Assembly (NCBI GenBank): GCA_035289845.1
Contig: DATDWB010000027.1
Coordinates: forward strand, 621 to 64,620
Origin: Candidatus Nanoarchaeia archaeon
GTDB taxonomy: Archaea; Nanobdellota; Nanobdellia; Woesearchaeales; GW2011-AR9
Length of the DNA: 64,000 bases
Direction: 5' to 3'
Shown here: positions 1 through 64,000 of the stretch, in pieces
How the letters are laid out: each line of letters begins with the position of its first letter
Position numbering within the stretch: the stretch's first letter is position 1
The notes under the pieces: generated by a model
The model's input: the letters and a program-made list of their open reading frames with translations, nothing else
What the model was told of the DNA's origin: nothing
Databases searched by the model: none
Position numbers and translations under genes: made by a program

Positions 1-1
1 A

Positions 2-649
2 TTTTCCTTTCTAACCGGAGCAGCCACATCTTCCACCACCGGAGTAACCAACTTAACCATAACTTCCCAGACTTCGATCACTAACCAAGTGAACTCCATT
101 GAATTTGGAAGCGGGTACGTCAATGCCAGTTGTACTGCTTGCGCGATGGATAGCAATGGAGTGCATAACCAGACCGCAAATTGTTGTATCAGTTTCTATA
201 ATGTCATCCAGGGATTTTTATTAGAAAATACTGGAAACATCAATATCTCAGTTAATTACACCTGCCTAGGAAATTGTTCTCCTAGAGAATTGCTGGGAGG
301 AACTAATCCAACCTTTCAAATTAAAGCCACCAGTAATTTTGTAGCCAACCAAAGCCGTGAATTTAGCGCGGCCGATACGGCCGCCTCCTGTATGGCTTAT
401 AGTGGAGCGGTACTAGGAGGATGGAATATTACCAATGCCACGGTAGTCAATAATCCCGAAGCTAATTATACTACCGTAATAAGAACCGGAATGTGGCTCT
501 GCGGCAATTTAACCCATTTTCCGTTAGATTTTAAAAACTCCCAAGACGCGGGAGTTATAGACATAAACCTGAGCATACCGGAAGATGCACCAGCCGGATA
601 TGGTGTTACTAATGTTACCTTTATATTTTGGGCTACTTCAGCCGGATAA
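2..649 (+). CDS. 5'-truncated secreted/surface protein fragment, Ser/Thr-rich with many N-x-S/T sequons
   Basis: Frame 2 is open from nt 2 with no stop, so the ORF runs off the window start. Many NxS/T sequons (NASC, NQTA, NISV, NYTC, NITN, NATV, NYTT, NLTH, NVTF) typical of archaeal surface glycoproteins. First of a co-oriented surface-protein cluster. Confidence 0.4.
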   Translation, partial: FSFLTGAATSSTTGVTNLTITSQTSITNQVNSIEFGSGYVNASCTACAMDSNGVHNQTANCCISFYNVIQGFLLENTGNINISVNYTCLGNCSPRELLGGTNPTFQIKATSNFVANQSREFSAADTAASCMAYSGAVLGGWNITNATVVNNPEANYTTVIRTGMWLCGNLTHFPLDFKNSQDAGVIDINLSIPEDAPAGYGVTNVTFIFWATSAG

Positions 650-679
650 GAAACAGATAGCTTAAAATAGATTTATAAT

Positions 680-1825
680 ATGCTTATTATTATGAAATAT
701 AAGGTCTTGTTGCTGCTATTTTTACTGATTTTAATCTTTCCAAAATTATCTTCCGCCCTAAGTGTGAGCGGAAATCTGTTAAGCCCAATTATTTATGAAC
801 CAAGAAAAGTTATCACTAACCATTATACAATTGGCGATACCTACCGGAAAGTTACTGCGACAGTAGGAGGAGACTTGGTGGAGTACATAAAAATTAGTGA
901 AATAATAAACAATGAATTTGACCTGTCTATATCTTTCCCAGATAAGTATATTAGCCCCAAATCCTATTATTTTTCTTTGGTAGTCAGCGAAGAATTAGAT
1001 TCATCTAAGGGAGGATTTAGTTCAACCACCGGAGTTAATAAGATAGTCCTAGTGGAAGTTTATTCTTTAGAAAAGGATATTTTAGCCCACTTAAGCGCCA
1101 GCAATGCTGATCGAGATAAACAAGTCAATTTAGTGGTAGGAGTAGAAAGCCGTACTTATTCAGACATAGATTCAGTTAGCGCCAGGATAGAAATATTAGA
1201 TGCCGGGGGGAAAAGTTTAGGAAGTGTTTCCGCCCCTAGTAAACCCTTAAAGGCGTTGGATAGTTTAAGTTTAGAAGTCTCCTTCCCTACTTTGGGCCTA
1301 GAACCAGGGGATTATACTGCCGAAGCAACTATTAATTTTGATGGCCAAGAAAGGAAAGTAAGCCAGAATTTTAGAATTGGAAAAATGGATTTATTATTGA
1401 AAGAATATACTCCCGAACTGGAATTAGGGTTTTCTGAATTTAAGGCTGTAGTCACTAATGATTGGAGCAAGCCCTTGGAAGACGTTTATGCCAAATTATT
1501 TATTGAGGGAGAAGAGTTACTGCAGACCCCTTCCCTTAAATCTTTGGCACCGTGGACAGAAGGAGAATTAACTGGCATAGCCAAGATAAATTATTCCTTA
1601 GGCAATCACCCGGGAGTATTAGAGCTGTATTTTGCAGATAAAGTAAAATTTGAACCGATTAACATTAAAATAATTGAAAGAATTTCACCAGAGATTGTGC
1701 CTGAGAAATTGTCTACTCCAGTTATACAATTGGTAATAGTAGCCTTAGCAGCAATGATAGTTACTTTAATCATTGGCTGGTCGATAGTAAGAAAACGATA
1801 TAAAAAAAATGAAACCGAGATTTAA
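680..1825 (+). CDS. surface-anchored protein (N-terminal signal peptide, C-terminal TM anchor plus basic tail)
   Basis: N-terminus 'MKYKVLLLLFLLILIFPKLSSA' is signal-like. C-terminus '...VIQLVIVALAAMIVTLIIGWSIVRKRYKK' is TM plus basic tail. No recognisable enzyme motifs. Confidence 0.5.
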   Translation: MLIIMKYKVLLLLFLLILIFPKLSSALSVSGNLLSPIIYEPRKVITNHYTIGDTYRKVTATVGGDLVEYIKISEIINNEFDLSISFPDKYISPKSYYFSLVVSEELDSSKGGFSSTTGVNKIVLVEVYSLEKDILAHLSASNADRDKQVNLVVGVESRTYSDIDSVSARIEILDAGGKSLGSVSAPSKPLKALDSLSLEVSFPTLGLEPGDYTAEATINFDGQERKVSQNFRIGKMDLLLKEYTPELELGFSEFKAVVTNDWSKPLEDVYAKLFIEGEELLQTPSLKSLAPWTEGELTGIAKINYSLGNHPGVLELYFADKVKFEPINIKIIERISPEIVPEKLSTPVIQLVIVALAAMIVTLIIGWSIVRKRYKKNETEI

Positions 1826-2228
1826 ACAACTGGCAGTTTACTTCTTCCTGATATTAATGGCGGCCATTATTATCTTAACGCTTATTACAAAACCCCGCTG
1901 TTCTAAGGTCGAGGTGTTAGAGTCATCAATCCAGATTGTGTATGGAGAAAAAAAATTTATTGGATTGAATGCTGATACCGATAATCTAAATTTTGGAGTG
2001 AGTTCTCCCGGATCAACCATAAAAAGAGTAGTTAAAATACAGAATTCCCTTGAGTCTAGAGTCTATGTAACTTCTAAAGGCCAATTAACTTCCTGGCTAG
2101 AAGTTAACCCTTACCAATTTGAACTGGAAGCTAATCTCCCCCAGGAGGTGGAATTTATCTTAAATTTACCCGAGAATTCACCCGAAGGCGAATTTGCAGG
2201 CAAGATTTATTTTTGTTTTGAGAGTTAG
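1809..2228 (+). CDS. small secreted/membrane protein, hypothetical
   Basis: Hydrophobic N-terminus 'LAVYFFLILMAAIIILTLITK'. Overlaps the previous gene by 17 nt (operon-like). Confidence 0.4.
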   Translation: MKPRFKQLAVYFFLILMAAIIILTLITKPRCSKVEVLESSIQIVYGEKKFIGLNADTDNLNFGVSSPGSTIKRVVKIQNSLESRVYVTSKGQLTSWLEVNPYQFELEANLPQEVEFILNLPENSPEGEFAGKIYFCFES

Positions 2229-2296
2229 TTTAAATTGAAGCTAGATCGATAAATTATTAGAAACAATTAATAAATAAGGTTATAAAATAACCTCTT

Positions 2297-2770
2297 ATGC
2301 AAAAGATAACCATCCTCAACACTCGAGAAATTAAAAAAATAAGAGAACTGTGCCTAGATTATTTTGGTTATTTCCCGGAGAAAGATTATGCTTATTTAAG
2401 CAACGAGAAAAATAAAATCTTCATAATCAACAAGGAAATTCAAAAAATAGAATTAAGCAAGCTGCGGATTGATAAAATAGGCCTTTACTTTGCCGAACTT
2501 AAGGACACCCAATTCCGCTTGAGCCAGGAAGGAGCCCAACTGTTGGCAATAGAAGCCCACCAGAACGGTCAGAAACTTAAGAACGTAATCGAACTGAATA
2601 AGGAAGAGGTAGAGCAATACTTCCGGGGAAATAATATCCCTAAAGATTTAGGGGAAAATAAGCTTGTTTTACTTAAATATAATCAAGATATCTGGGGTTG
2701 CACCAAGTATAAAGCGGGAATAATTATCAACTTCTTATCCAAAATACACCGGGGAAATGTGATTGCTTAA
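2297..2770 (+). CDS. PUA-domain RNA-binding protein, Nip7-like (tentative)
   Basis: About 157 aa with a C-terminal PUA-like segment ('...LVLLKYNQDIWGCTKYKAGIIINFLSKIHRG'). Size and layout resemble the archaeal Nip7 ribosome-biogenesis factor. Not verified. Confidence 0.35.
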   Translation: MQKITILNTREIKKIRELCLDYFGYFPEKDYAYLSNEKNKIFIINKEIQKIELSKLRIDKIGLYFAELKDTQFRLSQEGAQLLAIEAHQNGQKLKNVIELNKEEVEQYFRGNNIPKDLGENKLVLLKYNQDIWGCTKYKAGIIINFLSKIHRGNVIA

Positions 2771-2885
2771 ATAGCCAGCTAAAATAAGGCCCCGGTAGTG
2801 TTTCTACTTTAAAGTAGCAGTTTAGCGAAAGATTTATAAATAAGCCAAAAGATTATACTGTAAAACTTATTGAAGGTGTAATAAA

Positions 2886-3884
2886 ATGAATTTCAAAGGA
2901 TTAGGAAGTATGTTTTTGGTAGCCCTAGTTTTCCTAGGTTTATTCAGCGAAGTGGCCCAAGCTGCAATAGTAGATGAAGCCTACTTAACTGAGAAATTGG
3001 AAGAACTAGAACTAATTTACAGCGAATCATATGGTAAATATACCCAATTAAATGTGGAAGTTGCAGCTATCATAGCTCAAATTAAAACTGCTGAGGACGC
3101 AGTAGTAGTTCAAAATGAATTGGCTGCTTTGGAAGCTCAATTAAACAGTGCTTTAAGCAACGCTATACATTACCAATCGGGAGCATCTAAACTTGGTTTA
3201 ACCAACTTAGTAGCTGATTATGCCCTGCTAATTGGAAGAATAGAGAATCTTAAAGTAGCAGTAGATGCTACCCAAGCCGATCTACAAGCTTTTGCTGACA
3301 GCCAGGATAATACTGATAACCCTGATGTGGGAGGGGATACCGAAGAATTGACCCCTGAAGAGCAAGAGTATGAACAATTACAGGAAGAGTTTGAAAATCT
3401 AGATGATGATTACCAAAATTACCGGAAAAAATATCGAGATGCGGTTCAAGATAAGGATTCCAGCTACATCAACAAGTATGAAAACAAATTGAAAGATCTA
3501 CAAGATGATCTGGAAGATTTAGCGGATGACGTGGATAACTTAATCGACGATGCTAAAGATGCTGACAACGATGATCTGCAAGATAACTCCGAAGATTTGT
3601 TGGAAGACGTAGAAAACTTACAGGATAAAATTGACAACTTATTGGCAGAAGACGAAGACTCAATCTCTAAAGAAGACAGTTACGTTCCTGCTCCAGTAAA
3701 AAGTCAACCGGCTGAAGATACCACTGTAGTAATTGAACCATTCAAATTTGAGCAATTTCCAGCTAGTCAAGTAACTGCTGGATTAACCTGGTCTGAAATT
3801 AGGCCAATTGCTTGGATTGTAGGTGGAGTTGTTACCTTAGTGGCAATTCTTATCTTCTTGGTAGCTATGCTGCTTAGAAGATAA
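2886..3884 (+). CDS. acidic coiled-coil surface protein with signal peptide and C-terminal TM anchor
   Basis: Signal 'MFLVALVFLGLFSEVAQA'. Long D/E-rich coiled-coil ('DDLEDLADDVDNLIDDAKDADNDDLQDNSEDLLEDVENLQDKIDNLLAEDED'). C-terminal TM 'IAWIVGGVVTLVAILIFLVAMLLRR'. Confidence 0.5.
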   Translation: MNFKGLGSMFLVALVFLGLFSEVAQAAIVDEAYLTEKLEELELIYSESYGKYTQLNVEVAAIIAQIKTAEDAVVVQNELAALEAQLNSALSNAIHYQSGASKLGLTNLVADYALLIGRIENLKVAVDATQADLQAFADSQDNTDNPDVGGDTEELTPEEQEYEQLQEEFENLDDDYQNYRKKYRDAVQDKDSSYINKYENKLKDLQDDLEDLADDVDNLIDDAKDADNDDLQDNSEDLLEDVENLQDKIDNLLAEDEDSISKEDSYVPAPVKSQPAEDTTVVIEPFKFEQFPASQVTAGLTWSEIRPIAWIVGGVVTLVAILIFLVAMLLRR

Positions 3885-4017
3885 TTTTTTTATCTTTTTT
3901 TAATTTTCATTTTTGAAAAATAATTTATTTTTAGGGATTCTAAGGGTATGGAATTTTGAATATTATATTTAGAAATCATAAAAATAAACAAAAATTAACT
4001 TAAAAAACAATAACAAA

Positions 4018-4254
4018 TCATTTCAACACGTCTTCTATCGGTTTGCTTCCTTTAAACTTCTTGGCTACCTGCTTAGCTTCGGCTACCAAATCTACTCCCA
4101 AATCTTTAAGTTCTTTGATATGCATTTGCATCAATTGTTCTACTATCTGAAGTATCCGCATTAATTCTTCCCGTTCTTTGGTTAGAGTGGCTAAAGAACC
4201 TTTGTGAAAGCCAATTTTTTCCTTACTATCTTCGTTTTTGTTCATAGTAAGCAC
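4018..4254 (-). CDS. small hypothetical protein (78 aa)
   Basis: Isolated ORF with charged, helical composition. No motif recognised. Confidence 0.3.
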   Translation of the reverse strand: MLTMNKNEDSKEKIGFHKGSLATLTKEREELMRILQIVEQLMQMHIKELKDLGVDLVAEAKQVAKKFKGSKPIEDVLK

Positions 4255-4439
4255 TAATTGGGTCTAATTTTATTAAGTTTTTGGTTAAATTAAGGTAATT
4301 GGGTTAAAAATACCCTTAAACATGCGGTTAAGGCTTGGGCCTAGTTATTAAAATAATACTTGTTGTGCCACCAAGCTGCTAGATGTAGACCGCAGCAATA
4401 AATAATAAAATTTAAAATCAACCTTATTATACCAAGGCT

Positions 4440-4790
4440 ATGGGTGTATTTGATAAACTGGCTTTTTGGAAAAAAAAGGATGAACTTGATTTTGATGAAC
4501 TGGCACGGAAAGAATATTCCCTGGATAGCACCCGAGGAAAAATACCTACTGATGATTTAGGATTAAATGAAAAATCCCTGTTTGAAACCGAATACCCAAC
4601 TTCCTCTCCCTCGCCTTTTTCTGCTACCCCGCCATCTTTTCCTTCATTCCGGGAAAGCAGCAGTTCCAAGGATCTAGACTTAATCAACAGCAAATTGGAT
4701 ACCATTAAAGCCCTTCTGTCCTCTTTAGATCAACGGTTAAACAATTTAGAGAAACAATCTAAAACTGAACAAAAACCCCGGTTATGGTAA
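4440..4790 (+). CDS. hypothetical protein (116 aa), directly upstream of lspA
   Basis: Ends 1 nt before the LspA start. Ser/Pro-rich middle and coiled-coil C-terminus. Preferred over the low-complexity antisense ORF 4427..4705. Confidence 0.35.
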   Translation: MGVFDKLAFWKKKDELDFDELARKEYSLDSTRGKIPTDDLGLNEKSLFETEYPTSSPSPFSATPPSFPSFRESSSSKDLDLINSKLDTIKALLSSLDQRLNNLEKQSKTEQKPRLW

Positions 4791-4791
4791 C

Positions 4792-5226
4792 ATGTCATCC
4801 TTAAGCCGGCCGGTAAAATTTTTTACTCTGATAACAATATCAATTGTATTGTTAGACCAATTGACCAAATACTTAGTTTTAACTTTAAAACCTAATCTTA
4901 ATCTAGGCCTATTATCTATCCATTATATTACCAATACTGGAGCCGGGTTTGGAATATTGAAAGGCCAGACTTTGCTCTTAGCCTTAATTTCCTTAATTGC
5001 AGCCTTAACCCTGATTATAGGTTATAAGAAGATTGATACCCAAAAAATTCCCCAAATTTTATTTGCCCTATTCCTAGGCGGAGTAATCGGAAATATGATC
5101 GACCGAGTTTTCCGCCACCAAGTTATAGACTATTTGGATTTTCATTTTTGGCCGGCGTTTAACTTAGCTGATTCGGCTATAACTGCGGCAGTAGCAGGGT
5201 TGATTATTTATTATTGGAAGAAGTAG
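4792..5226 (+). CDS. lspA: lipoprotein signal peptidase (signal peptidase II)
   Basis: Conserved LspA blocks 'DQLTKYLV', 'NTGAGFG', 'GGVIGNMIDRVF...VIDYLDF' and 'FNLADSAITAAVAGLII' (the GNxxDR and FNxAD catalytic Asp motifs). Four TM segments, 144 aa. Confidence 0.7.
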   Translation: MSSLSRPVKFFTLITISIVLLDQLTKYLVLTLKPNLNLGLLSIHYITNTGAGFGILKGQTLLLALISLIAALTLIIGYKKIDTQKIPQILFALFLGGVIGNMIDRVFRHQVIDYLDFHFWPAFNLADSAITAAVAGLIIYYWKK

Positions 5227-5232
5227 AAAAAA

Positions 5233-5550
5233 TTAAGTTAAAGATAATAAACCGGATCCAACTCGAGGTTCATTATCTTCCACTACCCTTAACCCGCCTT
5301 TCTCTGGAACAGAAAAACCAATCGATTGGGCTTTGCTTAATAAATATTCTTTTACCGTACCTGAATTTATTCGGGCAGAATGGTAAGCCTCACCATAATT
5401 ATTTACCTTAACCAATCGTTTTTCGATAGAATTTATCCCTATACTACCAATCAATCGGCATTCCTTTAAATCATAGGCTATCGACTGGACGGTTAATGGA
5501 ACATTTTCCAGATAATCATCAATTGATTTGCCGAAAGGGGATAATTTCAT
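5233..5550 (-). CDS. C-terminal continuation or partner of the upstream nucleotidyltransferase ORF
   Basis: Starts at the TAATG junction with ORF 5550..5870. Could be a frameshifted second half of one gene or a translationally coupled partner. Confidence 0.3.
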   Translation of the reverse strand: MKLSPFGKSIDDYLENVPLTVQSIAYDLKECRLIGSIGINSIEKRLVKVNNYGEAYHSARINSGTVKEYLLSKAQSIGFSVPEKGGLRVVEDNEPRVGSGLLSLT

Positions 5551-5870
5551 TAAGTCAAATTATAATTCTTTCCGCCTAAGGATAGTACTTTTACTGAATT
5601 ACAACTACCAACCAGAAATACCCCCATTCGCTTTTCTAATAATGGCAGATTGATTCCTTCAACTATAAAATCTAGATCTATTCCCTCTTTAATTGGTATA
5701 CCATATAGTTCTTGGATTATTGACCTATATAAGTAACCACCCACCAACCAAATATTGCCCGAGGCATATTTTCGAACAAAACTTAGCCTATCCAGAAATG
5801 CCTTACTGGCTGAAAATTTCAATTCAGAAGGTAATACTGCTTGCAGTGATTCGAAAGTATCTGGAAACAT
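5550..5870 (-). CDS. nucleotidyltransferase-fold protein, N-terminal part (possible split gene)
   Basis: Pol-beta-like NTase signature '...WLVGGYLYRS...GIDLDFIVEG' (G[GS]...DxD). Its stop overlaps the start of the next ORF by 1 nt (TAATG). Confidence 0.4.
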   Translation of the reverse strand: MFPDTFESLQAVLPSELKFSASKAFLDRLSFVRKYASGNIWLVGGYLYRSIIQELYGIPIKEGIDLDFIVEGINLPLLEKRMGVFLVGSCNSVKVLSLGGKNYNLT

Positions 5871-5946
5871 CCTAATATTTAGTTGAAAAAAGAATATTTA
5901 AATTATATCAAACTAAAATCAAACTAAGGATCTAAGTGCTAAAAAC

Positions 5947-6672
5947 CTACTGCACACAACTATGAGCTTTGAAACTTTTATCCCAAGCTTCTTTCTTGGT
6001 CTTGAACCAAACTCGGCGTTCCTTAGCAATTTTCTTAGCCCAATCACACTTTGGTTCGTGAAAGATATTACTTCGGGCGCTAGCTACATATTTTCCGGGA
6101 GAATGTTTACCCACAGAAGCGGAAGATTTAGTGTCAGATGATCTAGCTTCTTTGAAACTTTCCTTAGATTCAACAATCTCAACTTTAGGAACAATTTCTT
6201 CGGAATCTTCCATTTCTAATTCATCATCAACCTCATCTTCGTCGTCATCAATAATCTCAACCTTAGGTTCTTCATAATCACCAGAATTTTTGGAGTTTAA
6301 ACCTGATTTGTCCTGAGGTGATTTTGAATCGTGATGGGAATCATCACAGCATCGCCTAGATTTACGGGGGAAACTAAAAATCCAACCCAATACCGCTAAG
6401 GCTACTAATACTGCATATAATTCCCCTTTCCAATGCCATAAAATTACCAAATTGATTAAGTATAGGGTAAACACCAAGAAAAAAAATACTGCTCCCCAGC
6501 GTCGATTGTAACCTACAAAACCAATCAGGGATAATAATAACAGTCCCAAAAAACCAGCTAATTCCAAACGGAAAAAGTTGCCGGAAGCATGAACAAATAT
6601 TTTAGCCAAAGCAAATAATAATACTGCTAAAATAACAGTAATAATTAATAATTTACCTTTGCCTGGAGTCAT
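5947..6672 (-). CDS. membrane protein with acidic linker and C-terminal Ada-like zinc-binding domain
   Basis: N-terminal TM helices, then a D/E-rich stretch. C-terminus 'YVASARSNIFHEPKCDWAKKIAKERRVWFKTKKEAWDKSFKAHSC' aligns with the Ada N-terminal metal-binding domain pattern (F.YAVRTTGIFCRPSC...NV.F...EA...GFRPC), with His replacing two Cys. Confidence 0.5.
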   Translation of the reverse strand: MTPGKGKLLIITVILAVLLFALAKIFVHASGNFFRLELAGFLGLLLLSLIGFVGYNRRWGAVFFFLVFTLYLINLVILWHWKGELYAVLVALAVLGWIFSFPRKSRRCCDDSHHDSKSPQDKSGLNSKNSGDYEEPKVEIIDDDEDEVDDELEMEDSEEIVPKVEIVESKESFKEARSSDTKSSASVGKHSPGKYVASARSNIFHEPKCDWAKKIAKERRVWFKTKKEAWDKSFKAHSCVQ

Positions 6673-6803
6673 AATCTCTCGAGATGGTAATTGCTTTTAA
6701 GTATTTCTAGAGTTAAACGTTTATTATATAAAATAATTATTGGATGTTAAAAACACTTTATAATTAATAGTTAATAAACTAATAATAAATAGATTGAAAT
6801 AAG

Positions 6804-7121
6804 TTAAAATTCTTCGTCTATGCTTTTCAACAGGCCTTTTTTCTTTAAGAAATCTACTTCGGCCTTGCTGCGATATTTGTAAACTACATCCCCCTTATTG
6901 TCCCCGCCCAATTCCCAAGGTTCAATAATTACCACATCTTTTTCCCTAACCCACAAGGCTCTTCTTAATCTTCCGGGAATTCTACAGATACGTTCCTTTC
7001 CATCCAGGCAGAGAACTTTCATTCGGCTTCCGCCTAATCTAGTCTGTACTAAGCCGAGAACCTCTTTACCTTGAGGTATTCTTACTCTTATTACTGGGGT
7101 TTCTTCTTCTGGTTTACTCAT
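6804..7121 (-). CDS. eif1a: translation initiation factor aIF-1A (eIF1A homologue, S1-like OB fold)
   Basis: About 105 aa. 'RVRIPQGKEVLGLVQTRLGGSRMKVLCLDGKERICRIPGRLRRALWVREKDVVIIEPW' matches the eIF-1A family pattern. Confidence 0.85.
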   Translation of the reverse strand: MSKPEEETPVIRVRIPQGKEVLGLVQTRLGGSRMKVLCLDGKERICRIPGRLRRALWVREKDVVIIEPWELGGDNKGDVVYKYRSKAEVDFLKKKGLLKSIDEEF

Positions 7122-7252
7122 TCAGAGCTTAAGAATGGGCCTGTTTATAAACGTTTGTGGGAATAGGGAATTTCTAGAAAATTATACTATTCAGAAAAAC
7201 ATATAAACACTCTATCTAACCAAAATTGATCTAAACAAAAAAAAGGGATAAT

Positions 7253-8074
7253 GTGGCTAAAAGACTGGAATCTCCATCCTCCATTAATACTTTCAAGCAG
7301 TGTAGACGTAAGTATTATTATCAATACATTGAGAAACTGCCTACCGTCCCCAACGTCCACCAAGTAAGAGGGAATATTACTCATTCAGTATTGGAATTTT
7401 TTTTTGACATTGATATTTCTGAATTCAGTTTGGAAAATTATGCCTTGAAGTGCCGGGAAATCATTCAAAAATTATTCCTAAGCACTTGGAAAAATTATCA
7501 ATCTAAATTAAACGAACTTAATTTAAACCAAGATATCAAACAATTTTATTTTGAAGAGACCATGCTGATGCTGATGAATTGGGTAAACCATTTTATTAAC
7601 GATCTGAAAGATATTGCGGCCAAGAAAGGAATCTCGGTTCAAGAAGCGTTTAAGGAACTTACCCCCATTCGAGAACAAGAAATAAATTCTAAAGAGCATT
7701 ACGTGCGGGGGTTCATTGATGCCATAAAACAGGTCAATGAAGAAATCCACATTATTGATTATAAAACTAATTCAACTTTCGAGTTCAAAGAAAGTTTCAA
7801 ATTGCAGCTAGCTATTTATTCGCTGCTGTATTTAGAACTGCATGGACGCAAACCGGATAAGGTTGGAATTTTTTTCCTAAGGAGTAAATTAAAAATGATG
7901 AATGTGGATGAGGACTTATTGGAATTAGCCCGTAAGGAAATAGCTTTTATCCATGGACATACCCAAGAAAAGGAACAAATGGAGCATTACCCTAAAACTG
8001 TATCTGGGTTATGCAAATGGAAAAGTGGACAGTGTGATTTTTATGGAGTATGCAAACCACATGAAGCGCGCTGA
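7253..8074 (+). CDS. Cas4-like / RecB-family PD-(D/E)xK nuclease with Fe-S cysteine cluster (stand-alone)
   Basis: N-terminal 'SPSSINTFKQCRRKYYYQYI' with Cys. Nuclease core 'GFIDAI...IIDYKT' and 'QLAIYSLL' (D..EVK/QxxxY). C-terminal CxxxxxC..C ('CKWKSGQCDFYGVC'), giving the four-Cys arrangement of Cas4/AddB-type nucleases. Confidence 0.7.
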   Translation: MAKRLESPSSINTFKQCRRKYYYQYIEKLPTVPNVHQVRGNITHSVLEFFFDIDISEFSLENYALKCREIIQKLFLSTWKNYQSKLNELNLNQDIKQFYFEETMLMLMNWVNHFINDLKDIAAKKGISVQEAFKELTPIREQEINSKEHYVRGFIDAIKQVNEEIHIIDYKTNSTFEFKESFKLQLAIYSLLYLELHGRKPDKVGIFFLRSKLKMMNVDEDLLELARKEIAFIHGHTQEKEQMEHYPKTVSGLCKWKSGQCDFYGVCKPHEAR

Positions 8075-8134
8075 AAAAAATAATGAATTAAGGTCAAGAG
8101 ATTTAAGAGTTGAATAAATTGATCTTATCCGGCC

Positions 8135-9007
8135 TTATAACCCTACTGCCTGAACGCTCATCCGAATAATATCCTGATAAATTGCCACATTTTGCAGGAC
8201 AAAAGTTTCTACCAAAGCGCCTACTACTAAGAAAACTAATCCAAATAATAACAGATACAAATTAAACCCAAAGACTTCAAAAAATCTTTCCGAAGCAAAT
8301 TCCTCCAGCAATACATCTTTAGAAATTATGGAACCGGAAATTGCCGCCATAAAATAAGAGAGACCTTCTATAATCATATGAGGGAAAACAACCAGCATTA
8401 TTACTGCAAACAGTAAAAAGTGGCTTTCCCCAGAGAATAGAGCAGCATTCTTGGCTGTAAACCCAAAAATAGTCCCCCATACTGAAGCGTTCCAAGTAAT
8501 AAGGAATATAGCTCCATCACCGGATAGCAAAGCTAAAATAAAGCAGGCGATGAGGACAACAAAATTATTGCTTAACAAGTCTAAAAATAATCCTCCTCCG
8601 GCTGTAGCTTGGCCAGAAAATCCTTGCCCTAACCTTATCTCTAATTGTTCCCGGAATAAATTGTTAGTCTCCAAACTAGGCAGCAAAATTGTTCCTATCG
8701 AATATACCAGCAATATTCCCAAAAACAAGAAGACATAAATTTTTACAATATCTAAGTCGTCTCTCCACAAATTTAAGAGAGATACTTTTTTTTCTATACT
8801 CTCCCGCCGCTCTTCAATGGAAAATATTTTGTACAGTTCCGGCAGCAACAGCATGGAAGTAAAAGCTACGGCAACTAAAGCCGGATCGCCGGGAAATAAA
8901 ACATAGGAAATCAGTATTCCAACAATAGTATAAATAACCCCTAGGAGAAAAGCGTATCGACCCTTCTGCTCCAGCCAGTCTTCAGGAAAAATATGTTCTA
9001 ATACCAT
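8135..9007 (-). CDS. polytopic membrane protein (SpoIIM/DUF95-like, tentative)
   Basis: 290 aa with multiple TM helices. No catalytic motif. Confidence 0.4.
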   Translation of the reverse strand: MVLEHIFPEDWLEQKGRYAFLLGVIYTIVGILISYVLFPGDPALVAVAFTSMLLLPELYKIFSIEERRESIEKKVSLLNLWRDDLDIVKIYVFLFLGILLVYSIGTILLPSLETNNLFREQLEIRLGQGFSGQATAGGGLFLDLLSNNFVVLIACFILALLSGDGAIFLITWNASVWGTIFGFTAKNAALFSGESHFLLFAVIMLVVFPHMIIEGLSYFMAAISGSIISKDVLLEEFASERFFEVFGFNLYLLLFGLVFLVVGALVETFVLQNVAIYQDIIRMSVQAVGL

Positions 9008-9165
9008 TGCTGCCTCTTTTAAGCATTCTTAATAGTTTTTGGTTTATATAGTTTGCTGTTGATCTGGTCTGGATTGTTAGCCTGAAATCTACATTTTGAC
9101 ACAATATTTTTAAATAGAAAGCTTCTTTTGAAGTTATATATAGAGTTAAGGGGGGATAAAATAAA

Positions 9166-9711
9166 ATGGTTGCTACTTGGTTAATTATAGTAATAGTAGT
9201 CTCGGTATTGGCAGTTATATATATTTATAACGCACTGATAAAGCTTAGGGTTAGGGTTAAAAATGCCTGGTCCCAAATTGATGTCCAGTTGAAAAGAAGG
9301 TATGATTTGATACCTAACTTGATTGATGCTGTTAAAGGCTACATGAAGCATGAGAAGGGAGTGCTGGAAGAAGTTACCAAAGCTAGGACTTCGCTGATGA
9401 ACGGCCCTGCCGAAAAGAGAGCTAAAGCCTCAAATCAGATTACAGAAGCCCTGAAATCAATTTTTGCGGTAGCGGAAAATTATCCTCAGCTTAAAGCTAA
9501 CGAGAATTTTAAACAATTGCAGGAAGAATTGTCTGGTACCGAGAGCAAGATAGCTTACGCCCGGCAATTTTATAATGATAGTGTAATGAGTTATAATGAG
9601 TCCCTGCAAGTATTCCCTAAAAACTTGATGGCTAAATTATTTAACTTCAAATCAGAACACTTCTTTGCTACCAATGAAAAGGAGAAGAAGAATGTGGAAG
9701 TTAATTTTTAA
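9166..9711 (+). CDS. lemA: LemA family protein
   Basis: N-terminal TM followed by the characteristic LemA core '[39 protein letters not shown]...[27 protein letters not shown]'. Confidence 0.8.
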
Positions 9712-9723
9712 TTTTTTTAAAGT

Positions 9724-10644
9724 TTGTTTGCAGGTGAATTTATTAAAATGAATTTTTATACTGAAATAGCTGCTAATAAGCGAAAATCCTACCTGTTAAT
9801 AATTTTATTTTTTGGATTGGTAGTGTTCCTAGGCTATGTTATCGGCTATTTTTACGGAAGCCAATATTTTGGGTTAGGATTAGCGATAGTTATCGGCCTG
9901 GTTTACTTCTTAATTAGTTATTACGGCGGGGCTAATATGATCCTAACCATGACTAAAGCAAAAGAAGCAGCCAAGCCAAAATATACTAATCTTATCAACA
10001 CCGTAGAGGGCCTGTCCATAGCGGCCGGAGTCTCCATGCCTAAAGTTTATGTGATTGAAGATTCAGCTTTAAACGCTTTTGCCACCGGTAGAGATCCTAA
10101 ACATGCCGCAGTTACCGTAACTACCGGGTTATTAGATAAATTAAACAAGCTAGAATTAGAAGGAGTTCTGGCTCATGAACTGTCCCACATTAAAAACTAT
10201 GATATCCGAGTCATGATGCTGGCGGCCGTAATGGTTGGGTTGACAGTGTTATTATCCGATTTCATGCTGCGCAGCTTTTTATGGGGAGGTGGAGACCGTA
10301 AGAAGGAAGGCGGGCAGCTAACAGTAATATTCATAATTTTAGGCCTGGGCCTAGCTATACTTTCACCTTTGATTGGAGAATTAATCAAATTAGCTATTTC
10401 CCGAAAAAGAGAGTATTTAGCTGATGCTTCCGGAGCAATGTTAACCCGTTATCCTAAAGGTTTGGCCGATGCCCTGCGCAAAATAAAAGAGGATCCTGAT
10501 CCGTTGGTGGATCATGCTAATAAAGCTACAGCCCATTTATTTATATCCAGTCCTTTCCGCAAAGAGAAAGGTTCAGTAATTAAGAATTTGTTTTCCACCC
10601 ACCCACCCATTGAGGATCGAATAAAAAGATTGGAAGAACTTTGA
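9724..10644 (+). CDS. htpX: HtpX-like M48 zinc metalloprotease
   Basis: TM helices plus HExxH 'LAHELSHIKNYD' and a downstream Glu ('KREYLADASGAML'). Canonical LemA-HtpX neighbourhood. Confidence 0.85.
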   Translation: MFAGEFIKMNFYTEIAANKRKSYLLIILFFGLVVFLGYVIGYFYGSQYFGLGLAIVIGLVYFLISYYGGANMILTMTKAKEAAKPKYTNLINTVEGLSIAAGVSMPKVYVIEDSALNAFATGRDPKHAAVTVTTGLLDKLNKLELEGVLAHELSHIKNYDIRVMMLAAVMVGLTVLLSDFMLRSFLWGGGDRKKEGGQLTVIFIILGLGLAILSPLIGELIKLAISRKREYLADASGAMLTRYPKGLADALRKIKEDPDPLVDHANKATAHLFISSPFRKEKGSVIKNLFSTHPPIEDRIKRLEEL

Positions 10645-10742
10645 TCAAGCAGAGCCCAGAAATATAATTTCAGTGAGAATTTAGAAGATTTTAGGAGATA
10701 GATGTTAACTAGATTGATTAATCCCATCTAAATAGGTTAAAA

Positions 10743-12872
10743 ATGTCTCTGAAGAAAAAGGAAAAAGGCGCCGATTGGTTTACTGTAGAAGTTGATTCAA
10801 AGGGAATCCTAACCCATTATCCTAAAGATGCCCTCCACGGATTAAAATCTATCCGGCTGCAGGTAGATTACGAGCCGGAAGCCTTGTACCTTCAGCTAAC
10901 ACAGGGGAAAAAACTTCTTAGCTCAGCAGTAGTGGATGGATCTTTCTACGAAAACTTTGCCGAACAATTACGTAAGGGGGCAGTATTAGAATTGCAAACT
11001 TCAATCGTTCAGGAGACAGAAAATGATCCGCCCATTCCTCGGCTGAAGATAAATTCTTTAAGAATTAACACCGATAAGCAATGGTATCTAACCCACCGCA
11101 CTGCTTATACCTTAGAAGATTTAACCGAGATTAAAAGAGAAATAAGACGGCGGGATGCTTATTATGATTCCTTAGCAGTTAGAGATAAAAAAAAGCAGAT
11201 TAAAATTCTTCAAAGAACGGAAAATGATCTTGATTTAGAAGATAAAATATCAGGTAAATTGGTTGAAGAACGTGGAGAGGAAGTGGAAGATGAAGATTTT
11301 AAAGAAAATGATTCTTCCACTGCCGAGGATTACATTGGGGCATTTACTTACCCAGAAATTAAACGAATTTCGCGGCAGCTGGGAATTAGACGACCCAGAT
11401 CGCCTGCCTCACCGCCCAGTCAAGGTGGGGGAAAAATGAAAAGCAATTCTGATCCACTCCAAATTGATTCTTACAGCTTAATTGAACAAGACCTGTCAAA
11501 ATCCAAAATACTCTCCAAAGAATCTGAAATTCAACTTTGTAAAAAAATAGAATCAGCCAAAAATTTAATCCAAAAATTAGGTTCAGAATTACCAATAACC
11601 CTAGCGATGTATTTCCCAAGTGAAATGCCTAAGGCCCTATCCAAATCATTAGAGTTATTGCATCAATGGAAAATTAATTATAATAATACTAATAATGGTA
11701 ATGGTATACTGGAGGAATATTTTAATTTTAAACCGTTTGATTGCGACCCTGAAAAAATTACCCAAACCGAAATGGAATTAGAATCCATTATTAAATCCTG
11801 GAAGAAGTTAGGACTGCTGGGATCGCCAATATTAGATGAAGTTTTTAAAAATACAGATCCTGAAAATGTATCTTTTTTCTCAGAAAAATATATTAGACCT
11901 TTAGGTTCGCTAAGAGCATTAGCTAAGATACCTTTTAATTCCCAAGTTAAAAAAGAATTAATCCGCTGGGCGGTGGAAAGAGGATTACAGGACTATTTGC
12001 ATAAGAAATCACCCGAAGAATCTACTTATTACAGAAAACAAGGCAATGGCTTTAGATTAAACAGCAGCTATTTTATATCTAAATATATAGAGGGTGAAGT
12101 AAATTATAATCAGTTAGTGGGAGAATTTGCCAAAGCAAATATGCGGTTAGTTAGATCTTATGTTAACCGGTTTAGTGGTTATTGCTCGGGAGCAATTGCC
12201 CTTACCGATCTTTTCCAGGAAGGCAACCTGGGTCTGCTTAGAGCCATCAAAAAGTTTGACTGGCGGAAAGGTCATAAGTTTTCAACTTATGCTACTTGGT
12301 GGATCTACCAAGGAATTAGCAAGTATGCCAAAGATAACAACAGCTCAATTAGAATTCCCTTGCATCTCCAAGATAAAATTCATAACATCAAAAAATATTA
12401 TTCTAATTTTACTCAACTATATGACCGGGAGCCTACCGCAGAAGAATTAGATCTTGAATTTCCTCCCGGCCAGCAGGGAAAGAAGTCGGGAAGTGATATT
12501 CTAAAAGAAGCCCGTTCAGCAAAAGTTTATTCTCTTAATTCAAACATCAATACCGAAGATGACAGTGAAAAATTCAAGTTAGACAAATATATAGATGGAA
12601 ATGAAGAAAACTTGGTTGGGTTCATGGCAGTTGAAAAACAGTCTGAAACACAAGTTTATGACCAAGAACTGTTAGAAAAAAATAATAGGATTATTAGCGA
12701 GGTTTTGGGTAAACGAGAAGCAGAGATAATCCGTAAACGGTTTGGGTTGTATCCCTACCAAAAGATTTATACTTTAGAAGCTATCGGAAATACTTTTGGT
12801 CTAACCCGAGAACGGATTAGGCAGCTTGAACAAATATCTATGTTAAGGTTGAAGGAAAAAATCATAAAATAA
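10743..12872 (+). CDS. sigma-70 family RNA polymerase sigma factor (RpoD-like: regions 1.2, 2, 3, 4) with long N-terminal extension
   Basis: Region 1.2 'DPLQIDSYSLIEQDLSKSKILSKESEIQLCKKIE'. Region 2 'ANMRLVRSYVNRF...LTDLFQEGNLGLLRAIKKFDWRKGHKFSTYATWWIYQGISKYAKDNNSSIRIPLHLQDKIHNIKK'. Region 4.2 HTH 'VLGKREAEIIRKRFGLYPYQKIYTLEAIGNTFGLTRERIRQLEQISMLRLKEK'. Confidence 0.8.
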   Translation: MSLKKKEKGADWFTVEVDSKGILTHYPKDALHGLKSIRLQVDYEPEALYLQLTQGKKLLSSAVVDGSFYENFAEQLRKGAVLELQTSIVQETENDPPIPRLKINSLRINTDKQWYLTHRTAYTLEDLTEIKREIRRRDAYYDSLAVRDKKKQIKILQRTENDLDLEDKISGKLVEERGEEVEDEDFKENDSSTAEDYIGAFTYPEIKRISRQLGIRRPRSPASPPSQGGGKMKSNSDPLQIDSYSLIEQDLSKSKILSKESEIQLCKKIESAKNLIQKLGSELPITLAMYFPSEMPKALSKSLELLHQWKINYNNTNNGNGILEEYFNFKPFDCDPEKITQTEMELESIIKSWKKLGLLGSPILDEVFKNTDPENVSFFSEKYIRPLGSLRALAKIPFNSQVKKELIRWAVERGLQDYLHKKSPEESTYYRKQGNGFRLNSSYFISKYIEGEVNYNQLVGEFAKANMRLVRSYVNRFSGYCSGAIALTDLFQEGNLGLLRAIKKFDWRKGHKFSTYATWWIYQGISKYAKDNNSSIRIPLHLQDKIHNIKKYYSNFTQLYDREPTAEELDLEFPPGQQGKKSGSDILKEARSAKVYSLNSNINTEDDSEKFKLDKYIDGNEENLVGFMAVEKQSETQVYDQELLEKNNRIISEVLGKREAEIIRKRFGLYPYQKIYTLEAIGNTFGLTRERIRQLEQISMLRLKEKIIK

Positions 12873-13019
12873 GAAACTTAAATTTCCAACAATACCTTTT
12901 TAAAACAGCTTAATTTTCAGTTAATTATACCCGGCGAAGCACTTCCCTTGGGATGATCATGACCTTGGGCGTTATCCGCTGGGTTCATTTAATATTGCAT
13001 TTATCAATACTAATTAAAT

Positions 13020-13439
13020 ATGACTAAAAGATATACTTATTCACTTGCCAGGAATGGAAAAAATGTGTTTCTTTACGCCTTAGAGCCAATAGATTTTAAC
13101 CGGTCAGAAAATGAAGACTTAATCCACACAGCCACACAAAGAATAGTAGACTTAAAAGGCAAAGTCCCCCCTGGCGCTCGTACCGAATCTTACTTTTCAA
13201 ATTTCCAAGAACGAAATCTGCTCGTAGGATCTTATGCTACCAGCGTGGCTTGGGAAATTACCCGCCTGAAAAATAGGTTTGAAAATCAAAAATTTGAAAT
13301 GGTGCAGATAGATCGAGCAGTACTTAAAGAATTGTATGGTCGTTTAGAAAGACAACGAGCACCAATAATTCCTTGCACTCAAACTCCTGAATTCCCAGTA
13401 GAATATAAACTGGTATTGGAAGAGTTGATGAGTAGATAG
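13020..13439 (+). CDS. hypothetical protein (139 aa)
   Basis: ORF with reasonable coding composition. No motif recognised. Convergent with the HerA-like ATPase gene. Confidence 0.35.
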   Translation: MTKRYTYSLARNGKNVFLYALEPIDFNRSENEDLIHTATQRIVDLKGKVPPGARTESYFSNFQERNLLVGSYATSVAWEITRLKNRFENQKFEMVQIDRAVLKELYGRLERQRAPIIPCTQTPEFPVEYKLVLEELMSR

Positions 13440-13449
13440 TTTAAACTTA

Positions 13450-14784
13450 CTAAATCCCAAAACCCTTTTCAAAATTGTCTTTCTTTTCCCCCAACGCAGT
13501 TGGACTTCCTCCCCCGTGCCAAGTCAAACGCGGACGCATTTGCACCGGAAAAATTCGTTCGTTGGTATCATCAAAAATTACAGCTGAACCAGTAGCTGGA
13601 GGCAGATGATCTATTTCGTCTTCCAAACCTCCCCGCATGTAACTTTGAGTCAACTGACCTAAAGCTTCCACATCCATCCGAGCCGTAAGACGATGAGCAA
13701 TGACCGTATCGGATTGAGTCATGACATCGGTATGAATTTTTCCCGGCTGCTGGGAAGCTAAAACTAATGATATGCCCGGCTGACGTCCTTCCCGTAAAAT
13801 AGTTATCAAGGGATCAGTAGCCGCAGTTTTCCCCTCTTTGGGTAAAAGTTCATGGGCTTCATCGATAGCCAGCCAGACTAAAGGTTCTTCCAACTTTTCG
13901 GCTTCAGTTTTAGTAAAATAATGCATGGATTGGTCCACGTTTCTAAACTCTTCATTCTTGCGCGCCAGCATCCGCTGGTTGAACAAGTTCCGGCTGATTA
14001 AACCTACCACCAACGATTTTATTTCCCACCCGGAAGACATAGTAGCATATGGACTTAAATCCAAAACCGTAACCTGACCAGGTGAAGCTAAATCTTTTAA
14101 CGACGTTCCCTGCTCGGAAAAAATTTGCCAGCCTCGAGCTTTTTCAAATTCGTTGATGACAATATTCTTGACCACCAGACTGCTTTCTTTATCGTGCTTG
14201 ATTCGATCAATTAAAACTTCGATAGAATAACTTCGGCCTTCCTGACTAAGCTGCTGGACTACTTTAGTTATCAACACCCCTTCAGCCGTATTTAAATCAA
14301 TTCCAAAGGAATTGCCCCAATCCTTAGGATCAACATCCAGCGGCCGAATAGAGAATGGAAAATCGGTAGGAATGCCCTCGTTTTTATAACGATAATAGAA
14401 ACCAGTAGGGGTATATATTTTTACATCCAAACCTTTAGGCTCGATGTTCCAGGCCTTTAATAACTCTGCATCCTGCAAATTGGGATATTTCATAGTCCAA
14501 TAAATTCCCATCGTGTCCAATAAGATTATGGAAACGTTCTGTTTAATTTCCCGCGGCAAGTCAGCTAAGCCTTCCGCAATCAAGCCCAGAGTATAACTTT
14601 TTCCGGACCCCCTTTTACCAACAATAAAAATAACATGCGAACCGGAAATATCTAAATAAACCGGATTGGATAAGGAAGTTGTCTGCCCCATTTTGACATA
14701 TTGTTTGCCCAGTAAAATAGTCCCCAGCCGGCCTAATTTCTCAATATCCTTCTTAGAACGGCCAATAATTACATCAAACACCAT
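13450..14784 (-). CDS. HerA/FtsK-superfamily ATPase (DUF87-like)
   Basis: HAS-barrel-like N-terminus 'MVFDVIIGRS...LGTILLGKQYVKMG', Walker A 'IVGKRGSGKSYTLG', Walker B 'LVWLAIDEAHELLP'. 444 aa. Confidence 0.65.
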   Translation of the reverse strand: MVFDVIIGRSKKDIEKLGRLGTILLGKQYVKMGQTTSLSNPVYLDISGSHVIFIVGKRGSGKSYTLGLIAEGLADLPREIKQNVSIILLDTMGIYWTMKYPNLQDAELLKAWNIEPKGLDVKIYTPTGFYYRYKNEGIPTDFPFSIRPLDVDPKDWGNSFGIDLNTAEGVLITKVVQQLSQEGRSYSIEVLIDRIKHDKESSLVVKNIVINEFEKARGWQIFSEQGTSLKDLASPGQVTVLDLSPYATMSSGWEIKSLVVGLISRNLFNQRMLARKNEEFRNVDQSMHYFTKTEAEKLEEPLVWLAIDEAHELLPKEGKTAATDPLITILREGRQPGISLVLASQQPGKIHTDVMTQSDTVIAHRLTARMDVEALGQLTQSYMRGGLEDEIDHLPPATGSAVIFDDTNERIFPVQMRPRLTWHGGGSPTALGEKKDNFEKGFGI

Positions 14785-14891
14785 TTAAGGGGTTATTAGT
14801 TGAAAGGATAAAAAGGTTATGCCATTGTTGTATTTACTTTAAGAGGACAATTTACAGAAAACATTATAAAGTAGTTTTCAGCATTAATTGG

Positions 14892-15290
14892 ATGCAAAGA
14901 CTAACGCTGGATTTAAGCCAGGCTGATGGGTATTCGGCTACCTTAGATGAAGTAATGAAAACATTTTTATTAGCTCACGGATTACTTAAAGAAGAATTTC
15001 TGTACACAGCAGTTGACGGTGATAGATCGGATCGGGTGGCAGCAACGGGCACTTATAGAAAAAATGAGGAGATCTTCGCCTTTAGGCTAGATGAATTACA
15101 ATGGTATTCCGATTTTGATACCGATGAATGTATCAATAATTATTTAGAAGGTTACTCAACCCCGGCGATTGTAGTTTATAAAAAGTCTCATTTTGAAGAA
15201 TCAGAGTATGGCCCTTATCTATACCAATTTAAACACCCAGATAAAAAAACTGATGCTTTGGAAGCAATAGTGTTGGTAACAAATTATTAG
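14892..15290 (+). CDS. hypothetical protein (132 aa)
   Basis: ORF only. Acidic, no motif recognised. Confidence 0.35.
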   Translation: MQRLTLDLSQADGYSATLDEVMKTFLLAHGLLKEEFLYTAVDGDRSDRVAATGTYRKNEEIFAFRLDELQWYSDFDTDECINNYLEGYSTPAIVVYKKSHFEESEYGPYLYQFKHPDKKTDALEAIVLVTNY

Positions 15291-15357
15291 TGTTGTTCTT
15301 ATTATTAAGTGACTAATAATCAGAAGATTTATAAAGTGAAGATGATTTTGCAAACAA

Positions 15358-16209
15358 ATGAGTAAAAAAATACCTACGGAAATATTAGAACAAAAGCTGG
15401 ATAAATTTATTGCTGCCAATTTAGAGCAGGCTGTTTTAGATCAAGCCGGAGCTGAAGAAGCGCAGACTGAGCTCAGTGATCGGTATGACGTTAAAGTAGG
15501 AGAAGTTAGACAGAGATTGATAGATTTAGGAGTTAGCGAAAGTATAGTAGATGAAGTGATAATCGGCCACTTGGTAAAAGAAGCTAAACCCGTTTCCGAA
15601 ATGGCAGCGTATGCAGCAGAGATTACCCAAAATTTTCGGGCAGCAGCTGAAAATTTAGAAAATAGGTTCCAGGCCACGCATCGAGCTTTCCAGTTGACAG
15701 GAATTAAAGAATTAAATATCAAAGACCAATCCATCTCCAAAGAATTCGCGCCAAATATTCTTAGGTTTAATGAAATTATGCAATCCCATAATCAAAATCC
15801 AAATGTCCAACTCTATCTGTGGTCTTCTAGCAAAAAAGATGTTACTATATTAAGATATTTTGTTGAAAGGGAACCTATTTTTTCTGTCAAAGTAACTGAA
15901 ATGGTTAAAGAGCCTAGATCTTTTGGGTCATTTTTTAGGAAAAAAACATCCTTGCCTCCGAAAGTGCAGGATTATAAAGTGCATGATTATAGAATTTTTC
16001 CCATTGATGGTTTTATACACAGATATCCAAATTCTACTACATTTTTAAGAGAGGTACTTGAATTTAGGGTGGATCATAATAATTATTCTGCAGCTGGAGC
16101 AGCAGCAGAAGCTGCCCAACGAATTCCTTATCTAGTTGCCGGAGCATTGAAACTAAAAAAATTATATCTTGATTCTTTTGGTCTGCATAAGACCCCGGAT
16201 ACCAACTAG
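15358..16209 (+). CDS. hypothetical protein (283 aa)
   Basis: ORF only. Alanine-rich helical N-terminus. Confidence 0.4.
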   Translation: MSKKIPTEILEQKLDKFIAANLEQAVLDQAGAEEAQTELSDRYDVKVGEVRQRLIDLGVSESIVDEVIIGHLVKEAKPVSEMAAYAAEITQNFRAAAENLENRFQATHRAFQLTGIKELNIKDQSISKEFAPNILRFNEIMQSHNQNPNVQLYLWSSSKKDVTILRYFVEREPIFSVKVTEMVKEPRSFGSFFRKKTSLPPKVQDYKVHDYRIFPIDGFIHRYPNSTTFLREVLEFRVDHNNYSAAGAAAEAAQRIPYLVAGALKLKKLYLDSFGLHKTPDTN

Positions 16210-16216
16210 TAGTTTA

Positions 16217-16345
16217 TTATAGAGAAGTTTGAAAAAAAGTAATTTTGGTAAATATATTGTTTGTTTAAAGTCAAAATTACGACTATTTCAAACTTCTCTT
16301 TAGAACTTTGCTAATAAATCATCTAATTTTGCAAAGTTCTCTATA
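16217..16345. repeat. palindromic intergenic repeat element, copy A (nested hairpins)
   Basis: Perfect 14-bp inverted repeat 'AGAGAAGTTTGAAA ... TTTCAAACTTCTCT' (16221..16299) with an inner 'GTAATTTTGG...CAAAATTAC' pair. A second hairpin 'AGAACTTTGC ... GCAAAGTTCT' (16302..16340). Lies between the convergent genes at 16209 and 16393. Related to copies at 18933, 38650 and 53281. Confidence 0.6.
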
Positions 16346-16392
16346 AATAAATTGTTTAAAATATAATTAAAAAAGTAATTTTAAAAAAAATC

Positions 16393-17709
16393 TTACAACT
16401 GATCATCCGTCATTACTTTAACTTGTCTGGAATCCCGCACAGTGGAATTGGTGGCCAAAAGAAATTTAACTCCAATCTTTTCCGCCAAGTTGACTAAATC
16501 CTGATCGGCAGTGCCATCGATAGCTAAAGCATAAACTCCGCCGTTAAGACTCTTGATGGTCGAAACCAACTCGCTTAAAGGAACTTTGCCTAGGACGTTT
16601 AATTTTTGATCAAAGATACAGGCGCCTCTAGTTCCAAACAAATCTTCCATGGTTTGTTTTAAGATTTTCTTTTCATCGTCAGAAATTACTGAATTTTTGC
16701 CACTGACACCATTTCCATTACTGGGACGAGGATTTTTCAACAACTTAGATGGTTGCTGGTGGGAAGGCTGCAATCGGCCAAATCCATTGGTTGGTTTGGA
16801 GTAATCTTTCTTGAAATTAGGCCGGCTGTTCTGAGTTTGTTCTGAAGGAGGAATCTTCAACGAACCTGTATCGTCTACTCCTAACTCTAATTTGGCCTGC
16901 TCGGAAGTTATTTTGCCGCGTAAAGATTTATGAATTTCTTTTTTGGTTAATTCTTCTACTTCCTTCCCATCAGGAGCCTTACACACAGAATCAATATCAG
17001 CTACACTTAGCAATTCCCGGATAATTAAATCTCCACCCCGATCCCCATCTACAAACACGGTAGCTGATTTCTTTCGAGTCAACTCCTTAAGAGTTCTAGG
17101 GCAGGATGTTCCGTTCATGGCGATAGCGTTCTTAAACCCATGTTTCAAAAGAGTCAATACGTCGGCTCTTCCTTCAACGATGATGATCTCTTCCGACTCA
17201 TTGATAGCTGGACCGGCAGCTAATTTTTCCGGCCCATAATCTACCACTTCCATCATCCGTACGGATTGAGCTACTTCATCAGCTAACTCCTGCGAGTCAG
17301 GCAGAGTACTTTCAGTCAAAGTTTTAAGCAGCTCTTTTGCTCTAGCAATTACAAATTCCCGCTTAGTTATTCTTACGTCTTCTATACCCTGAACTTGAAC
17401 TTTAGCATTACAGGGGCCAATGCGTTGGATAATCTCTAAAGAAGCACCTACAATAGCAGTTTCAGTCTTGTCTAAAGAACTAGGAATGATAATTTCCCCG
17501 GAAGTTTTACCAGACATGGTATTGATGTTAACTTCAATCCGGCCGATTCTTCCACTTCGCTGCAATTCACGCAGTTCTAAATCATTGCCTAGCAATCCTT
17601 CGGTTTGACCAAATATTGCTCCGATGACATCGGGGCGGTCAACGACCCCTTCGATGGTAATTGTTGAATTGATGATATACTTAGCCGCAACTGGGCTTAT
17701 TTTTGCCAT
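16393..17709 (-). CDS. dnaG: archaeal DnaG-like primase (Toprim domain)
   Basis: N-terminus 'PDVIGAIFGQTEGLLGNDLELRELQRSGRIGRIEV...IIPSSLDKTETAIVGASLEIIQRIGP' and Toprim 'IIIVEGRADVLTLLKHGFKNAIAMNGTS...VFVDGDRGGDLI' are typical of archaeal DnaG. Confidence 0.85.
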   Translation of the reverse strand: MAKISPVAAKYIINSTITIEGVVDRPDVIGAIFGQTEGLLGNDLELRELQRSGRIGRIEVNINTMSGKTSGEIIIPSSLDKTETAIVGASLEIIQRIGPCNAKVQVQGIEDVRITKREFVIARAKELLKTLTESTLPDSQELADEVAQSVRMMEVVDYGPEKLAAGPAINESEEIIIVEGRADVLTLLKHGFKNAIAMNGTSCPRTLKELTRKKSATVFVDGDRGGDLIIRELLSVADIDSVCKAPDGKEVEELTKKEIHKSLRGKITSEQAKLELGVDDTGSLKIPPSEQTQNSRPNFKKDYSKPTNGFGRLQPSHQQPSKLLKNPRPSNGNGVSGKNSVISDDEKKILKQTMEDLFGTRGACIFDQKLNVLGKVPLSELVSTIKSLNGGVYALAIDGTADQDLVNLAEKIGVKFLLATNSTVRDSRQVKVMTDDQL

Positions 17710-18061
17710 TTTAAATTCCTCCGTTTTAAAGAAAGAGTCAAATCACTAATTTCACTTAAACTTCTACCCTAAGCTAAACTGCTGGTTAAACTTTTTACTT
17801 AGCATCTCTTTTGATTGGTACCGGTGAGGTACTCTAAATGAATCGTGAAACTGCTCTTTCGGTTTAAATCTATGATTATGAAGCCCGTACTACTAACCCC
17901 CACGGTCAAAGCTTGGTACGCAAAAATCGAAGATTTTTGGCATCCTTTTCAGGACTTGGCCGTAAGCTCACGCAGGTACTCTCGCGACGGGCTAATTTAA
18001 AAATTTGAACTTCTAGTATATAAAGTATTCGGTCTAAAATTCTGGTTTGAAGATTTAAGCT

Positions 18062-18175
18062 AAAAAAAAATAAACCCAGCAGGCTCTTGCGAACCCGCCA
18101 GGGATACCCTTCCGGCCGAAGCCTTCTAGGAGACAGGAAGATTACTCCTCCTGCCTAAAAAGAGGTGGTTTTGAG
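18062..18175 (-). ncRNA. candidate small structured RNA (unassigned) ending in an oligo-T tract
   Basis: On the minus strand the locally GC-rich segment '...GGCUUCGGCC GGAAGGGUAUCCCUGGCGGGUUCGCAAGAGCCUGCUGGG' has a UUCG hairpin and ends in 'TTTATTTTTTTTT' (an archaeal terminator-like tract). It lies in the 560-nt non-coding gap upstream of dnaG. Identity unknown. Confidence 0.2.
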
Positions 18176-18277
18176 GTTTAAGTTTAAAAAATGAGGTTGA
18201 TTTATAAACCTTTTGTAATTTTTGTTACTTATAAGTGGTTTGATAAACTATTTAAATGATTAGCTTTCCGAACCTAT

Positions 18278-18934
18278 ATGTCCCTAGATAAAGTATTGGA
18301 TGAGAAGGAAATATATTGTATCGGAATTTATTGGACAGATGACGAATGGAATAAAAGGAAAGAAATAGTCTGGCCGCTGATTAGAGAAGAAGCCGATTTA
18401 TGCGCCTATGCTGGGATTTATTTTCTGGACGATCGTTACCAAGAATTAAAAGATGAACTTGAACAAAGAGTATTGAGCTCCCCCGATAGTTCTTATATTG
18501 CTATCCTTAGATGGAATGACAACCGGATTGGGCCAGTATTACAACAGGCAGCGGATGCAGTTTCAAAATCACCCCGCCACAGTTATCTGGCGGGAATAAA
18601 ATTGAGCGAAGTACGGTTCAATGAAATTGGTTATCTAATCTGCAGGGGTGTTCTTGAGAGCAAGGTGTATACTAATATTGTATTAGAAGTTAATCCTGAA
18701 ACTTGGGAAAGCTGCAGAAAAGAGACTCTACTCCGAATAGAACTGGAATTAGAAGAAATAAGGAAAAGCACCCAATCAGAACAGGAAAGAGAAAGAATAA
18801 AGAAAGGCGGACGAGTATCGGTAGCAGCGAATGATAAAGCCAAATTATCATTAAGCAAAGAAGGTAATTCTATAATCGAAACTCCCTCTTCGCCAAATCG
18901 ATGGTATCAGAAATTATGGCCTAATAAATCTTAA
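18278..18934 (+). CDS. hypothetical protein (218 aa)
   Basis: ORF only. Its stop codon abuts repeat copy B. Confidence 0.4.
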   Translation: MSLDKVLDEKEIYCIGIYWTDDEWNKRKEIVWPLIREEADLCAYAGIYFLDDRYQELKDELEQRVLSSPDSSYIAILRWNDNRIGPVLQQAADAVSKSPRHSYLAGIKLSEVRFNEIGYLICRGVLESKVYTNIVLEVNPETWESCRKETLLRIELELEEIRKSTQSEQERERIKKGGRVSVAANDKAKLSLSKEGNSIIETPSSPNRWYQKLWPNKS

Positions 18935-19054
18935 GAGAAGTTTGCATAATTAAATTATTTATCCGCAAACTTCTAAAGAGAATTTGAAATAAACGTAATT
19001 TTGGTATTAAACAACGATATATTTGCCAAAATTACTATTTTTCAAACTTCTCTT
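18933..19054. repeat. palindromic intergenic repeat element, copy B
   Basis: Hairpin 1 'AGAGAAGTTTGC-ATAATTAAATTATTTATCC-GCAAACTTCT'. Hairpin 2 'AGAGAATTTGAAA...GTAATTTTGG...CCAAAATTAC...TTTCAAACTTCTCT'. Near-identical to copy C at 53281. Confidence 0.6.
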
Positions 19055-19090
19055 AACAAGTTATTTATAACCCTCTTCTTTTATTCCCTC

Positions 19091-19795
19091 ATGGTCACTC
19101 TAACTTACCAGGAACGCTTCAAAACCATTAAAGGAGTGTTTGATGAATTTACCAACCGCACTTTGTTTATTTTACAAAAAAAAGGCTGTTTTGATAAATT
19201 GGTAAGCCCGATAGCCATAGGAAAAGAAAGCAACGTTTTCTTAGCCAGCCGAAACGACAGCCAGGTAATTGTTAAAATCTACCGCATTCAAAACGCTAAC
19301 TTCAGCAAGATGTTTAGTTATATCAAAAAAGATCCCCGTTATGGATTTCTTAAAAATCAGCGCCGGCAAGTTATATTGTCTTGGGCCCAGCGGGAATATA
19401 AGAATTTGCTGAAAGCTAACCAGCTTAAGATAAACATTCCAAAAGTTATCGGCTGGAAGAATCATATTTTAGTTGAAGAAATGGTGGGAGATGCTAACCC
19501 GGCACTTAGACTTAAAGATTCCCCTCCTAAAAATCCTTTAGCTATGTTTAAGGAGATAGTAACAGGAATAAGAACCTTATATAAAGGAGGGCTTATTCAT
19601 GGAGATTTGTCTCCCTTTAACATTCTTAATTTCCAAGAAAAACCCTATTTTATTGATTTTTCTCAAGCTACGATCACTAAAACGCCTAATTCAGAAGAAT
19701 TGCTGCAGCGGGATGTTAAGATTATCTGTAATTTTTTTAATAAAATGAATATTAGCGCCAATTTTAAGCAAACGTTTTTAAAAGTGACTAAGTAA
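19091..19795 (+). CDS. rio1: RIO-type serine/threonine protein kinase
   Basis: 'AIGKESNVFLA' Gly-loop-like segment, 'KIYR' Lys, catalytic 'LIHGDLSPFNIL' and 'FIDFSQA' metal-binding loop. Start set to the internal Met at 19091, because the 19001 start would run through the repeat. Confidence 0.8.
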   Translation: MVTLTYQERFKTIKGVFDEFTNRTLFILQKKGCFDKLVSPIAIGKESNVFLASRNDSQVIVKIYRIQNANFSKMFSYIKKDPRYGFLKNQRRQVILSWAQREYKNLLKANQLKINIPKVIGWKNHILVEEMVGDANPALRLKDSPPKNPLAMFKEIVTGIRTLYKGGLIHGDLSPFNILNFQEKPYFIDFSQATITKTPNSEELLQRDVKIICNFFNKMNISANFKQTFLKVTK

Positions 19796-19804
19796 TTACT
19801 TAAT

Positions 19805-20392
19805 ATGAAGAATAGCCTGGAGAAGACAAGTAAACCACCTAAAGATAGTTCTAATTATAACAATATGGATTCGTTTGCCTATGAATTAAAAATACCTTTG
19901 GAAAGAGTAGCGGTTCTTATTGGAAAAGAGGGGGAGACTAAGAATAAAATAGAGGAGATGACCCAGAGCAGGCTGAATATATCCCCCGAAGGTGATGTGG
20001 CTATTTCCGGAGAGGATGGATTTATGCTGTATACCACTAAAGAAATAGTCCTGGCTATTGCTAGAGGTTTTAACCCCAATACCGCTTTGATGCTGCTAAA
20101 AACGGATTATGCTTTAGAGATTATCAATCTGCGAGATATTGCTGGAAAGAGCAAGAATACTTTAGAAAGATTAAAAGGCCGAATCATAGGCAAAGGCGGC
20201 AAGGCTAGGGAAGAAATAGAACGGCTGACTTCCACCAAAATATCAGTATATGGTAAAACAGTGGGCATAATTGGGGAAGCGGGAGAAGTTACCCTAGCTA
20301 GAGAAGCGGCAGCTATGCTGCTGCAAGGATCAATGCATAAAACTGTATTCCAGTTTTTAGAACGGAAGAAAAAACAAGCTTTATTTGGATAA
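19805..20392 (+). CDS. KH-domain RNA-binding protein (Dim2/Pno1-like partner of RIO kinase)
   Basis: Two KH-like GxxG segments ('VLIGKEGETKNKI', 'RIIGKGGKAREEI'). Conserved archaeal rio-KH gene pair. Confidence 0.7.
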   Translation: MKNSLEKTSKPPKDSSNYNNMDSFAYELKIPLERVAVLIGKEGETKNKIEEMTQSRLNISPEGDVAISGEDGFMLYTTKEIVLAIARGFNPNTALMLLKTDYALEIINLRDIAGKSKNTLERLKGRIIGKGGKAREEIERLTSTKISVYGKTVGIIGEAGEVTLAREAAAMLLQGSMHKTVFQFLERKKKQALFG

Positions 20393-20444
20393 ACCCTAGT
20401 TTAGAAAAATATTTATATTTTGCAATCTTTCTGAGAATAATTAC

Positions 20445-20684
20445 TTGAAATATATGGAAAGGGAATCAAAAAAAGATTGGAAGCGTATTTTGGCGTTTAT
20501 AGGAGTAATTGTTAGTATAATAATGTTGGCTATAATTTCCTTCAGCAGCCACAGTTCTAATTCCATTACGGGAGCTGCTACGGCAGGATTTAGTTATTCC
20601 ACTTTTTCCTCCGGCATAATTACAGTGTTATCAATAATTGGATTAATTATTTCGATAGTTTCCTTAAATAGATTAAATAAGTGA
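20445..20684 (+). CDS. small membrane protein (79 aa), hypothetical
   Basis: Two hydrophobic helices. Stop TGA at 20682..20684, immediately followed by the MITE-like element. Confidence 0.3.
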   Translation: MKYMERESKKDWKRILAFIGVIVSIIMLAIISFSSHSSNSITGAATAGFSYSTFSSGIITVLSIIGLIISIVSLNRLNK

Positions 20685-20694
20685 GATTTTAGGG

Positions 20695-20814
20695 GGTCTG
20701 TCCAGAATGGAATGTATTTGTATACTGGAGCACGGCGCGATTATAAATTTCCTTCGTAAATTTATGCGCCTCTTTTGGCGCCAGTATACAAAATGGCGTT
20801 ATTCTGGACAGACC
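20695..20814. mobile_element. MITE-like non-autonomous element: 14-bp perfect TIRs flanked by a 9-bp direct repeat
   Basis: Left TIR 'GGTCTGTCCAGAAT' (20695..20708). Right TIR 'ATTCTGGACAGACC' (20801..20814). Flanking 'ATTTTAGGG' at 20686..20694 and 20816..20824 (putative TSD). Interior is itself a long nested hairpin (TTGTATACTGG/CCAGTATACAA, GGCGC/GCGCC). Confidence 0.55.
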
Positions 20815-20830
20815 AATTTTAGGGTAAATA

Positions 20831-21643
20831 TTAAATTTTTTTCAAATCTTTTCTTATTTTATAAGCCTTTTCGGCATCGTCTATAATAGAAGTATCAACT
20901 TCCTGAATAAACATTTCTTCCTGATTATGATTTAATTTTTTAAACACACCTTTAAACGGCCCCGTGATCTGGGAATGCCCCGTTAAGGTCCATTTTTTAT
21001 TTTTAAATTTAAATTTCCCAGCGGCATTACAAAAAACATGGATAATCTCATTTTCACAAGCCCGGCTCAAACAACACGAATCAATAAATATTTCTTCAGC
21101 TTGAGGATTATGATGCAGGCCTCGGGAGGAAGCATCTTGGTTGCTCCAAAAAGAGGAACAAATTATTATTTTAGCTCCTTTTTTAACCATCAAACGATAA
21201 ACTTCCGGAAAGGCCAAATCCCAGCAGATGGTCAGCCCAATTTTACCCCATTTAGTATTAAATACTTCTACCTCTGATCCGGAAGTTAAGTAAGGGCGTT
21301 CGGGATGCCATAAATTGATTTTGTGATATTTTCCTTTTACTTTTCCTTTAGAATCAATGTAATAAACTGTATTAAAAATTTTGGTTTTATACTGAGTCTG
21401 CATAGAACCGGTAACAATATCCAACTTATATTTCCGGGCTAAGACCTGAAATTTCTGCCTTAATTCGCCGTGTTTATCCTGGAAATTCCAAGAAAAGATA
21501 TATTCAGGGAAAACAATAAGATCTGCTTTCCGAGTTGCTTTTTGAAGATAAGATTCTATTTTCTCAAATCTGTTCTCAACACTAGAATCATCTAAAGATA
21601 ACTGCACCACCGCTATCTTAAATTTCATAAGATAACAGTTCAA
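20831..21643 (-). CDS. carbon-nitrogen hydrolase (nitrilase superfamily)
   Basis: Glu-Lys-Cys triad context 'IVFPEY', 'KINLW', '[12 protein letters not shown]'. The start may be the internal Met at 21628 (MKFKIAVVQ). Confidence 0.8.
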
Positions 21644-21767
21644 ATCAAATATTATTAAACCTTCTTACTACTTGATAGTTCAAAATAAAAGCAATGTCAC
21701 TTCACTGAAGCTGCTCCAGACCATCCAGACCAAAATTTATATAAATGAAACTATTTCTCAAATAAAC

Positions 21768-23492
21768 ATGACTCAAAAGACGGCCGAGGAATTAGCTAAA
21801 AAGCAGCGAGAGATTTCTATCGCTGAATTCTTTGAAAAAAACCGGCATTTGCTGGGTTTTGACAATCCCCGAAGAGCTTTATTAACCGCAATCAAGGAAG
21901 CAGTAGACAATGCCTTAGATGCCTGTGAAGAAGCCCGAATTCTGCCGGAAATTAATGTTGAAATAATCCAATTGGAAGAAACTAGGTTTAGGATGGTAGT
22001 GGAAGATAACGGACCAGGGATAATAAAAAAACAAATCCCCCGAATTTTTGCCAAATTGCTGTACGGTTCAAAATTCCACAAATTATCGGCTACTCGGGGA
22101 CAGCAAGGAATAGGAATTTCAGCCGCAGTGTTATACGGCCAGTTGACCACTGGAAAACCAGCCACTATAATTTCCAAAACTGAAGTCAATAAAAAAGCCC
22201 AGCTGGTTAAATTAAAAATTAATACTCAAATTAATGAACCACAAATAATCGAAGAAACAGAAATAGATTGGGAAAACAAAGATCATGGAACCAAAATTGA
22301 AATTGATTTTGAAGGCAGTTATAACAAAGGCCGACAATCAGTAGATGAATACCTTAAAGAAACGGCCATTGTAAACCCGCATTGTACCATCATTTTTACC
22401 AATCCGGAAGCCAACCAAATTATTTTTCCCCGGGCCAGCCCAAATCTTCCTCCTGAGCCTAAAGAAATTAAGCCTCACCCTTATGGAATAGAATTGGGAA
22501 GGTTGATCAAGATGTTAGAACTAACTGAAGCCAAGACCTTGCAGCAATTTCTAACAGATGAATTTGTACGAGTTGGACCAGGAACCGCTAAACAAATTTG
22601 TGAAAATTCAGCTCTGCTGCCTCGAACTAACCCTAAACAGATCAGCCGGGACATGGCGGAAAATTTACATAAGGGAATTAACAAAACCAAAATTATTGCC
22701 CCGCCGACGGATTGCATCTCTCCCATCGGAGATGATTTGCTGGAAAGGGGATTGAGAAAAGAAATTAACGCTGAATTTTACTGCGCAGTAACTCGGCCGG
22801 CAGCAGTTTACCGGGGAAACCCCTTTGTAATTGAAGCAGCTCTAGCTTTCGGAGGAGAACAGGAAGCAGATAAGTCCATCCGGGTAATGCGTTTTGCTAA
22901 CCGAGTTCCGTTATTATACCAACAAGGAGCCTGTGGGATTACTAAAGCCATTCAAGATACAGCCTGGAGATCGTATGGACTGCAGCAAAGTAAAAATTCC
23001 TTGCCAGTTGGCCCGTGCACTATTTTAGTTCACATGACTTCAGTTTGGGTTCCGTTTACTTCTGAATCTAAGGAAGCTTTAGCCCATTACCCAGAAATAA
23101 TTAAAGAAATACGGCTAGCTTTGCAGGAGTGCGGGCGGAAACTAGGGTCATTTGTCAATAAAAAAAGACGAATCCGAGATGAAGCTAAAAAAAGAGGTTA
23201 TATTGAGAAATATATATCCCACGTAGCCGATGCCTTAGGTGAACTTATTGGCTTAAGTGAAGCTGATAAGAAAAAAACCGAAGATGATTTATATAAAATA
23301 CTGGAATCTACCCGAGGTCAATTAGAAGAGATTAAAGTTGACAATCCTGAATATGATGCCGAAATGGCCAAAATAGGCCGGGAAGAAGAAGAATTTGAAC
23401 CAGAAAAAATTGAGTCCACCAGAAAAGCAAAAAAAGGAAAGCAAACTAAATTAGTAGATGAGGATCAATATTCAGAAGAGGAGCAGGAATAA
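21768..23492 (+). CDS. top6B: DNA topoisomerase VI subunit B
   Basis: '[39 protein letters not shown]' (Bergerat/GHKL ATPase N-terminus) and 'VEDNGPGI'. Start set to 21768 (MTQKT). About 574 aa. Confidence 0.9.
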
Positions 23493-23502
23493 ATTAACTA
23501 AA

Positions 23503-24612
23503 ATGGCAGAGTCAAAAAAAGTAGAGAAAGAAAATAAAGTTGTAATTAAGATTGTGGATATAGCGAAAGATATTTACACCAAAATTAGGAAATTGAAACG
23601 GCCGGAATTAGATATGCCTATTCGCTCACTAACCAATGTGTCCTACAATGAAAAAGATGGATTTTTCGAAGTATTAGGAAACAAAAAAACTAGGACATTA
23701 TCTGCTTCCACCATTAAAACATTTGCGCAGACTTTACGCATGATGAGTTTATCTAGGGATCTCATTAAAACAAATGACATTGCCACCAAGAGGGAGGCCT
23801 ACTATGTAAGTAAAAACTGGGGGGAAGCTAGATTCAACGAGCAGCCGGAGTCAGATACCGTAATGGATGACATTGAAGCAATGATGGGAGTCAACCGGGA
23901 ACAGATTGGATTTATTCCCGAAGAAAAAGGCGGAGCAGTGGCGGGGGAGATGATAGTTATCGACAAAGATCCGGATACTAACAAAGATTTAGAAATTGAT
24001 TGCACCAAGTTTGGATCGGGGGCCTATTCCATCCCTAGCTCAGTTGAACATTTGAAATTTAAGACTAAAGCCAAGTTTATATTAGCTATTGAAACCAGCG
24101 GTATGTTTGAACGCTTGAATAAACATAAATATTGGAAGAAAGCTAATTGCATCTTGATTTCCATGGGTGGAGTTCCCACTCGAGCTTGCCGGAGATTTAT
24201 CAGAAAATTAGCAGATGAACAAAATATACCAGTGCATGTATTTACTGACGGCGATTTTTATGGATATTTTAATATTTATCGAACTTTGAAAGTTGGATCG
24301 GGAAATGCGGCGCACATCAATGAGTTTTTCTGCGTGCCTCAAGCTCAGTTCATAGGAATAACCCCTCAAGATATAATAGATTATAAGCTGCCAACTCATC
24401 CTTTGAAAGAAGTTGATATTAAACGCGCCCGGGATGCCTTAAAAAACGATCCTTTTGTACAGCATTACAAAGAATGGCAGAAAGCGGCTGAGCAGCAGAT
24501 GAAAATGAAAGCCCGTGCGGAGCAGCAGGCGTTAGCCAAGCACGGATTAAATTTTGTGATTGACAAATATTTGCCAGATAAGATCAAGGATAAGAGAACG
24601 TGGCTGCCTTGA
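23503..24612 (+). CDS. top6A: DNA topoisomerase VI subunit A (Spo11-like)
   Basis: Winged-helix plus Toprim. '...REAYYVSKNWGEARFNEQPESD...' and 'LAIETSGMF...HVFTDGDFYGYFNI'. Immediately follows top6B. An alternative start at 23458 would overlap the top6B 3' end. Confidence 0.85.
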   Translation: MAESKKVEKENKVVIKIVDIAKDIYTKIRKLKRPELDMPIRSLTNVSYNEKDGFFEVLGNKKTRTLSASTIKTFAQTLRMMSLSRDLIKTNDIATKREAYYVSKNWGEARFNEQPESDTVMDDIEAMMGVNREQIGFIPEEKGGAVAGEMIVIDKDPDTNKDLEIDCTKFGSGAYSIPSSVEHLKFKTKAKFILAIETSGMFERLNKHKYWKKANCILISMGGVPTRACRRFIRKLADEQNIPVHVFTDGDFYGYFNIYRTLKVGSGNAAHINEFFCVPQAQFIGITPQDIIDYKLPTHPLKEVDIKRARDALKNDPFVQHYKEWQKAAEQQMKMKARAEQQALAKHGLNFVIDKYLPDKIKDKRTWLP

Positions 24613-24709
24613 GTTAAGGGTGTAGGAAATCATTGGTAAAGCTGGTTTTAATTTAGTTCTTTAAAAAATATTCCCTAAATTTTATAAACTATTAAGGTAC
24701 TTTCCTACT

Positions 24710-25276
24710 ATGAAACTAAAAACAATCCTATTCTTGATCCTACTGATCGGTGGAGGATACTTGTTATTTAAAGGAAATTTATTAGGAGGAAATTCTATGA
24801 CCACAGCAACATTTGAAACATCATTAGGTACGTTCAAGATAGAGCTTTTTACTGAGGAGATGCCACTAACGACCAAAAATTTTATTGATTTGGCTGAAAA
24901 AGGATTTTACAACGGGCAGCGCTTCCATCGAGTGATTGAAAATTTCATGATACAAGGCGGCGATCCGCTAACCAAAAATGAATCTATGCAGCAATTCTGG
25001 GGTACTGGCGGGCCAGGATACAAGATTGAGGATGAATTTTCCGATGAATTTAGCAATCTTCGAGGAACCTTGGCCATGGCCAATAGCGGCCCAAATACTG
25101 GAGGCAGTCAATTCTTTATTAATGTGGCAGATAATATTTACCTGGACAGCAAGCACCCGGTATTTGGAAAAGTTGTTGAGGGTATGGAAATAGTGGAGGC
25201 TATCAGTAAAGTAGAGGCTGATGAACAAGATCGGCCAATAGAGGAAGTAGTTGTGGAAATAGTTAAGATAGGATAA
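24710..25276 (+). CDS. ppiB: cyclophilin-type peptidyl-prolyl cis-trans isomerase with N-terminal membrane anchor
   Basis: 'FHRVIENFMIQGGDP', 'GTLAMANSGPNTGGSQFFINVADN', 'VFGKVVEGMEIV'. Confidence 0.9.
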   Translation: MKLKTILFLILLIGGGYLLFKGNLLGGNSMTTATFETSLGTFKIELFTEEMPLTTKNFIDLAEKGFYNGQRFHRVIENFMIQGGDPLTKNESMQQFWGTGGPGYKIEDEFSDEFSNLRGTLAMANSGPNTGGSQFFINVADNIYLDSKHPVFGKVVEGMEIVEAISKVEADEQDRPIEEVVVEIVKIG

Positions 25277-25331
25277 GTTTAATTTTCTTATCAGAAATAT
25301 TTAAAAGTTAGGTGAATAATAGAACCACGAT

Positions 25332-25427
25332 GGGTCCGTAGCCTAGCCTGGATAGGGCGACAGCCTTCTAAGCTGTAGATCGGGGGTTCGAATCGGCCTA
25401 ATAACCACGAAAGTCCCCTCGGACCCA
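25332..25427 (+). tRNA. tRNA-Arg(TCT) with ~21-nt insertion (putative intron) in the T-loop/T-stem junction
   Basis: Acceptor GGGTCCG/CGGACCC, D-arm GCCTAGCCTGGATAGGGC, anticodon stem ACAGC/GCTGT with loop CTTCTAA, T-stem GGGGG + TTCGAAT. Then 'CGGCCTAATAACCACGAAAGT' intervenes before the 3' T-stem CCCCT. A/T-rich box ~25 nt upstream and an oligo-T tract downstream. Confidence 0.75.
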
Positions 25428-25492
25428 TTTTTATTTGATCTTTCCTTTCATTCGGAAACTTTTTAAAGCAGATAGGTTTCGATCACTACTAT

Positions 25493-25625
25493 GCGCCCGT
25501 CGCCAAGCGGCTAAGGCAATCGCCTGCAGATCGGCTAGTATCAGCCTTTATCGGCCATAACTAGGAGACAGCGATTATACGAGGGTTCGAGCTGTGCTTA
25601 GTACACGAAATTCCCTCCGGGCGCT
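25493..25625 (+). tRNA. tRNA-Cys(GCA) with two putative introns (~40 nt at 37/38 and ~20 nt in the T-loop)
   Basis: Acceptor GCGCCCG/CGGGCGC, D-arm GCCAAGCGGCTAAGGC, anticodon stem ATCGC/GCGAT with loop CTGCAG|...|A interrupted by ~40 nt. T-stem GAGGG + TTCGAGC, then 'TGTGCTTAGTACACGAAAT', then CCCTC. TATA-like 'TTTTTAAAG' upstream, oligo-T downstream. Confidence 0.7.
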
Positions 25626-25688
25626 TTATTTTCTTAATTACCTTAAAGTAAATAAATTTTATAATAATTTTTCCACTTCTTCTAATAA

Positions 25689-27236
25689 ATGCCATCACTT
25701 AGAGAATCGGTAGTTAGAGAATATAAACAAGCTTACTTGGAAGCTCAACAGGAACTAGAAAAAATAATTGGTCCCTTAAATCTTGAGGAATATGATTACT
25801 TTTTAGAACAGCAATCAGAATTGTCTAAACCGTTAACCCCTTCTAGTTCGGAAGATATTGAAGAAAAGGCTTCAATTGCGGACGTTATTTATTTGGGTGA
25901 TATTTATGGGTTGAGAGGTATGAAGCTAAATTATATTAATTTAGTGGAATATTTTAGGAATTATGACCGGCCAACTATTCTAGCGGTAGATTATTATAGT
26001 AAAGATGACCAGAAAGGTATCGATAAATACCTATCCGGAAAAATTCCTTTAGAAAAACTTAGAACTTCTGCCACTAAAAAAAGCTGCTTCTCAATTGAAA
26101 GTTGGGAAAAAATAATGGAATATGCCAAAACTAAGGGCTGTTTTGTAATGGCTTTAGGTGTTGAATCTAATATCTTAGAGCAGAAAGATGAATTTATGGC
26201 CACAGAAATTAATTCAATCTTAACTGAATTTGAAAACCCGCAAGTATTTGTCCTTACTGGGAACCATCATCTCTCTAAAAATCATTTGCCGAAAAAACTG
26301 GAACTTAAATTGGGATACCAACCTAGGGAGGTAGTTATTTTCCAGGGGGAAGAAAAAATATATTGGGAATTGATGGACCAAGGATTAGAAAATTCAGTTT
26401 CCGTAGTTAAAATAGACGAGTCAACTTATGCTTTAAATAATGTTCCCCCCCTTCTTAAAATGAACTCTTTCCTAAATTTTGAAGAGTTTGAATCCGGGGA
26501 AATTTCCAGCTCGGAAATAGTGGAATTGTATATCAATTCATTGCGCGAAGTTCTTCGGAAAGGTATAGGATTAGATGAAGATTACCAGGGATCTATTTCG
26601 GTAATAACTACTAAAAAAGACCTAGAAGAAAAATTACAGTTTCTGGGGAAAAAGATAAATCCAGAATTGCAAGTTAAATTATTAGAACGGGCAGATAAAG
26701 GAATAAGTTTTTTTCATACTGATCCTAGATTTATATATTTGGCCGATTTAGAAACCAAATTTATTGCAGAAGAATTGGGGCACAGCCTTACTATATCAGC
26801 CCAGAAACTTGATTCGGAAGATAAAAAATTTGGGGTAGAACATTTCTTCATGAAAGTTTTAGATGAAGCTTTGGCTTACGTAGTGACAAAAACCCTCTGT
26901 CAAGAACATTCGGTGGCCCCCATACCCAGTTCTATGGAACCAAAGATTTATGAAAATCTAGTCAAAGGGATAAACCTGATACCTTACTTGGAAAAGATTG
27001 AGAACCTATATCCTAAGGATCTGGAAGCCGTTAAGCAAATGTTTGTCCCAGAAGAAATAGAGTTTCATATTGCCACCCATTACTTAGGGCATTCGTTAGG
27101 AGAGAGTTGGTATAATTTGATTTTAGGAGATAATATCCCCTTAAAAGAAGGGTTAGATCTTTTCAAAAGAGAATTTATTACAACCTCAACCTGCTTTGAA
27201 GAATATATCAGATTAGTGGAAAAAGTTAGAAGTTAA
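25689..27236 (+). CDS. hypothetical protein (515 aa)
   Basis: Long ORF with consistent coding composition. No motif recognised. Confidence 0.4.
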   Translation: MPSLRESVVREYKQAYLEAQQELEKIIGPLNLEEYDYFLEQQSELSKPLTPSSSEDIEEKASIADVIYLGDIYGLRGMKLNYINLVEYFRNYDRPTILAVDYYSKDDQKGIDKYLSGKIPLEKLRTSATKKSCFSIESWEKIMEYAKTKGCFVMALGVESNILEQKDEFMATEINSILTEFENPQVFVLTGNHHLSKNHLPKKLELKLGYQPREVVIFQGEEKIYWELMDQGLENSVSVVKIDESTYALNNVPPLLKMNSFLNFEEFESGEISSSEIVELYINSLREVLRKGIGLDEDYQGSISVITTKKDLEEKLQFLGKKINPELQVKLLERADKGISFFHTDPRFIYLADLETKFIAEELGHSLTISAQKLDSEDKKFGVEHFFMKVLDEALAYVVTKTLCQEHSVAPIPSSMEPKIYENLVKGINLIPYLEKIENLYPKDLEAVKQMFVPEEIEFHIATHYLGHSLGESWYNLILGDNIPLKEGLDLFKREFITTSTCFEEYIRLVEKVRS

Positions 27237-28039
27237 GAGAGGGGATTTTGTTTAGATAAGCTTTTAATAAACCAGTACAAGGCATATAAAGATAATCCAA
27301 AGGGAATATAGCCCAAATAACCCAATAAGGGCATTTCAAATATTTTAATAAAATCTAAATAGGGAATAGTATAATACCACTTTACTGGAGCCCAGAAGTT
27401 CCATAATTCCCATAACCACCCACAAACTAAAGTACCTAGCATTAATGATAATAATAAAGAATATTTCCCCCTAGAGAGCTGATTAAGCAGAGAAGGAGAT
27501 TTAGTTAGATAATTTATGGGATCCAATAATAAGAATAAACTTATCCACACTAAAGGAAAAGTTTGATCAGGAAATATAAATGGCAAGACCAAGGCAATTA
27601 TCCCCAACAAAATTATACCTGACAATATACCATAAGTTAGTTTTAATCTTTTGTTCCAAGAAGAAAAAATGTTAAAAGACAACAATAGATCGCTGGTCAC
27701 AATCACCGCTGGCAGGACCGTAGAAAAAGATAGAGTGTACAGGATCCATTCGGGTCTACCAACACCCACATAGTACCAATTATTAACATAGATATTTAAT
27801 AGTTCATAAAACCACCAAATGGCAGCAGAAATAACAAACATCCAACCAAAAGTTTGGGGATCAGAAACAAATCTTGATTTTTGGGTACGATAATATACCC
27901 AGGCATCAATTATTAAAATATAACCAAACCATGAAAGAATAAAGGCCAAATAAGTTGAAAAAGGTTCAAGATGGTAGAAAGTTAAGAATTGCCCCAGCAA
28001 AAGCAATATCAGTCCCATGACCAAATGTAACTTCAACAT
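27233..28039 (-). CDS. polytopic membrane protein, hypothetical
   Basis: 268 aa with about 7 hydrophobic helices rich in Trp/Tyr. Confidence 0.4.
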   Translation of the reverse strand: MLKLHLVMGLILLLLGQFLTFYHLEPFSTYLAFILSWFGYILIIDAWVYYRTQKSRFVSDPQTFGWMFVISAAIWWFYELLNIYVNNWYYVGVGRPEWILYTLSFSTVLPAVIVTSDLLLSFNIFSSWNKRLKLTYGILSGIILLGIIALVLPFIFPDQTFPLVWISLFLLLDPINYLTKSPSLLNQLSRGKYSLLLSLMLGTLVCGWLWELWNFWAPVKWYYTIPYLDFIKIFEMPLLGYLGYIPFGLSLYALYWFIKSLSKQNPLS

Positions 28040-28110
28040 CTAGGTTTAGATATTAGGGAGATATATAAATTTTCACAAACAATTAAAAATAAAAACATCT
28101 TAATACCAAC

Positions 28111-29199
28111 ATGCCCAAAAAATCTATATCTTCCTTAGAATTAGCCGCTTTAGTTAATGAATTAGGATTTCTAAGGAAAGGAAAAATTTCTCAGATATAC
28201 CACCAAGGAAAGGGAGAATTGGTCCTTCAGCTGCACGCCCCTGGACAGGGAAAGAAATTGCTTAAAGTATTTCCCGGGAAATTTATGTGCCTAATTCCAG
28301 ATAAAGCTGATTCCCCACTGCGGCCATCCGGATTCTGCATGCAGCTAAGGAAATATATTGATAATGCGTTCATCAAAGATATTTATCAATTGGATTCGGA
28401 AAGAATTGTTATCTTTGAATTAGAAAAAAGTCAAAAATTTTTCCTAGTAATTGAATTTTATTCCAAGGGAAATCTTATCTTAACTGATAATAACTTGGAG
28501 ATTATTGCTACTCTAAACCGGCAGATTTGGAAAGACCGAGTAATAAAAGCTAACGAGAAATATGAGCTGCCAAAATCCAAGGTAAACTGGAAAAAACTAA
28601 CCGAGAAAGAATTACAGTCAGTTTTTAAAACTAGCCAATCCAAGAACCTAGCCCAGTGTTTAGCTGCCGAAGTAGGTTTAGGCGGATTGTATGCCGAAGA
28701 AGTTAGTTTACGAACCAAAATCGATAAAAATAAATTGCCTGCTGAATTAAATTTAGAAGAGATTGAAATAATTTTAAAAGGAATACAACATATTGTTAAG
28801 ACCCTGGATAAACCTAGAGGATATATCTACGAAGAAGAGATAACCCCTCTGCCATTGATAGGAAAAAAAGAATTAAAAGTTACTTCGACCTATAATGAAG
28901 CCATAAATACTATTAAGTTAAATGAAGTTGTTTCTCCTTATGACCAACAGATAAAGAAACTTAAAAGAACTCTAGCCCTGCAGGAAGAGGCAATTGCCAG
29001 ATTAGATGATAAAATAAAAATTAATACCCATAAGGGAGAATTAATTTACGAAAAATATGCTCCGCTTCAAAAATTATTAGAAATTGTTAAACAACTGCGC
29101 CGGATTAAAAATTGGGAGGAAGTAGCTTCCGAACTGAAGAAAGAAAAGAAGATAAGAACAATAGATTTAAAAAATAAAAAAGTAGCAATTGAACTGTAA
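28111..29199 (+). CDS. NFACT-N domain protein (RqcH/Rqc2/FbpA-like N-terminal module plus coiled coil), apparently lacking NFACT-R
   Basis: 'SISSLELAALVNELGFLRKGKISQIYHQGKGELVLQLHAPGQGKKLLKVFPGK...' resembles the NFACT-N/FbpA N-terminus. Ends in a long coiled coil. Only 362 aa, whereas full-length homologues are about 600 aa or more. Confidence 0.55.
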   Translation: MPKKSISSLELAALVNELGFLRKGKISQIYHQGKGELVLQLHAPGQGKKLLKVFPGKFMCLIPDKADSPLRPSGFCMQLRKYIDNAFIKDIYQLDSERIVIFELEKSQKFFLVIEFYSKGNLILTDNNLEIIATLNRQIWKDRVIKANEKYELPKSKVNWKKLTEKELQSVFKTSQSKNLAQCLAAEVGLGGLYAEEVSLRTKIDKNKLPAELNLEEIEIILKGIQHIVKTLDKPRGYIYEEEITPLPLIGKKELKVTSTYNEAINTIKLNEVVSPYDQQIKKLKRTLALQEEAIARLDDKIKINTHKGELIYEKYAPLQKLLEIVKQLRRIKNWEEVASELKKEKKIRTIDLKNKKVAIEL

Positions 29200-29252
29200 T
29201 TTCCCTGTGTTATCCCGAAAATTTCTTAAATAACCTAATACCTTAATTTAAA

Positions 29253-29999
29253 GTGATAAAAAACACCTTCATTTTATTAGCTAAAATTGGAACAAAGAAA
29301 GAACAAACTTTATGGAGCCAAGGAATCACTGATTGGGATAAATTTCTTAAGACTAAATACATTAAGGGATGGCCTAAAAAACAGTACTATGACCACCGGA
29401 TAATCCAGGCTCAGCAAGAATTAAGTAAAGGAAATTCGGAGTATTTCAGTAATAAAATGCCTTCAAAAGAAAAATGGAGATTGTATGATCATTTTAAGGA
29501 TGAAGCGGGATATTTAGATCTAGAGATCGATTCTTACGGCCGGATAATTGTGATAGGATTATCAAATTATTATAATACCAATTTTCTTGTCCGAGGAGTA
29601 AATTTAGATAAGGAAAATTTACAAAAAGAACTAGACAAATACAAAATAATTGTCACTTTCAATGGTTCAGCTTTTGATCTGCCAAGAATAAAGAATCAAT
29701 TGGGAGTAGAAGTTAAAGTCCCGCATATTGACCTTAAGCCATTATGTATAAATTTAGGATTAAAAGGAGGATTGAAAGAAATTGAAAAGCAGTTGAATCT
29801 TCGGCGTCCAGAGCATTTGAATGGAAATCCGGTAGAGTTATGGAAAGCTTTTCAGGCCTCTACCGACCGGGAATATTTGGAACTGTTATTAGATTATAAC
29901 CGCGAAGACTGCGAGAATTTGAAAGGAGTTATGGAATATGTATATAGGGAGATGAAAGGCATAGTGGAAAAACTATATAAACCCATAAGACTGCATTAA
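29253..29999 (+). CDS. RNase H-like fold 3'-5' exonuclease (YprB/RNase_H_2-like)
   Basis: 'LDLEIDSYGRIIVIGL', 'IIVTFNGSAFDLPRIKNQ', 'HIDLKP', 'DYNREDCENL' give a DEDD-like arrangement. Confidence 0.45.
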   Translation: MIKNTFILLAKIGTKKEQTLWSQGITDWDKFLKTKYIKGWPKKQYYDHRIIQAQQELSKGNSEYFSNKMPSKEKWRLYDHFKDEAGYLDLEIDSYGRIIVIGLSNYYNTNFLVRGVNLDKENLQKELDKYKIIVTFNGSAFDLPRIKNQLGVEVKVPHIDLKPLCINLGLKGGLKEIEKQLNLRRPEHLNGNPVELWKAFQASTDREYLELLLDYNREDCENLKGVMEYVYREMKGIVEKLYKPIRLH

Positions 30000-30002
30000 G
30001 GT

Positions 30003-31106
30003 ATGCCGATCACTCCTTGGGAAGTTTCTGAAAAAATTGATTATAATCGCTTAATAGAACAATTTGGATTGCAGCGGTTTAAATCCCTGCCTAGTCAATT
30101 TAAGGATAATGTACTGTTTAGGAGAGAGATAATATTTGCCCACCGGGATTTCAACCAAATTTTAGACTCTATTCAGAAGAAAAAACCTTTTGCCATGATG
30201 ACCGGATTGATGCCTTCAGGCAAGTTTCATTTTGGTCATAAGATGGTAGCGGATCAAGTTATATTCTATCAAAACCTGGGAGCTAAAATTTATCTCAATG
30301 TAGCGGATGTAGAAGCTTACAATTCCCGCAATCCAAACCTGAAAGAACTGCGTGAAACAGCTATCAAAGAATATTTGACCAACTACTTAGCCCTAGGATT
30401 AGACTTAAAAAAATGTGATTTTTATTTTCAATCTTCCAGATCTAAGGATGGACAAAAATCAAATGCTTACTATAGCTTAGCTAACTTTCTAGCTAGGCAT
30501 GTAACTGCCAATGAATTTAAAGCTATATATGGAGAAATTCCTCCCGGAAAAATGGTTTCTGCCTTACTGCAGGCGGCAGATATGCTTCATCCCCAGCTGA
30601 AAGAGTTTAGTCCCAAACCCATTCCGGTAGTGGTTCCTGTAGGAGCAGATCAAGATCCCCATCTGCGTTTAGCTCGGGATTTGTCCAAGCGAATAAAAGA
30701 ATTTAATTTTATTCAATTAAGTTCTACCTATCACCAATTCATGCCGGGATTAAAAGGGGGAAAAATGTCTTCCTCCGATCCATTATCCTACCTATCCTTA
30801 ACTGAAAGCGCTGAAGAAGTAGAACTAAAAATTAAAAAACATGCTTTCTCCGGCGGCCAACCTACTCTAGAAGAACATCGAAAGAAAGGCGGTGATCCAG
30901 AAGTTGACGTGCCGTTTCAGATGCTGAAGTTTGGATTGGAACCAGATGATAAAAAATTAAAACAAATTGAAATTGATTACCGCAGCGGGAAATTGCTAAC
31001 TGGTGAAATTAAAAAGATTTTAATAGATAAATTAGTTACCTTCCTTAAACAACATCAGCGTAAAAGAAAGCTGGCCGAAAAAACTGCGGAGAAGTATGTA
31101 GTTTAA
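30003..31106 (+). CDS. trpS: tryptophanyl-tRNA synthetase, archaeal/eukaryal type
   Basis: 'IDYNRLIEQFG', 'LFRREIIFAHRDFNQIL', HIGH-like 'PSGKFHFGH', KMSKS-like 'KMSSS'. 367 aa fits TrpRS rather than the shorter archaeal TyrRS. Confidence 0.8.
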   Translation: MPITPWEVSEKIDYNRLIEQFGLQRFKSLPSQFKDNVLFRREIIFAHRDFNQILDSIQKKKPFAMMTGLMPSGKFHFGHKMVADQVIFYQNLGAKIYLNVADVEAYNSRNPNLKELRETAIKEYLTNYLALGLDLKKCDFYFQSSRSKDGQKSNAYYSLANFLARHVTANEFKAIYGEIPPGKMVSALLQAADMLHPQLKEFSPKPIPVVVPVGADQDPHLRLARDLSKRIKEFNFIQLSSTYHQFMPGLKGGKMSSSDPLSYLSLTESAEEVELKIKKHAFSGGQPTLEEHRKKGGDPEVDVPFQMLKFGLEPDDKKLKQIEIDYRSGKLLTGEIKKILIDKLVTFLKQHQRKRKLAEKTAEKYVV

Positions 31107-31155
31107 AAAAGGTTTAAAGAAGTGTAAAATTAAATATAGTCTAAAGAGGGAAAAA

Positions 31156-32526
31156 ATGAAGAAAAATTACGGATATACCCCAAAAATAGGGTTGATAATA
31201 ACATTCTTAATTGTTATATTAACCTTAACCGCCTGTCAAAAACAGATTCCACCAACGGTAGATGTTGCAGCCGAGTCGCCTGTAGATATAGAATCGAAAA
31301 TTATAACAGCTGAACCAGAAGAAATAGAATCGGCAATAGAGTTAGAAAAAACAGAACCTAAAACAACCCAATTACAACTTTTTGACCCTACTATTACTTA
31401 TACCGGAGCCTATAATGGGCCTCTTTACGCTACTTCAGAGCAGGTGGGATCGGCATCCATGAATTCTTTTTTTAAAAACCTAGATCGAAACGGAATTAAT
31501 TATTTTATAGGTTTCTTTGGCATTTCTGGAGAACCTAGTCCTGAAACTCTTACTAGTGACCAAGGATTGGGGGAAGTAATTGATGCGGTACAAAAACATC
31601 CTTACCGAGTTATTCCATTTTTTAACCCCGGAATTGGAGGGGAAGAAATAGAGCAAAAAGGATATCTCAAAACTGATTTAATTAACTGGTACAAAAGCAC
31701 ACTATCTGCTTCTCAAAAGATAGTTGGAAAAAATTTTATTAAAGGAATCGGAGAAATTGAAACTCAAGAATGGAGTGCTAGACACAATGATCCCAAAATA
31801 ATTGAGCTCGTTCAATGGGCTAATAACCAGGCAATTAATTTCATGTTCCACCCAGTAGCTAGCAAATTTGGAGATGTTGAAAAAATAATTGAAGCTTACC
31901 CTAATACCATTTTCTTAATACATATGTATAGAGAAGATCTAGAAAAAAGTAAGAGCGAACTTATTAGAGTATTAAAAGAGCATAATAATCTTTATTTTAG
32001 CATAGATGCTGCCCACATAATCCATATTGAGGGAGATGCCATTTATGATTTAGACAGCAGTGATAAAGAATCATCGATTAAAAAATTTGTGTCTTATTAT
32101 GATTCCAAAGAAAATACCTTAATTAATAATGCCATTAAAGCTTATAAGCCCTTAGTTGATGCCGCTCCGGATAAAGTCATGTGGGGTACAGAGATAGGCC
32201 CAGAGTATGCTTTTGACCCGCAAGTATTTGACCGAGCAATTAAAGCTTCAAGGATGGTCATTGCCGGGTTTAATAAAGAACACCAAGAGGCAGTGGGATA
32301 TAAAAATGCGCTGAGAGTATTTGGTGAAGGAGTAGCAGTTGAGTCAAGCATTAAAATTATCAATACTGGATCATGGCCGGATTGTAGCAATACTCAGATG
32401 AGTGATTGTGATGGATCCTGTGAAATTCCGGATTCGGATATATTAACGACTGAGCAAGAAGCTTGCTTCCATAGTTGTCTTAATGAGAAGAAATGTACAG
32501 AGGTAGTTGAACAGGATATTGGTTAA
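31156..32526 (+). CDS. predicted secreted lipoprotein (lipobox LTLTAC), hypothetical, Cys-rich C-terminus
   Basis: Signal 'IGLIITFLIVILTLTAC' ends in a lipobox-like L-T-A-C. C-terminal Cys cluster 'CSNTQMSDCDGSCEIPD...CFHSCLNEKKC'. Confidence 0.45.
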   Translation: MKKNYGYTPKIGLIITFLIVILTLTACQKQIPPTVDVAAESPVDIESKIITAEPEEIESAIELEKTEPKTTQLQLFDPTITYTGAYNGPLYATSEQVGSASMNSFFKNLDRNGINYFIGFFGISGEPSPETLTSDQGLGEVIDAVQKHPYRVIPFFNPGIGGEEIEQKGYLKTDLINWYKSTLSASQKIVGKNFIKGIGEIETQEWSARHNDPKIIELVQWANNQAINFMFHPVASKFGDVEKIIEAYPNTIFLIHMYREDLEKSKSELIRVLKEHNNLYFSIDAAHIIHIEGDAIYDLDSSDKESSIKKFVSYYDSKENTLINNAIKAYKPLVDAAPDKVMWGTEIGPEYAFDPQVFDRAIKASRMVIAGFNKEHQEAVGYKNALRVFGEGVAVESSIKIINTGSWPDCSNTQMSDCDGSCEIPDSDILTTEQEACFHSCLNEKKCTEVVEQDIG

Positions 32527-32621
32527 ACCACTTCCAAATACTATTTACCAATCATTGGATATATTTGTGGACATACCACACCAATAGAAGATTTTTTAAA
32601 TAATAAAAAAATCCTTACCTT

Positions 32622-32858
32622 ATGCCTAAAAAAGTAAAATCACGGAAATCAGAAAAAAGCAAACCTGAAGTCAAGCCTTCTCGCCATTGGCAGGTTGTAC
32701 CCTTGAAAAGCAGTTTCATGGTTACAGCGATAGTTGGGTTTATTATCAGCGCGTTTTTGATAGATGATTTTAATTATAGATTGGCGTTTATGATTGTGTT
32801 CGGGTTAATGTTCATTGCTTCGTTTATAAGTTTAGAGAAAGCTCCAGTAATGGAATAA
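32622..32858 (+). CDS. small membrane protein (78 aa), hypothetical
   Basis: Basic N-terminus followed by two TM helices. Confidence 0.3.
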   Translation: MPKKVKSRKSEKSKPEVKPSRHWQVVPLKSSFMVTAIVGFIISAFLIDDFNYRLAFMIVFGLMFIASFISLEKAPVME

Positions 32859-32865
32859 ATCAATT

Positions 32866-32960
32866 CTTGGCCGAGGCTATCCCACCGCTCCCTGTGGTCG
32901 CTACGCAGCAAGCTGCGGGGTATTAGACCCACAACGGGAATAAAAGTATAGGTGCTCAAC
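32866..32960. other. locally GC-rich structured element (candidate ncRNA or regulatory structure)
   Basis: 'GGCCGAGGCTATCCCACCGCTCCCTGTGGTCGCTACGCAGCAAGCTGCGGGGTATTAGACCCACAACGGG' contains hairpins GCAGC-AA-GCTGC and TGTGGTC...GACCCACA. Stands out against AT-rich flanks in a 173-nt intergenic gap. Confidence 0.2.
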
Positions 32961-33031
32961 GGATATAGCAACCCGATAACCAAAAATCTTTTAAAAGGGG
33001 GAGATATCTTTTATTAAAATTATATTCAAGG

Positions 33032-33466
33032 ATGGAAAAAATGGTTGCAAAATTTAAAATGCTGTTGGCTGCCACAAGTGTCGCTGTTTCTTTAAGTGCA
33101 TGTCCAAAAAACAATACTGAAAGTGAAACAACAACTATCGAGAGTGTTTTAAAGACCGAAAATCCTTTAGAAGTCACAATTTATCCCGTTAACGGAAATG
33201 ACCTATACTCACCGAACCCAGTTATTAAAGTGTGGGGTTACAGTGTTCGTTCTCAGAGAGGTACTAACTTTGGAATTGGTTATGATTCCCTGCCAGAATT
33301 AGTAGAGAATTTAAAAGAAAGTTTATCAACACTTCAGCAACCAACGGGAATGATTCTTCATACTTTCGGGCTAGGTTCAGATCATGTGGACGCCATCGTA
33401 AAGGGGATGGAAGTCGCTAAAGTTGCTTATGATGGAAGGGAACAAAAAATAAATGGGTACTTTTAA
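33032..33466 (+). CDS. predicted secreted lipoprotein (lipobox SLSAC), hypothetical
   Basis: Signal 'MLLAATSVAVSLSAC' with lipobox L-S-A-C. Confidence 0.45.
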   Translation: MEKMVAKFKMLLAATSVAVSLSACPKNNTESETTTIESVLKTENPLEVTIYPVNGNDLYSPNPVIKVWGYSVRSQRGTNFGIGYDSLPELVENLKESLSTLQQPTGMILHTFGLGSDHVDAIVKGMEVAKVAYDGREQKINGYF

Positions 33467-33471
33467 GGTAG

Positions 33472-33765
33472 TTAAGGTTTCAAATCAAACTTTTCCTTAG
33501 CTTTGCTTTCTTTCCAGAATACTTCATGCGAGGCCCGTTTCTCAAACAAAGCTATTGCCAAATTAGCCACATTTTCATCAGTATTTAGGCCCCGTTTAAT
33601 AGCTAATATTTTAGCTTCCTGAAGACATTCATCCAAAATTAAAAAGTTTATTTTTTTACATTCTTCCGCTGCCTGCAGCTCTTCTTCAGATGTTAGAAAT
33701 ATCTCTTCCCACACTGGATAATTACTGCCCGGTATAGTCCGAGGGAAAGTTTTGGAAAAAACCAT
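33472..33765 (-). CDS. hypothetical protein (97 aa)
   Basis: ORF only. Confidence 0.3.
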   Translation of the reverse strand: MVFSKTFPRTIPGSNYPVWEEIFLTSEEELQAAEECKKINFLILDECLQEAKILAIKRGLNTDENVANLAIALFEKRASHEVFWKESKAKEKFDLKP

Positions 33766-33818
33766 TTTTTAAGCCTAACTATAAGAATATTTATAAATTT
33801 GTATAGTACAATATCATT

Positions 33819-34544
33819 ATGCCTTCCTTCTGGAAACACGTAAATACAGTAATTGCTGAATCTAAAATAGTTATTGAAGTGCTGGATGCCAGGATGATTG
33901 AAGATACTCGAAATATAGAAATAGAGCGAAAAATTGCCCAGGCAGGGAAAATATTGTTATTTGTAATCAATAAAAGTGACTTAGCTGACAAAAATAAGCT
34001 GCAGCAAGTAAAAAAAAAATTAAATCCGGCGGTGTTTATTTCCAGCACCCAAAAGTTAGGCACAACCATTCTAAAGAAGAAAATATTGGAATTATGCAAG
34101 GGAGAAAAGGTGATAGTGGGAGTAGTGGGTTACCCAAATGTAGGTAAATCTTCACTAATAAATGCTTTATCCGGCCGGGGAGCCGCACGAACTTCCTCGG
34201 AAAGCGGATATACTAAAGGATTGCAGAAGATTAAAGTGGATAATAAAATAACTGTCCTAGATACCCCGGGAGTATTTCCCTACAAAGAAAAAGATGTGAT
34301 TAAACATGGCAAGACGGGAGCAATTGATTATTCTAAAATAAAAGATCCAGAATTGGCCGCCTTAAAATTAATTGAAGGAGAAAAAGAACTAATTAAGAGG
34401 CATTATAAGGTAGAAGGGGACAACCCAGAAGACATTTTAGCTAACATTGCCAAAAAAATTAACCGGCTAACCAAAGGCGGGGAGCCAAATTTAGATTCGG
34501 CCGCCCGATGGGTACTCAAAGGGTGGCAAACAGGAAAAATTTAA
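33819..34544 (+). CDS. circularly permuted GTPase, YlqF/RbgA (Nog2/Lsg1-like) ribosome-biogenesis family
   Basis: G4 'VINKSDL' precedes G1 'GYPNVGKSSLIN' and G3 'DTPG', the hallmark order of cpGTPases. Confidence 0.75.
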   Translation: MPSFWKHVNTVIAESKIVIEVLDARMIEDTRNIEIERKIAQAGKILLFVINKSDLADKNKLQQVKKKLNPAVFISSTQKLGTTILKKKILELCKGEKVIVGVVGYPNVGKSSLINALSGRGAARTSSESGYTKGLQKIKVDNKITVLDTPGVFPYKEKDVIKHGKTGAIDYSKIKDPELAALKLIEGEKELIKRHYKVEGDNPEDILANIAKKINRLTKGGEPNLDSAARWVLKGWQTGKI

Positions 34545-34572
34545 AAATTCAAATTATTATCCAGCTTATGAG

Positions 34573-34977
34573 GTGAATGTTATGAATTTATTTAAACAAA
34601 AATATAATGACCAATTATATTTCTTGTTCCGGATTGTAGTGGGATTAATGTTTCTAGGCCACGGCGGACAAAAATTGTTTGGTTGGATGGGAGGCAATGG
34701 AGTAGAATTGATGAGTTTGATGGGATTAGCCGGAGTAATTGAATTGGTAGGCGGGATACTTATAACCCTAGGTGTGTTTACCCGACTAGTAGCGGCCATA
34801 GCCGCAGTAGAAATGTTAGTAGCATTCTTTAAAATGCACGTATCCCAAGGCTGGAACCCGCTTATGAACGGAGGGGAACTAGCTTTGCTATACTTTGCTG
34901 CTTTCCTGGTAATGGTGGCCTGGGGCAACGGAAAATTGAGTTTAGAAAAGAAATTATTCAAAAAAGAACGATTTTGA
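34573..34977 (+). CDS. DoxX family membrane protein
   Basis: 'LFRIVVGLMFLGHGGQKLFGWMGG' and overall four-TM DoxX layout. Confidence 0.75.
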   Translation: MNVMNLFKQKYNDQLYFLFRIVVGLMFLGHGGQKLFGWMGGNGVELMSLMGLAGVIELVGGILITLGVFTRLVAAIAAVEMLVAFFKMHVSQGWNPLMNGGELALLYFAAFLVMVAWGNGKLSLEKKLFKKERF

Positions 34978-34992
34978 ATAATTTCTTTTTAT

Positions 34993-37209
34993 TTATTTTT
35001 TATTATATTCTGCAGTAAATAATTTAACTAATTTTTCGGCGGTTTTTGGACCTATCCCCTCCAATTCCTGCAGCTGTTGAGGGTTAGAATTGACTAAATT
35101 TTTAATAGTTTGCAGCTGTTCTAATATTTTTTTAGCTCCAGATAAACCTATTCCCGGCAAGGAAGAGATAAAATATTCCTGCTGCTCACTGATAGTAGAA
35201 GGTTTTTGATTAGGGAGAGATAAACCAGAATCCTTGCCCTGTTCCCGCTTAGCCATTATAGCTAATAACAGGGCCGTATCCTGAGGATTTTTAGTGTAGA
35301 GGATAGGAATGTTAAAATCTAAAGTTATTGAAGCCAGCATACCCCTAATGGCATTAGGGTGAATTTTTCTTACCCCATAAATGTCCTCCTCTCCTTCGAT
35401 GATCAAGATTGATTTAGGAAAATTAGCACGCAGCTCTTTCATCTGATCTAATAATCGGCCATCGATTATGGAAGCTACAAAATCCGGAATCTTTTTAAGT
35501 TCCACCCCTACCTGTCCGGAAAGAATATAATCAGCCGAATTTAATTGAGCGGTTTTAACGGCAACATTAAGTTCTATTAACTCTTTAACTACCTTATTAT
35601 CTTTCTCCCGATGATCAGCTAAAATAGAGATAACCGAAGAAGTGTTATTAACAAAACTGTTCAAATTAGTATTACCAATGGGTTTAGTTTCAAAATCTTT
35701 AATTAAAGAAAAACTCCGCTTCAACTGCTCTAAATTACGATACATCCGTTTTTCTTTATGCACGGAACTCCATCTATAAGCTTCATCCCGGGTGCCTTCG
35801 GTAACTAAAATAGTTACTTCGCCCTGCTCTAATCTGCCCGTCCGTCCTCGGCGTTGAATAGAACGTACTGCGCTGGGGATGGGTTCATAAAAAATTACTT
35901 TATCCACTTTAGGGATATCCAAGCCTTCTTCGGCCACTGAAGTAGCAATTAATACGGAAAATTGTCCCTGCCGGAAATTATCAAGAACTTCCTTCTGCTG
36001 TTTCTGAGTGAAACCTAGCCCTTTTTTCTTAGCTTGGCCAACAAAGATATGGTTTTTTACCCGGAGGTTATTAATCTCTGTGACAATCTCTTCAGCAGTG
36101 TCGCGGAATTGGGTAAAAATTATTATTTTGGCAGCTTGATTTTTAGTTAAAACTTCTTGCACCAATTCTTTAAGTTTAGCTTGTTTGGGGTGCTGAACGT
36201 GTTGATTCAGCAGTTGGTTGGTTAAGTGGACAGATTCCTTAAACAGTTCATCCAATACTAAATTCTTAACAGCCTTCACTTTAGAACTTACGGCTTGAGA
36301 TTGAAGTTTATCAAAATATTCAGTTAACGGCTTTATCCCCTGTGATTCCAATAATTCTAAGGCATGCTCCACTTTCAAGGCTTCAGCTAATAAAGAAATT
36401 GATCTCAGAGCTTCAAAATTTAACTCCCCGCTGGAAATTTCTTTCTGCAATTCCAACTGCAATCCCAACATTTGGCTTTTATTTAGATCACTGCTGTGGC
36501 TGCAGCCAAGCTGTTTAATTTCAATTAACTTGTTAGCTATACAGGTTTTAAGTTTAGTTCGGATAGATTTGAATTCTTCCGGAAAGGGAACTTTAACCCA
36601 TTTTAATTTAACGGTCTGCAAATAAGGTTTAACGTCCGGATCCGATTCAGTTCTTACCTCAACCTTATCAATCTTTAAATTGGCACAAACTTCCTTAATT
36701 TTTTCCAAATCACTGCCAGGAGAAGCTGTTAGAGCTAGAATTCGTCCATAGTTAGATTGTTTATCATACTGTTCAGCAATCCATACATAAGCATATTCTC
36801 CGGTGGCGTGATGACACTCATCAAAGATTAGCAGGGATACTTCCGCCAACCTTATTCGCTGGTTAATAATGTCGTTTTCTAATCCCTGAGGAGTGGAAAT
36901 AATTATTTGAGCCGATTTCCACATTTCCGCCCGGGTATCGGGCCGCACATTCCCAGTGAAGAGGACCACCTTGTCTGGATCTATAGCCAGATGTTTTTGG
37001 AATGACTGGACATGCTGCTCGCAGAGAGGTTTAGTTGGAGCTAACATCAAAATCTTAGAATTAGGATAATTGTTCATTCTCTGAGCGGCCAATAAAAAAG
37101 CGCAGGCGGTCTTCCCTAGACCTGTAGGAAGAACAACCAGAGTGTTATGTTTTACGCTGGTGTAGAGAATAGTTTGTTGATATAATCTAGGAGTGAAATC
37201 CTTGAGCAT
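34993..37209 (-). CDS. hef: Hef/FANCM-like helicase-nuclease (SF2 helicase + ERCC4/XPF nuclease + HhH2)
   Basis: Helicase motifs 'LPTGLGKT' and 'DECHHATG'. Nuclease 'ILADHREK...ADYILS...ERK'-type ERCC4 core ('SVISILADHREKDNKVVKEL...IIEGEEDIYG'). C-terminal HhH2 'LPGIGLSGAKKILEQ...LEGIGPKTAEKL'. Confidence 0.85.
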   Translation of the reverse strand: MLKDFTPRLYQQTILYTSVKHNTLVVLPTGLGKTACAFLLAAQRMNNYPNSKILMLAPTKPLCEQHVQSFQKHLAIDPDKVVLFTGNVRPDTRAEMWKSAQIIISTPQGLENDIINQRIRLAEVSLLIFDECHHATGEYAYVWIAEQYDKQSNYGRILALTASPGSDLEKIKEVCANLKIDKVEVRTESDPDVKPYLQTVKLKWVKVPFPEEFKSIRTKLKTCIANKLIEIKQLGCSHSSDLNKSQMLGLQLELQKEISSGELNFEALRSISLLAEALKVEHALELLESQGIKPLTEYFDKLQSQAVSSKVKAVKNLVLDELFKESVHLTNQLLNQHVQHPKQAKLKELVQEVLTKNQAAKIIIFTQFRDTAEEIVTEINNLRVKNHIFVGQAKKKGLGFTQKQQKEVLDNFRQGQFSVLIATSVAEEGLDIPKVDKVIFYEPIPSAVRSIQRRGRTGRLEQGEVTILVTEGTRDEAYRWSSVHKEKRMYRNLEQLKRSFSLIKDFETKPIGNTNLNSFVNNTSSVISILADHREKDNKVVKELIELNVAVKTAQLNSADYILSGQVGVELKKIPDFVASIIDGRLLDQMKELRANFPKSILIIEGEEDIYGVRKIHPNAIRGMLASITLDFNIPILYTKNPQDTALLLAIMAKREQGKDSGLSLPNQKPSTISEQQEYFISSLPGIGLSGAKKILEQLQTIKNLVNSNPQQLQELEGIGPKTAEKLVKLFTAEYNKK

Positions 37210-37282
37210 AGTGGGTTGGAAGGAGGTTAGTTTATATAGATTATGGGCAGATGACTAGTGTGGGGAGTGGCAATTAAAGTTA

Positions 37283-38116
37283 TTATCGAGGCTTTAAAGC
37301 GTGTTTAGAAAGAAACCCTAAGATCTTTTGACTGACTAATTCCGGATTCTGAATATTTACCCCATGTTTACCTTCCGGTATAACTACTATTTCAGCATCT
37401 CGGATAAGTTTATGCATTTCAATTGAATCGGCCTGGGGTAAAATTTTATCTTTTTCGCCTTCAATAATGAGAACTGGAGATTTTATTTTAGGCAATATTT
37501 TTTTAAGGTCAAAATTAAGCATGGATTCTAAACAAGCAAACACTGACTTTAAGGGGGTATTATGTAAACCATGGTAAAAAATAGAATAATCAGAAGAATC
37601 ACGGTATTTACTCAAATCTATATCTTTTAAATGATTAAAATGCCGTTTATTGATGTGTTCATTTTTTAGAATAAAATCTAAAACCTGCTTCACAAACGGC
37701 AGAAGAATTTTTATTTTTTTATGCTGAAATACATTTCTATAAGTCGTACCGCATAAAATAAAACTTTCAATGTTCTTATAATTTTGAAATAAGTGGTAAT
37801 ACATCAAAGAAATTGCCCCGCCCATACTATGCCCAATTAGGACTACCCTCTTTATTTTTTCTTTCTCTAAGACAGTATGGATATCTTTGGCAAAACATTC
37901 CAATAAATATTTATCCTTTTCCTCCGGTTTATCTGACTGCCCATGGCCCCTTAAATCTAAGGTTAAGGTAGAATACCCCTTCTTTTGAAAGAAGGCTATT
38001 TCTTTCTTCCAAGTGGTCCAGTCGGCAGCCCAACCATGGATAAATACCAAAAATAAGCTGCCTTTGCGCTTAACCTTATAACTTATCCTGATGCCATCGA
38101 AGGATTTGATTATCAA
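37283..38116 (-). CDS. alpha/beta-fold hydrolase
   Basis: 'VFIHGWAAD', nucleophile elbow 'GHSMGG', and a distal His. Confidence 0.8.
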   Translation of the reverse strand: MIIKSFDGIRISYKVKRKGSLFLVFIHGWAADWTTWKKEIAFFQKKGYSTLTLDLRGHGQSDKPEEKDKYLLECFAKDIHTVLEKEKIKRVVLIGHSMGGAISLMYYHLFQNYKNIESFILCGTTYRNVFQHKKIKILLPFVKQVLDFILKNEHINKRHFNHLKDIDLSKYRDSSDYSIFYHGLHNTPLKSVFACLESMLNFDLKKILPKIKSPVLIIEGEKDKILPQADSIEMHKLIRDAEIVVIPEGKHGVNIQNPELVSQKILGFLSKHALKPR

Positions 38117-38329
38117 GAATATTGATAAGGGAAGCTAGTTATATAAAGGTTTGGAGAGTTAGTAGGTTTAAGTTAGTTAAAAAAAATAACTATCAATTGT
38201 TGAATTTAGCTGCGATGGTTTGAGTTGCAACTTTAAACTGATTAGCGTTTAAGTAATACAGACTTAATACTACAATAGTAATAGATTTAACCTAAACATT
38301 TTTAAATATACTCCCTTTTTACCCTAAAC

Positions 38330-38620
38330 ATGATCAATACAAAATTAGAATCCCTGGTAATTGACTTATCCTGCCAGATAAAAAAAGATCCATTAGAACA
38401 GGCACAAGAAACACTTAGGCTTACCAAATATGTCACTAGTGAGATTATAAGTGCAACTGCCAAAGTTACATCAATCACTAGACTAAAGGGTCATCCAGCT
38501 ACGATAAAAGGCTTAAAAATGACCGGTGGGAGTGTTATTGAGAATTATGAAATTATTTATGATTCTTATGGAGAACGTCATACTGCTACTTATTCTAAAA
38601 AAGAGTTTTATGATTTATAG
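38330..38620 (+). CDS. hypothetical protein (96 aa)
   Basis: ORF only. Confidence 0.3.
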   Translation: MINTKLESLVIDLSCQIKKDPLEQAQETLRLTKYVTSEIISATAKVTSITRLKGHPATIKGLKMTGGSVIENYEIIYDSYGERHTATYSKKEFYDL

Positions 38621-38649
38621 AATTATTTTGAATGTTTTTTGAAATAATT

Positions 38650-38698
38650 TATAGAGAAGTTTGCGGATAAATAATTTAATTATGCAAACTTCTCTATA
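38650..38698. repeat. palindromic repeat element, copy D (hairpin 1 only, 15-bp perfect stem)
   Basis: 'TATAGAGAAGTTTGC-GGATAAATAATTTAATTAT-GCAAACTTCTCTATA' between convergent genes. Overlaps the stop codon of the minus-strand gene that ends at 38694. Confidence 0.6.
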
Positions 38699-39467
38699 GA
38701 ACAATCCACTTCTTTTCTTCTATCTTTGTTCTAATGTCGGAATTCAACATAGGATCATATTGAGATAATTTTTCATCAATACAAGCAGACAGTTCACGAT
38801 TTTCACGTTGCGCTTGTCGTGCTCCAAAAACAGCAGCGAAGGCAGCTACAGCATCTTTAGTCCGATCCATTAAAGAAGGAAATTTCTCATAAAAAAATTT
38901 CCTAACTTCTAAAGAAGTATATTCTGGACGGATGACCGCCATCGCCAACCAAAAGGAACTTTTAACTGATTTAGTCGCTTCAGAAAAATTCTTCCAGGAT
39001 TGATTCTGTTTAGCCGTATCACAATATTCATTATAACCGCACCAATAAATAGGACGATTAAGAACAATGTCTGAAACTAGCCACGGTTCGTTGATCAATT
39101 CTAAATGATTTTGAGAATAAAGATAGTTTAATTCGTCCAAGAACTTTAGACATTGTTTTAGTCCTTTCTCTCGCGCTCTTCGTTCTAGTTCGGGATAAAC
39201 TGTGCCTAAAACATCTAACATTAGGCCAGTCCAATCATGATTTGGGCCGCCGGTATAAGCTTCATAAGACTTATTGTTGTTAATGCACCGCGCCCGGTCA
39301 ATAAACTGAGGTAATTTAGTAATTGCTTCTTCTGGCTGTTCTAACATCAATTGTTGATATTCAGCAGCAATCTTCCCGGCTTGCTGATACATAGTACCAA
39401 GTTGAGCAGCTAATTTGCCCACCATTCTCTCGCGGAAGGGTTTTTCAAAATCTAATAGAACACCCAT
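38694..39467 (-). CDS. hypothetical protein (257 aa), cotranscribed with HD-domain protein
   Basis: ORF begins 1 nt after the end of the upstream HD-domain gene. No motif recognised. Confidence 0.4.
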   Translation of the reverse strand: MGVLLDFEKPFRERMVGKLAAQLGTMYQQAGKIAAEYQQLMLEQPEEAITKLPQFIDRARCINNNKSYEAYTGGPNHDWTGLMLDVLGTVYPELERRAREKGLKQCLKFLDELNYLYSQNHLELINEPWLVSDIVLNRPIYWCGYNEYCDTAKQNQSWKNFSEATKSVKSSFWLAMAVIRPEYTSLEVRKFFYEKFPSLMDRTKDAVAAFAAVFGARQAQRENRELSACIDEKLSQYDPMLNSDIRTKIEEKKWIVL

Positions 39468-39468
39468 G

Positions 39469-40071
39469 TTAATTGCCTAACACCCCTTCCAACTCCAATA
39501 TATTCTTATGCTTGCCAGCATTCCTTAACTTCTGGGCAGCAGACGTAAAATAAGAATGTGATTTCTGGAAATTCAGCTGAGATTTAAACCACTCTTTAAC
39601 CGATTTAGACAGACCATACTCGCCCAACTCCCGACGGAGATTCTCACCGACTACAAAAAAATCATCCCTACCCAAAGAATCTAAATCTGCATCACACATC
39701 AACAGCTGCAATAAGTCTTCTCTATTTGGATCCTGCCGGAATTGACTATTTAATTGAGTGGCCATAATGATCCGACTGATATATCCAATTTGTTTATTGG
39801 AATACCCCAAGCTGGGAAGGGTATCAAACGCCATCTGCACTCCGATAGGTTCATTTTTAAAATACTGCTCCAGGTAACCTAAATCGTGATATAAAACAGC
39901 AGTTTTCAACAATAGCATATCTTCTCCTTCTATACCTTCCAGCTGACCTAACTTTTCAGCCGCTGGCAGAACATCGTTTCGAGTATGATGGATACCGTGA
40001 TAGTAAAGATTGGAAGGAAGTTTTCTCATCTGAGAATAAACATACTCCTGGGCTCGGTCAAAATCGGGCAT
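39469..40071 (-). CDS. HD-domain phosphohydrolase
   Basis: 'YYHGIHHTRNDV' and 'VLYHDLGY...D' give the H..H...HD...D metal-binding pattern. Confidence 0.75.
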   Translation of the reverse strand: MPDFDRAQEYVYSQMRKLPSNLYYHGIHHTRNDVLPAAEKLGQLEGIEGEDMLLLKTAVLYHDLGYLEQYFKNEPIGVQMAFDTLPSLGYSNKQIGYISRIIMATQLNSQFRQDPNREDLLQLLMCDADLDSLGRDDFFVVGENLRRELGEYGLSKSVKEWFKSQLNFQKSHSYFTSAAQKLRNAGKHKNILELEGVLGN

Positions 40072-40131
40072 TTACTAATCATCCCTTATCCTAGCCTTAA
40101 TTTCTTTTTTTGACATTATATAACCTAAAAA

Positions 40132-40440
40132 CTACCCCTCCTCTTCCGGAAGCTTCTGCTTGCCGCTCAAAGTAACTACACCATTATCACTTACTACTCT
40201 AATCTCTTCTAAATTGTTAATAATCAAATCATTACCCATCAAATAGAAAGAAATGTTTCGTAATTCCCGTACCCGTACTTTTTCCACATCTTTAATCTCC
40301 AACACTTTAATCGGTACCTTAGCCTTTAAATGAGGATTGTTATCCTTAAATAAACCAATAAACGCGGACCAGTATCCGTCCTCATCTTCACCTGGCTTCC
40401 GGCTAACGGTGATACTTTTAACTTTGAAAATTTGGTCCAT
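40132..40440 (-). CDS. small hypothetical protein (102 aa), faint Hsp20-like C-terminus
   Basis: 'VVSDNGVVTLSGKQK' resembles the sHsp C-terminal '...NGVLTI..PK' strand. The remainder does not clearly fit. Confidence 0.25.
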   Translation of the reverse strand: MDQIFKVKSITVSRKPGEDEDGYWSAFIGLFKDNNPHLKAKVPIKVLEIKDVEKVRVRELRNISFYLMGNDLIINNLEEIRVVSDNGVVTLSGKQKLPEEEG

Positions 40441-40443
40441 AGT

Positions 40444-40797
40444 TTATTTTATGAATCGTTTACTTTTAAATATTCCTAAAATTTTATGTAAATGCAGCTG
40501 GTAAGACAATACGAACCCGCCAACAAAGAACAGCATCACTCCCAGACGGCTGACCCAGATACTTCCACTTAAATAGCCTAAAAAGAACCCTAAAATTATC
40601 AAAACAAAGGGTAAAATTGGCTGCTTGAATCGTTTAAAGAAAAACATTCTTCCGGCCAGGAAACCACTTAAAAAAGCAGTTAAGAAACTGAAAAAGAAAT
40701 TTCTAAAAGTCACTGCCACCAAAAAACCGATCACTAACAAAAACAAGGCCAAGGTTTCCGGCCAGTGCAAATCATAACTAATTGATTTCTTAGCCAT
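40444..40797 (-). CDS. small membrane protein, hypothetical
   Basis: Three or four TM helices. Shares a stop/start junction with the next gene. Confidence 0.35.
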   Translation of the reverse strand: MAKKSISYDLHWPETLALFLLVIGFLVAVTFRNFFFSFLTAFLSGFLAGRMFFFKRFKQPILPFVLIILGFFLGYLSGSIWVSRLGVMLFFVGGFVLSYQLHLHKILGIFKSKRFIK

Positions 40798-41537
40798 TAT
40801 TTCTCCGAAGTTATCAAAATTAAAACTAAGGCCACCACTAAAGTCACAACTACCGAAATTATTAAACCTATTTTAGTTTTAGTCAATAATAATATGGCCG
40901 CCAGAACAGTCATTACAATAGAAGTATAATACAAGTTTCTAGAACCAAAAAACAAGTTCAATCCGTCTAACTGCGGGAAAGGCAGAAGGGAGCAGAAAGC
41001 CATAATTAAATTCAACATTAAACCTTTACTAAAAAAATAACTTTCCGGTGAAATGTAAGCTCCAATGGCAAATAATATAGCCAAAACGATATTGGCACAA
41101 ATCCCCCAGATAGATATTACTGCTCCATCGCCTAACGAAAAACCATATCTAAACTCACCCAACCTTTGCCGGATCATTAACGCGGAAGTTAGGCCACCAA
41201 CCAAGACTAAAGGAATTATCCCCAAAGACATAAAAGCTACCACCAAGGCGATAACTAAACCGGCTAGCCAGACTTTAAATTCAGATTTATATCCTTCCCT
41301 AAGTGCATAAGTTTTTTGCAGGGACAAACGAAATAAGAAAGTGATTCCAGTTATTAGAATCATCACTAACAGATTTCTCAGACCCAAAGCCAGATCAAAA
41401 TAATCTCCTGAACCCCAATCTCGAAAGGAAAAAATAAAGGCCGTGACCACTATAGCCAAAGCCAATCCACCAATTTCCGGTTTGCTGAAAGTAAAAAAAT
41501 CCTTTATTCTAGCTCTTAATTCGCTACTGCTTACCAC
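40797..41537 (-). CDS. polytopic membrane protein, hypothetical
   Basis: 246 aa with about 6 TM helices. Confidence 0.4.
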   Translation of the reverse strand: MVSSSELRARIKDFFTFSKPEIGGLALAIVVTAFIFSFRDWGSGDYFDLALGLRNLLVMILITGITFLFRLSLQKTYALREGYKSEFKVWLAGLVIALVVAFMSLGIIPLVLVGGLTSALMIRQRLGEFRYGFSLGDGAVISIWGICANIVLAILFAIGAYISPESYFFSKGLMLNLIMAFCSLLPFPQLDGLNLFFGSRNLYYTSIVMTVLAAILLLTKTKIGLIISVVVTLVVALVLILITSEK

Positions 41538-41576
41538 AGGCTTAGTACAGCTTGGGTAATATATAAAATATGTGGT

Positions 41577-42632
41577 TCACTTCTTCTCCAAAACCAAAAT
41601 CTTATACCCGCTATTTCCTCGGCTGATTTCTTCTTCCCTAATCAACTTAAACTTCTCAGAAATCGAAATGTCCAACTTGCTGCGGCCAATTAATAGCAGT
41701 GTGCCTTTAGGTTTTAAAATATAACTAGCTTGATAATAAATCTCGTTAATCTTATCCTCATCTTTCAATGTCACCTGCAAGATTAAACGATCAAATTGGT
41801 GTTGATCATATTTAACATCCAATTCATCCAAAGAATAACGACTAATAAACACTAAATCCTTAACTTGAGCGATGATTGCATTTTTTTGCGCGGCAATCAC
41901 ATTCTGCCTATTTTCGTCAAAGGCATAAATCTTAGTCCCGGTAGAAGGAAGTGGGTTAGGGCTGGATTTAAACCACTGGAATTTGCTAAAAGCCAATTCC
42001 TCTTTGTCCCTAAAAATTCTATTGGCATAAATAGCCGCTTCAATAGGTAAAGTTCCATCTTTCATCCAACCTACCAACAATTTTTCGCCCGGTTTGAAGC
42101 CAGATTTGCGTACAAAAAAATAAGCCAAATCTCCTTTGAAGGAAGCAGAATGGGGAAATACTCGGTAATCACGGCCGCTTAATTCCTTACCCACCAAATC
42201 TAAGCCCACAATATGACGGCGGCCAGTGAAATAAAGGTTAAGGCTGATGTCCGGATGCTTAATCTTAATTTCAGGTGAGAAACCAGCGTTCTTACTTACT
42301 TCATTAATCACGACTGGAACTAATTGTCTAGCCAAAGCTAAACGGTTATCTTGACCTTTAACATTTATAACCTCAACCTTGAAGGTCAGGCCTTTCTGGA
42401 AAAAAAAATTCCAGTTAAATTTAGATTTTTTAACCTGATCTAAATCACCAATATAAGCTAAAATTTGATTAATAGATTGAGAGCCTAAAATTAACTGGAC
42501 TACGTCCGCTTCGGTTATAGCCTGAAAAAAAATGGCTTGGTGCTCGCAAGTAGAATTCACGCCAATTAGTTCTTTAATTTCCTGCTTAGCCAACTCCTCC
42601 ATTCCCGGATTAACAATAACATAATATTCCAT
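41577..42632 (-). CDS. THUMP-domain RNA methyltransferase-like protein (Trm14/RlmL family) with degenerate SAM motifs
   Basis: N-terminal THUMP-like region and a Rossmann-like C-half. Motif I reads 'LLVGWMKDGTLPIEAAI' instead of 'DPFCGSGT..IEAA', and no NPPYG-like motif IV is evident. Confidence 0.45.
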   Translation of the reverse strand: MEYYVIVNPGMEELAKQEIKELIGVNSTCEHQAIFFQAITEADVVQLILGSQSINQILAYIGDLDQVKKSKFNWNFFFQKGLTFKVEVINVKGQDNRLALARQLVPVVINEVSKNAGFSPEIKIKHPDISLNLYFTGRRHIVGLDLVGKELSGRDYRVFPHSASFKGDLAYFFVRKSGFKPGEKLLVGWMKDGTLPIEAAIYANRIFRDKEELAFSKFQWFKSSPNPLPSTGTKIYAFDENRQNVIAAQKNAIIAQVKDLVFISRYSLDELDVKYDQHQFDRLILQVTLKDEDKINEIYYQASYILKPKGTLLLIGRSKLDISISEKFKLIREEEISRGNSGYKILVLEKK

Positions 42633-42647
42633 TCTCTAAAACTCATC

Positions 42648-45113
42648 CTAAACTAATTCTTCCGGACCGTCCGGAGGTGCATCTTCCTCGATCAATATTT
42701 TAGCCGAAGCAGCCAACTGGTCAGCATCATTCAAGCGCATTACTCTTACACCCTGGGTAGATCTTCCAATAAGTGAAATATCTGAACTTTTAATTCTTAT
42801 CCCAATACCCTGCTTAGATACCAGCATTACTTCCTCGTTTCCGTCAACTAACATGACCGCTTTAACCAACCCATTTTTATCCGTTATCTTAATGTTAGTT
42901 ACTCCTTTACCCCCCCGATTGCACAATCTATAATCGGCTACCGGAGTTCGTTTTCCATAACCCTTTTCAGTTAAGGTTAAAATGTTTTTAGTTTCGTCCG
43001 CGGCTAACATCCCAATAACTTTATCGCCTTCACTTAATCTTATTCCCCTAACTCCCCTAGCCGTTCGGCCCATAACCCTAACTGCACTTTCCCTAAATCT
43101 ATTAGCCTGGCCTTCTCGAGTGGCCAAAATTATTTCCTTGCTGCCATCCGTATATAAAACATTAACTAGATGATCATCATCTAATGTTATAGCGCGTATA
43201 CCGCCGCTTCTGGGACGAGAAAAGTCCATTAACTCGGTTTTTTTTACTGTTCCATTCTCAGTAGCCATGAATAAATATCCTTCCGCAAAATCACGCACTG
43301 GAATTATAGCATTAATCTTCTCTTCCGGCCGTAACTCTAAAATATTGGCCAGATGTTTTCCTTTACCCTGCCGAGTAGATTCGGGGATTTGATAAACCTT
43401 TAACCAATAAACCTGCCCAATATCAGTAAAGCATAATAAATAAGCGTGGGTGGAAGTAATATACAATTGTTCAATAAAATCTTCATCTTTCATCCCAGCA
43501 GCAATAACTCCCTTACCCCCTCTTTTCTGAGTTTTATAGGTGTCAATCGGTAGGCGTTTAACATACCCAGAATTAGTCATAGTAACTACCACAGTATGTT
43601 CTTCAATTAATTCTTCCAGATCTACCTCTTCATCTTCCCCGGGAACTAACTGCGATCGCCTCTCATCACCATAATTAGTTTTAATATCTTCCAATTCTTC
43701 TTTTATTAATTGTTTAACTAATTCATCTGAGGATAAGATTTGACGGTAATAAACTATTTTTTCTAAGAGCTCGGTATGTTCGGACCTAATTTTTTCCTGC
43801 TCTAAGGAAGCTAACTTTTGCAACCTTAAATCCAAGATAGCTTTAGCCTGCAGATCGGATAGGGGATAATTATTCATCAAAAATTCTTTGGCATCTTCAA
43901 CTGTCCGGCTATTTCTTATTCCGGGAATAACTTGATCTAAATTATTAAGAGCAATGAGCAAACCTTCCAAGATATGGACCCTATTTTCAGCCTGGTTAAG
44001 GTCGTACTTAGTTCGACGAAGAATTATTTCAGTACGGTGGGTAATATGATAATTTAAGAAGTCTTTCAATCCGACTACCACCGGCTGATTATCTACCAGC
44101 GCCAGCATGTTGATACCAAAAGAAACTTTTAACCGGCTGTGTTTATAGAGCTGATTTAATATTACATTGCCATCAGTATCCCGCTTCAAATCTATAACCA
44201 CTCTTATCCCATCTTGATCTGATTCATCGTTAATGTTCCTAATCCCACTTATAACCTTATCCCGAACTAAATCAGCTATCTGTCCAATCAATTCCTCCTT
44301 ATTTACCTGATAGGGTATCTCAGAAATTATTATCTGTTCATCCTTAACTTGACAAACTGATTTGATGGAAACCTTCCCCTTCCCAGTAACGTAAGCCTGC
44401 AGCAAGGAATTACCAGTAGAAACAATGCCCCCAGTAGGGAAATCGGGAGCAGGGAGTATGCTCATAAGTTCATTAATTGTAATTTGCGGATTATTAATGG
44501 AAGCAATTAGGGCGTTGCATACTTCTAGGACATTATGAGGAGGAATATTAGTGGCCATCCCCACCGCAATGCCTGAAGAACCGTTGACCAATAAATTAGG
44601 CAGTTTGGAAGGTAAAACTTCCGGTTCTTTCAAAGAAGCATCGAAATTGTCCCTAAAATTAACCGTTTCTTTCTCAATGTCTTTAAGCATCTCTTCAGCC
44701 AATTTACTTAACTTAGCTTCGGTATACCGCATAGCCGCAGCGGAATCACCATCGATACTGCCAAAATTGCCCTGCCCCTTAATTAGAGGATACCGCAGAG
44801 AGAAATCCTGAGCCATCCGAACTAAAGAATCATAGACTGCTGTATCTCCATGAGGATGGTATTTACCCAAAACTTCCCCCACTATCCGAGCACTTTTCTT
44901 GAAGGGCTTATTATGAAACATTCCCAGATCGTACATAGAATACATAATTCGCCGGTGAACTGGTTTAAGGCCATCTCTAATATCCGGCAGAGCCCGGCCC
45001 ACAATGACCGACATGGCATAATTTACATAGGCGGTCTTCATCTCCTCCTCAATTACTCTAGGGACTACCCGAGGAGTATTGGGCAAGGGCTGATTGGTGT
45101 CGGATGGATCCAT
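42648..45113 (-). CDS. gyrA: DNA gyrase subunit A
   Basis: '[33 protein letters not shown]', '[63 protein letters not shown]' (active-site Tyr region), and C-terminal beta-pinwheel repeats. Confidence 0.9.
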
Positions 45114-45314
45114 GGTAAAATTTTAGATAAAAAGGTTATATTTTTTTAGGTAGATTTATAGACGATAAATCTCCAATTAGTTTAGGGCTGGATCATTTAT
45201 AAAGATTGTGGTAATTTAAGCTCAGTTTGTTCATATCTTCACGACGATAAATTAGTTTTAAAAATTAAAGAATTGATTAACAACGGTAAATCTAGAATTA
45301 ATCCTGCCAATAGC

Positions 45315-45935
45315 CTATTCCTGAGCCTCGTGCATAGCCTTCTTAATCTCTTCCTTACTCTCGGATTCCTTGTGGTCCAAATCAATCAGGCGTTCCACTT
45401 CATCCGCTTCTTGATCTATCCTCTCAGCTTCTTTTAGCATCTCGGAAGGCACTTGTTTTAAAAAAGCTTGTTTAGCTTCCTCACTGGGAAGATCGAAGTA
45501 ATTGAAGAATTTAGAGGTTAATTTTAATTTATAAGTACGCCCAGATTTTTCCTTGGCAATAAAACCCATCTCCATCAGCCGGCGCATGTGGTCATAAGCA
45601 GCCGGACTTCTCAACTTCACTACTTCCGACTGTACAACGGGATATTTCCAAGCAATTATGGCTAAGGTCTCCATTAGAGGTTTTTCAAATTCCGTCGAAG
45701 AAACTATACTGCTTACTAAAGGGATAAACTGGTCCTTAACTGTAAGCTTCCATCCACTTTCTTTTTCTACTAAATGCAAAGAGTTATCTTTCTGATCATA
45801 ATCCTGTTTAAGCTGATTTAAGATTGTCTCAACTGCCTTCACATCCAAGGAACTTAAACTGGATATCCGCTCTAGGGTTATTTCCTTCCCTACTGCAAAC
45901 AAGATTGCTTCAACTTTCTTGGTGTTTATTTCCAT
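45315..45935 (-). CDS. scpB: segregation and condensation protein B (ScpB)
   Basis: Tandem winged-helix pattern 'VEAILFAVGKEITLERIS' and 'LMETLAIIAWKYPVVQSEVVKLRSPAAYDHMRRLMEMGFIAKEKSGRTYKLKLT'. Confidence 0.7.
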   Translation of the reverse strand: MEINTKKVEAILFAVGKEITLERISSLSSLDVKAVETILNQLKQDYDQKDNSLHLVEKESGWKLTVKDQFIPLVSSIVSSTEFEKPLMETLAIIAWKYPVVQSEVVKLRSPAAYDHMRRLMEMGFIAKEKSGRTYKLKLTSKFFNYFDLPSEEAKQAFLKQVPSEMLKEAERIDQEADEVERLIDLDHKESESKEEIKKAMHEAQE

Positions 45936-46509
45936 TCTCTTTAACTAGGAAATATATTCCCTCTTTTAAATCTATTCTCCCGTCATCTATCAGCTGGTCT
46001 AAGAAGTCTTCCAGAGCTTCCTGGGAAAGGCCAGTATAGCGGCTTAACTGTTCAGAAGTTAAGTTAGCATTGGTTAACAAAAATACCACATAATTTCTAA
46101 TTAAGGAGCTTAAGCTTTTCTTTAGGGAAGTATTCTCCATTTTCACTGCTTTAGCAACCAAATCAACCTGATGCAGCTTAGCTTGCAAATCACTCAAAAA
46201 ATTAGACAGCTCCTTATCAGCTATTTTAAGTTCAGAAGGCTGGATTATTTCCAGCATCGAAGGCATATAATCTAAACAAAAAGTGGTTAAATCCTGGAGG
46301 GTAGCTACTTCCAGTTCCAATTCGGCAAATGCACCCCACATACCTGCTTGATCTGTTCTCTCCTCAGCCTCATTTAAGTCTTCATTAGTTACCAAATAAT
46401 GGTCATCAGACCTGAGTTTTTGAATATACTCCTGAAGTGATTTTTCCACGTGCTCCTTAGGTTTTCCAGCCACTTCAATAATAGCCCTAAAATTAATTTT
46501 TTCTTCCAT
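45910..46509 (-). CDS. ScpA-like kleisin candidate / wHTH protein (overlaps scpB start)
   Basis: Sits upstream of and overlaps scpB by 26 nt (the scpA-scpB operon position). C-terminal winged-helix-like 'LSRYTGLSQEALEDFLDQLIDDGRIDLKEGIYFLV'. The N-terminus does not show the usual ScpA start motif. Confidence 0.35.
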   Translation of the reverse strand: MEEKINFRAIIEVAGKPKEHVEKSLQEYIQKLRSDDHYLVTNEDLNEAEERTDQAGMWGAFAELELEVATLQDLTTFCLDYMPSMLEIIQPSELKIADKELSNFLSDLQAKLHQVDLVAKAVKMENTSLKKSLSSLIRNYVVFLLTNANLTSEQLSRYTGLSQEALEDFLDQLIDDGRIDLKEGIYFLVKENGNKHQES

Positions 46510-46643
46510 TTAAGAGCTTATCAGAAAGTGATTTTTAAGTTTTGCTAAACGCTGAAGCTATAACTACCACCACCAGATTAGTTGTCACTTTTTAGTAATA
46601 ATAAGACAAAACATTTATAAATAGTCAAATATAGTTTAAGAGT

Positions 46644-47420
46644 ATGATAAAAGAATTGAATTATGCCCTAGGAATAGTGTTAATCGCAGTAGTATTTATT
46701 ATCTCCAACCTTTTATTTGTGCCTGATATTTCAGCAGTTGAAGATGTTATTTTAACTAAAGGAGCCCATCGGGGAAGTTCAGTGTATAACATAGAAAACA
46801 GTATGCTGGCGTTTCAGGAAGCCCTAAATAATCCCCAATACAAATTCATTGAATTTGATATCCAATACACCCAAGACAAAAAAATAATTGTGTATCATGA
46901 CTTATCTTTACTAAGATTACAGGGCAAGGCCGTTGAAGTTAGTGATTTAAGCTACGAGGAATTAGAAGCCATTAATGATTATCTAATACCAACTTATAAT
47001 GAGGCCATGGATCTTATAGGATCTAAAAAAGTAGTTAATGTAGAAATTAAATCCCAAGGTAATTTGAGCGAGGATCAAGAACTGGTTGATTTTATTGTTG
47101 CGGATTCTACAGAGAGAGGAATTGTAAATACAATCTTAATAAGTTCCATTTCTTCTGAAGTAGTGGATTATATCAACTTAACTTACCCTAAGATAAAAAC
47201 TGGCAAGATTTATTGGATTACGCCGGTTACATTTCTGCCGCTGGATTATTTAGTTAAAGAGATTTATAATTCAACTAAAGATATAGGGGCAGATTATTTA
47301 ATGCTGCATGGAGTTAATTTAAAGAATTATACTCTATGGGCAAAACTTAAACCGGAAAATGTTAATTTAGCCTTCTGGTACTTTGATGATCAGATGTATT
47401 TGTTGGGAGAATCTAATTGA
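46644..47420 (+). CDS. glycerophosphodiester phosphodiesterase family protein with N-terminal TM
   Basis: 'GAHRGSSVYNIENSMLAFQEALNN...IEFDIQYTQDKKIIVYHD' is the GDPD signature. Confidence 0.8.
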   Translation: MIKELNYALGIVLIAVVFIISNLLFVPDISAVEDVILTKGAHRGSSVYNIENSMLAFQEALNNPQYKFIEFDIQYTQDKKIIVYHDLSLLRLQGKAVEVSDLSYEELEAINDYLIPTYNEAMDLIGSKKVVNVEIKSQGNLSEDQELVDFIVADSTERGIVNTILISSISSEVVDYINLTYPKIKTGKIYWITPVTFLPLDYLVKEIYNSTKDIGADYLMLHGVNLKNYTLWAKLKPENVNLAFWYFDDQMYLLGESN

Positions 47421-47447
47421 TAAGATAACAATTTAAAACTAGTTAAC

Positions 47448-49799
47448 TCAATTCTTCCTAGCCAGAACCACACTCAGCAGCCCAAAAGCTGCCAGCAGGA
47501 AATAGGGAATTAATTTTTTGGATTTGACTGAACTGGATTCATAAATCACAATACCCGGAGAGGTGGGAAATTCTTTGGTTTCTAAAATTGATTTAATGGG
47601 GGTAGTAGGTAAATAATTATTTTCTAAACCAATTTCACCACGGCTACTTACTCCAGCTAAAGTGGATAAAGTTCCCTCCGCTAAATTTTCAGCCTTAACT
47701 TTAGTAACATAAATGGTTTCAGTTAAATCAGTAGTTGTTTTAAGATCGTTTTTCTTGATTTTAACCTTTAATTTATATTCGCCTTCTTTCATCTCGGAAT
47801 CTAAATTGAGCCAGAAATCAACCATTTTAACTTCGTTCTCTTTCAAGGAAACGGACTTAGTATTGCCTTCCCGCTCCTGATCCACACAGGAATAACATTT
47901 ACTACCCCGATAAACATAACTCCAGACCTCATAATTCTGAGAGTAGCGGTCTGCCTTAAGTTGTACTTTAAAGGTTAGGATGCCTCCCTGTCCAATGGTA
48001 GTTGGAAGATCAATTACCTCAAAATTAGGATTGGAAGAGGAAGCAGTATTTTCCGTATCCTTAACATAATCTAAGTAATCTTTACAAATATTTTGGTCTA
48101 CTCCTTGCAGAGTTATTTCTTGCTCCGATCTTAAACCTAAACCCTCTACTACTACCGTGGCTTGGCCGCTAGAAATTTTTTGGTTACAATTGGGAATTAA
48201 TTGAATAGGGATAGTTAAGGGATAAGCAGTATATCCATCCAACAAACTAATTTTGCTAACTGAACTTATTTTTACTCCCTCTTTCTCTACCCAAGTCTGG
48301 ACTGAATATCGGGTTTCATTTCCTTTGTAAATATTTATTTTGACTGTAAATTGATCCCCCCATTCCACTTTATGATCATTGCCCAGATATGATCGTTCAA
48401 TTTCTAAGGTAGAGGTTTTATTGGGAGGGGCAGGATTGATAGCTATGAGACGCTTAGCTAGATTATTACCTAAATTGTTATCTTGGCAGGTCATATTTTC
48501 CAGCCAAAATTTAATTTCATAGACCCCCTCTTTTAAGTTGGGAGAGTAAGAATTACTAGCAGTGTTTAGAACTATTTTATTAGTCCAGGGGGAATAATCT
48601 TTAATTTCATTCCCAAAAACATCGCTGATTAAACCTCTAACCGTAATCTTCTGGCTTAATCCAACCAGGCGGGAGACCCGAAGTTGGAAATCTACATCTG
48701 ATTCAAAGATAGAGGTGTTAAGTTCCAAATCCAGTCCCCAATCACATCCACTAGTGTAAATGTTTTCTGTTCCAGATGTAGGTCCAACCTTAAACCAGCC
48801 TTCAACAAATTGGCTGTAACTCATCCCTTCCACGGCCTGAGAAAAACTTACTTCATCAATTAACTTATGTTCTGCAACGGGATAGCCAGTAAACAACTTC
48901 ACTTGATCTTGGATCTTACTTAAATCAAAGTCTGAGTCCCCATCCCGGTAAACAATGGTATAACAACCGGGACATAATTCCAGGGAATTAGTGTTAGAAT
49001 TGGTAAGGTAAAGTTCATGGTGGTCATCAGAGTCATACAATACTAGCCCGGCCAAAGATAAAGTTACTGGACCAGAATTATGTAATTCGATCCATTCCCC
49101 AAACGGTTTCAAAGCGAAATCATCGCCTAGCGGATCAACCATCACTTCAGTTATTTCTAAAAACTGAAAATAATTAGGATTATTGATTAGGTCATTAGAA
49201 CCTTCCGAAAAAGTTGAATTTATTTCAGAAGCGCTAAGTTCATAATTTTCTTGGCCGGGAGTTCCAAAATTTATCCAACTCTCAGTCCAAGATTGATCTT
49301 TATTTCGCTGCAAAGTTTTATTATTTTTATAACCACCCCAATTTTGAGTGTAAGAAAAATTTAGAGCATAAGTTCCATTACCTAAGGAGAGGGTATCTTC
49401 TTCATTACCTAAGCCATTGCCTAAAGAATAATCATCCACACATAAGAAAAATTGATTATAAAATAAATTACTGGAATAATCAAAACTGGAATTGAAATCT
49501 TGGTCAACTAGAATAACATAGCTATTAGGGGCAGAAATAAGTGAACATTCCGCGGAAAAAGAACAGCAAGTTAACTGATCTGTGTTTTTGTTGTCAGTAA
49601 AAGTCCAACCGCTAAGATTGAATTGGTAATTATTAGGATTATACAGCTCGATCCATTCCTCACCAACAGAAGGAGCATACATAATTTCATTAAATTCCAT
49701 TCCTTCAACTGCAGTAGAAGCAATTGCTAGGATTGCTAAAGTTAGAACACCCAACGATGTCAAAAATTCTTTGAACACCTCCCTTTTTACACCCATCAA
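47448..49799 (-). CDS. large surface protein with two lamin-tail-like (LTD) domains, signal peptide and C-terminal TM anchor
   Basis: LTD-like 'EIMYAPSVGEEWIELYNPNNYQFNLSGWTFTD' and 'EVMVDPLGDD...GEWIELHNSGPVTLSLAGLVLYD'. Signal peptide at the N-terminus. C-terminal 'LIPYFLLAAFGLLSVVLARKN'. Confidence 0.55.
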   Translation of the reverse strand: MMGVKREVFKEFLTSLGVLTLAILAIASTAVEGMEFNEIMYAPSVGEEWIELYNPNNYQFNLSGWTFTDNKNTDQLTCCSFSAECSLISAPNSYVILVDQDFNSSFDYSSNLFYNQFFLCVDDYSLGNGLGNEEDTLSLGNGTYALNFSYTQNWGGYKNNKTLQRNKDQSWTESWINFGTPGQENYELSASEINSTFSEGSNDLINNPNYFQFLEITEVMVDPLGDDFALKPFGEWIELHNSGPVTLSLAGLVLYDSDDHHELYLTNSNTNSLELCPGCYTIVYRDGDSDFDLSKIQDQVKLFTGYPVAEHKLIDEVSFSQAVEGMSYSQFVEGWFKVGPTSGTENIYTSGCDWGLDLELNTSIFESDVDFQLRVSRLVGLSQKITVRGLISDVFGNEIKDYSPWTNKIVLNTASNSYSPNLKEGVYEIKFWLENMTCQDNNLGNNLAKRLIAINPAPPNKTSTLEIERSYLGNDHKVEWGDQFTVKINIYKGNETRYSVQTWVEKEGVKISSVSKISLLDGYTAYPLTIPIQLIPNCNQKISSGQATVVVEGLGLRSEQEITLQGVDQNICKDYLDYVKDTENTASSSNPNFEVIDLPTTIGQGGILTFKVQLKADRYSQNYEVWSYVYRGSKCYSCVDQEREGNTKSVSLKENEVKMVDFWLNLDSEMKEGEYKLKVKIKKNDLKTTTDLTETIYVTKVKAENLAEGTLSTLAGVSSRGEIGLENNYLPTTPIKSILETKEFPTSPGIVIYESSSVKSKKLIPYFLLAAFGLLSVVLARKN

Positions 49800-49935
49800 A
49801 ATTTGTGACCACAGGGGAGATATTAAAGTATTTCTATACTTTTCTGATAAAATGTCCTTATACTACCCCCTCTTCACCATTCTGGAATACTAAACAAACT
49901 TTTTAAACTTACTTTATATAAGTGTTTTATATATC

Positions 49936-50484
49936 ATGGGATGGTTATTTGGAAAAAAGAAAGAACCGCGTGTTCCTTTACCTGAAGGACACTTAGTCGA
50001 TGAGAGAGCACTACATTTCCCACCTCCTAGTTCAATGCGTAAAACTCTATTGGAGCCGGAAAAGGCTCGAGAACTGGTAGGGATGAAAAACCGTTCATCA
50101 GCCTTAGCCAGCTTGCCTGAACTACCTCAATTGGGTGAGGAAGTATTGCCTAGGATGGAAGTTAGAGAGAGGATTACCTCAGAAAGGCCAGGTCAACCTA
50201 AACGAGAAATGATGCTAGCTAAACCAGTTGTGTCCCGGTCCCGCCATGAAAATCCGTTGCGGGATAACAGTCTTTACCTAAACATAAGTGATTATAAAAG
50301 CGTCCTATTAAGAAAAGAACAACTAAAATCTGATACCTTAAAACTTCAGGAAAAAAACAAAAATTTAGAAAATTCCGAATTCAATGAAGATAAAAATTTA
50401 GAAAAAATTAAACGAACAATAAAACATCTGCACGATGACCTGCTACGTATAGATAAGATCTTGTTCGATCCCCAAGGTGATTAA
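49936..50484 (+). CDS. hypothetical protein (182 aa), first of three small coiled-coil genes
   Basis: ORF only. C-terminal coiled coil. Overlaps the next ORF by 8 nt. Confidence 0.35.
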   Translation: MGWLFGKKKEPRVPLPEGHLVDERALHFPPPSSMRKTLLEPEKARELVGMKNRSSALASLPELPQLGEEVLPRMEVRERITSERPGQPKREMMLAKPVVSRSRHENPLRDNSLYLNISDYKSVLLRKEQLKSDTLKLQEKNKNLENSEFNEDKNLEKIKRTIKHLHDDLLRIDKILFDPQGD

Positions 50485-50713
50485 AATGGAAAAAATGCCT
50501 ATTTTTGTAAAAGTTGACGACTACCAAGATGTGCTTGATCTAATCAAAAACATTAAGAAAAAAATTGATGAATCTAAGGAGACTTTATCTAAAATACATG
50601 AACTTAAAAATGAAGAAGATCATCAATTAGAATTGTGGCAAAGCACTCTAGCTGAAGTCGAGAAAAAAATTGAGGTCATAAGTCATACTTTACATGAACC
50701 CCAACAATTTTAA
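50477..50713 (+). CDS. small coiled-coil protein (78 aa)
   Basis: ORF only. Translationally coupled position. Confidence 0.3.
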   Translation: MIKMEKMPIFVKVDDYQDVLDLIKNIKKKIDESKETLSKIHELKNEEDHQLELWQSTLAEVEKKIEVISHTLHEPQQF

Positions 50714-50736
50714 CTAAATTAGATCAGGATTTTAAA

Positions 50737-51159
50737 ATGTCAACTAAGAAAAGGAAACGAGATAAGAAGCAGGCAGCTTCTAGCGGACCTAGATCTAAAT
50801 CTCCTAATTATATGGTTCAAATTGATGAACCTAAAGTATTGAGGAAGGAAGTATTGGAATCACTGCGAGAAGTTATTATTTTTACCAAAGGATTTGAAAA
50901 AATTGTAAAATTGCAGCAGGAAAAAGTTGGTTTGTTCACCAACCTGAAGGAGAGTGTAAAAGACCTTAAAGCCCTAGTAGACACTAAACTAAACCGTTAT
51001 CTACCGGAAGTGGCAGAGCCTAAAGTTTACAAGGAAGAGAAAAAAGAAATTAAGGCTGCTGAAAAGAGTTCCAAACCGGTGAGCAAAGAGGAGCAGAATC
51101 TTAACCAGCTGGAAAGCCAATTGAAGCAGATCGAAAAGCAGTTGAATGCGATTAATTGA
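50737..51159 (+). CDS. basic/coiled-coil hypothetical protein (140 aa)
   Basis: Lys/Arg-rich N-terminus and heptad-like C-terminus. Confidence 0.35.
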   Translation: MSTKKRKRDKKQAASSGPRSKSPNYMVQIDEPKVLRKEVLESLREVIIFTKGFEKIVKLQQEKVGLFTNLKESVKDLKALVDTKLNRYLPEVAEPKVYKEEKKEIKAAEKSSKPVSKEEQNLNQLESQLKQIEKQLNAIN

Positions 51160-51231
51160 GCTATAAACCCTTAATTTTTCCAATAATTTTATAAAAGATG
51201 TTCTTAGACTAAAAGTAGCTCCACATTTCAT

Positions 51232-51432
51232 GTGCGCGTGCCGGAGTGGTCAAACGGGACGGTTCGTTTGGCATGTAGGTGCTAATATGAGTCCAGACTC
51301 AAGTCGTTAGGGCAATGAGGTTTCCATAAGAAATCGGTGAAGTGTCCGGGAGCCATCCGTTGGTTTAGTACCTACGCAGGTTCGAACGCCAGTATCCTTA
51401 AGTGATCTGGATCGAAAGCCCTGCCGCGCACA
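51232..51432 (+). tRNA. intron-rich tRNA gene (~201 nt), identity unresolved: tRNA ends with ~32-nt T-loop insertion plus a large internal insertion
   Basis: Acceptor GTGCGCG/CGCGCAC plus discriminator A. D-arm CCG-GAGTGGTCAAA-CGG. T-stem GCAGG + TTCGAAC, then 'GCCAGTATCCTTAAGTGATCTGGATCGAAAGC', then CCTGC. Possible extra arm GGT-TTAGT-ACC. About 90 extra nt in the anticodon region. Followed by 'TTTTTATTTTT'. Confidence 0.5.
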
Positions 51433-51724
51433 TTTTTATTTTTGCTTCAACGGAGATATTTAAGGCAAGATATTATTTTTTGTTTAAAATAGATGATGGT
51501 AAAATAAACATAAAACCTACTTGGTATAAGGTAAGTTATTCTTTGGGGATGTAGGCAAGGATCAAATAGTAAGAAAAATTAGGTTGTGATTACCCACCTC
51601 AAGATAAAGTAGAAGGCCTAGCTAGCTTAGAATGGATTATTAGGATTACCCCAAAAGGAAGGAGTACCAGATTAAATTCTTCCAAAACCACATCTTTTTT
51701 AAAGGCAATTACTTTCCCTATCCC

Positions 51725-53065
51725 ATGTCTATAGAAGTCTGCACCCTGGGAGGTTTCTCCGATACTGGTCGGAATTCCACCGCTATTAAGATTGATGATG
51801 AAGTCATAATATTAGATATGGGGCTGCATATGGAAAATTATATCCAACATACCGAAGACCGGGAAGATGTCAGCTCTAAGACTTATTCTGAACTGCTAAA
51901 AGTTCAAGCAGTTCCGGATTATGGCCCCATTGAAGACTGGAAAGATAAAGTTAAAGCGATCATACCATCCCATGGACATTTGGACCACATGGGAGCCATT
52001 CCCTTCGCCGCCCCGTTATTTCCTAAAGCACCTATTATATGCACCCCCTTTACCGCCGAAATTTTGCGATTTACATTTGCGGATGAGAATATTAAGATAC
52101 CTAACAAACTTATACCTTTAAACCTGAATTCAGTTTACAAGCTCACCGACAAAATTTCAGTAGAATTGGTCTATATGACTCATTCCATACCTCACACTTC
52201 TTTAGTTACCTTGCATACTCCTTATGGCAAGATAGTTTACGCTAATGATTACAAGATTGACTTGCAGCCTACTTTAGGCCAGAAACCTAATTTTGCTCGC
52301 CTTAAAAAAATTGGAGAAGAAGGAGTAGTGCTGTTAGTAATTGAATCGTTGTACGCCCATGAACATAAAAAATGTCCCTCCGAATCGGTAGCCAGGCAGA
52401 TGCTTAAAGATACTCTATTTAGTATTAATACTGAAAGCAAAGCGGTTATTGTTACCACGTTTTCCTCCCACCTGGCCAGGTTAAAAAGCATAATTGAAAT
52501 TGGAAGAAAGTTGAATCGGAAAATTGTATTTTTAGGTAGGTCGCTGCACAAATATGTTATGGCCGGAGAGAAAATAAATTTAGTCCAATTTACCAACGAA
52601 GTGCAAATAATTCGCCATAAAGATAAAATTAATAATTTTTTGCGGAAAATAGCAAAGCTGGGAAGGGATAAATACCTTATTGTCTGTACTGGACATCAAG
52701 GTGAACCCAAAGCTATATTGTCTAGGCTGGTGCGGGATGAATTTGAGTTTAAATTTTCTTCAGGAGACATTGTAGTTTTCAGCTGTTCAGTTATTCCAGT
52801 AGAATTGAATAAAATTAATCGGGAAAAGTTGGAACAGCAATTAAAAAATAAAAAAGTACGAATTTTTACAGATGTGCATGTTTCCGGCCATGCCGCCAGG
52901 GAAGACCACCGGGAATTGATTGAAATGATCAAACCTAAAAATATAATCCCCTCCCATGCACCCTACGAGAAAGCCATAAATATTATTACCCTGGCCCAGG
53001 AAATGGGGTATAAAACCAAGAATTTACATTTGATGGAAAATGGAAAAAGGATAGTGTTGAAGTGA
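51725..53065 (+). CDS. rnj: RNase J-like beta-CASP/metallo-beta-lactamase ribonuclease
   Basis: 'IPSHGHLDHMGAIP' (HxHxDH), later Asp/His motifs. About 446 aa, typical of archaeal RNase J. Confidence 0.8.
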   Translation: MSIEVCTLGGFSDTGRNSTAIKIDDEVIILDMGLHMENYIQHTEDREDVSSKTYSELLKVQAVPDYGPIEDWKDKVKAIIPSHGHLDHMGAIPFAAPLFPKAPIICTPFTAEILRFTFADENIKIPNKLIPLNLNSVYKLTDKISVELVYMTHSIPHTSLVTLHTPYGKIVYANDYKIDLQPTLGQKPNFARLKKIGEEGVVLLVIESLYAHEHKKCPSESVARQMLKDTLFSINTESKAVIVTTFSSHLARLKSIIEIGRKLNRKIVFLGRSLHKYVMAGEKINLVQFTNEVQIIRHKDKINNFLRKIAKLGRDKYLIVCTGHQGEPKAILSRLVRDEFEFKFSSGDIVVFSCSVIPVELNKINREKLEQQLKNKKVRIFTDVHVSGHAAREDHRELIEMIKPKNIIPSHAPYEKAINIITLAQEMGYKTKNLHLMENGKRIVLK

Positions 53066-53280
53066 GTTTATAAGTAGGATCTTTTTTGATTTTTAAAAAA
53101 AAATGATGCCTAAAAATATTTTTCCCCCTTATGATCCAACTACTGAAAATTTAACAGCAGTCATCGCAATAAATATTTTACAACTAAAAAGCTGGATAAT
53201 ATTCGGGCAAGGTTAAATTCTGAAACTAAAAATTCTAAAACCAATTGATATATTTAGATTAGCATGGACTTATACCAGCC

Positions 53281-53402
53281 ATAGAGAAGTTTGCATAATT
53301 AAATTATTTATCCGCAAACTTCTAAAGAGAATTTGAAATAAACGTAATTTTGGCATTAAACAAATGATATATTTACCAAAATTACTATTTTTCAAACTTC
53401 TC
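53281..53402. repeat. palindromic intergenic repeat element, copy C (near-identical to copy B)
   Basis: 'ATAGAGAAGTTTGCATAATTAAATTATTTATCCGCAAACTTCTAAAGAGAATTTGAAATAAACGTAATTTTGG...CCAAAATTACTATTTTTCAAACTTCTC'. Same orientation and architecture as 18933..19054. Confidence 0.6.
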
Positions 53403-53729
53403 CATAATAAAATTTATTTATCTAATGCCTTATTTTACGACCACCCCTATTTAAGCGTTGAATATTTGGAGATAGTTTCGGCCAATCTGCCTGAAGGAGG
53501 GTTGATTTATAGTGTAAAAATGACTAGAGGACAGGTTTATACTCCGCCTTCAACTAAAATAGATATAGAACTTACAAAAATCGCTAATCTGAAAATACAA
53601 ATAATCAGATGTTGATCACTGAAGTCTACCGAGTCCGACCTAAAAACAAGGAGGGGTAGAAACAATACCCTCCATTACAACAATTTTTATAAAGGAAACT
53701 CCTTCTGAGGGAACATTAAGGGTGGAATT

Positions 53730-54476
53730 ATGAAGATAGTTATGGCTGAACCGCGCTATTTTAAAGATAGTATATCAATAATATCTGAATTAGTCAGTGA
53801 AGTCAAATTTAAGGCTAATGCGGATGGATTGGAATTGATTGCTATGGATCCGGCTAACGTAGCTATGGTAGTATTTAAAATACTTAGCAGTAGCTTTACT
53901 GAATACAATGTAAAGAAGACCGAAGATGTAGCCATCAACCTAAATAACCTTAAACAAATTTTAAGACGAGCTAAGGTGGATGACACTTTAACCTTAGAAA
54001 CTACTGAAGATAATAAATTTAAAATCATATTAAAAGGCAGTACAACCCGATCCTTTTCCATACCAACTATTGAAATTGAAGACAAACAGCAAAAAGTCCC
54101 CGAGCTTACCTTCCCTATAGTAGTGGAAACCACTTCCCAACTTTTAACCGACTCTATTGAAGATGTAAGCGTAGTAGCTGAATCAGTAACATTCCTGGGA
54201 GAAAAAGACCAATTATCAATTAAAGCGGAAGGGGATCTTTCTAAAGCCTTCATTGAAGTTAAACCTAATAAAAATACAATTATTACTACTAATTCGACAG
54301 ATAAATTTAAAGCTAAATATTCTTTGGAGTATCTTAAAAAAATGATTCCGGCGGCCAAGTTATCAGAGAAAGTTTTTCTACATTTTAACACTGATTATCC
54401 CTTAAAGTTGGAATATAAAGTAACAGATAGGCTAGCACTGAGTTTTATTCTAGCCCCTAGAGTAGATAATGATTGA
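53730..54476 (+). CDS. pcn: DNA polymerase sliding clamp PCNA
   Basis: 248 aa. 'FKANADGLELIAMDPANVAMVVFKI' N-domain and overall two-domain clamp layout. C-terminal region typical of PCNA. Confidence 0.9.
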   Translation: MKIVMAEPRYFKDSISIISELVSEVKFKANADGLELIAMDPANVAMVVFKILSSSFTEYNVKKTEDVAINLNNLKQILRRAKVDDTLTLETTEDNKFKIILKGSTTRSFSIPTIEIEDKQQKVPELTFPIVVETTSQLLTDSIEDVSVVAESVTFLGEKDQLSIKAEGDLSKAFIEVKPNKNTIITTNSTDKFKAKYSLEYLKKMIPAAKLSEKVFLHFNTDYPLKLEYKVTDRLALSFILAPRVDND

Positions 54477-54616
54477 GGCTGATCCAGAATAAAATGTTAA
54501 GTTGTTCTAAGAACAAATTAATAGAATCATATGAAAAATATAAAAAATTTCCCATTTAGAAAATTAATCACTTCTTGAAGACAATTTTATAAAGTACACT
54601 GGAAAATATAGCCCTA

Positions 54617-56080
54617 ATGGATTGTATTATCTTAAGGTATGCTGAAATAGGACTAAAAAGTAAACGTACTAAAGGGTTCTTTGAGAAAAAATACCTCCAA
54701 GCCATAAAAGAAGCCCTAAACCGGAAAAAAATAGAATTTTCAGAAATAAAAAATTATGGGGGGCGGTTTGTGGTTCTTACCCCAAACGAAGACGCGGTGT
54801 ATGTATTACGCAATGTTCCCGGGATTGAAAGTTTATCTCCGGCCATAAGCGGAAAATTCCAAGACCAGGAAGATCTTATCACTAAGATTAAACCCTTAGC
54901 TGAACCGTTGGTAAAAGGCAAAACTTTTGGGGTAAGAGTCAAAAAAATAGGAAATCATCCCTTTACCTCTTTAGAGATATCCGCCAAAATTGCTGATTTG
55001 ATCTATGGTGGAAGCGCGGGGGTTAACCTCACTTCGCCTGAAGTGGCAATTTACATTGAATTAAGGGATAAAGACTTTTTTGTTTACACCCAAACATTAA
55101 AAGGTATTGGCGGTTTATCCTCCGCCAGTACAGGAAAAGTTTTGGTGCTGTTCTCAGGAGGAATTGACAGCCCAGTAGCGGCTCATTCCATGCTTAAGCG
55201 TGGATGTAAGTGTGATTTTTTGCTAGTTAATTTTTCTGGAGACAAAAATTTTTCCCAAGTAGCAAAGGTGTATAATTTTTTAATTAACGAGTATGCCTTT
55301 AACTACACCCCTAAATTTTATTTAATAAATGGCCAAGAAATAATTGAACAAATTCAACAAAATGTTCCCGACAGGCTTAAACAGATAGCCCTAAAAATAA
55401 ATTTATACCGGTTGGCTTCGGAAATTGCCCAGGAAGAGGGGCAGGAAGCAATTGTAACCGGAGAAGCTCTTTCACAAAAATCCAGCCAGACAGTTCAGTC
55501 CCTAGCGGTTATAAGCAGCCAGACTACCCAATTGATGCTGCGGCCACTCCTAGGAATGAACAAGACCGAAATTGTAGAGTTAGCTAGAAAAATTGGAACC
55601 TTGGCAGCTTCAGAAAAAGTAAAAGAGTACTGTAACCTTTCATCTGGGCCGGTAAACACTTCCCCTAAGATGAGTGATATAGAAAAAATCCCAGTACAGC
55701 CAGAACTTATCCGCCGGGCAGTTAAAGAAAAAAAGTATTTTAATGGCCTCATTAAAATAGAATTAGAACCGGATTTAATACCAGAAGAATTAGCCTGCCA
55801 AATAACCGGAAAAAAACCTAAGCCGGAAATTGAATTTACCACGGTGGACATAAGACCAAAAAATTTGCAAGAATTATCCCCCCTTAAAATGGATATTTCT
55901 AAACCGTATCCCTTTATTTTGGAAGAGATAGATGAGTTTGATAAAAATAAAACGTACTTAATTATTTGTGATTATGGAGTTAGAAGTGAAGAAGTGGCTT
56001 ACCAGCTAAGGAAAAAAGGAGTAAAAGCGGCAGGTATAACACTTAATAGTTACTTTAAGTATAGTGGTAAAAAAAATTAA
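54617..56080 (+). CDS. thiI: tRNA 4-thiouridine synthase ThiI (THUMP + PP-loop + C-terminal rhodanese-like domain)
   Basis: 'RYAEIGLKSKRTKGFFEKK', THUMP region, PP-loop 'VLFSGGIDSPVAAH', C-terminal 'YLIICDYGVRSEEVAYQLRKKG' (rhodanese Cys loop). Confidence 0.85.
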   Translation: MDCIILRYAEIGLKSKRTKGFFEKKYLQAIKEALNRKKIEFSEIKNYGGRFVVLTPNEDAVYVLRNVPGIESLSPAISGKFQDQEDLITKIKPLAEPLVKGKTFGVRVKKIGNHPFTSLEISAKIADLIYGGSAGVNLTSPEVAIYIELRDKDFFVYTQTLKGIGGLSSASTGKVLVLFSGGIDSPVAAHSMLKRGCKCDFLLVNFSGDKNFSQVAKVYNFLINEYAFNYTPKFYLINGQEIIEQIQQNVPDRLKQIALKINLYRLASEIAQEEGQEAIVTGEALSQKSSQTVQSLAVISSQTTQLMLRPLLGMNKTEIVELARKIGTLAASEKVKEYCNLSSGPVNTSPKMSDIEKIPVQPELIRRAVKEKKYFNGLIKIELEPDLIPEELACQITGKKPKPEIEFTTVDIRPKNLQELSPLKMDISKPYPFILEEIDEFDKNKTYLIICDYGVRSEEVAYQLRKKGVKAAGITLNSYFKYSGKKN

Positions 56081-56120
56081 GCGCGTAAATTATAAAAATT
56101 GAAACGATATTATAACTATA

Positions 56121-56348
56121 ATGGCCACTTATATTGAAGGAATTGTTTGGTACATTGTTTTTTTGGACTGCTTAGGGTATAATTTTCTTACCTGGACCCA
56201 AAATAAGCTGCATACTAAAACCACCCACTGGATCTCTCAGTATTTTATCTTTAATAAATTTATGGGGTTAATATATTTTATATTGGTGATGTGGGTTGGA
56301 TTTACATTATACCGAATGAAATTGCTGGGTTTTTATTGGAAAATTTAA
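56121..56348 (+). CDS. small hydrophobic protein (75 aa), doubtful
   Basis: ORF only. Trp/Tyr-rich. Could be non-coding. Confidence 0.2.
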   Translation: MATYIEGIVWYIVFLDCLGYNFLTWTQNKLHTKTTHWISQYFIFNKFMGLIYFILVMWVGFTLYRMKLLGFYWKI

Positions 56349-56535
56349 ATTCCAGAATTAGGTTCAATGTGTGGTGGTTGGTTAACAATACTTGGTTTGG
56401 CTAAGGAGATATAAATGTTGATAAGATAAAAGGTAAGTATTAAGTCTACCTGTGTTTATACATACAAATAAACCATAAGATATATATACAATTAAAGGCA
56501 GTATTGCCTAAAATAGGAAATCTGGAGGTTTTAAT

Positions 56536-57255
56536 ATGGAAAATGAGAATTTGAATGTATTGAATGTTGCTAAAGGTAAAGCTCCATCAAATAGAAACAA
56601 TTTGTTGCTGGTTGCTTCCTTAATTCAAATAGTTTTACTGATTGTAGTGATTTCAAAACTGGGCGTAAATACTACTTCCCCAACTGGTGGAGTGGTAGTG
56701 GACGATTCTTTGCCCTCACCCACTGTTCCCTTAGACATGCAAGCATTAATTGATGATGATGCCATTAAAGGTGACCCTAAAGCCCCGGTTACAATAATCG
56801 AATTTAGCGATTTTGAGTGTCCATTCTGCGGTCGATTTTATACTGAAACCCTAGGAAAAATTGATGAAAAATATATCAAAACTGGAAAAGTCAGGCTAGT
56901 CTATCGGGATTTCCCTTTAAGTTTCCATCCTCAAGCTCAAAAAGCAGCTGAAACAGCTGAATGTGCTGGCGACCAAAACAAGTACTATGATATGCACGAT
57001 AAATTGTTTGAACTGGGTGTTAGTGGAGGAGTCGCTTCCTTTAAGCAGTATGCTAAAGATTTAGGTTTAGACACCGCTAAATTTAACGCCTGCTTAGATT
57101 CAGGAGAGAAGGCCGCTGAAATAAGCAATGATTTCATTGACGGACAAAATGCAGGAATTCAAGGTACGCCCGGATTTATTGTAAATGGGATTATGATCTC
57201 GGGAGCACAGCCTTACCAAGTATTTGAGCAAGTGATTGAATCATTACTTAAATAA
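56536..57255 (+). CDS. DsbA-like thiol:disulfide oxidoreductase with N-terminal membrane anchor
   Basis: TM anchor, then thioredoxin-fold 'VTIIEFSDFECPFCGRFY' (CPFC) and 'GTPGFIVNG' cis-Pro loop region. Confidence 0.75.
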   Translation: MENENLNVLNVAKGKAPSNRNNLLLVASLIQIVLLIVVISKLGVNTTSPTGGVVVDDSLPSPTVPLDMQALIDDDAIKGDPKAPVTIIEFSDFECPFCGRFYTETLGKIDEKYIKTGKVRLVYRDFPLSFHPQAQKAAETAECAGDQNKYYDMHDKLFELGVSGGVASFKQYAKDLGLDTAKFNACLDSGEKAAEISNDFIDGQNAGIQGTPGFIVNGIMISGAQPYQVFEQVIESLLK

Positions 57256-57335
57256 AAATTTTATTTTTTTAATTTTTGTGTTTATTTAATATTAATAATT
57301 TGGGATTGATTTTAAAAAAGATTTATTGATTAAAA

Positions 57336-57878
57336 TTACTTTTTGATTATACATACCTTAGTGGTTATCTTATTAGCTAAATAAAACAGGGATAACACTA
57401 AAATTATTACTGCTAGGAAGCCTAGTTCCAGCCCCTTAAAGGGAAGAAATCCTAATATACTACTTAACCCTAAAACACTAAAAATACTTAAGGCACAACT
57501 AGGGCAGGCTGGGACTATAATTGCAGCAATAATTCCGGTCAAGCCTGTTCCAGCCGATGAACCAGTTCCAGATAGGGATAACTTTTTCTCATGGAGCTGC
57601 TTCCTTAAAAGATAGATACTGCCTGAAAACACTACTCCTCCCAATAAACAGATTAATATTATAAATATCAAAGCGGGCAGGGGAAGCAGCATTATCCAAC
57701 CGACAATCAGATAAAAAACTAATTTTAGGCTAAAATTAGACCATAAGAGGTGATAATTAATAATTAACCCGTTGGTTACAAAAACTATTAAAGCAAAACT
57801 GAAGGTTAAGATAAAATAACTTTTTTGAGAATATACTTGAATTAAAGCTTCCCAAGTTAAAGTCAAATATTTTTTCAT
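57336..57878 (-). CDS. small polytopic membrane protein with intramembrane CPSC motif (candidate membrane thiol-disulfide oxidoreductase or metal-binding protein)
   Basis: Four or five TM helices with 'IIVPACPSCALSIFSVLG' inside a helix. No loop Cys pair, so not a canonical VKOR/DsbB. Confidence 0.35.
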   Translation of the reverse strand: MKKYLTLTWEALIQVYSQKSYFILTFSFALIVFVTNGLIINYHLLWSNFSLKLVFYLIVGWIMLLPLPALIFIILICLLGGVVFSGSIYLLRKQLHEKKLSLSGTGSSAGTGLTGIIAAIIVPACPSCALSIFSVLGLSSILGFLPFKGLELGFLAVIILVLSLFYLANKITTKVCIIKK

Positions 57879-57908
57879 AAGTTAGATGCAACCGTATTCC
57901 CTAAAGAT

Positions 57909-58253
57909 TTATTCTAATAAGCATCCGCTGCGTAAACTTAAATCTTCCAATGATAACTTGCCTACCTCCCTAGTCCCATCCTCAAATACCCAAGTGGGGT
58001 AAGAAGTTATGCCGGCAAAATTGCAAACTTCTCTTTGCCCGCCACCTTCCAGAGCGCATTCAATATAGTTAACTTCACTAAAACTGCTTCCAAAGAGAAG
58101 TTTTTGTTCTTTACAATGCGGACACCAATCTGCCCCATACATTTTAACACCTTTTTCAGTCAAACATTGAGCAAATTCTTTGCTGGCTCCGTTGCAGCTA
58201 ATTAAAAAGATGGTCAAAACAGCCATTAATAAAATTAAATACGTTTTTTTCAT
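57909..58253 (-). CDS. thioredoxin-like lipoprotein (lipobox LISC, CPHC active site)
   Basis: Signal 'LILLMAVLTIFLISC' ends in a lipobox-like L-I-S-C. 'YGADWCPHCKEQK' thioredoxin motif. Confidence 0.6.
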   Translation of the reverse strand: MKKTYLILLMAVLTIFLISCNGASKEFAQCLTEKGVKMYGADWCPHCKEQKLLFGSSFSEVNYIECALEGGGQREVCNFAGITSYPTWVFEDGTREVGKLSLEDLSLRSGCLLE

Positions 58254-58301
58254 TTTTAGAGGAGGTTAAGCATTATTTTTAAATTTTGCTATTTTATTGT
58301 T

Positions 58302-58718
58302 TTAAAGAGTTCCTAAAATTTTACCTTTAATATTAGTACTTTTATGTTTATGTTCCTGATAAGGCTTAGCACGTTTAATGAGCGGATTTAATCCCAATTC
58401 ACTTAATTTATCACTTAGATTAGCTTCGCTAATAGCATGGTCATAACCTAAGAAAATTATACCTGGGTTTTTTTCCATAATTATCTTAAAATGATCATCC
58501 GGATAACCCAGCACGGCTTCATCAACTATCCTAAGATTTTTAATCAGCTCTAGCCGTTCATTCTCATTAAATACTACCACTTTATTTTGCTGTTTCTTAG
58601 TCTTATCTCTAGCCACAACTACAATTAAGAAATCTGCTAGCCTCTTTGCCTGTTGTAAATAATTAATATGCCCTAAGTGCAATAGGTCAAAGGTGCCAAA
58701 ACACATTATAGTCTTCAT
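58302..58718 (-). CDS. cytidylyltransferase-fold nucleotidyltransferase, RibL-like (archaeal FAD synthetase) candidate
   Basis: 'MCFGTFDLLHLGHINYLQQAKRLADFLIVVVARD' and 'VDEAVLGYPDD...IIFLGYDH' match the (H/T)xGH cytidylyltransferase family. Size and pattern fit RibL (MJ1179). Start overlaps the upstream gene by 4 nt. Confidence 0.5.
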   Translation of the reverse strand: MKTIMCFGTFDLLHLGHINYLQQAKRLADFLIVVVARDKTKKQQNKVVVFNENERLELIKNLRIVDEAVLGYPDDHFKIIMEKNPGIIFLGYDHAISEANLSDKLSELGLNPLIKRAKPYQEHKHKSTNIKGKILGTL

Positions 58719-60790
58719 TTGTCTTTTAAAACGGCCTCGTCAATTATTAATTTGCCGGAATGAGGGCCATCCATTATTTTTCTGAACCGGATAATTTCTA
58801 ATTTTTTATTAAATAAAGGTGCATCCAGGACTAAAGACTCAAATTCTCCTCCCTCACCCGCTAAGTTAAGATTTTTTCTTTTTAGTTCCTCAATCATTTT
58901 TTCATCAATTTCTCTTCCCAACCAGGATTCGTCTAAACCATCAGCTGCAACAGCAGTAATTACAACCGTAAACCCTTGATGGACTAGATAATACATCTGC
59001 TGTTCCTGAGGTTTATGCCATAAGGGAGAAAAAATTTTTAATTGTAATCTGTCGCAGATTTTTTCTATCCTATCGCGTTGATAAGTTGAAAATATAGCTC
59101 CATTAACAATACCTTCAATCTGATATTTTTCTTTAGCTTTATGCAAGGCTTCCTCCAGATCAGCCAATTCTTCCTCCTTGACTCCTTTAGTTTCCTGAAT
59201 TAAGATTGGAATTCCCATTGATTGGGCCTGTAATTCCACTAATTCTGTTCCTGCTGATTGAAACATGTAAGAATAATTATTTTTGGATTTTAAAGTTATC
59301 AAACAGGTTAACTCGTAATTCTGTTGCTGCATAATATAAGCTGCGGAAGTTGAATCCTTACCGGAAGAAAATAGCACGCCCAACTTAACATTAGAAGGAT
59401 GGTAAAATGTCTGAAGGTAAGCCGATTTGGATACAAAGCCATTTAATTTGGCCAATTTGCTTAATGCATTATCAATTTTTGAACCGTACTGAGCGGCCGT
59501 TTTTTTACGGAAAGCTATTTTGGGATCAATCCCGTCAGCTAAAGCAATATCCCGTAAAATTAGTTTAGTTTCAGAACTTTTAATTTTAAATTCTCCAGGT
59601 ATTTTTAAGGCAAAATTAACTAATTTAAGATCCAGGAAAGGTAATCGCAACTCCAAATTATTCTCCATGGTGATTACGTCGTCCCGGTAAAGGTCTCGTT
59701 CATAAATTTTAAGCAGGCCAGATAGACATTCTGGATTGATATTGGGTGAATTTTTGTGCCGTTCATATCCCGCAAATATTTCTTCACTCCCCAAACCAGA
59801 AAAAATTACCTTGCATCCATCCTCTTTAGCTAATTCACAAGCTAGGTAAAAAGTTAGACCAACCCCTACCTTGACCACATTTGAATCTTCAATTAAGGTA
59901 ATTACTTCTTTTAGATAACCGGGTAGATCTTCTAATTTAATTTTCTTGATTCTTAGTTTTAAATTTAATTTGGCGGCAGCTTTTTGAGCCCAGATTAAAT
60001 CTTGTGGTGGCTGCCCTTCAGTATCTAATACAGCTGTGTAGCAGATAAAATCCTGGCCCAAATCTTGTAGACACTTAGCCAAGAAAGTAGAGTCTACTCC
60101 CCCGGAGAATAACAATCCAAATTTCTGATTAGGTATCCTTTTTTTGACCGCTTCCCGCAATAATTTTTTAGTAGTTTGTTTTAAGTCCCCATATCCTAAT
60201 TGGTGTTCTGGAAGATAGGTTAAAAAATCTCTGAAGATAAAATTAAGAGTTTGTAATTTTAAATGATATATTAATATGGCACGGGGATTTAATTCCTTAA
60301 CTAAATTATAACCCAGATTTTCCAAAACCTTTTTTTCTGAAGCAATAGCCAAAGAGCCATCAACATAGGAATACCACAACGGTTTTACCCCTAGCAAGTC
60401 TCTAGCTAAAATAACTTTATCCCCTTTAATGTAAGCAAAGGAATAAACACCATCCAATTCGGAAAGATAAACTGCTGGTTCTGAGCCAAATACATCCCTC
60501 TTATCCAAGAATTGAAGCAATAAATCCGCATCATTTTCCACTTTAAAATTGTATTTATCCGCCAACTCCCGCCAGTTATAAATTTCACAGTTAGCGGCCA
60601 AAGTTCCAACTCGGGTGATTGGCTGAGGCACATGATTCACCAGAGCATGCAAAGTGTGGCCTAAAAAACTAGCGGGATTGATCTTAGCTATACCTGATCC
60701 ATCCCTGCCCCTATTTTTAAGCAGAGGCAAAGCTAACTTAACCTGTTCTTCCGCCTTAGGATTATTAAAAATTCCAATTATGCCACACAT
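58715..60790 (-). CDS. three-domain fusion: class-II glutamine amidotransferase + asparagine-synthetase-like PP-loop domain + Dph6/MJ0570-like PP-loop ATP pyrophosphatase domain
   Basis: N-terminal 'MCGIIGIF...RGRDGSG' (Ntn Cys2). First PP-loop 'FGLLFSGGVDSTFLAK'. Second PP-loop 'VLFSSGKDSTSAAYI' and 'AGEGGEFESLVLDAPLF', both diagnostic of the diphthine-ammonia ligase / ATP_bind_4 family. Confidence 0.7.
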   Translation of the reverse strand: MCGIIGIFNNPKAEEQVKLALPLLKNRGRDGSGIAKINPASFLGHTLHALVNHVPQPITRVGTLAANCEIYNWRELADKYNFKVENDADLLLQFLDKRDVFGSEPAVYLSELDGVYSFAYIKGDKVILARDLLGVKPLWYSYVDGSLAIASEKKVLENLGYNLVKELNPRAILIYHLKLQTLNFIFRDFLTYLPEHQLGYGDLKQTTKKLLREAVKKRIPNQKFGLLFSGGVDSTFLAKCLQDLGQDFICYTAVLDTEGQPPQDLIWAQKAAAKLNLKLRIKKIKLEDLPGYLKEVITLIEDSNVVKVGVGLTFYLACELAKEDGCKVIFSGLGSEEIFAGYERHKNSPNINPECLSGLLKIYERDLYRDDVITMENNLELRLPFLDLKLVNFALKIPGEFKIKSSETKLILRDIALADGIDPKIAFRKKTAAQYGSKIDNALSKLAKLNGFVSKSAYLQTFYHPSNVKLGVLFSSGKDSTSAAYIMQQQNYELTCLITLKSKNNYSYMFQSAGTELVELQAQSMGIPILIQETKGVKEEELADLEEALHKAKEKYQIEGIVNGAIFSTYQRDRIEKICDRLQLKIFSPLWHKPQEQQMYYLVHQGFTVVITAVAADGLDESWLGREIDEKMIEELKRKNLNLAGEGGEFESLVLDAPLFNKKLEIIRFRKIMDGPHSGKLIIDEAVLKDK

Positions 60791-60862
60791 GGGTGACTAA
60801 TTCCAGGGCGTTTTTATAAAGGTTTAGAATAAAAATAGTCACTAAAAAATCTGTTAGATTTA

Positions 60863-61192
60863 TTAAAAAAGGTTATCTGAAAACTTAACATACACTGGGT
60901 AACAGTTTTCCCTCCAGATATAGGGATTCTCTTTTTGCAGAACAGTCCTAATTATTTCCCGATCTTGCTCCAACAAAGGCTGGCCTAGGGTAGAAGCCAA
61001 AACAAAAATGCATTCCTGCCCCTTATCCCTAGCGCTAGGATTGACAAACAATTCCCTTACTAAGTGAGCTTCTATTACCAATCCGGGAAAGGGGTCACCT
61101 AGATTATGCTGAGATAAGTAATCTTTGATTAGCTGTTCCATTGGTACAATTACTTTGTTAGCGTCGGAAACCTTATTCACATCTTGGACCAT
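60863..61192 (-). CDS. hypothetical protein (109 aa)
   Basis: ORF only. Confidence 0.3.
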   Translation of the reverse strand: MVQDVNKVSDANKVIVPMEQLIKDYLSQHNLGDPFPGLVIEAHLVRELFVNPSARDKGQECIFVLASTLGQPLLEQDREIIRTVLQKENPYIWRENCYPVYVKFSDNLF

Positions 61193-61305
61193 ATTTAAGA
61201 TTTTAATAGTTTTATATATAAAAATTGTGTTAGATGTGGCTATCGATTTATTTGGCGTGGAGTAGCATAATAATTAAAAAGACCACCCAAAAAGATTAGT
61301 TTATT

Positions 61306-61767
61306 TTGATAGACACCAAATCAATAAGGTTAAAGCCTGAATTAATGAAATTGGTTCAGGAACAGAAAATTCCATCGCTGATGCTCTACCTGATTGAAGT
61401 GTATATTACTCCTGAATCGGCTGCGCAAGAAGGATCAAAGGTTGACCTTTCTCAAAAATTTGTTTACAGTAAGTATGGTTTTACACCTTTAAGTAAAGGA
61501 GCAGTTATTATCAGCCCAGAGTTCTTCTTTTCTTCTAAATATTATGAAATCGCAGATTTGACCGATCTTGAAGAAGAAGAAATGCCCCTGTCTTTTTCCA
61601 CAATGGAGCATTTAGTAAGCTACTTAAAAGATAAAAAAATAAAAAAAATAAATTATCCTAGCGGGCCATTTAAGTATTGGGAAGATTTTGAGAGCCTTTT
61701 CCTATATAGGGGTCTGCACCAACCGGAAATAAAAGAAATACTTGACTACGCCAAAAAGATCGCTTGA
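61306..61767 (+). CDS. hypothetical protein (153 aa)
   Basis: ORF only. Confidence 0.3.
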   Translation: MIDTKSIRLKPELMKLVQEQKIPSLMLYLIEVYITPESAAQEGSKVDLSQKFVYSKYGFTPLSKGAVIISPEFFFSSKYYEIADLTDLEEEEMPLSFSTMEHLVSYLKDKKIKKINYPSGPFKYWEDFESLFLYRGLHQPEIKEILDYAKKIA

Positions 61768-61784
61768 GACTACCCAGTTTACTA

Positions 61785-62882
61785 TTATTTTATATGTAGC
61801 TCTAATATATCTTGGTCTTGCAAAATGTGTTTTAACATCAGTCTCTGTCCAGGAAATTTAACTGATTTCCCCCACACTCTAGCAAACTTAAATTTTTTAA
61901 CAAAATCGTGGTGCAGTTTTACACACACATTCTCAATGCTAGCTCCGCGGAAAATAATTAAAGGTTCATTCAAATCTGCTTCCTTCTTAGGCTCCTTCAA
62001 ATAGACGCGAATAAAGTCCAGACGATTGAATATCAAATCTTTTAACTCATCTATCCCTAAATTTTCGTGGGCTGAAATAATCACATCAGCATTCATTTCC
62101 TGCTTTACCTTAGCGACTGCAGCAGTAGAAGCCAAATCGGCTTTGGCAATGCAGGTTATACCCGGCACATATTTTTTATTCCCTTCAATACAGTCAATAA
62201 AATCATCTACATCTATCGGACTGCGTATTAAAACCTCAGCATTGGCAATTTTAAATTCCCGTAAAATACTTTTCAAGGTATCATCATCGACATCTAGAGG
62301 TACGGTTTTGCCAATATGAATCCCTCCTTGAGATTTTCGCTTGATGAAAACCTCCGGTTTCTTTTTATTAATTCGAATTCGGGCTTCCCAGACTTCCCGC
62401 AGAATGGCAGGGTAATGTTCCGGATGATTGACATCAATCACAATTAATACTAAATCAGCGTTTTGGATTACCGCTAAAACTTCCCGCCCCCTACCCCGGC
62501 CGGAAGCTGCTCCACTAACAATTCCGGGAACGTCCAAAATTTGGATTTTAGACTGTTTATACTCCATAATTCCCGGTATAACTGATAAGGTAGTGAAGGC
62601 ATAGGCTGCTACCACCGATTCGGCATTAGTAAGCTTATTTAATAGAGTAGATTTACCGGCGGAGGGAAACCCCAGCAGTAAAACAGTAGCATCTCCCGAC
62701 TTCCTAACAGTATAACCATGCTCAGACTTACCGGTTTTTTTGCCAACACGAGAGTCTTGTTTGTCTTTTAACTGAGCTATTTTAGCCTTAACTATCCCCA
62801 CGTGGCCCTGAGTAGCCTTGTTATATTTCGTTTTCTTTAACTCGTCCTGCAGTTCCTTGATTTTCTTGCTATAATCAACCAT
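61785..62882 (-). CDS. drg: developmentally regulated GTP-binding protein (DRG/Rbg1, Obg-family GTPase with TGS domain)
   Basis: G1 'GFPSAGKSTLLNKLT', G3 'DVPG', G4-region 'VIDV', C-terminal TGS-like '...VWGKSVKFPGQRLMLKHILQDQDILELHIK'. Confidence 0.85.
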   Translation of the reverse strand: MVDYSKKIKELQDELKKTKYNKATQGHVGIVKAKIAQLKDKQDSRVGKKTGKSEHGYTVRKSGDATVLLLGFPSAGKSTLLNKLTNAESVVAAYAFTTLSVIPGIMEYKQSKIQILDVPGIVSGAASGRGRGREVLAVIQNADLVLIVIDVNHPEHYPAILREVWEARIRINKKKPEVFIKRKSQGGIHIGKTVPLDVDDDTLKSILREFKIANAEVLIRSPIDVDDFIDCIEGNKKYVPGITCIAKADLASTAAVAKVKQEMNADVIISAHENLGIDELKDLIFNRLDFIRVYLKEPKKEADLNEPLIIFRGASIENVCVKLHHDFVKKFKFARVWGKSVKFPGQRLMLKHILQDQDILELHIK

Positions 62883-63030
62883 AAACAGGACTATCTCAAG
62901 GAGGGTTTTTAACCTTTTCTGCCATTTATGACCTGTAAAATATCAGCCTGAAGGTCAAAGAAAACTGACCACTAGTGGAATAAGCAGATTTATACCGGCT
63001 CTGCAGAAAAAGTCCTACTTCGCAGACAAG

Positions 63031-63174
63031 AAATGTGACTTATTCACATTTCTGTCCTGAAAATAAATCTTTGTTTATTTTCATGTACCACAACCCTAAA
63101 CTAAAGTCCTAGGAACATGGTCTGCTACGTCTGGTCAAGTCAAGATTATCTGATAATCATTGACAATCTTGACC
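63031..63174. promoter_or_regulatory. divergent promoter region with two palindromic operator-like sites
   Basis: 'AAATGTGA-CTTAT-TCACATTT' (63031..63051, 8-bp perfect inverted repeat). About 42-bp imperfect palindrome 'GGTCAAGTCAAGATTATC-T-GATAATCATTGACAATCTTGACC' (63133..63174). Lies in the 360-nt gap between drg (minus) and the next plus-strand gene. Confidence 0.35.
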
Positions 63175-63242
63175 TAGACGGACTCTTTCTACAGAGTCAT
63201 TTATACCCAAAGATTTAAAAAGATGCCCATTAAATTTTATTT

Positions 63243-63716
63243 ATGGAAGAAAGAGAAAAAAGATACGCTGCTTCAGCAATCATTTATAATGACCAAGGAC
63301 TAGTTTTACTTGCCCGAAGATCTTTAACCAAACGGCCTTTTCCAGGCGTTTTGTCATTGCCTTCAACCTATTTAAGAGATCAGGATGGAAATTTTTCACA
63401 TGAATTTCCAACTTATAAAACCGTAAAAGAACAATTGGAGGCAGCAGTAAAAAACAAATTAGGTATCGATATAACTCTAGGCAGCCCAATAGGGGATAAA
63501 ATAGGAGTTCAGGGAGAATATATCCTACATATGGCGGATTATTTTGCTCGATTTACCAAGGGTGAAATTACCCCCAATGAAGAGGATTTCTGTGAAGCTT
63601 TGTTTGCCGATCCGGCAGAAATGTTCGCCGGAAAAAAACGAGATAAGATGGGGTTATGTATGCAAATACTCCTAACCCGATTAAATTTTGACCCAGACTT
63701 CTGGAAGAGATACTGA
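63243..63716 (+). CDS. hypothetical protein (157 aa), weak Nudix-fold-like N-terminus without an intact Nudix box
   Basis: 'AASAIIYNDQGLVLLARRS...PFPGVLSLPS' resembles a Nudix beta-strand/loop. The REx2EE box is not present. Confidence 0.3.
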   Translation: MEEREKRYAASAIIYNDQGLVLLARRSLTKRPFPGVLSLPSTYLRDQDGNFSHEFPTYKTVKEQLEAAVKNKLGIDITLGSPIGDKIGVQGEYILHMADYFARFTKGEITPNEEDFCEALFADPAEMFAGKKRDKMGLCMQILLTRLNFDPDFWKRY

Positions 63717-63840
63717 AGGAAAGAAGGTAATTCAACATAAACCACGGGGTAATATGGTAGCACTAGTGTATAGGCAGACTATTTATACTAAACCAATTTA
63801 ACCACAATTTTTATATATCAAGCTTCCAATTTAAGTTACA

Positions 63841-64000
63841 TGGAAAATAGCACCATCAGCGGTGTGGTACAAACTGCCCAAATCTACTTTAAATCTATTT
63901 TAATAGGAGTAGTTATATTGCTGGTGGGTTTTAGTTTAGGGGTCTTAGCCAAAAAAATTCTTCAGCGCATATTAAAAGAAGTAGAGTTAAATAAGATTAT
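63841..64000 (+). CDS. 3'-truncated ORF, membrane protein N-terminus
   Basis: ATG at 63841, open to the window end. 'IYFKSILIGVVILLVGFSLGVLA' TM helix. Confidence 0.3.

Follow-up and report, generated by a model that had tools for sequence, protein, structure and literature searches.

The four palindromic repeats carried by this 64-kb stretch of DNA (64,000 nucleotides, analysed as a whole and referred to here as the window) are very probably members of a MITE family: they are non-coding, have inverted ends and are bounded by 4-bp target-site duplications (TSDs). The family has the structure by which MITEs are defined, a known kind of element, and it is widespread in Woesearchaeota-type DPANN archaea. 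The first-pass annotation had offered two readings of the repeats, either as small mobile palindromic elements with an insertion preference downstream of genes, or as sequences acting at the RNA level in transcript 3' end formation, stability or protein binding. The first of these is strongly supported by terminal inverted repeats, TSDs, near-identical copies and a target motif; the second is neither needed nor favoured by the orientations of the copies, their occurrence within genes, the scarcity of G-U pairs and the lack of a matching Rfam family.

The window is archaeal, with ~37% GC, and encodes DnaG, a RIO kinase, a KH protein, PCNA and a beta-CASP RNase; the top-ranking homologues of the RIO kinase, which bear the labels Woesearchaeota or Nanoarchaeota, reach no more than 68% identity. 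Four copies, designated A to D, had been noted in it, and a covariance model built from nine family members and run with filters off finds just these four, the remaining matches in the window being opposite-strand echoes or having E > 0.1. A plain search for AGAGAAGTTTGC with up to two mismatches gives 16 matches in the window, where 7.2 are expected and shuffled sequence never yields more than 14; an extra exact match at 58023 lies within an ORF and has no partner arm, and was set aside as chance. Much of the first description holds at this finer scale: copies B and C are indeed near-identical (99% over 81 nt and 95% over 40 nt), the perfect 15-bp stem of copy D and the 14-bp outer stem of copy A are correct, and copy D does consist of module 1 only, also in reverse orientation. 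The exception is copy A, which had been described as having its two hairpin modules in opposite order. This was a misreading, as copy A is the entire element reverse-complemented, being complementary to copy C over 80 nt at 90% and over 54 nt at 85%, an inversion of the whole length. The exact limits of the copies (Table 1) were read from the window sequence using the family-wide definition of the termini. All four are flanked by a 4-bp direct repeat, and their density extrapolates to ~60 copies per Mb.

Table 1. Extents of the four repeat copies in the window and of the 4-bp duplications that flank them.
Copy	Position	Strand	Form	Score (bits)	TSD	Left TSD	Right TSD
A	16222-16341	(-)	two-hairpin full MITE, 120 bp, C-type, module 1 termini GAGAACTTTGC/GCAAAGTTCTC	108	TATA	16218-16221	16342-16345
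B	18935-19052	(+)	two-hairpin full MITE, 118 bp, G-type	116	TTAA	18931-18934	19053-19056
C	53284-53402	(+)	two-hairpin full MITE, 119 bp, G-type	117	CATA	53280-53283	53403-53406
D	38654-38694	(-)	solo module 1, 41 bp: two terminal repeats and a 19-nt loop		TATA	38650-38653	38695-38698

The strongest evidence for mobility comes from the ends of the elements and the bases just outside them. Among 34 diverse elements the ends GAGAAsTTTG…CAAAsTTCTC are nearly invariant; they form terminal inverted repeats of ~16 bp (left GAGAAsTTTGmAwAAT, right its complement), 14 of the 16 positions matching in the window copies, and over 112 sequences the first 10 pairs of the element are 99.5% paired. Immediately outside these ends a perfect 4/4 direct repeat is present in 105 of 122 non-redundant elements (86%), a set drawn from ~1 Mb of related DNA (chiefly DPANN contigs from groundwater) that was sampled by the exact module 1 pattern. 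When the comparison is shifted 5 nt outward the 4-bp repeat occurs in only 2 of the 122, and re-pairing left with right flanks at random across the elements yields 16 on average and never more than 28. Where the flanking 4-mers are non-palindromic, 72 are repeated directly and none in inverted form, which identifies them as a true duplication rather than an extension of the palindrome. The duplicated target has the consensus C(TWWA)G, in which the bracketed bases are those repeated (C at -1 in 50%, T in 94%, then W and W, A in 78%, and G at +4 in 47%), and TATA is enriched as a target 52-fold over background. A 2-bp TA duplication of the IS630/Tc1-like kind was also considered and is ruled out, as the repeat is 4 bp long and repeats of the TAAA and TATT type are direct.

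The elements fall into length classes of about 41, 77-78 and 117-120 bp, with mosaics of up to 299 bp. In the smallest form, module 1 alone (36-41 bp), two ~12-bp terminal repeats enclose a 12-19-nt loop, and this form has its own 4-bp TSD; the common form of ~118 bp adds a second, longer hairpin (module 2) with the same kind of ends, and other genomes contain a form with a short module 2 (~77 bp) as well as mosaics with extra small hairpins. None of these AT-rich hairpins contains a transposase ORF, and they are small and have no coding capacity of their own. Near-identical copies recur at many sites, as a result of recent amplification: G-type elements, which include copies B and C, have a mean pairwise identity of 97.6% over 17 distinct sites, C-type elements such as copy A 95.6% over seven, and the 41-bp solo form 100% over eight, copy D being 100% identical to seven further solo copies elsewhere; because 26 positions of module 1 were set by the search pattern, part of the identity in that module reflects how the copies were ascertained, but no such constraint applied to the loop or to the 78-nt module 2. 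The flanks and the TSD differ at every G-type, C-type and solo site. In the mosaics (L006 4482-4700; L014 5637-5750; L052 639-773; L101 about 11124-11240, minus strand; and L108, minus strand), small hairpin units such as TTCTGTCACTnnGTTCCGA and GGTTGCnnnGCAACC occur in variable number between the arms of module 2. We also considered whether selection favours elements whose length plus 4 is divisible by 3; this is unsupported, since the rule holds for 59 of 105 copies but for just 10 of the 21 distinct lengths.

Three of the four copies in the window adjoin a stop codon or lie between convergent genes, as had been noted at the outset. Copy A is situated between a convergent pair, a 283-aa ORF and DnaG. 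Copy B is between a 218-aa ORF and the RIO kinase gene (start at 19091), and begins one base past the stop codon of the former, whose TAA (18932-18934) sits within the left TTAA duplicate. Copy C is 218 nt past the beta-CASP RNase gene, in the 664-nt spacer between that gene and PCNA. Copy D, again between convergent genes, touches a stop codon: the stop of a 257-aa minus-strand ORF (38694-38696) is made up of the last base of the element together with bases of the TSD, and in the reconstructed empty site a TAA occupies the codon that is now TAG, so that protein length is unchanged. A separate observation at copy C is an 83-aa ORF on the plus strand (53364-53615) whose ATG start lies inside the element; it is without a Pfam match and has also been called publicly on L001 and L003, and the repeat has probably given rise to a spurious gene call here.

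A bias toward gene 3' ends, which the first description had proposed to check on more copies, is present in the wider set. Of 67 intergenic insertions that could be classified, using crude ORF models with ~83% coding, 40 are in tandem, 17 in convergent and 10 in divergent spacers. Convergent spacers are thus enriched, receiving 25% of insertions against 14% of spacer length, and divergent spacers are depleted (15% against 30%), with a tandem share of ~56% expected by spacer length. Between tandem genes the median insertion is 25 nt past the upstream stop, compared to 109 nt before the next start. Orientation is not fixed, the tandem contexts comprising 14 sense and 26 antisense insertions with no sense bias. 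Intragenic copies are exceptional, with two confirmed among about 105, and both are in frame: at L065 (4839-4915) a 77-bp element plus TSD (81 nt, 27 codons) lies in the DHO_dh domain of a 401-aa ORF resembling dihydroorotate dehydrogenase, and at L118 (742-869) a 128-bp element plus TSD (132 nt, 44 codons) interrupts a membrane protein of the PMT_2 type, similar to glycosyltransferases. Two circumstances would place the elements against gene 3' ends, namely that TWWA overlaps the stop codons TAA and TAG as well as AT-rich gene tails, and that insertions into promoters and ORFs would be selected against in compact genomes. We infer that target preference and purifying selection together explain the position without an RNA role.

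The hairpins themselves are very stable. Copy B folds at -37.2 kcal/mol, with z scores of -8.0 (forward) and -5.6 (reverse) relative to shuffled sequence, and in a model-based alignment of 112 distinct sequences 95.8% of cells are paired, against 29-54% with slid partners. Double changes occur in 20 of 32 pairs, with observed values above every shuffle, and there are 210 double-change cells compared to about 28 with a change on a single side; this alignment was fitted to the structure, which favours pairing, and the same compensatory pairs appear in plain MAFFT alignments. The covariation that had been suggested as a check on the stems is therefore found, and it is almost solely Watson-Crick, with few G-U pairs; columns 13/86, for example, have CG in 55 sequences, GC in 46, UA in nine and G-U in none. 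Covariation of this kind would be expected of a constraint on a DNA duplex, or on either strand of it, for example the need of a single transposase for symmetric ends or the folding of a DNA hairpin, and is less expected of an RNA made from one strand.

These features bear directly on the main alternative, in which the repeats are cis-acting 3' UTR RNA structures (terminators, stabilisers or protein-binding hairpins) that are kept beside stop codons through their RNA function, their spread being incidental. Such an interpretation draws on the very stable hairpins and strong covariation, on the proximity to stop codons and enrichment between convergent genes, and on a run of T5-T7 that follows the inner hairpin in the forward orientation in copies B and C, oligo-T tracts being an archaeal termination signal. 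We nonetheless consider it unlikely. Tandem insertions show no preference for the sense strand, the TSDs and the identical loops at many sites point to insertion rather than local evolution, the rarity of G-U pairs implies a constraint on both strands, and some copies are in frame within genes. In addition, Rfam gives no match in the window at gathering thresholds (matches of copy B at E up to 10 are hairpin noise), and a scan for bacterial-type terminators leaves the elements unflagged. Individual copies may have a secondary effect at the RNA level.

As a MITE, the unit would insert at the short palindromic target C(TWWA)G with duplication of the central four bases, and would be moved by a transposase acting in trans through 4-nt staggered cuts, most simply a dimeric DDE enzyme. 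The minimal mobile unit would be module 1 alone, and both the stability of the hairpins and the covariation of their stems would follow if the two ends and the internal palindrome are kept symmetric at the DNA level. A different transposition chemistry has some appeal, as the repeats might be REP/BIME-like or IS200/IS605-derived palindromes mobilised in single-stranded form by an HUH (Y1) transposase of the RAYT or TnpA type: the hairpin architecture, extragenic location and mosaic, BIME-like modular build are all suggestive, and a unit of 36-41 bp would be easier to handle as a folded single strand. Y1 transposition, however, as known for IS200/IS605 elements and REPs, generates no TSD and uses a fixed tetra- or pentanucleotide on one side only, whereas here a variable 4 bp is duplicated on both sides in 86% of elements; there is also no conserved GTAG-type head, and no Y1 gene recurs at the examined loci, so that we regard this origin as highly improbable. 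A still weaker proposal is that the repeats are dispersed sites for a dimeric host DNA-binding protein, nucleoid or regulatory, with the 4-bp repeats as part of the site; it would suit the palindromic symmetry, the Watson-Crick-only covariation and the fact that the termini and the GCAwAAT start of the loop are conserved in many genomes, but can be practically dismissed, because the flanking 4-mers vary and are repeated directly in the manner of an insertion, because whole elements including their loops are identical at unrelated loci, and because some lie in ORFs.

Within the MITE interpretation the size of the solo hairpin raises a mechanistic question, as 36-41 bp is very short for a conventional looped paired-end complex and the chemistry may be unconventional. 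The boldest version, which we advance as a rather unlikely one, is that the solo hairpin ranks with the shortest DNA elements known to transpose actively. A unit of this length would be unable to form a loop of duplex DNA, and might instead be recognised in folded form, be it a cruciform or a single strand, or be bound along straight DNA by a transposase dimer; the enzyme would be one so far overlooked in DPANN genomes, or would come from outside the chromosome of the cell. If true, the family would be a MITE superfamily present throughout the lineage, without a partner and also able to remodel proteins by in-frame insertion.

Against the MITE interpretation, no autonomous element or transposase with the family termini was found in the ~1 Mb of related DNA, in which a search for long elements of 300-6000 bp with strictly the same ends and a matching TSD yielded none. 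The candidates that relaxed ends gave in L065 and L100 arise where separate MITEs happen to pair up, and they enclose nothing that resembles a transposase ORF. Viral contigs, searched with an orientation-specific pattern, and plasmid and phage collections gave no family match. Only one gene recurs in different contexts at the loci, an RtcB-like housekeeping gene, and there is no recurrent mobile gene.

Searches for unoccupied sites were likewise negative within the DNA examined. BLAST with reconstructed sites returned no orthologous empty site, the insertions are present in all of the exact-protein contigs with no empty allele, and diverged orthologues, from relatives at most 68-72% identical, gave no filled/empty pair. 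The RNase-PCNA spacer of L063 is 193 nt long compared to 664 nt in the window, and the two spacers are not alignable. Overlapping loci compared for indels showed no polymorphism of the MITE family. The nearest approach to a filled and an empty site is a paralogous pair: an uninterrupted palindrome in L124 has a single TATT where L023 reads TATT-element-TATT, an arrangement that fits insertion and, between paralogous sites, gives a weak hint of it. The palindrome concerned is a second repeat, AGTGAGCGACATAAGTTT...AAAAATGTCGCTCACT, located at about 375-560 in L023, with the MITE at its centre, and at 22-77 in L124; it could belong to a further repeat family or be a hairpin resembling a terminator. 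We note that a different tiny mobile element from the same community does present a filled/empty pair, as a 47-bp palindromic mini-element, TATACACAATTCC...GGAATTGTATAG, is present in L048 (1946-1992) and absent at about 10343 in L112, the two contigs being about 90-95% identical.

The family shares with other prokaryotic MITEs its small size, lack of coding capacity, TIRs, TSD, many near-identical copies and the ability to form hairpins. Archaeal MITEs, which include SM1-SM4 of Sulfolobus and those of Halobacterium and Haloquadratum, are about 89% intergenic (PMC10969869, PMC11602168), and the archaeal hosts named in a 2024 review of prokaryotic MITEs are few, namely Sulfolobus, Halobacterium, Haloquadratum, Desulfurococcus and a small number besides (PMC10969869). 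In a 2024 census that covered 8,220 archaeal genomes, one of the highest archaeal densities, 105 MITEs per Mb, is reported for a Woesearchaea genome, and the smallest archaeal MITE measures 41 bp (PMC11602168); both the high Woesearchaea density and the 41-bp form have counterparts in our family. We found no description in the literature of a family with GAGAAsTTTG ends, a 4-bp TWWA TSD, two hairpins and a 36-41-bp unit, the census MITE sequences themselves lying outside this comparison. A difference from other prokaryotic MITEs is that no parent IS was found.

With regard to such a parent, the ends of IS5-family elements typically start with GA or GAG in the ISfinder classification, like the termini described here. 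The IS5 family also shares the 4-bp duplication of a short, AT-centred, near-palindromic target, IS5 itself duplicating 4 bp at YTAR (PMC5009759). The present target is TWWA within C..G rather than YTAR, and no IS5-like transposase was found beside or between such ends. An IS5-like parent, as suggested by the 4-bp duplication and the GAG-type ends, is the best guess, but a tentative one with the odds against it.

Several bacterial repeat families offer further parallels. The Correia elements (CREE) of Neisseria are about 100-150 bp long, with inverted-repeat ends, a short AT duplication and no known cognate transposase; they differ in being bacterial, in having terminal repeats of 26 bp, in their unrelated sequence, and in a duplication of 2 bp, TA. 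Their copy number runs from dozens into the hundreds, and the promoters and RNase III sites that they carry can influence adjacent genes (PMC10969869). The Rickettsia palindromic elements (RPEs) are similarly palindromes of a reduced genome that are found in frame in genes without destroying them (PMC10969869), but are mostly intragenic and without clear TIRs or TSDs, unlike the predominantly extragenic family described here. Pneumococcal BOX and enterobacterial BIME elements resemble the mosaics listed above in combining hairpin modules in variable number; BIMEs and REPs nonetheless have no TSD and depend on a RAYT, and neither BIME nor BOX sequences are related to the present family.

In a collection of species-representative genomes the strict module 1 pattern has 17 matches, nine of them in DPANN MAGs (Woesearchaeota, Nanoarchaeia/Nanoarchaeota and Pacearchaeota) and 11 either in a DPANN MAG or with the same two-module layout. 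The other six, from Rhodocytophaga, two Pseudanabaena, Saccharibacteria, Armatimonadota and Faecalibacterium, lack the loop motif and module 2 and are unrelated palindromes. A module 2 of the same design directly follows module 1 in seven loci (L008, L011 and L013-L017), and L006 has the two-module layout with additional sequence inside module 2. A metagenome scan with an orientation-specific pattern recovered at least 116 stretches, mostly from groundwater, and the covariance model gives 120 matches in 719 kb of related DNA. Two of the 17 strict matches, at L008 (7840-7969) and L011 (4512-4641), are in a MAG labelled 'uncultured Methanosarcinales archaeon'. These contigs have a GC content of 36-39%, the genes of L011 are surface-sugar enzymes, and the same subfamily is also found on contigs with a Woesearchaeota-like PCNA (L053 and L063); the Methanosarcinales label is probably the result of mis-binning, although the element may instead be shared between a DPANN cell and a host.

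DPANN archaea have very small genomes and are usually regarded as poor in mobile DNA, which gives a MITE family in them a wider interest. It offers a marker by which strains can be typed and mis-binned DPANN metagenome contigs recognised, its defined termini are a handle for finding the missing transposase, and its in-frame insertions in enzymes provide a second group of reduced genomes, besides Rickettsia, in which repeats enter proteins in this way. The family also accounts for contig breaks and for spurious small ORFs that start in repeats. Two such breaks involve the copies described here: a public contig of the same population stops 25 nt into copy D (L140, 3774-3798), and another (L002) starts in copy C, 357 nt before PCNA, and retains just the right terminus of the element, at positions 15-30. 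Contig ends inside an element are expected of a repeat, which limits the contiguity of assembly.

Two other features of the window are worth recording. Interrupted tRNA genes with non-canonical introns are located at 25330-25432, 25493-25625 and 51232-51435; ARAGORN reports no tRNA in the window and Rfam nothing at gathering thresholds. Taking a 20-nt insert out of the T-arm of the gene at 25330-25432 gives a clean tRNA-Arg(TCT), and the other two appear to have several inserts each. The shared 3' ends of these tRNA genes constitute repeat family D3 of the window repeat search. Finally, a 709-aa ORF on the plus strand (10743-12872) has matches to Sigma70 region 2 (E 3.5e-15) and region 4 (E 8.2e-09) in its C-terminal third; these bacterial-type domains are unexpected in an archaeon, and the protein may be a horizontally acquired or repurposed DNA-binding protein.

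Follow-up and report, generated by a model that had tools for sequence, protein, structure and literature searches.

Positions 20694-20815 of the window, by which the whole 64-kb stretch of DNA analysed is meant, hold with a probability of about 93% one copy of a MITE, that is, a transposase-less DNA transposon of 122 bp in a Woesearchaeota-type archaeon. A length below 500 bp, no transposase gene, terminal inverted repeats (TIRs), target-site duplications constant in length and varied in sequence, and multiple dispersed copies have all been found for this element. The non-autonomous MITE proposed in an earlier note on this DNA has therewith been borne out by the presence of the element at at least 11 sites with differing flanking genes, by an own 8-bp duplication at each of the 10 complete copies and by no protein being encoded. 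The family, designated MITE-A in the following, is apparently undescribed upon comparison with a plasmid collection and the full-text literature. As a mobile element it is genuine, though of an ordinary kind, and it opens up no new mechanism and no new element class.

Anatomy of the element and its insertion site

The features of the locus and the evidence for each of them are given below, with the plus strand of the element being the orientation in which GGAATGTA adjoins the left TIR.

20694..20815, plus strand: MITE-A element, 122 bp, non-coding (comparison with other copies)
20686..20693, no strand: left 8-bp target-site duplication ATTTTAGG (repeat search and layout in 10 of 10 complete copies)
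20816..20823, no strand: right 8-bp target-site duplication ATTTTAGG (same 8-bp layout)
20694..20708, plus strand: left TIR, 15 nt, GGGTCTGTCCAGAAT (inverted-repeat search, alignment of copies)
20801..20815, plus strand: right TIR, 15 nt, ATTCTGGACAGACCA (inverted-repeat search, alignment of copies)
20717..20792, plus strand: inner stem, TTTGTATACTGG (20717-20728) with CCAGTATACAAA (20781-20792) (repeat search, folding, alignment)
20734..20771, plus strand: apical GC-clamped hairpin module GGCGC-GATT-ATAAATTT-CCTTCGT-AAATTTAT-GCGCC (folding, alignment)
20454..20684, plus strand: upstream gene with a 76-aa product (79 aa from a TTG start at 20445), no Pfam match
20831..21628, minus strand: downstream convergent carbon-nitrogen hydrolase, 265 aa in the gene calls of public assemblies

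The arms GGTCTGTCCAGAAT (20695-20708) and ATTCTGGACAGACC (20801-20814) are 100% complementary at a spacing of 92 nt, and the only exact matches to the 14-mer arm in the 64-kb window are these two arms themselves. The perfect 14-bp TIRs described earlier hold in this respect; the TIR of the family has, however, 15 bp (consensus TGGTCTGTCCAGAAT, in the arrangement T-GGTCTGTCCAGAAT...ATTCTGGACAGACC-A with consensus tips TG...CA), and the window copy carries a G for the T at the tip. This left-tip base is G in the window copy (20694), T in six others and A in the three copies of the metagenome-derived genome CAZWBB01, and the right TIR does not vary among the copies apart from a single T in one of them (L019). 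Given a left tip base that can be T, G or A, the exact cleavage position at the ends of the element is deduced from the comparison of sequences.

The variable tip equally accounts for the duplication of 9 bp that had been reported for this locus, which comparison with the other copies corrects to 8 bp (ATTTTAGG). A direct repeat of apparently 9 bp, ATTTTAGGG, is present at 20686-20694 and 20816-20824, as the tip G (20694) happens to equal the base 3' of the right duplication. All 10 complete copies have the layout (8 bp)-x-GGTCTG...CAGACC-A-(same 8 bp) in common, with x as the tip base, from which an element of 122 bp, a TIR of 15 bp and a duplication of 8 bp follow. The 9-mer ATTTTAGGG occurs 5 times in the 64 kb as compared to 2.45 expected occurrences, and our own arithmetic assigns a probability of about 1e-3 to a second 9-mer within a few nucleotides of the right arm. 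One single ORF touches the element; it spans 20707-20886 (59 aa), begins within the element and extends, in antisense, into the hydrolase gene, and has been judged spurious. No ORF is contained in the element and none of the copies of MITE-A encodes a protein.

The position of the element between two convergent stop codons has been described correctly, including the distances. The TGA of the upstream gene ends at 20684, which places the stop codon 1 nt before the target site, and the hydrolase stop on the minus strand (20831-20833) is located 7 nt past the right duplication. Deletion in silico of the element together with one duplication results in TGA-G-ATTTTAGG-GTAAATA-TTA and an intergenic gap of 16 nt, with AAATAAGTGAGATTTTAGGGTAAATATTAAATTTT as the reconstructed empty site, and shows, for a pre-insertion state read from the window sequence, two convergent genes only 16 nt apart. 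An empty-site allele, the comparison with which had been advised, was looked for among contigs with identical flanking proteins and was not found: look-ups with the hydrolase, the KH protein and the 76-aa protein returned loci that were all occupied or truncated, and MITE-A is present on each public contig on which the flanking proteins are identical. Among hydrolase homologues that are not identical, the nearest reach only 68% identity, and two examined on longer contigs (66-67%) are not syntenic.

Further copies, mobility and host

Exact-pattern scans identified MITE-A at at least 11 distinct insertion sites, with 10 complete copies and one cut by the end of its locus. The earlier note had suggested a search for such copies, with their absence from anywhere else as grounds to abandon the MITE; the search was run and found them, and the statement that the window itself holds a single copy is correct for the MITE-A family. 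Species-representative genomes were scanned with the pattern GGTCTGTCCAG, 83-113 nt, CTGGACAGACC, which requires 11-nt ends. Among the matches listed, 13 loci were obtained, three of which (L004, L005 and L010) are homologous over the whole length of the element; these copies lie on three contigs of one MAG, CAZWBB01, are about 78% identical to the window copy and have duplications that differ at each copy (TAGTAATT, GATTAAAG and GAAAAAAC).

Metagenomes were scanned with the left-end 20-mer as query, which gave ten loci among the matches listed, eight of them real; the other two (L015 and L016) are chance matches inside coding sequence. Five copies from metagenome Ga0209542 (L014, L019, L020, L023 and, as the incomplete one, L017) are 97.5-98.4% identical to the window copy. 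A relative of 299 nt (L018 6497-6795) also stems from Ga0209542, and one of 250 nt (L022 113-362) occupies one site shared by two loci (L021/L022), from Ga0210057 and Ga0066639. These longer relatives have the same ends and 4-6 hairpin modules as compared to one module in the 122-nt form, with some of the modules common to both of them, and the family is, as far as can be read from the alignments, modular. The duplications of the metagenome copies are TAATAGTG, GCTGAATG, ATGAAATC/ATAAAATC (7/8), ATCACAAC, TCCCCTCA and AATAATTA. Altogether, the 8-bp duplication is perfect in nine of the ten complete copies and matches at 7 of 8 positions in the tenth; all ten sequences differ, are AT-rich and have no motif in common.

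None of the ten complete copies interrupts a gene; they lie between genes arranged convergently, divergently or in tandem and are inserted in both orientations. Their neighbours are unrelated housekeeping genes, such as those for AlaRS, ABCE1/RLI, adenylosuccinate synthetase, Lgt, transporters and RFC. Six sites derive from metagenome Ga0209542 and three from the MAG CAZWBB01, with all copies presumably in a single genome. The identity of 97.5-98.4% among copies of the Ga0209542 type together with the intact duplications points, at the level of sequence, to recent activity.

The ten remaining loci of the genome scan are best assigned to separate families, as they share only the 11 nt required by the pattern and have unrelated interiors. 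Matches outside the family include Burkholderiaceae, Planctomycetota, Anaerolineales, Spirillospora and Thermoproteus, and the loci in other phyla were treated as other families since inverted repeats at such spacing are common. In five of these ten loci, from Planctomycetota and a gammaproteobacterium, the flanks read CTAGT...ACTAG. As an observation apart, one of the loci (L007 453-578, from a Fimbriiglobus MAG) contains four direct copies of GGTCTGTCCAG within about 100 nt and, behind them, one inverted copy. Such an array is reminiscent of the several transposase-binding sites with which a larger transposon may end, and it has no relationship to the archaeal MITE-A family. In viral contigs, the paired-end pattern had no match, and nine matches to a 17-mer were chance, located in coding sequence and with no homology past the 17-mer. 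A blastn search of the plasmid collection with the element gave no match, and a full-text literature search with the terminal 11-mer returned unrelated papers only.

A mobile element of another kind, for example a palindrome-associated element of the IS200/IS605 type, a repeat of the REP/RAYT type or a TA-targeting MITE of the IS630/Tc1 type, is very improbable. Such elements would be in line with the palindromic build, and the CTAGT...ACTAG flanks of the Planctomycetota and gammaproteobacterial elements with the same 11-nt ends suggest a CTAG target and a TA duplication. IS200/IS605 and REP elements are, however, without terminal inverted repeats and do not produce a target duplication, against which stand the 15-bp TIRs and the 8-bp duplications of all ten complete copies. 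The length of 8 bp and the variety of these duplications, which are not limited to TA, speak equally against the IS630/Tc1 type, and the bacterial matches with just the 11 nt of the pattern in common and unrelated interiors are best read as separate families.

The public record of the window locus holds traces of additional copies. Exact-protein look-ups located this locus in several public assemblies, the samples of which come, judging from their names, presumably from an aquifer study. Five of the first seven contigs recovered for the locus end inside MITE-A. Two short public contigs of the same sample series contain the left flank of the window and the element, which is continued in one (L053 1-874) by the flank of another copy (L020 622-139) at 99.4% identity and in the other (L052 1-897) by a flank unmatched elsewhere. 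These joins are either assembly chimeras through the repeat or real recombinants between copies, and whichever origin applies, further copies exist in those samples. Contig breaks at the element could be caused by the palindrome instead of by repetition. Repeats of the MITE-A type break and mis-join metagenome assemblies, with several contigs ending there and two being apparently chimeric through the element.

Equally, a second MITE family, MITE-B, is present in the window. It has a length of about 120-132 nt, TIRs GAGAAGTTTG/CAAACTTCTC and 4-bp duplications (TATA, TTAA, CATA, TATT and TAAA), and a hairpin-only form of 41 nt exists. Its copies are located as follows.

16213-16344, minus strand: MITE-B copy in the window
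18934-19053: MITE-B copy in the window
53281-53411: MITE-B copy in the window
38655-38695: MITE-B copy in the window, short form
L014 405-537: MITE-B copy outside the window
L019 1716-1848 and 5560-5704: MITE-B copies outside the window
L023 about 980-1100: MITE-B copy outside the window

In the last of these loci, MITE-B interrupts a MITE-A copy in its apical loop, and removal of MITE-B with one TATA restores a 122-nt MITE-A which is 97.5% identical to the window copy. For MITE-B, a filled and an unfilled site both exist inside MITE-A, an indirect sign of mobility. Some public contigs appear, from their coordinates, to end at MITE-B copies.

With respect to the host, the named homologues of the hydrolase come from Woesearchaeota or Nanoarchaeota, and archaeal genes near MITE-A code for TopoVI A and B, a RIO kinase, a KH protein, PCNA and eIF-1A. 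The host is, to judge from these genes, a Woesearchaeota/Nanoarchaeota (DPANN) archaeon. On one of the CAZWBB01 contigs (L005 2103-3065, CAZWBB010000066.1), an RFC small subunit is 81-87% identical to RFCs of Woesearchaeota/Nanoarchaeota. CAZWBB01, the public label of which is 'uncultured Methanosarcinales archaeon', has probably been mislabelled or contaminated as a bin; the idea that a DPANN archaeon and a Methanosarcinales host have the MITE in common was rejected on the basis of this RFC identity. Two Woesearchaeal lineages, which have a GC content of about 34-39% and about 43%, respectively, are known to carry the family. MITE-A may serve as a lineage marker, having exposed a MAG labelled as Methanosarcinales with Woesearchaeal contigs. 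Separately, a 709-aa ORF in the window (10743-12872, plus strand) matches the bacterial-type Pfam domains Sigma70_r2 and Sigma70_r4.

Fold of the element and its possible roles

The nested inner stems described earlier are present, with 20717-20731 pairing with 20778-20792 (93% over 15 nt) and, in the apical part, 20743-20750 pairing with 20758-20765 (100% over 8 nt). The TGTATACT/AGTATACA core of the inner stem has been retained by all members of the family including the 250- and 299-nt relatives, and so has the outer stem consisting of the TIRs. At the apex, a GC-clamped AT-rich hairpin is formed which differs between the window-type and the CAZWBB01 subfamilies. The stability of the fold compared to shuffled sequences gives z = -7.3 (plus strand) and z = -10.1 (minus strand) as RNA and z = -9.6 as DNA, with none of 200 shuffles as stable as MITE-A.

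This very stable fold on both strands, the exact placement between two stop codons and the fact that the CAZWBB01 subfamily keeps a different apical hairpin would suit a fixed, non-mobile structured element as well, be it an ncRNA gene or a terminator hairpin for the convergent genes, next to which the repeated 9-mer would be coincidental. Such an explanation, which the earlier note had kept in reserve, fits the observations poorly and is hardly tenable. Ten further insertion sites exist with an own 8-bp duplication at each complete copy, the contexts of the copies are also divergent and tandem, upstream of genes and in both orientations, and one copy (L023) tolerates an insertion of about 120 nt in the apical loop. 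In addition, archaeal termination uses oligo-T tracts rather than hairpins, which counts against a terminator. At gathering score, no Rfam 15 family matched anywhere in the window; within 500 nt around the element, at E <= 10, just two weak matches to animal miRNA models at chance level were returned. ARAGORN identified no tRNA in the 64-kb window. A 5S rRNA or another 120-nt RNA, an idea derived from the length, was rejected upon no Rfam match and a rod-like fold without three-way junction.

On the other hand, the hairpin interior of a MITE might also serve the host, as an sRNA, as an mRNA-stabilising 3' structure or as a promoter carrier, which is compatible with the MITE reading and is unlikely. 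Outer and inner stems are conserved between subfamilies of about 78% identity and in the long relatives, the interior consists of recurring GC-clamped AT-rich hairpin modules, and MITE-derived sRNAs are known in Coxiella (PMC10969869). Against a host function, covariation assessed on two subfamilies only is without statistical power, the apical module differs between these subfamilies and is interrupted in L023, and stable folds are a general trait of MITEs (PMC10969869). The long hairpin would rather reflect the palindromic build common to MITEs, and at the window locus it would probably do no more than provide both convergent transcripts with a stable stem-loop at their 3' ends.

Two other structured sequences in the window are recorded here as observations in their own right. 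A GC-rich block of about 70 nt with the palindrome CGCAGCAAGCTGCG (32854-32923) lies in AT-rich intergenic sequence and is 91.5% identical to L018 5336-5406, an unrelated locus; it had no Rfam match at E <= 1 and may be a small RNA that has escaped annotation or a further repeat. A 44-nt imperfect palindrome (34946-34989) followed by a T-run just past the stop-codon end of a minus-strand gene (34993-37209) looks like a terminator hairpin.

Mobilisation and comparison with known systems

As a MITE, the element would depend on a transposase supplied in trans. A DDE-type enzyme would bind the TGGTCTGTCCAGAAT ends, cut an AT-rich target with an 8-bp stagger and join the ends of the element to it; gap repair would then produce the 8-bp duplication, and in a gene-dense genome only insertions into short intergenic gaps would persist. 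The cognate autonomous IS for which the earlier note had suggested a search, an element with the same ends, was searched for and not found in the window, in about 150 kb of related loci and among the exact-pattern matches listed. Equally, no transposase was seen among the Pfam-annotated gene calls, which extend over about two thirds of the window, or among 20 large ORFs scanned from copy-bearing loci, and a fuzzy search gave no pair of TIRs at IS-like spacing. Two ORFs of equal length (289 aa) in L019 had been considered as transposase candidates and turned out to be unrelated housekeeping genes. That MITE-A is an orphan family with no cognate transposase in a reduced DPANN genome, driven in recent bursts (copies of 97.5-98.4% identity) by an external transposase, appears improbable; if true, the enzyme would come from a plasmid, from a virus or from the cell that an archaeon of this kind attaches to.

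The best lead for the parent is an archaeal IS6-like element, a resemblance at the sequence level and not a membership. The IS6/IS26 family has 8-bp duplications and TIRs of 14-17 bp with the consensus GGTTCTGTTGCAAA, of which G1, G2 and G7 are conserved; the archaeal IS6-like members have variable tip bases, and two MITEs of 227 and 336 bp have been recorded for the family (PMC7986276; PMC6807381). MITE-A shares the 8-bp duplication, the short TIRs of 15 bp and the variable tip. Aligned from the tip, TGGTCTGTCCAGAAT and GGTTCTGTTGCAAA match at 8 of 14 positions, namely G2, the TCTGT core (positions 4-8, including G7) and A13-A14, conserved IS6 bases which, as Harmer and Hall point out, occur in other IS families too (PMC7986276; PMC6807381). 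In contrast to IS6/IS26, the tip of MITE-A is T, G or A instead of GG with G1 in the window copy only, G10 and the CAAA motif are absent, and no IS6-type transposase was found near the element. In a lesser variant of the improbable orphan-family reading, MITE-A would be mobilised by an archaeal IS6-like copy-in transposase, a mode of MITE mobilisation that has barely been documented.

With pneumococcal BOX elements, the family has in common conserved end modules and a variable number of internal hairpin modules. BOX elements are without clear TIRs or target duplications, whereas the MITE-A family has both. MITEs as such are well known from both bacteria and archaea. According to the published description, in which BOX is mentioned as well, prokaryotic MITEs are shorter than 500 bp, carry TIRs of about 4-30 bp between direct repeats, target AT-rich intergenic DNA and form stable stem-loops; archaeal examples have been listed for Sulfolobus and haloarchaea (PMC10969869). 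QMITE2 of Coxiella burnetii has direct repeats of 7-9 bp, TIRs of 23-29 bp and a core of 113-145 bp (PMC10969869). MITE-A resembles these elements, QMITE2 as well as those of Sulfolobus and haloarchaea, in being short, non-coding and multicopy with TIRs, duplications, AT-rich intergenic targets and a strong fold. It differs in its shorter TIRs (15 bp), its DPANN host and in that no related IS was found.

Furthermore, a 2024 census of prokaryotic MITEs reported 105 per Mb for one Woesearchaea genome, which ranks among the archaeal genomes with the highest MITE density (PMC11602168). In the 64 kb of the window, by comparison, two families account for five MITE copies, or about 78 per Mb. In this small, gene-dense DPANN genome, non-autonomous transposons of at least two families have recently been active, in agreement with the very high MITE density reported in that census for a Woesearchaeal genome.

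Follow-up and report, generated by a model that had tools for sequence, protein, structure and literature searches.

Probable functional tRNA genes interrupted by T-loop introns in a Woesearchaeota (DPANN) archaeon

Here, we analyzed a 64-kb stretch of DNA (hereafter the window) that carries two adjacent interrupted tRNA genes on its plus strand, tRNA-Arg(TCT) at 25332-25427 (96 nt) and tRNA-Cys(GCA) at 25493-25625 (133 nt). Very probably, both genes are functional, contain introns and belong to a Woesearchaeota (DPANN) archaeon. Both are interrupted between positions 59 and 60, in the T-loop, by a short insert whose 3′ end is complementary to the T-loop itself and forms with it the central helix of a bulge-helix-bulge (BHB) motif, and the Cys gene is interrupted a second time at the canonical 37/38 site. 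The exon/intron architecture of the pair recurs in related genomes, where the BHB helix covaries, the upstream promoter motifs are conserved and individual introns are present in some relatives and absent from others. An initial annotation of the sequence had proposed an adjacent Arg/Cys pair that folds into cloverleaves only once the T-loop inserts are removed, with a further insert of ~40 nt at 37/38 in the Cys gene, and our analysis agrees with it on each of these points.

The raw genes escape standard gene finders. In the unedited window, ARAGORN made no tRNA call and Rfam made none at gathering thresholds; in permissive mode, the sole relevant Rfam match on the raw sequence was a partial tRNA at 25339-25398 (27.1 bits vs. 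a threshold of 29), spanning model positions 8-63 and stopping within the Arg T-loop. Since neither program calls a tRNA and the permissive match is only partial, the raw sequence contains no canonical cloverleaf. When 21 nt (25393-25413) were deleted in silico, ARAGORN called a 75-nt tRNA-Arg(tct), and deletion of 25592-25611 (20 nt) together with 25530-25569 (40 nt) gave a call of tRNA-Cys(gca). A structure-aware scan that required a T-arm and a 7-bp acceptor stem, with an optional 59/60 BHB insert, regained both genes in the window and added a third, tRNA-Leu(CAA), at 51232-51432; a relaxed tRNA scan of all intergenic regions of the window returned only noise besides these three. All three genes are disrupted, all carry a 59/60 intron, and ARAGORN recognizes each only after in silico splicing, when the stems are perfect and the discriminators are as expected (U73 for Cys, A73 for Leu). 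With the inserts left in place no cloverleaf was found, and BHB-like structures form at the proposed junctions, of which only one of the six in the window is strict.

In the Arg gene, exon 1 (positions 1-59) occupies 25332-25392, as judged by in silico splicing with ARAGORN and by the partial Rfam match, and is followed by the 21-nt intron at 25393-25413 and by exon 2 (positions 60-73) at 25414-25427, which ends in discriminator A with no encoded CCA. At the 59/60 junction, a T-stem of 5 bp stacks on a central helix in which all four UUCG:CGAA pairs form, AG|U as the 3′ bulge, and a 5′ site that falls within a loop. We modeled this junction as a relaxed hBH (bulge-helix-loop) motif with no inner helix. 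The minimum-free-energy fold of the insert is no better than that of shuffled sequences (z = -0.07); its assignment as an intron draws on in silico splicing, folding, BHB scoring and the orthologues described below. Cutting after the second bulge nucleotide leaves a 7-nt mature T-loop, UUCGAAU.

The Cys gene consists of exon 1 (positions 1-37, 25493-25529), a 40-nt intron at 37/38 (25530-25569), exon 2 (positions 38-59, 25570-25591), a 20-nt intron at 59/60 (25592-25611) and exon 3 (positions 60-73, 25612-25625), which ends in discriminator U. The exons were placed by in silico splicing, with support from orthologues for the first two, and the introns by folding and BHB scoring, with in silico splicing for the first. 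The initial annotation was right that a T-loop insert is present in this gene and one nucleotide short on its length, which it quoted as 19 nt. At 59/60, the minimum-free-energy fold is exactly a strict hBHBh′ (3-4-3) motif, in which the 4-bp UUCG:CGAA helix sits between 3-nt bulges (AG|C and AU|U), flanked by the 5-bp T-stem on one side and a 5-bp inner helix on the other, and cutting after the second bulge nucleotide gives a 7-nt mature T-loop, UUCGAGU. The 37/38 junction is looser. It has the anticodon stem, a 3′ bulge of AC|A and three of the four central pairs, with G34 mismatched, and no inner helix forms in register; it is modeled as a relaxed BHB, a geometry also found in 14 of 14 orthologues with this intron. 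The sequence of the 37/38 intron is conserved in relatives L001, L003, L005, L018, L021, L042, and L068, where it takes the form GAUGA-hairpin-GAUGA with kink-turn geometry (GA 5′ of the stem, then the stem, GAU, and GA on the other strand) and a stem that shows compensatory changes. This arrangement suggests a putative L7Ae-type binding site in the relatives' intron. The window's own copy (25530-25569) has lost the GAUGA arrangement and instead carries UAUCA and CAUAA flanked by a CUAG/CUAG helix.

The third gene, tRNA-Leu(CAA), lies on the plus strand as well and holds three introns, of 34 nt at 30/31 (51263-51296), 51 nt at 37/38 (51304-51354) and 32 nt at 59/60 (51387-51418), with a TATA-like box at 51187-51197 and a T-tract at 51433-51443. 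It was found by the structural scan, and its introns were resolved by combining BHB-constrained candidates with the features of class II tRNAs. The spliced product is an 84-nt canonical class II tRNA with A73 that ARAGORN calls tRNA-Leu(caa), and the raw gene at 51232-51432 is invisible to both ARAGORN and Rfam. Deleting every possible segment of this gene and running ARAGORN in intron mode proved too permissive, yielding thousands of mutually contradictory calls (Gly, Arg, Leu, among others), and was abandoned.

Sequence alone leaves the splice registers ambiguous by 1 nt. Both T-loop inserts of the Arg/Cys pair are placed at 59/60 because the BHB geometry, with cleavage after the second bulge nucleotide and 7-nt T-loops, fixes the register; the resulting junctions are strict for Cys 59/60 and relaxed for Arg 59/60 and Cys 37/38. 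The same geometry accounts for the motif ACGAAA(G)Y, which the initial annotation had correctly picked out at the ends of the inserts. In both genes, the 4-bp central helix is formed between UUCG of the T-loop and CGAA at the 3′ end of the insert. The inserts have ACGAAA in common because their 3′ ends complement the conserved T-loop and run on into the 3′ bulge, and the motif carries no independent signal.

The most informative evidence comes from orthologues. Using Top6A, encoded close to the pair, as an anchor, we collected 80 loci with 69-85% protein identity to the window's Top6A, in many of which Arg(TCT) and Cys(GCA) orthologues lie downstream of Top6A. These were rebuilt by spliced alignment guided solely by exon identity, and the spliced products were validated with ARAGORN. 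Clean reconstructions of 39 Arg(TCT) genes contained no intron in 2 cases, one in 20, two in 13, and three in 4; the 28 Cys(GCA) genes contained none in 13 cases, one in 6, two in 8, and three in 1. Entries flagged for checking are left out of these counts, and the Arg tallies include one artefact, a 170-nt alignment jump in L007. That jump and a set of terminal "introns" after positions 64-70 in the first spliced alignment were spurious, because the reference 3′ acceptor strand differs between orthologues; a second alignment used each gene's own acceptor complement, and the L007 jump remained. Uninterrupted orthologues, which ARAGORN detects normally, served as a positive control. Inserts recur in the D-loop and at 28/29, 37/38, 42/43, and 59/60, and the same BHB geometry fits those in the D-loop and at 28/29 and 37/38. 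A strict scan of 1.33 Mb, comprising the window and the loci of the 80 relatives, found 82 tRNA-like genes, 33 of them (~40%) with a 59/60 insert, compared to a single 59/60 insert in the reversed-sequence control.

In nearly all orthologues, the BHB geometry agrees with the exon-alignment boundaries at shift 0. A full four-pair central helix was present in 23 of 24 inserts at 59/60 (15 of 16 Arg and all 8 Cys), while shuffled introns gave means of 0.4-0.7 with a maximum of 3, or about one expected overall. The T-stem was in register with at least 4 of its 5 bp in 23 of the 24 inserts, and with all five in 22. T-loop UUCG is paired with intron CGAA in 12 cases and with UGAA in 2, and T-loop UUCA with UGAA in 8 and with UGGA in 1, so that the central helix has undergone a G:C to A:U compensatory change among orthologues. 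In an independent pair count run on fixed-length junction sequences, 98.8% of cells were paired, a value matched by none of 500 shuffles; sliding the partner one column either way reduced pairing to 63-68%, indicating that the register is exact. The pair between position 57 and intron position -6 was GC in 10 cases, AU in 6, and GU in 2, and it tracks the T-loop sequence. The helices are thus kept by compensatory change, and the introns are otherwise free in sequence and length. Among the tRNA-Arg 59/60 introns, those of 71-82 nt (in L001, L002, L023, L035, and L042) fall into two sequence families, one of the form CAGATGTCACG..CATCTGAGAG.. and the other ..CTACACTAGGCGA..CAGGTGG.., both with long internal hairpins and each common to different genomes; such sharing suggests either shared descent or intron transfer.

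Three other explanations for the inserts were weighed against this evidence. It is conceivable that the genes are decaying tRNA pseudogenes with T-arms disrupted by insertion, the functional copies being located elsewhere. Standard detectors do fail on the raw genes, and since our analysis covers the window and the relatives' loci, intact paralogues could lie elsewhere in the genome. Against this, once the inserts are removed the stems are perfect and the identity elements intact, and promoters and terminators are conserved. Moreover, the exons are >90% conserved across 80 genomes while the inserts vary freely; the inserts follow BHB geometry, with compensatory change, in dozens of genomes; and the same pattern occurs in all three tRNA genes of the window. 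We therefore regard decay as very unlikely. It is slightly less probable again that the T-loop inserts escape excision and give the mature tRNA an additional arm or a larger T-loop. Excision is deduced here from genomic sequence, which leaves some room for this idea, but orthologous 59/60 inserts range from 13 to 82 nt with little common sequence and are missing altogether from some orthologues. Such a range cannot be reconciled with any conserved structural function at the T-loop/D-loop elbow, and conservation within the insert is confined to the segment that presents the two cleavage sites. The least probable explanation, and one that is strongly disfavored, is that the BHB-like pairing and the ACGAAA motif arose by chance in AT-rich inserts of some other origin, such as mobile-element scars; it could appeal to the relaxed Arg motif, with its fold no better than shuffles, but is contradicted by the near-universal four-pair helix compared to about one in shuffled introns, by the exact register in the slide control and by the covariation of position 57 with intron position -6. 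The type proposed in the initial annotation, archaeal non-canonical T-loop introns such as occur in Thermoproteales and DPANN, is supported by the DPANN host, the BHB geometry and the compensatory changes in orthologues.

Two classes of interrupted gene can be set aside. Split or permuted genes are ruled out, as the exons are collinear within 96, 133, and 201 nt and run from one promoter to one T-tract. Self-splicing group I and group II introns, which have a catalytic core of hundreds of nucleotides that is recognizable by covariance models, are likewise ruled out, as the inserts are 20-51 nt in length and have no Rfam match.

The pair also carries its own expression signals, as the initial annotation had noted for both the A/T-box promoters and the downstream oligo-T. 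A BRE/TATA-like promoter (gaaatatttaaaag) is predicted at 25294-25307 for tRNA-Arg, centered ~30 nt upstream of the mature 5′ end, and another (ggaaactttttaaag) at 25454-25468 for tRNA-Cys, at a similar distance of ~30 nt. The T-tract tttttatttg at 25428-25437 after tRNA-Arg is a likely archaeal transcription terminator, and a T-rich tract follows tRNA-Cys at 25626-25636. Most Arg orthologues have gaaatatttaaaagtt at a constant distance upstream and Cys orthologues have the related motif gaaaactatataaata; both lie ~25-35 nt upstream of the mature 5′ end, T-tracts follow most genes, and CCA is not encoded. We take these upstream motifs as conserved archaeal BRE/TATA-type promoters with short leaders.

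A repeat 5′ of the Arg acceptor stem, also reported in the initial annotation, is real: AACCACGA occurs at 25323-25330 and again at 25403-25410, is specific to the window, and is only borderline significant. In extended form, the Arg 5′ leader TAATAGAACCACGA (25318-25331) and the Arg 59/60 intron TAATAACCACGA (25400-25411) have 12 nt in common with one 2-nt gap, TAATA(GA)ACCACGA, for which the shuffle p of ~0.002 is borderline after multiple testing. Of 25 genes, one alone had such a leader/intron repeat, mismatched leader/intron pairs scored equally well, and it was not conserved in relatives; on these grounds, we rejected AACCACGA as a functional element. The identity between leader and intron may be due to chance or may be the trace of a local duplication.

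We propose the following route from gene to mature tRNA, in which the enzymes and the steps of cleavage and ligation are taken by analogy from established archaeal tRNA splicing. A dedicated BRE/TATA promoter would drive each gene, giving a transcript with a short leader. In the precursor, the YGAA at the 3′ end of the insert would pair with the universally conserved UUCR of the T-loop, creating a 4-bp BHB central helix stacked on the T-stem. EndA would then cut once in each bulge, 3′ of nucleotide 59 and immediately 5′ of nucleotide 60, and an RtcB-type ligase would join the exons. The Cys 37/38 intron would be excised likewise, and because no CCA is encoded, CCA would be added post-transcriptionally. 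Since relaxed BHBs make up most of the junctions, the EndA of this lineage is predicted to have broad specificity; a strict-specificity α4 EndA is not expected to cut Arg 59/60 or Cys 37/38. Pfam scanning gave no tRNA_int_endo or RtcB match among the ~66 ORFs of the window, and a regular expression for the EndA catalytic core had no match in the window or the 80 flanking loci.

Gene content points to a DPANN (Woesearchaeota) archaeon as the host. In Pfam scans of the window ORFs, the neighbors of the tRNA pair were topoisomerase VI subunits B and A, a cyclophilin, an NFACT protein and a class I tRNA synthetase of the W/Y family, and eIF-1A, PCNA, Hef, RIO kinase, and ThiI were found among the other ORFs. 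The host is assigned to archaea, and to DPANN, because topoisomerase VI A/B, eIF-1A, PCNA, and Hef are encoded and the closest loci are Woesearchaeota and Nanoarchaeota MAGs; all informatively titled Top6A loci belong to MAGs of Woesearchaeota, Nanoarchaeota, or Nanobdellota. Genome GC is ~37%, and 25280-25640 contains two GC-rich blocks. The 412-nt Arg-Cys region is 100% identical in four independently assembled contigs, so its structure is not an assembly artefact. The window has other features of note. It encodes a bacterial-type DNA gyrase A subunit (42648-45113, minus strand) as well as archaeal topoisomerase VI A and B (21672-24612, plus strand). The C-terminal third of a 709-aa ORF at 10743-12872 (plus strand) matches two Pfam Sigma70 domains, region 2 with E = 3.5e-15 and region 4 with E = 8e-9, making this a bacterial-type sigma-factor-like protein within an archaeal genome. 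On the minus strand at 18068-18175, inside the intergenic region 17710-18277, a GC-rich segment forms two long hairpins of 11 and 12 bp (z = -3.85 vs. shuffles), with a U-tract after it and a TATA-like box upstream on the same strand. It had no significant Rfam family in permissive mode and could represent either a gene for a small RNA or a strong terminator. Finally, the most GC-rich island of the window, which peaks at 0.66 over 70 nt, lies in the intergenic segment 32862-32960 and includes a perfect CGCAGC/GCUGCG hairpin; permissive Rfam searches gave no significant match there, and it folds no better than shuffles on either strand.

The value of these loci is practical and evolutionary rather than conceptual. 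For annotation, all three tRNA genes in 64 kb are invisible to ARAGORN and Rfam, which is relevant to the "missing" tRNAs of DPANN. In 208 complete Nanobdellota genomes, the median tRNA count was 35 and fewer than half of the genomes had a full set; the gaps were attributed to possible split tRNAs (bioRxiv 10.64898/2026.05.13.725050). Collinear multi-intron genes, including those with T-loop introns, are an alternative to check before tRNA loss, split genes or host dependence is inferred. For evolution, the orthologue series, with 0-3 introns at six or more positions in genomes whose Top6A proteins are 69-85% identical to that of the window, offers a natural data set for intron gain and loss outside Thermoproteales. 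A wider reading, which we hold only tentatively and think rather unlikely as a whole, is that 59/60 is a lineage-wide hotspot in Woesearchaeales populated by portable introns, and that these, rather than split tRNAs, explain most of the "missing" tRNAs of Nanobdellota. Its basis is the 59/60 intron in all three tRNA genes of the window and in ~40% of tRNA-like genes in relatives. Under such a reading, the hotspot would owe its existence to the T-loop UUCR, which is universal and supplies the exon-side strand of the BHB, and an insert ending in YGAA-NN could be spliced in any tRNA, so that introns would be unusually portable between genes. More speculatively still, the 12-nt identity of the Arg leader and intron might be a trace of intron origin, through local duplication or through fusion of a formerly split gene.

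The phenomenon itself has already been described in related archaea, and the present loci are new instances of it. The closest precedent is the pre-tRNA-Cys(GCA) of ARMAN-2 (Ca. Micrarchaeum), which has a 13-nt hBH intron at 59/60 that was cleaved in vitro by the cognate ε2 (three-unit) endonuclease, in a study that also describes a tRNA-Pro with two T-loop introns (Fujishima et al., 2011; PMC3239211). Both organisms are DPANN, the tRNA and the site are the same, and the relaxed hBH/BHL of ARMAN-2 resembles that of the Arg gene in the window. The two differ in lineage (Micrarchaeota vs. Woesearchaeota) and in the endonuclease, which is ε2 in ARMAN-2, while the literature suggests an α4 enzyme with an L3 loop for other DPANN; furthermore, the Cys 59/60 junction in the window is a strict hBHBh′, and the gene also has a 37/38 intron. 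Increased tRNA gene disruption was reported together with L3-loop EndA in DPANN, including one Woesearchaeota genome, with the explicit statement that some disrupted tRNA genes still go undetected (Kaneta et al., 2018; PMC5829648). The three genes of the window are concrete examples of such genes, while the loci themselves, the prevalence of 59/60 inserts (33 of 82) and the turnover among orthologues come from the present analysis. In Thermoproteales, tRNA genes have up to three introns each (Sugahara et al., 2008, as reviewed in PMC4033280), and it has been hypothesized that tRNA disruption impedes the integration of mobile elements (PMC4033280). Like the genes described here, theirs carry as many as three introns, use non-canonical positions and relaxed BHBs, and show rapid intron turnover. 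However, Thermoproteales are Crenarchaeota and thermophiles with GC-rich genomes and an (αβ)2 EndA bearing a crenarchaeal loop, whereas the host here has a ~37% GC, DPANN symbiont-type genome. Lastly, the split and permuted tRNA genes of Nanoarchaeum equitans and Caldivirga, to which "missing" tRNAs of Nanobdellota genomes are usually ascribed (bioRxiv 10.64898/2026.05.13.725050), follow the same BHB/EndA logic, but the exons described here are collinear and contiguous within one transcription unit.

Follow-up and report, generated by a model that had tools for sequence, protein, structure and literature searches.

The 201-nt interval at positions 51232-51432 of the plus strand has the two ends of a tRNA separated by far too much sequence, raising the question of which tRNA it encodes and how its parts are joined. 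The preliminary description had read the interval as tRNA-like with at least two large insertions and had left its isotype unnamed. Our analysis, based on sequence comparison and structure prediction, indicates that it is very probably a working class-II tRNA-Leu(CAA) gene with three BHB introns. Searches of the window (the whole 64-kb stretch of DNA that was analyzed) with ARAGORN and with Rfam, at gathering thresholds and also at E<=10, reported no tRNA anywhere. ARAGORN with intron options on the raw window gave nothing at default thresholds and 13 to 110 spurious calls when these were relaxed. The window holds three tRNA genes, namely Leu(CAA), Arg and Cys; each contains a T-loop intron, which hides all three from ARAGORN and Rfam. 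As a control, the same tools found the intronless orthologs of the tRNA-Leu gene (55.9-60.1 bits) and missed every intron-bearing one.

Excision of the three introns listed in Table 1 left an 84-nt cloverleaf that ARAGORN called tRNA-Leu(caa), with all five stems perfect (5/5). The preliminary description had named a failure to recover any cloverleaf by excision as the outcome that would count against a tRNA; a complete one was recovered, and it resolves the isotype to Leu(CAA). The tRNA termini that had been recognized by eye were correctly placed. The acceptor stem GTGCGCG/CGCGCAC forms seven Watson-Crick pairs followed by A73, and CCA is absent from the encoded 3' end of the gene. The D-arm, CCG-GAGTGGTCAAA-CGG, has G18 G19 and an extended D-loop (GCCGGAGTGGTCAAACGG), and the T-arm, GCAGG-TTCGAA...C-CCTGC, becomes after splicing a 5-bp stem with the 7-nt loop TTCGAAC (T54 T55 C56 R57 A58). 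The GGT-TTAGT-ACC hairpin before the T-stem, for which a class-II variable arm had been suggested, is the variable arm of tRNA-Leu (T-GGT-TTAGT-ACC-TAC in full). The spliced anticodon arm, ACGGA CTCAAGA TCCGT, has a 5-bp stem and a 7-nt loop with U33, a leucine anticodon and a purine at position 37. Two intronless Leu(CAA) genes from Woesearchaeota/Pacearchaeota MAGs, L030 and L039, share this arm (GGGACGGACTCAAGATCCGTT) letter for letter, and A38 agrees with the CTCAAGA of intronless relatives.

The size and number of the insertions required revision. The extra sequence, put at approximately 115 nt, is present but amounts to 117 nt, and the gene is split as proposed, with three introns where at least two had been counted. 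The supposed single insertion of about 90 nt near the anticodon arm was correctly located but consists of two introns (34 and 51 nt) around a 7-nt micro-exon. The 32-nt insert in the T-loop was confirmed, with its boundaries moved by 1 nt and an identical product. Its 3' end is indeed common to the two tRNAs at 25.3 kb, although the shared sequence is CGAAA(G/T) and not CGAAAGC; it is with this end of the T-loop inserts that the TTCG of the T-loop forms its pairs.

Table 1. Positions of the predicted exons, introns and flanking signals of the tRNA-Leu(CAA) gene in the window.
Feature	Start	End	Strand	Description
TATA-box-like element TTTATAAAA	51188	51196	+	36-44 nt upstream of the mature 5' end; putative promoter element
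Exon 1	51232	51262	+	tRNA positions 1-30: acceptor 5' strand, D-arm, G26, A27-G30
Intron 1	51263	51296	+	position 30/31; 34 nt; HBh'-type relaxed BHB
Exon 2 (micro-exon ACTCAAG)	51297	51303	+	7 nt: A31, C32, U33, anticodon C34 A35 A36, G37
Intron 2	51304	51354	+	canonical position 37/38; 51 nt; relaxed hBH-loop motif
K-turn-like hairpin within intron 2	51310	51347	+	
Exon 3	51355	51386	+	positions 38-59: A38, anticodon stem 3' strand, variable arm, T-stem, T-loop TTCGAA
Intron 3	51387	51418	+	position 59/60 in the T-loop; 32 nt; hBHB-type
Exon 4	51419	51432	+	positions 60-73: C60, CCTGC, CGCGCAC, A73
T-run TTTTTATTTTT	51433	51443	+	putative archaeal terminator

Because recovery of a cloverleaf alone is weak evidence, BHB scoring was applied to each layout. 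A BHB was defined as a 4-bp helix between 3-nt bulges, where both strands are cut just behind the second nucleotide of the bulge. Enumeration of up to two excisions gave 29 formally possible anticodon arms with a 5-bp stem and a 7-nt loop, among which ACGGA-CTCAAGA-TCCGT had the best BHB score (13.0 vs 9.5 for the next). The same solution was best in 21 homologs bearing an anticodon-arm intron, and the BHB-guided solution was best in each of 23 related intron-bearing genes. A different intron layout with another anticodon could appeal to the 28 other arms of this enumeration, or to ARAGORN -i, which calls a tRNA-Gly(ccc) with a single 87-nt intron once the T-loop intron has been removed. However, in the Gly layout the anticodon is split by the intron, the class-II variable arm is foreign to tRNA-Gly, and there is no BHB. 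The sole single-intron candidate with BHB-like geometry (51269-51352) leaves the anticodon arm 18 nt, from which a 5-bp stem closing a 7-nt loop cannot be made. None of the alternative arms exceeds 9.5, and CTCAAGA is the reading in every ortholog, the intronless L007, L030 and L039 among them. We therefore consider any other layout extremely improbable and use the three-intron Leu(CAA) layout below.

Several other ways of choosing a layout were tried and set aside. ARAGORN applied to every single deletion was too permissive to discriminate: it returned 147 distinct calls, and 871 once the intron option was switched on. Scanning naively for BHBs with G-U pairs permitted returned 108 candidates in 201 nt and was useful only with the cloverleaf constraint. 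Spliced alignment to intronless references by sequence only invented unpaired micro-exons (such as TAGG/GTTAGG against L054), and the structure-aware enumeration was adopted because these micro-exons did not pair. The minimum-energy fold of the whole precursor contained the acceptor stem, the BHB at the T-arm and the K-turn hairpin, whereas the D-arm and anticodon arm did not appear in it, and this fold did not settle the layout.

BHB-type geometry was found at all six predicted splice sites (6/6) and was fuller for introns 1 and 3 than for intron 2. At intron 1, the central helix consists of four Watson-Crick pairs, GGAC (51257-51260) with GTCC (51291-51294), flanked by the bulges GG/T and AG/A (the slash marks the predicted cut). 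Its outer helix h is essentially absent (1 bp), whereas h' is strong, with an inner hairpin of 4+6 bp, and the motif was reproduced by the local minimum-energy fold (z=-2.4). Intron 1 can also pair with the variable arm over 11 bp. Intron 3 has the 5-bp T-stem as its outer helix, a central helix TTCG/CGAA of four Watson-Crick pairs, bulges AA/C and AG/C, and an offset h'; its BHB was likewise reproduced in the local fold (z=-3.1). Intron 2 uses the anticodon stem as its outer helix and has the 3' bulge CC/A. Its central helix CTC/GAG has three pairs plus an A-G mismatch (CTCA/GGAG, 3/4 positions paired), its 5' site lies within a larger loop, and its h' is distant. The BHB-like fold of intron 2 lies 0.1-0.7 kcal/mol above the minimum-energy fold, and the stability of the local fold was not above that of shuffled sequences (z=-0.26). 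Relaxed BHB types such as HBh' and hBH or BHL are already known (PMC5829648, PMC4033280). No catalytic core of a group I or group II intron, which takes up hundreds of nucleotides, was found in the inserts, which are 32-51 nt long and without Rfam match.

Relatives of the gene were identified through its D-arm, whose 18-mer recurs identically in at least 120 genome stretches, mostly labeled as Woesearchaeota, Pacearchaeota or Nanoarchaeota MAGs and thus mostly from DPANN. Nearly all of these matches read as tRNA-Leu genes, most of them intronless and 83-85 nt long. The spliced product is identical to intronless relatives at 69-74 of 84 positions overall, and its variable arm and T-arm are identical to those of the intronless gene in L054. 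A covariance model was built on 37 intronless relatives, across which 99.8% of the cells of the cloverleaf are paired and 15 pairs have changed on both sides, indicating strong covariation; the D-stem columns are invariant. In the variable arm, pair 1 covaries among relatives (G-C in 20, A-U in 17), and pair 3, which is C-G in the family, is U-A in the target. In the whole window this model ranked the 3' part of the locus first (51342-51432; 24.5 bits, E=5.5e-4) and the 5' part second (51232-51295; 20.9 bits, E=4.5e-3), and its alignment placed a 33-nt insertion directly after TTCGAA.

The intron positions recur in these relatives. Counting the target, introns occur at 30/31 in 12 related genes, at 37/38 in 19 and at 59/60 in seven (the others being L033, L107, L021, L071, L023 and L094); the window's Arg and Cys tRNA genes also use position 59/60. 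All three introns are present in L033, L107 and L021. The micro-exon ACTCAAG stands between the same two introns in L033, L070, L096, L122, L123 and L124, and in the Leu(TAG) genes L107, L021, L098, L115 and L086 it is replaced by GCTTAGG. The central helix at 30/31 covaries across the 12 genes, with GGAC/GTCC in three, GGAT/ATCC in four, and GGCT/GGCT, GGCC/GGCT and GGTC/GACT among the others; at 59/60, TTCG/CGAA is changed to TCCG/CGGA in L021. A metagenome scan added L122-L124, and intron 1 of L124 is near-identical to that of the target.

Furthermore, the genes around the tRNA are conserved in the order hyp75-hyp140-tRNA-RNase J-PCNA. At this place the tRNA gene has no intron in L007, two in L070, L123, L124 and L071, and three in L033 and the target. 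On the evidence of this shared order, the syntenic tRNA-Leu genes are positional orthologs that differ by intron gain or loss; the RNase J proteins of the diverged positional orthologs are 47-63% identical.

The window has a GC content of approximately 36%, and its matches include contigs from the assembly of run SRR3989344. Next to the tRNA-Leu(CAA) gene it encodes archaeal PCNA, ThiI and a beta-CASP RNase J. With the labels of the relatives, these observations suggest that the source is a DPANN archaeon from the Woesearchaeota/Pacearchaeota group. The gene is intergenic, with the flanking genes ending at 51159 and starting at 51725 and only trivial ORFs of 26-76 aa between them. The A/T-rich box upstream and the T-run downstream that had been pointed out earlier were both present (TTTATAAAA and TTTTTATTTTT, Table 1). 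Similar boxes (TTTAAAAG / TTTTTAAAG) precede the Arg and Cys tRNA genes of the window at a distance of 25-33 nt and are also found ahead of the orthologs L122 and L124, and T-runs also follow the Arg and Cys genes.

These signals also bear on whether the locus could be a decaying tRNA-Leu pseudogene that has filled with insertions and is no longer processed. Such decay would fit the failure of standard tools on the locus and the imperfect BHB of intron 2, but we judge it quite unlikely. The five stems of the spliced product are perfect, diverged positional orthologs retain two or all three of the intron positions and show compensatory changes in their BHB helices, and the TATA-like and T-run signals are in place. 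In addition, random insertions would not be such that both the anticodon loop and the T-loop come back at exactly 7 nt.

For the working tRNA-Leu(CAA) gene, a course of processing can be proposed from what is established about tRNAs in archaea, and we hold it with lower confidence than the gene model. Transcription from the TATA-like box to the T-run would give a precursor of approximately 200 nt, in which EndA would cut each motif inside its two 3-nt bulges. Since the motifs of introns 1 and 2 are relaxed, they imply an EndA of broad specificity; in DPANN this would probably be an L3-loop alpha4 enzyme or a different form of similarly broad specificity. RtcB would ligate the four exons, the 7-nt micro-exon included, RNase P and a 3' nuclease would trim the ends, and the CCA-adding enzyme would supply CCA, which would have to be added after transcription because the gene does not encode it. 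The BHB of intron 1 uses G25-C28, of which G25 belongs to the D-stem and A27 and C28 to the anticodon stem, so the precursor must refold between cuts and splicing is probably sequential. A search of the window for homologs of EndA, L7Ae and fibrillarin, which is a weak test, gave no matches.

Intron 2 contains a hairpin at 51310-51347 with the sequence features of a K-turn, namely a C-stem, a 3-nt bulge, tandem G-A and A-G, and an NC stem. It runs from the strand GGGCAAT-GA through the stem GGTTTC/GAAATC with the loop CATAA to the bulge GGT and then GA-AGTGTCC. The two GA elements lie at 51317-51318 and 51339-51340, the 6-bp stem (51319-51324/51330-51335) is closed by a G-C pair, the bulge GGU occupies 51336-51338, and the NC stem is paired at six of seven positions. 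The strict motif was found in 9/17 long 37/38 introns of related tRNA-Leu genes, compared with a mean of 1.39 and a maximum of 6 in 300 shuffles. Neither the GA/GA core nor the U at bulge position 3 changes across 12 introns, whereas the stem and loop sequences vary. The pairs were tabulated from motif anchors because MAFFT misaligned the Leu(TAG) introns. The hairpin of intron 2 probably binds L7Ae. Short 37/38 introns lack the motif, indicating that splicing does not require it.

The K-turn raises the possibility of a guide function. Upstream of the NUGA box, UUGAG occurs in 7/9 orthologous Leu(CAA) introns (L096, L122, L123, L033, L071, L108 and L079), in a register that sets the fifth nucleotide opposite C34. 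The antisense to C34 in these orthologs is 6-7 bp long, compared with the roughly 8-12 nt of a C/D guide, and not significant: under the N+5 rule, shuffled sequences did as well in 225-634 of 1000 cases for six of the seven and in 96 of 1000 for L123. The duplexes also tie with matches elsewhere in the tRNA, for example at C56 (8 bp in L123). In the target, as in L124, the antisense element is broken; the best guide duplex of the target is 5 bp, equalled or exceeded by 876 of 1000 shuffles. Intron 2 has neither a canonical box C (RUGAUGA) nor a box D (CUGA), has only one GA/GA motif, of D'-hairpin-C' type, and gave no Rfam match even at E<=10. The terminal UGAG/GGAG of the intron is a BHB strand.

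One doubtful interpretation is that the K-turn of the 37/38 intron binds L7Ae and that the intron was ancestrally a cis-acting half-mer guide which, with Nop5-fibrillarin, directed 2'-O-methylation of C34; in the target the antisense would then have decayed and the K-turn been kept. If this is true, the C34 guide intron would be the DPANN counterpart of the guide in the euryarchaeal tRNA-Trp intron. The euryarchaeal pre-tRNA-Trp intron holds a box C/D guide RNA (Clouet d'Orval 2001; Singh 2004; PMC7994747), and Pyrococcus C/D sRNAs target position 34 of tRNA-Leu(CAA) (PMC7994747). As far as that intron is described there, the likeness lies in a 37/38 intron of about 50 nt or more with a K-turn-forming GA/GA motif and, among the orthologs, in several cases of antisense to position 34 set in the N+5 register. 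The difference is that the intron of the target family has one C'/D'-type K-turn with a hairpin C-stem and no terminal C/D boxes, and an antisense of at most 7 bp, so that the defining features of a C/D sRNA are missing.

A stronger version of this idea would be that the locus chiefly hosts a functional intron RNA, for example an L7Ae/Nop5/fibrillarin half-mer guide, for which the tRNA is a carrier. The K-turn core conserved while its stem and loop vary, the UUGAG register and the two guide systems just cited are in line with it. However, the single K-turn, the missing canonical boxes and Rfam match, and the short, non-significant antisense with equally long alternatives and its loss in two genes argue against it, as does the fact that many related tRNA-Leu genes are intronless or have short, K-turn-free introns. 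We regard a carrier role as unlikely, and the tRNA-Leu(CAA) as the product of the gene.

As a three-intron tRNA-Leu(CAA), the gene is of a kind already known, at the known maximum: archaeal tRNAs with up to three introns have been reported (PMC4033280, PMC3218864). The closest described cases are the multi-intron tRNA genes of the Thermoproteales (Pyrobaculum and Thermofilum; Sugahara et al. 2008; PMC4033280, PMC3218864). As these are presented in the cited articles, they share with the target BHB introns at canonical and non-canonical positions, with as many as three to a gene, relaxed BHB motifs whose cleavage requires an EndA of broad specificity, and the property of being missed by standard tRNA finders. 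The target differs in its lineage, a low-GC and apparently non-thermophilic DPANN archaeon in contrast to the Crenarchaeota, and in its two anticodon-arm introns, which bracket a 7-nt micro-exon holding the whole anticodon. Judging from the literature, its EndA is probably also different, being alpha4 with an L3 loop, whereas the Thermoproteales are described as having an (alpha-beta)2 enzyme with a Crenarchaea-specific loop.

Two of the junctions are familiar from other systems. Position 30/31 is the split junction of tRNA-Lys(CUU) of Nanoarchaeum equitans, and 59/60 is a junction of permuted tRNAs in Thermofilum pendens and Cyanidioschyzon merolae (PMC3218864). The target shares with split and permuted tRNAs these two non-canonical junctions, the BHB and the same endonuclease (PMC3218864), but its pieces are contiguous and its introns lie in cis, unlike the separate genes of split tRNAs or a circular permutation. 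A eukaryotic nuclear tRNA gene resembles it in having three introns in one gene, one of them in the T-arm, but differs in the positions and in endonuclease recognition.

In DPANN, including Woesearchaeota and Pacearchaeota, Kaneta et al. (2018) reported an L3-loop alpha4 EndA together with more disruption of tRNA genes (PMC5829648). According to the same article, their survey included one Woesearchaeota and one Pacearchaeota genome, with incomplete tRNA sets that were blamed on unidentified disrupted genes; it also reported multiple-intron tRNAs (PMC5829648). The substrates of the ARMAN-2 epsilon2 EndA belong to the disrupted tRNA genes of DPANN as well. The target is a concrete example of a disrupted tRNA gene in the superphylum surveyed there. 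The main text of that article does not describe a tRNA-Leu family with 30/31, 37/38 and 59/60 introns and a K-turn, and our literature search found no paper specifically describing a tRNA-Leu family with these three introns.

The locus is thus a concrete case of why DPANN tRNA sets look incomplete. With three tRNA genes of one window invisible to the finders, a tRNA that seems absent from such MAGs should not be taken as a lost gene or as a sign of host dependence until intron-aware searches have been made. Syntenic orthologs of the tRNA-Leu family range from 0 to 3 introns, at fixed positions, and so form a clean natural series in which the gain and loss of introns could be dated. A single precursor that combines HBh', hBH-loop and hBHB motifs with a 7-nt micro-exon provides substrates on which the proposed broad specificity of the L3-loop alpha4 EndA could be tested. 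Finally, the intronic K-turn gives a small new clue to the possible roles of archaeal tRNA introns.

The long 37/38 introns of the tRNA-Leu genes carried a conserved K-turn-like (C'/D'-like) hairpin. Besides the copy in the tRNA-Leu(CAA) gene of the window, it was present in the 37/38 introns of eleven related tRNA-Leu loci (L124, L123, L122, L096, L033, L071, L108, L079, L003, L107, and L021). The K-turn-like motif was enriched in the long 37/38 introns (9 of 17, versus a shuffle mean of 1.39), and the hairpin is a putative L7Ae site. In seven of these introns (L096, L122, L123, L033, L071, L108, and L079), UUGAG(U) lay 5' of an NUGA box; it is complementary to the anticodon-loop sequence CUCAA and stands in the N+5 register for the wobble base C34 (the C/D guide rule, under which the fifth nucleotide upstream of the D/D' box lies opposite the methylated nucleotide), a match that alone is not statistically significant. 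In the Leu(TAG) introns of L003, L021, and L102, the equivalent register holds GG(A/G), which pairs with positions 39–41; this match, too, is not significant by itself.

A separate complementarity, of 11 bp, joined the apical part of intron 1 to the variable arm of tRNA-Leu(CAA), and a match of this length was reached by only 2 of 500 shuffles. Among the relatives, the corresponding complementarity measured 10 bp in L124, L096, and L122 and 8 bp in L123; none was found in L033, L070, or the Leu(TAG) genes.

Features in the window (coordinates are those of the window)
Feature	Position	Strand	Remarks
tRNA-Arg(TCT), interrupted	25332-25427	+	21-nt intron at 59/60; spliced product called by ARAGORN
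tRNA-Cys(GCA), interrupted	25493-25625	+	introns of 40 nt at 37/38 and 20 nt at 59/60; spliced product called by ARAGORN
782-aa lamin-tail-domain protein and three small proteins	47448-49796 (-), 49936-51159 (+)		upstream of tRNA-Leu(CAA)
Intron 1 segment, apical	51275-51285		GTAGGTGCTAA
K-turn-like hairpin	51310-51347	+	in 37/38 intron
Variable-arm segment	51364-51374		TTAGTACCTAC
T-loop intron, hairpin loop	51396-51402		CTTAAGT

A T-loop intron interrupted each of the window's three tRNA genes (Leu, Arg, and Cys), and neither ARAGORN nor Rfam detected any of the three in the unspliced sequence. The hairpin of the T-loop intron in tRNA-Leu(CAA), with its loop on a 7-bp stem, resembled the anticodon arm of tRNA-Leu(UAA); this likeness is probably due to chance, because CTTAAG is palindromic.

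Upstream of tRNA-Leu(CAA), the three small proteins had no Pfam match, and two of them (75 and 140 aa) were kept beside the tRNA in relatives. Neighboring genes were common to the window and L033, L070, L108, and L062. These four loci, together with L023, L094, L102, and others, represent DPANN-type tRNA-Leu in many MAG records labeled "uncultured Methanosarcinales archaeon", and these labels look wrong.

The related tRNA-Leu(TAA) gene L084 (JBDRGP010000032.1) was interrupted by introns of 22 nt at 30/31 and 11 nt at 37/38; a third intron, of 49 nt, lay at 53/54, where the T-stem meets the T-loop. The 53/54 site is thus one more intron position for the tRNA-Leu family to which the gene of the window belongs.
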